Below, one piece after another: positions 1-8,684 of a stretch of 8,684 bases of DNA. The translations under genes and the position numbers were made by a program. Position 1 is the first letter of the stretch; each line of letters opens with the position of its first letter. Under the pieces are notes generated by a model. It was not told the origin of the DNA and ran no database searches. It worked only from the letters and a program-made list of their open reading frames with translations. Where the stretch lies: the IMG/VR virus record IMGVR_UViG_2778261453_000015, positions 1 through 8,684 of that record; one strand, given 5' to 3'. The stretch comes from a virus (Duplodnaviria > Heunggongvirae > Uroviricota > Caudoviricetes).

Positions 1-6488: not shown

Positions 6489-7607
6489 TCAGGCTGCTTG
6501 ACTATTCTTACTGATTTTATTCTTATGCCGTCCCTGCAAAACTCCATACACATATTGTGCGATTTTTGCCGCAAATAGCGGTGGAACAGCATTCCCGATC
6601 TGCTTTGCAATCTCAGTTTTTGAACCGGTAAAAATGAAATTATCAGGAAAAGACATTAATCTCGCTGCCTCACGATGAGTTATTGGCCGATCCTCTTCCG
6701 GATGCAAATATCGCCCTTTCTCCGGTTTGAAAAACTCAGTACGAATCGTTACTGAAGGTCTGTCCCACCACAGACGCCCAAACAAATCGGTCCCTCCAGA
6801 TTTCTTTTTTAGCCAACACGCCGGGGTTATATCAGGTCTTTTTTTCTGTAAATCGAAACGGTTACCTCCTGGTGGAACCGCTTTATATCGCTCCAGAGAA
6901 ACAGGTGTGGGATTACGCCCAAAATGTAAGTTCAGCGGAGGAAGTTCATTACGAATATCAGTTCCAACAGGAGCTGGCAAGTCACCAATTGCATCACGCG
7001 TACAGACCCATTCTGGCAAAGCGACATCCTTATCAGGGGAACGATGCGTTGGTGCTGGCGGGAACGCCGGAATACTATGCACATCAAAGAGTTCTCGTTT
7101 GATACCGATTGCTATCGTTCGTTTTCTTGTCTGAGGTACTCCATAGTCAGCAGTATTCAACACCATTGGATTAAGCAGAATAAAGCCCATGGATTCAGCT
7201 CTAAACGTAATGTCCGCAAACTCATCGCTTATCAGCAATCCAGGGACATTTTCCATGACGAACATGCAAGCCCTTGAACGCTCAATGATATCCATATAAG
7301 GCTCCCACAATGCTCTTCGGTGATCACCATAACGATTCTTATTCAATAAGCTGAATCCTTGACACGGGGGGCCACCTATGACCACATCAGCCTCAGGAAC
7401 AGCATTACTGGATGTCCACTCCTCAATATTTGCCTGAACTCCATGCAAACCAAAATTGGCATTGTAGGTATTTATAGCTGCAGCATTATTATCAATAGCA
7501 AGGATACTTTCAAAGTGGTCAGACATCTCTCCATGAAGAAAACCATAAGATAATCCACCTGCCCCACAAAAGAGGTCTATCACTCTGAATTTATTTAATT
7601 CTTTCAT
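6489..7607 (-). CDS. DNA (cytosine-5)-methyltransferase, Type II, 372 aa, apparently intact
   Basis: Track ORF. Motif I DLFCGAGGLSYGF, motif IV GGPPCQGFS, motif VI ENVPGL, motif VIII QTRKR, motif X GNAVPP, all in canonical order. Confidence 0.9.
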   Translation of the reverse strand: MKELNKFRVIDLFCGAGGLSYGFLHGEMSDHFESILAIDNNAAAINTYNANFGLHGVQANIEEWTSSNAVPEADVVIGGPPCQGFSLLNKNRYGDHRRALWEPYMDIIERSRACMFVMENVPGLLISDEFADITFRAESMGFILLNPMVLNTADYGVPQTRKRTIAIGIKRELFDVHSIPAFPPAPTHRSPDKDVALPEWVCTRDAIGDLPAPVGTDIRNELPPLNLHFGRNPTPVSLERYKAVPPGGNRFDLQKKRPDITPACWLKKKSGGTDLFGRLWWDRPSVTIRTEFFKPEKGRYLHPEEDRPITHREAARLMSFPDNFIFTGSKTEIAKQIGNAVPPLFAAKIAQYVYGVLQGRHKNKISKNSQAA

Positions 7608-7676
7608 CCGCCCCCATATGCCTCAGATTAATGTTAAGCGTCTTGCAGGACGCGTAATGCTAACTGGGGCTTTTCT

Positions 7677-7712
7677 CTGTCTGCCTTACGGTGGCATGCC
7701 CGAGGCAGACAG
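7677..7712. repeat. 10-bp inverted repeat (CTGTCTGCCT ... AGGCAGACAG) flanking a 16-nt loop that contains GGCATGCC, in the leader upstream of the C5-MTase
   Basis: Direct reading. Potential stem-loop or protein-binding site. No U-run follows on either strand, so it is not a canonical terminator. Confidence 0.35.
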
Positions 7713-7770
7713 CCTCAAGCACCCGCAGCAATTCTACTTAACTCTCGCTTTACAGCAAACCGTTTTCACC

Positions 7771-7792
7771 CGATATGGGAATTCCCATATCG
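7771..7792. repeat. 22-bp perfect palindrome CGATATGGGAATTCCCATATCG (centred on GAATTC) between the 34-aa ORF and the C5-MTase
   Basis: Exactly self-complementary over 22 bp, which is unlikely by chance in 8.7 kb. Lies in the about 190-nt region that must hold the cassette promoter. Candidate operator for a dimeric regulator. Confidence 0.4.
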
Positions 7793-7799
7793 ACACAAA

Positions 7800-7904
7800 T
7801 TAACCACCGCGACGATCAATCAAAAACACAACCAGACAATAAATCGCCATAACAGCCACAACGGCCAGCGCGCCTTCCATTGCCAGCAAAATATCATCCG
7901 ACAT
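7800..7904 (-). CDS. Small hydrophobic protein, 34 aa, predicted single transmembrane helix
   Basis: Not in the ORF track. ATG 7904..7902 with GGAGGG Shine-Dalgarno 4-5 nt upstream, stop TAA 7802..7800. Translation MSDDILLAMEGALAVVAVMAIYCLVVFLIDRRGG has a hydrophobic core and a charged C-terminus. Confidence 0.4.
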   Translation of the reverse strand: MSDDILLAMEGALAVVAVMAIYCLVVFLIDRRGG

Positions 7905-7938
7905 ATTCCCTCCTTTTGTATACATTCCAGCCAGATGT

Positions 7939-8022
7939 TTATAACCAACGGCAAATTGAGTATACAATAATCGCGATCGCCATTGTTATCCCCACAATTG
8001 CAAATGCATCAGGCCAACTCAT
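7939..8022 (-). CDS. Small hydrophobic protein, 27 aa, predicted single transmembrane helix, coupled to the upstream DUF551 gene
   Basis: Not in the ORF track. ATG 8022..8020 overlaps the stop of the 8022..8492 ORF by 1 nt (TAATG), with AGGAGG Shine-Dalgarno 7 nt upstream. Translation MSWPDAFAIVGITMAIAIIVYSICRWL. Confidence 0.4.
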   Translation of the reverse strand: MSWPDAFAIVGITMAIAIIVYSICRWL

Positions 8023-8492
8023 TAACTCACCTCCTGCGGCGGTTCTGGTAGCGGCATCCAGTCGGTTACATTGCGACTCTGTGTTTCGAAAAATTCATCA
8101 CCATTGCGGACAATATCGAAAAACTCTCCGTCTCGATATTGCGCATAAAGAACGAATGCGCCATCACATAAAATAATTACGTGCTGACCGTCATCCGGCA
8201 TTCGCTCACTACAGCTTATCCAACCATCCAGAGTTACCGGATAGTTGGTTGACGTTTCCGAGATTTCCCGAAAATTATTGGTTGACGAACCCTTCTTTTC
8301 CCGAAAGTTTCCAGCCTGAAGCATGGCGGCGCTGTCTGGCGGGGCAGCATATAGCGGCACGTATATTTCCGGTTCCTTATCAGCACCGGGTTGCTCTTCC
8401 AGTGAGAATGTCTTTCCGGTAAATCGATTCATATAAAGCACGGGCTCTGCTTCCAGCGAAGCCTGAGCAACAAGGGCCAGTGCTAAATCCAA
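8022..8492 (-). CDS. DUF551-like phage protein (156 aa as drawn; true start uncertain)
   Basis: Track ORF. The C-terminal ...DWMPLPEPP motif and overall composition fit DUF551 as I recall it. The track start at 8492 is TTG with only a weak GAGG upstream; the frame is open upstream to 8558 with no ATG. Confidence 0.55.
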   Translation of the reverse strand: MDLALALVAQASLEAEPVLYMNRFTGKTFSLEEQPGADKEPEIYVPLYAAPPDSAAMLQAGNFREKKGSSTNNFREISETSTNYPVTLDGWISCSERMPDDGQHVIILCDGAFVLYAQYRDGEFFDIVRNGDEFFETQSRNVTDWMPLPEPPQEVS

Positions 8493-8530
8493 CTCAATTG
8501 CCTCGAGAGAATTTTTGAATGCTGTCTGTT

Positions 8531-8602
8531 TTACTGCAATTTCATCGCCTTTACATTTTCACTAACATGACTGATTAACTGCTCTTTTGTAAAAGTGGTC
8601 AT
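8531..8602 (-). CDS. Possible 23-aa ORF, or the displaced N-terminus of the DUF551 gene
   Basis: ATG 8602..8600 with strong AAGGAG Shine-Dalgarno 7 nt upstream and starting 2 nt after the upstream gene's stop. Translation MTTFTKEQLISHVSENVKAMKLQ. Its 3' end overlaps the open upstream extension of the DUF551 frame. Confidence 0.25.
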   Translation of the reverse strand: MTTFTKEQLISHVSENVKAMKLQ

Positions 8603-8603
8603 C

Positions 8604-8684
8604 TCATTCTCCTTTGATGCGAATGCCAGCGACGCGTAATGCGTGTTCTAGGTCAATCAGGTAAAGCCAACTGCCATTTTCTTT
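8604..8684 (-). CDS. 3' end (last 26 codons) of an unidentified gene running in from beyond the window end
   Basis: Minus-strand frame open from the window edge to TGA at 8606..8604, translating ...KENGSWLYLIDLEHALRVAGIRIKGE. Function cannot be assigned from this fragment. Confidence 0.3.
   Translation of the reverse strand, partial: KENGSWLYLIDLEHALRVAGIRIKGE

What the first reader, a model, noticed from the sequence alone, without database searches (positions are those of the whole stretch)
7800..8022. Two tandem unannotated single-helix membrane micro-ORFs (27 and 34 aa) with strong ribosome-binding sites
Both fall below the ORF-track size cutoff but have near-consensus Shine-Dalgarno sequences (AGGAGG, GGAGGG). 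The first is coupled to the DUF551 gene stop by a TAATG overlap. Both encode one hydrophobic helix with a shared V-x-x-x-MAI-x-x-x-V core (IVGITMAIAIIVYSI and AVVAVMAIYCLVVFL). Small membrane peptides of this size in prophages include type I toxins, holin-like or antiholin proteins, and superinfection-exclusion factors. Their position just before the RM cassette is suggestive but unexplained.
Basis: seen in the sequence. Interest (0 to 1): 0.55.

Follow-up and report, generated by a model that had tools for sequence, protein, structure and literature searches.

The report
Two conserved prophage membrane micro-proteins
Two tiny genes (27 and 34 codons) in a lambda-like prophage are real, conserved genes for single-helix membrane peptides of unknown function; they normally sit just upstream of a hok/sok toxin locus, whose toxin gene has been swapped here for a restriction-modification cassette.

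Summary
ORF27 (8022..7939, minus strand) and ORF34 (7904..7800, minus strand) exist as described, with AGGAGG and GGAGGG ribosome-binding sites and a TAATG overlap with the DUF551 stop.

Both look like real genes. ORF27 keeps exactly 27 codons in about 165 of 168 related loci, behind at least six different upstream sequences. Its in-frame pN/pS is 0.25, against 1.0 and 2.2 in the other sense frames. It is almost never annotated. ORF34 keeps 34 codons in two clades that share about 50% identity (pN/pS 0.43). RefSeq already annotates it (ECs_5710 in O157 Sakai). Its Sakai homologue is a published ribosome-profiling hit (XECs145, RCV 4.35 in LB).

The two peptides are not homologous to each other (hhalign probability 6%). 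They match no known family.

The type I toxin idea is not supported. I found no antisense RNA, no dedicated promoter and no occluded ribosome-binding site. The real type I locus is next door: the usual order is ORF27, ORF34, then hok/sok.

Here a 2.1-kb cassette (C5 methyltransferase plus NgoMIV-like endonuclease) replaced the mok/hok reading frames. The hok promoter, leader and terminator remain. So the link to the RM cassette is secondary.

Function is unknown. They are most likely accessory inner-membrane micro-proteins.

The parts
7939..8022 (-). ORF27: 27-codon gene for a single-pass membrane micro-protein (MSWPDAFAIVGITMAIAIIVYSICRWL). The ATG overlaps the DUF551 stop (TAATG).
   Evidence: The ORF is 27 codons in 86 of 87 loci of the first set and 78 of 80 metagenome loci. 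pN/pS is 0.25 in frame against 1.01 and 2.15 out of frame. Minimum-spanning-tree counts give 85 synonymous to 83 non-synonymous changes against 25% expected, p=8.5e-13.
8030..8035 (-). Shine-Dalgarno AGGAGG of ORF27, 7 nt before the ATG, inside the last codons of the DUF551 gene.
   Evidence: An SD-like purine run (GGAGG, GGAGA or GGGGA) precedes the ATG behind at least six different upstream sequences.
7800..7904 (-). ORF34: 34-codon gene for a single-pass membrane micro-protein (MSDDILLAMEGALAVVAVMAIYCLVVFLIDRRGG). It is a homologue of O157 Sakai ECs_5710 / XECs145.
   Evidence: pN/pS 0.43. Minimum-spanning-tree counts 29 synonymous to 40 non-synonymous, p=0.0027. Ribosome profiling of the Sakai homologue. 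AlphaFold2 single helix.
7908..7913 (-). Shine-Dalgarno GGAGGG (within AAGGAGGG) of ORF34.
   Evidence: Conserved as AAAGGAGGGAATATG or AAGGGAGGGAATATG in the MSDD clade. Unpaired in the minimum-free-energy fold.
8022..8602 (-). DUF551 gene upstream of ORF27. In this window it carries a 1-nt deletion (TTT to TT, near 8540) that splits it into 22-codon and 156-codon pieces.
   Evidence: Pfam PF04448, E=1.3e-20. Frameshift relative to the intact 194-aa homologue of NZ_CP145714.
7772..7791 (.). 20-bp perfect palindrome GATATGGGAATTCCCATATC between the ORF34 stop and the hok promoter.
   Evidence: Conserved in MSDD-clade loci. As RNA it folds into a hairpin of -10.5 kcal/mol. Function unknown.
7731..7758 (-). 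hok-type promoter: -35 TTGCTG (7758..7753), 16-nt spacer, -10 TAGAAT (7736..7731).
   Evidence: Read from the sequence. Conserved in 933W and in loci with intact hok. Promoter activity is inferred.
7620..7724 (-). Remnant of the hok mRNA 5' leader, kept up to the mok ribosome-binding site (..AATCTGAGGC). Most of the Sok-complementary stretch is kept, but the sok promoter is lost.
   Evidence: Rfam RF01794, 67.9 bits. The same model hits the mok/hok strand of 933W with 113.5 bits. Alignments to 933W and to L147.
5521..7619 (-). Inserted RM cassette that replaces the mok/hok reading frames. C5 DNA methyltransferase at 7607..6489. NgoMIV-family endonuclease at 6475..5598, frameshifted near 6222.
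   Evidence: Pfam PF00145 (E=1e-54) and PF09015 (E=7e-86). Flanks are collinear with hok-intact loci, where 287 nt stand in place of this 2.1 kb. Frameshift shown.
5493..5520 (-). Retained 3' terminator of the hok transcription unit (TAACCCGCTTCGGCGGGTTTTGTTTTTT).
   Evidence: Aligned to the hok-intact locus L147. Coordinates.

Best explanation
ORF27 and ORF34 are two unrelated, genuine protein-coding genes. Each makes one short inner-membrane helix.

They are accessory cargo of temperate enterobacterial phages. The cargo sits at the end of the variable ea22/eaa/DUF551 gene arrays of lambdoid prophages. ORF27 also occurs in P1-like IncY phage-plasmids.

ORF27 is translated from its own Shine-Dalgarno sequence, which lies in the last codons of the upstream gene. 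Where the start overlaps that gene's stop, translation probably proceeds by termination-reinitiation. ORF34 is translated independently from an exposed strong Shine-Dalgarno sequence 35 nt further on.

The peptides probably insert with the N-terminus out and the C-terminus in. The N-termini are acidic (MxWPE/D, MSDD). An Arg follows each helix.

The most likely mode of action (inferred, not shown) is that of other bacterial and phage membrane micro-proteins: binding to and modulating a larger membrane protein or the membrane itself. They do not act as an antisense-controlled toxin.

Their standard downstream neighbour is a separate transcription unit, the hok/sok type I toxin-antitoxin locus. 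In this window a C5-methyltransferase/NgoMIV-like RM cassette replaced the mok/hok reading frames between the hok leader and the hok terminator. The adjacency to RM is therefore a by-product of cassette exchange, not a functional link.
For: What is shown:

- Fixed ORF length. ORF27 is 27 codons in 86 of 87 loci from genomes and IMG/VR and in 78 of 80 metagenome loci. The stop position is invariant while its identity varies (TAA or TGA).
- Selection on ORF27. There are 46 unique DNA versions. pN/pS is 0.25 in frame against 1.01 and 2.15 in the other sense frames. Third codon positions vary in 23 of 27 codons. Tree-edge counts give 85 synonymous to 83 non-synonymous changes against 25% expected (p=8.5e-13). 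Between the three main clades pS is 0.64-0.69 and pN is about 0.20.
- Independence from the upstream gene. ORF27 keeps an SD plus ATG behind at least six different upstream sequences. It follows genes annotated as DUF551, Ea22, EaA/eaa or pyrophosphohydrolase.
- Spread of ORF27. It occurs in 94 phage records, 181 plasmid records, the two examined being IncY, at least 517 IMG/VR contigs and 200 metagenome contigs.
- ORF34. It is 34 codons in two clades of about 50% identity. pN/pS is 0.43 and tree-edge counts give p=0.0027. It is annotated in RefSeq.
- Translation of ORF34. The Sakai homologue XECs145 had RPKM 79 (RNA) and 346 (ribosome footprints), RCV 4.35 and coverage 0.99 in LB. It was predicted to be inner-membrane with one TM helix (PMC5597208).
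- Helix and hydropathy.
- Tandem pair. It is present in 673 of 5426 complete E. coli genomes at only 74-80% nucleotide identity to this allele, yet both ORFs are intact here.
- Ancestral order ORF27-ORF34-hok. See and the closest allele L176.
- RM replacement boundaries.
Against: - No function has been measured for either peptide. The 'modulator of a membrane partner' step is analogy only.
- ORF27 itself has no direct translation evidence. The Sakai study only considered ORFs of at least 30 aa.
- One antisense frame across ORF27 shows the same synonymous excess (76:79). The choice of strand therefore rests on the conserved SD, start and stop. The antisense ORF has no conserved boundaries.
- ORF34 diversity is low: 12 unique DNAs and 5 cluster representatives in 1.84 billion proteins.
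- One ORF34 clade lacks an SD before its ATG.
- ORF34 was truncated without apparent consequence in the QueH-linked copies.
- The commonest ORF27 allele next to ORF34 carries an Asp inside the helix.
- In this window the DUF551 gene is frameshifted, so coupling to it may be weakened.
Confidence: 0.72

Rival explanations
1. They are membrane-damaging peptides: type I-toxin-like, or holin/antiholin-like helpers of lysis. On this view they kill or permeabilise the cell when expressed during prophage induction.
For: - Size and hydrophobicity match known type I toxins of 19-50 aa (general knowledge).
- They lie beside a hok/sok locus.
- hokW-sokW aids phage release after induction (PMC8621323).
Against: - No Hok or other family match.
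- ORF27 has no 5' UTR of its own.
- The ORF34 SD is exposed.
- No antisense promoter or terminator above chance: 1 found against 1.4 expected, and no terminators.
- The antisense strand is unstructured, z=0.11.
- The ORF34 homologue is well translated in uninduced Sakai cultures, RCV 4.35. That is hard to reconcile with strong toxicity.
- The genes lie upstream of Q, not in the lysis cassette.
Confidence: 0.12
2. They are accessory parts of the hok/sok module. For example, they could be membrane-level modulators of, or immunity to, Hok. On this view prophage hok loci would be three- or four-gene units.
For: - ORF34 was found only between ORF27 and the hok promoter: about 75 of 80 ORF34-seeded loci contain a recognisable ORF34, nearly all with ORF27 35 nt upstream and the hok leader 76 nt downstream.
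- 44 of 84 ORF27-seeded loci have the hok leader within 700 nt.
- In 933W, ORF27 ends 41 nt before the hok leader.
Against: - 40 of 84 ORF27 loci, and the two IncY phage-plasmid copies examined, have no hok downstream.
- Both ORFs stay intact with strong SDs in three distinct RM-replaced loci that have lost hok: the window, NZ_CP145714 and NZ_CP027338.
- Most hok loci next to ORF27 have no ORF34 between them.
- hok has its own promoter downstream of both ORFs.
- Linkage can be explained by co-inheritance of a mosaic block.
Confidence: 0.1
3. One or both ORFs matter only in cis, or not at all. Translation might keep ribosomes on the mRNA, prevent Rho termination, or insulate the hok promoter from read-through. 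On this view the peptide is irrelevant, or ORF34 is a decaying remnant.
For: - ORF34 has low diversity and a narrow distribution.
- One ORF34 clade has no SD at its ATG.
- ORF34 is truncated in the QueH-linked lineage.
- An Asp-in-helix ORF27 allele is common.
- A conserved hairpin-forming palindrome follows ORF34.
Against: - Purifying selection acts on the amino-acid sequence in the coding frame only. Synonymous sites are near saturation for ORF27.
- Residues at both helix ends are conserved across clades: W3, P4, F7, G11, I23, C24, R25, W26 in ORF27; Y22, C23, D30 in ORF34.
- Exact length is maintained in hundreds of loci.
Confidence: 0.08

Closest known systems
XECs145 / ECs_5710 of E. coli O157:H7 Sakai prophage Sp6 (Huecker et al. 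2017, PMC5597208; RefSeq YP_009502606.1, WP_001278450.1)
   Same: It is the same family as ORF34. The 34-aa peptide is 76% identical. It sits in the same position, between the unannotated ORF27 and the hok promoter and downstream of a DUF551 gene. Translation was detected by ribosome profiling, and it was predicted to be inner-membrane with one TM helix.
   Different: The published ORF model is a 54-aa form extended upstream. RefSeq and the conserved SD support the 34-aa form. In Sakai the neighbour is an intact mok/hok locus. In this window that locus is replaced by an RM cassette. No function is known for either.
Hok/Sok type I toxin-antitoxin loci (hokW-sokW of 933W/Sp5; Pfam PF01848; Rfam RF01794)
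   Same: These are small hydrophobic single-helix inner-membrane peptides encoded in the same prophage block. The locus is physically adjacent: the hok leader starts 76 nt after the ORF34 stop.
   Different: There is no sequence similarity to Hok. ORF27 and ORF34 are about half the length of Hok. They have no mok-like overlapping frame, no antisense RNA, and no folded leader that hides the ribosome-binding site. They are expressed as part of, or right behind, the upstream operon.
Other E. coli type I toxins of similar size (Ldr, Ibs, TisB, ShoB, DinQ, Zor). This comparison is from general knowledge.
   Same: They are 19-35 aa long, have one hydrophobic helix and are often missed by annotation.
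   Different: Those toxins have dedicated promoters, long structured 5' UTRs and a cognate sRNA. None of these was found here. No family model matched.
Regulatory inner-membrane micro-proteins (AcrZ, MgtS, MgrB, KdpF, CydX). For comparison, prophage-encoded small proteins can also inhibit inner-membrane proteins, as DicB does (PMC6832061, title and abstract listed; DicB is not claimed here to be a membrane helix).
   Same: The size class and single-helix architecture match. Residues at the membrane interfaces are conserved while the mid-helix is variable. The ORF34 homologue is expressed in the uninduced lysogen.
   Different: There is no homology. The KdpF hit has E=0.024, below the family cut-off, and merely reflects hydrophobic composition. 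No partner protein is known.
Phage holins / antiholins
   Same: They are small phage-encoded membrane proteins.
   Different: ORF27 and ORF34 are not in the lysis cassette. They lie upstream of RusA and Q. They are much shorter than typical holins and have no dual-start motif. ORF34 is translated without induction.

Membership tests
Genuine protein-coding small ORF | Reading frame, length, start and stop conserved in diverged relatives | tested here: met
   ORF27 is 27 codons in 86 of 87 and 78 of 80 loci. ORF34 is 34 codons in all 80 recognised copies across two clades.
Genuine protein-coding small ORF | Excess of synonymous over non-synonymous change, specific to the coding frame | tested here: met
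   ORF27 pN/pS is 0.25 against 1.01 and 2.15. ORF34 is 0.43 against 0.75 and 1.19. Tree-edge binomial tests give p=8.5e-13 and p=0.0027. Caveat: one antisense frame of ORF27 mimics the signal but has no conserved ORF boundaries.
Genuine protein-coding small ORF | Ribosome occupancy or detected protein | tested here: inconclusive
   The ORF34 homologue XECs145 has RCV 4.35 and coverage 0.99 in LB (PMC5597208). ORF27 is below that study's 30-aa cut-off, so there is no direct evidence for it. This exact allele was not assayed.
Type I toxin-antitoxin toxin | Small hydrophobic peptide with one transmembrane helix | tested here: met
Type I toxin-antitoxin toxin | Cognate antisense or divergent sRNA antitoxin with its own promoter and terminator | tested here: not met
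   No Rfam family overlaps the ORFs, even at E<=1. There is one promoter-like site against 1.4 expected, and no terminator. The antisense strand folds with z=0.11. These are consensus-level scans, so an atypical sRNA cannot be excluded.
Type I toxin-antitoxin toxin | Own promoter and a structured 5' UTR that limits translation | tested here: not met
   The ORF27 ATG overlaps the upstream stop codon. The ORF34 SD lies in an unpaired loop, and the region folds less stably than shuffled controls, z=+1.08.
Type I toxin-antitoxin toxin | Toxicity on overexpression, neutralised by the RNA | not testable with these tools
   This needs an experiment.
Hok/Gef family (PF01848) | Match to the Hok profile, about 50 aa with a conserved periplasmic C-terminal part, and an overlapping mok frame | tested here: not met
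   No Pfam hit at E<=0.1 for either peptide. The lengths are 27 and 34 aa. True Hok ORFs (MKQQKAMLIALIVICLTVIVTALVTRKDLCEVRIRTGQTEVAVF..) lie downstream in related loci.
ECs_5710 / XECs145 small-protein family (ORF34 only) | Sequence similarity over the full 34 aa and the same genomic position | tested here: met
   76% identity to the Sakai and H1 peptide. phmmer E=2e-8 to 4e-6 against cluster representatives. Same flanks.
Holin / antiholin | Encoded in the late lysis cassette next to the endolysin, downstream of Q | tested here: not met
   The gene order in the window is DUF551, ORF27, ORF34, (hok remnant/RM), DUF968, RusA, Q. The ORFs are about 4.3 kb upstream of Q in the early region.

The most novel reading that the evidence does not exclude
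ORF27 is a widespread, essentially unannotated 27-aa membrane protein family of lambdoid phages and P1-like phage-plasmids. Together with ORF34 it may form a functional unit with the adjacent hok/sok locus, for example by tuning Hok insertion or protecting the lysogen's membrane. Prophage hok loci would then be multi-gene membrane modules. The exchange of hok for an RM cassette under the hok promoter and leader would be a swap of one addiction device for another within the same scaffold.
Probability: 0.1. Interest if true: 0.6.

Novelty: new member of a known kind. Interest (0 to 1): 0.35.

Why it matters
ORF27 is conserved and under purifying selection. It is present in about a hundred deposited phage genomes, in P1-like phage-plasmids and in hundreds of viral and metagenome contigs, yet almost no annotation records it. 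Adding it would correct many Stx-phage and prophage annotations and give a concrete candidate for small-protein studies.

ORF34 already has translation evidence but no function. The work also removes a false lead: the RM adjacency is not functional.

It also documents a tidy case of cassette exchange. A type II RM system replaced the toxin gene inside a hok/sok transcription unit. This is relevant to how addiction and defence modules trade places in prophage hot spots.

None of this overturns current understanding. Phage-encoded membrane micro-proteins of unknown function are a known and growing class.

Tried and rejected
- Pfam, PHROGs, NCBIfam and PADLOC gave no family. The only hits were sub-threshold matches of hydrophobic composition: PTR2, SCIMP, KdpF, ATP synthase c and Cmr5.
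- PDB sequence search found nothing at E<=10.
- Homology between the two peptides was rejected: hhalign probability 6%.
- A full-text search for the ORF27 motif VYSICRW found no paper. The supplements of the EDL933 translatome study (PMC4765031) contain neither peptide.
- The exo-xis/ea22 literature (PMC10789677) and the hokW-sokW paper (PMC8621323) do not mention these ORFs.
- The antisense 98-aa ORF on the plus strand (7880..8176) was rejected as a gene. Its counterparts range from 0 to 168 aa with no conserved start or stop.
- An antisense promoter-like site at 7880-7907 (+) was rejected as chance. One site was found against 1.4 expected, and its hexamers are the reverse complement of the ORF34 start region.
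- A functional link between the micro-ORFs and the RM cassette was rejected. The cassette is a secondary replacement and also occurs behind QueH without them.
Full report
**1. Observation**

All genes in the window run on the minus strand and form a lambdoid early ('nin-like') region. The order is:
- DUF551 gene, 8602..8022
- ORF27, 8022..7939
- ORF34, 7904..7800
- a 192-nt spacer
- C5 DNA methyltransferase, 7607..6489
- NgoMIV-family endonuclease, 6475..5598
- a 90-aa ORF
- DUF968
- RusA
- Q antiterminator

ORF27 encodes MSWPDAFAIVGITMAIAIIVYSICRWL and ORF34 encodes MSDDILLAMEGALAVVAVMAIYCLVVFLIDRRGG.

Each peptide is one hydrophobic helix. The best 17-residue Kyte-Doolittle means are 2.49 and 3.10. 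AlphaFold2 models ORF34 as a single helix, residues 2-32, with pLDDT 92.

**2. ORF27 is a real gene**

In phage 933W an ORF of the same length (MTWPEAFANVGTVMAVVLVVYSICRWR) follows a different, non-DUF551 gene.

Pattern-plus-tblastn scans recovered many relatives:
- 7 loci in species-representative genomes, from Escherichia and Shigella. Two of these are short contigs, probably contaminants, in assemblies of other taxa.
- At least 517 in IMG/VR.
- 200 in metagenomes.

tblastn found it in 94 phage records. It also found 181 plasmid records, mostly ~93-110 kb non-mobilizable plasmids of E. coli and Salmonella; the two examined are IncY, P1-like phage-plasmids. In nearly all of these records it is not annotated.

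The ORF is exactly 27 codons in 86 of 87 loci of the first set and 78 of 80 metagenome loci. The three exceptions are read-throughs. It keeps an SD plus start behind at least six unrelated upstream sequences.

Selection evidence:
- Across 46 unique DNA versions, in-frame pN/pS is 0.25 against 1.01 and 2.15 in the other sense frames.
- Counting changes only along a minimum spanning tree gives 85 synonymous to 83 non-synonymous, against 25% expected (p=8.5e-13).
- Between the three main clades synonymous sites are near saturation (pS 0.64-0.69), while pN is about 0.20.

One antisense frame shows the same ratio (76:79). This is a geometric artefact of shared wobble positions. That frame has no conserved start or stop, and its ORFs range from 0 to 168 aa. 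The sense ORF is therefore the gene.

M1, P4, G11, I23, C24 and R25 are unchanged in every variant seen. W3, A6, F7, V20, Y21 and W26 change only in rare variants (for example W3L, A6V, F7L, Y21F, W26C). The mid-helix varies among hydrophobic residues.

**3. ORF34 is very likely a real gene**

ORF34 has a narrow distribution. phmmer against 1.84 billion cluster representatives found only 5 relatives. tblastn against phage records gave 4 weak hits. In contrast, IMG/VR holds 406 copies, and the ORF27+ORF34 pair is in 673 of 5426 complete E. coli genomes, at 1-5 copies each.

The 34-codon length is kept in two clades of about 50% identity, MSDD.. and MWEV... In-frame pN/pS is 0.43 against 0.75 and 1.19, and the tree-edge test gives p=0.0027.

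It is not unannotated:
- The exact window peptide is WP_097921334.1.
- The common allele is WP_001278450.1.
- In O157 Sakai it is ECs_5710, in prophage Sp6.

Huecker et al. 2017 (PMC5597208) reported the Sakai copy as translated intergenic ORF XECs145. Their values were:

| Condition | RNA RPKM | Footprint RPKM | RCV | Coverage |
|---|---|---|---|---|
| LB | 79.1 | 346.1 | 4.35 | 0.99 |
| BHI | 121.3 | 150.1 | 1.14 | 0.84 |
| Cold/salt stress | 73.3 | 1.1 | 0.01 | 0.37 |

They predicted it to be inner-membrane with one TM helix. Their pipeline only considered ORFs of at least 30 aa, so ORF27 could not have been found.

Weak points for ORF34:
- The MWEV clade lacks an SD before its ATG. It has GGGAGG followed by a GTG five codons further in.
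- ORF34 is cut down to its last seven codons in a QueH-linked lineage.

**4. The two peptides are not related to each other or to known families**

hhalign of the two family alignments gives 6% probability of homology. The 'V-x-x-x-MAI-x-x-x-V' resemblance is specific to this allele. It is absent from the commonest alleles.

Pfam, PHROGs, NCBIfam, PADLOC and PDB gave no significant match.

**5. Surroundings: a hok/sok locus whose toxin gene was replaced**

Rfam RF01794 (named 'sok') hits 7724..7544 on the minus strand with 67.9 bits. In 933W the same model hits the mokW/hokW strand with 113.5 bits and ends at the hok ATG. That is opposite to the annotated sokW. So the model describes the hok mRNA leader.

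In related loci the order is ORF27, 35 nt, ORF34, 76 nt, hok leader, mok/hok. Without ORF34, the order is ORF27, 41 nt, hok leader.

The window keeps:
- the hok promoter: -35 TTGCTG, 16-nt spacer, -10 TAGAAT, at 7758..7731
- the leader up to the mok ribosome-binding site, 7724..7620
- the hok terminator, 5520..5493

The 287 nt that hold mok/hok in intact loci (for example L147) are replaced by the 2.1-kb RM cassette, 7619..5521. The sok promoter falls in the deleted part (inferred from the 933W annotation).

This junction occurs in 60 of 5426 complete E. coli genomes. In O157:H7 strains it also sits behind QueH, without ORF27. The closest allele of the window's micro-ORF pair is metagenome contig OBWF01001590.1. 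There ORF34 differs by one residue, and an intact mok/hok follows. The RM adjacency is therefore secondary.

**6. How it most likely works**

Shown:
- Both are conserved coding ORFs with strong SDs.
- ORF27 starts on or next to the upstream stop codon.
- The ORF34 SD is unpaired in the predicted fold.
- The ORF34 homologue is translated in uninduced lysogens.

Inferred:
- ORF27 is made by coupled or independent initiation at the end of the ea22/DUF551 array, and ORF34 by independent initiation.
- Both insert N-out/C-in. The N-termini are acidic, an Arg follows each helix, and aromatic residues sit at both interfaces.
- They act as membrane micro-proteins that bind a larger membrane protein or alter the membrane.

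I put about 0.85 on ORF27 and about 0.8 on ORF34 being functional proteins. I put only about 0.3 on any particular downstream role, such as superinfection exclusion or transporter or receptor modulation.

**7. Rivals**

- Type I toxin or holin-like killer (0.12). The evidence against is the lack of an own UTR, antisense RNA or structured leader, no family match, translation without induction, and the position upstream of Q.
- Hok-module accessory (0.10). ORF34 is always linked to hok, and ORF27 is linked in 44 of 84 loci. However, 40 of 84 ORF27 loci and the two IncY phage-plasmid copies examined have no hok. Both ORFs also stay intact in three RM-replaced loci.
- Cis-only or decaying ORFs (0.08). 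Frame-specific selection on the peptide argues against this, more strongly for ORF27 than for ORF34.

**8. Comparison and novelty**

ORF34 is a member of the already described XECs145/ECs_5710 family, whose function is unknown. ORF27 is, as far as these searches show, an undescribed and unannotated family of a known kind: phage-encoded membrane micro-proteins. Neither is a member of the Hok family, nor, on present evidence, of type I toxins generally.

Interest is moderate to low at 0.35. The finding gives a useful annotation fix, a clean candidate for small-protein work and a neat cassette-exchange example. No surprising mechanism has been demonstrated.

Noticed in passing
window 5493-7758 (hok promoter 7731-7758, leader 7620-7724, RM cassette 5521-7619, hok terminator 5493-5520): A C5-methyltransferase/NgoMIV-like RM cassette sits exactly where mok/hok should be, between a retained hok promoter and leader and the hok terminator. 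One addiction module has replaced another, and the methyltransferase may now be transcribed from the hok promoter. The junction is in 60 of 5426 complete E. coli genomes.
   Followed up: partly
window ~6222 (REase) and ~8540 (DUF551): Both genes carry a 1-nt deletion relative to NZ_CP145714: ATAGAAAAAACC becomes ATA-AAAAAACC, and AAATTTGCA becomes AAA-TTGCA. Both are therefore frameshifted. The methyltransferase is intact. This could be an orphan methylase after REase inactivation, or homopolymer sequencing errors.
   Followed up: partly
window 7772-7791: A perfect 20-bp palindrome, GATATGGGAATTCCCATATC (EcoRI site at the centre), lies between the ORF34 stop and the hok -35. It is conserved in all MSDD-clade loci and absent from the MWEV clade and 933W. 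As RNA it folds into a hairpin of -10.5 kcal/mol with no U-tract. It could be an operator, an mRNA 3' stabiliser or an insulator.
   Followed up: partly
L002 (933W) 2887-3061; window 7544-7724: Rfam RF01794, named 'sok antitoxin', matches the strand of mok/hok and ends at the hok ATG. In practice it models the hok mRNA leader, not the Sok RNA strand annotated in 933W.
   Followed up: yes
L075 and L077, about 1580-3000: A different C5 methyltransferase (MNVIDLFSGVGGLSLGAARAGF.., 381 aa) follows ORF27. Its cassette breaks the hok leader after the first hairpin. This looks like a second, independent methylase insertion into a hok locus.
   Followed up: partly
L174, L175 (E. coli O39:NM F8704-2; O157:H7 Z563) 800-1000: The hok-leader::methyltransferase unit also lies directly behind queH. 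Only the last seven codons (MDHLSD*) of an MWEV-clade ORF34 are left, so the recombination breakpoint falls inside ORF34.
   Followed up: yes
L171, L172 (IncY plasmids NZ_CP095126, NZ_CP149144) 2501-2581: ORF27 (MSWPEAFTTVGIVMAAALGLYSICRWW) is also present, unannotated, in P1-like IncY phage-plasmids of E. coli and Salmonella. It follows DUF551 or eaa genes and has no hok downstream. It occurs in 181 plasmid records in all, mostly ~93-110 kb and non-mobilizable.
   Followed up: partly
L170 (Sakai Sp6) 2344-2427 and 47 further loci: The commonest ORF27 allele next to ORF34 is MIWPEAFAITGVAIAIDFLVYVICRWG (48 identical copies). It has an Asp in the middle of the helix and Ile in place of the usual Met14. 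It could be a degenerate allele or a functional variant.
   Followed up: no
L020, L026, L056, about 130-250 nt after ORF27: The MWEV clade of ORF34 has no SD before its ATG. It does have GGGAGG followed by an in-frame GTG five codons later, which suggests a 29-aa product in that clade.
   Followed up: partly
window 451-1224 and 1253-2317 (minus strand): Downstream of Q there is a 354-aa ORF that looks like an N6/N4 DNA methylase. After it come two small ORFs (112 aa and 124 aa) whose layout resembles a toxin-antitoxin pair. This is read from the ORF translations only. No family search was run on them.
   Followed up: no
window 5148-5420 (minus strand): A 90-aa ORF (MAQKTKLHNSDTDLAIRHGRRSHVFKTDWYQHPPCTEEQAEWL..) lies between the hok terminator and DUF968. 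It has no Pfam or PADLOC match but is conserved at the same position in hok-intact loci (for example L064).
   Followed up: no
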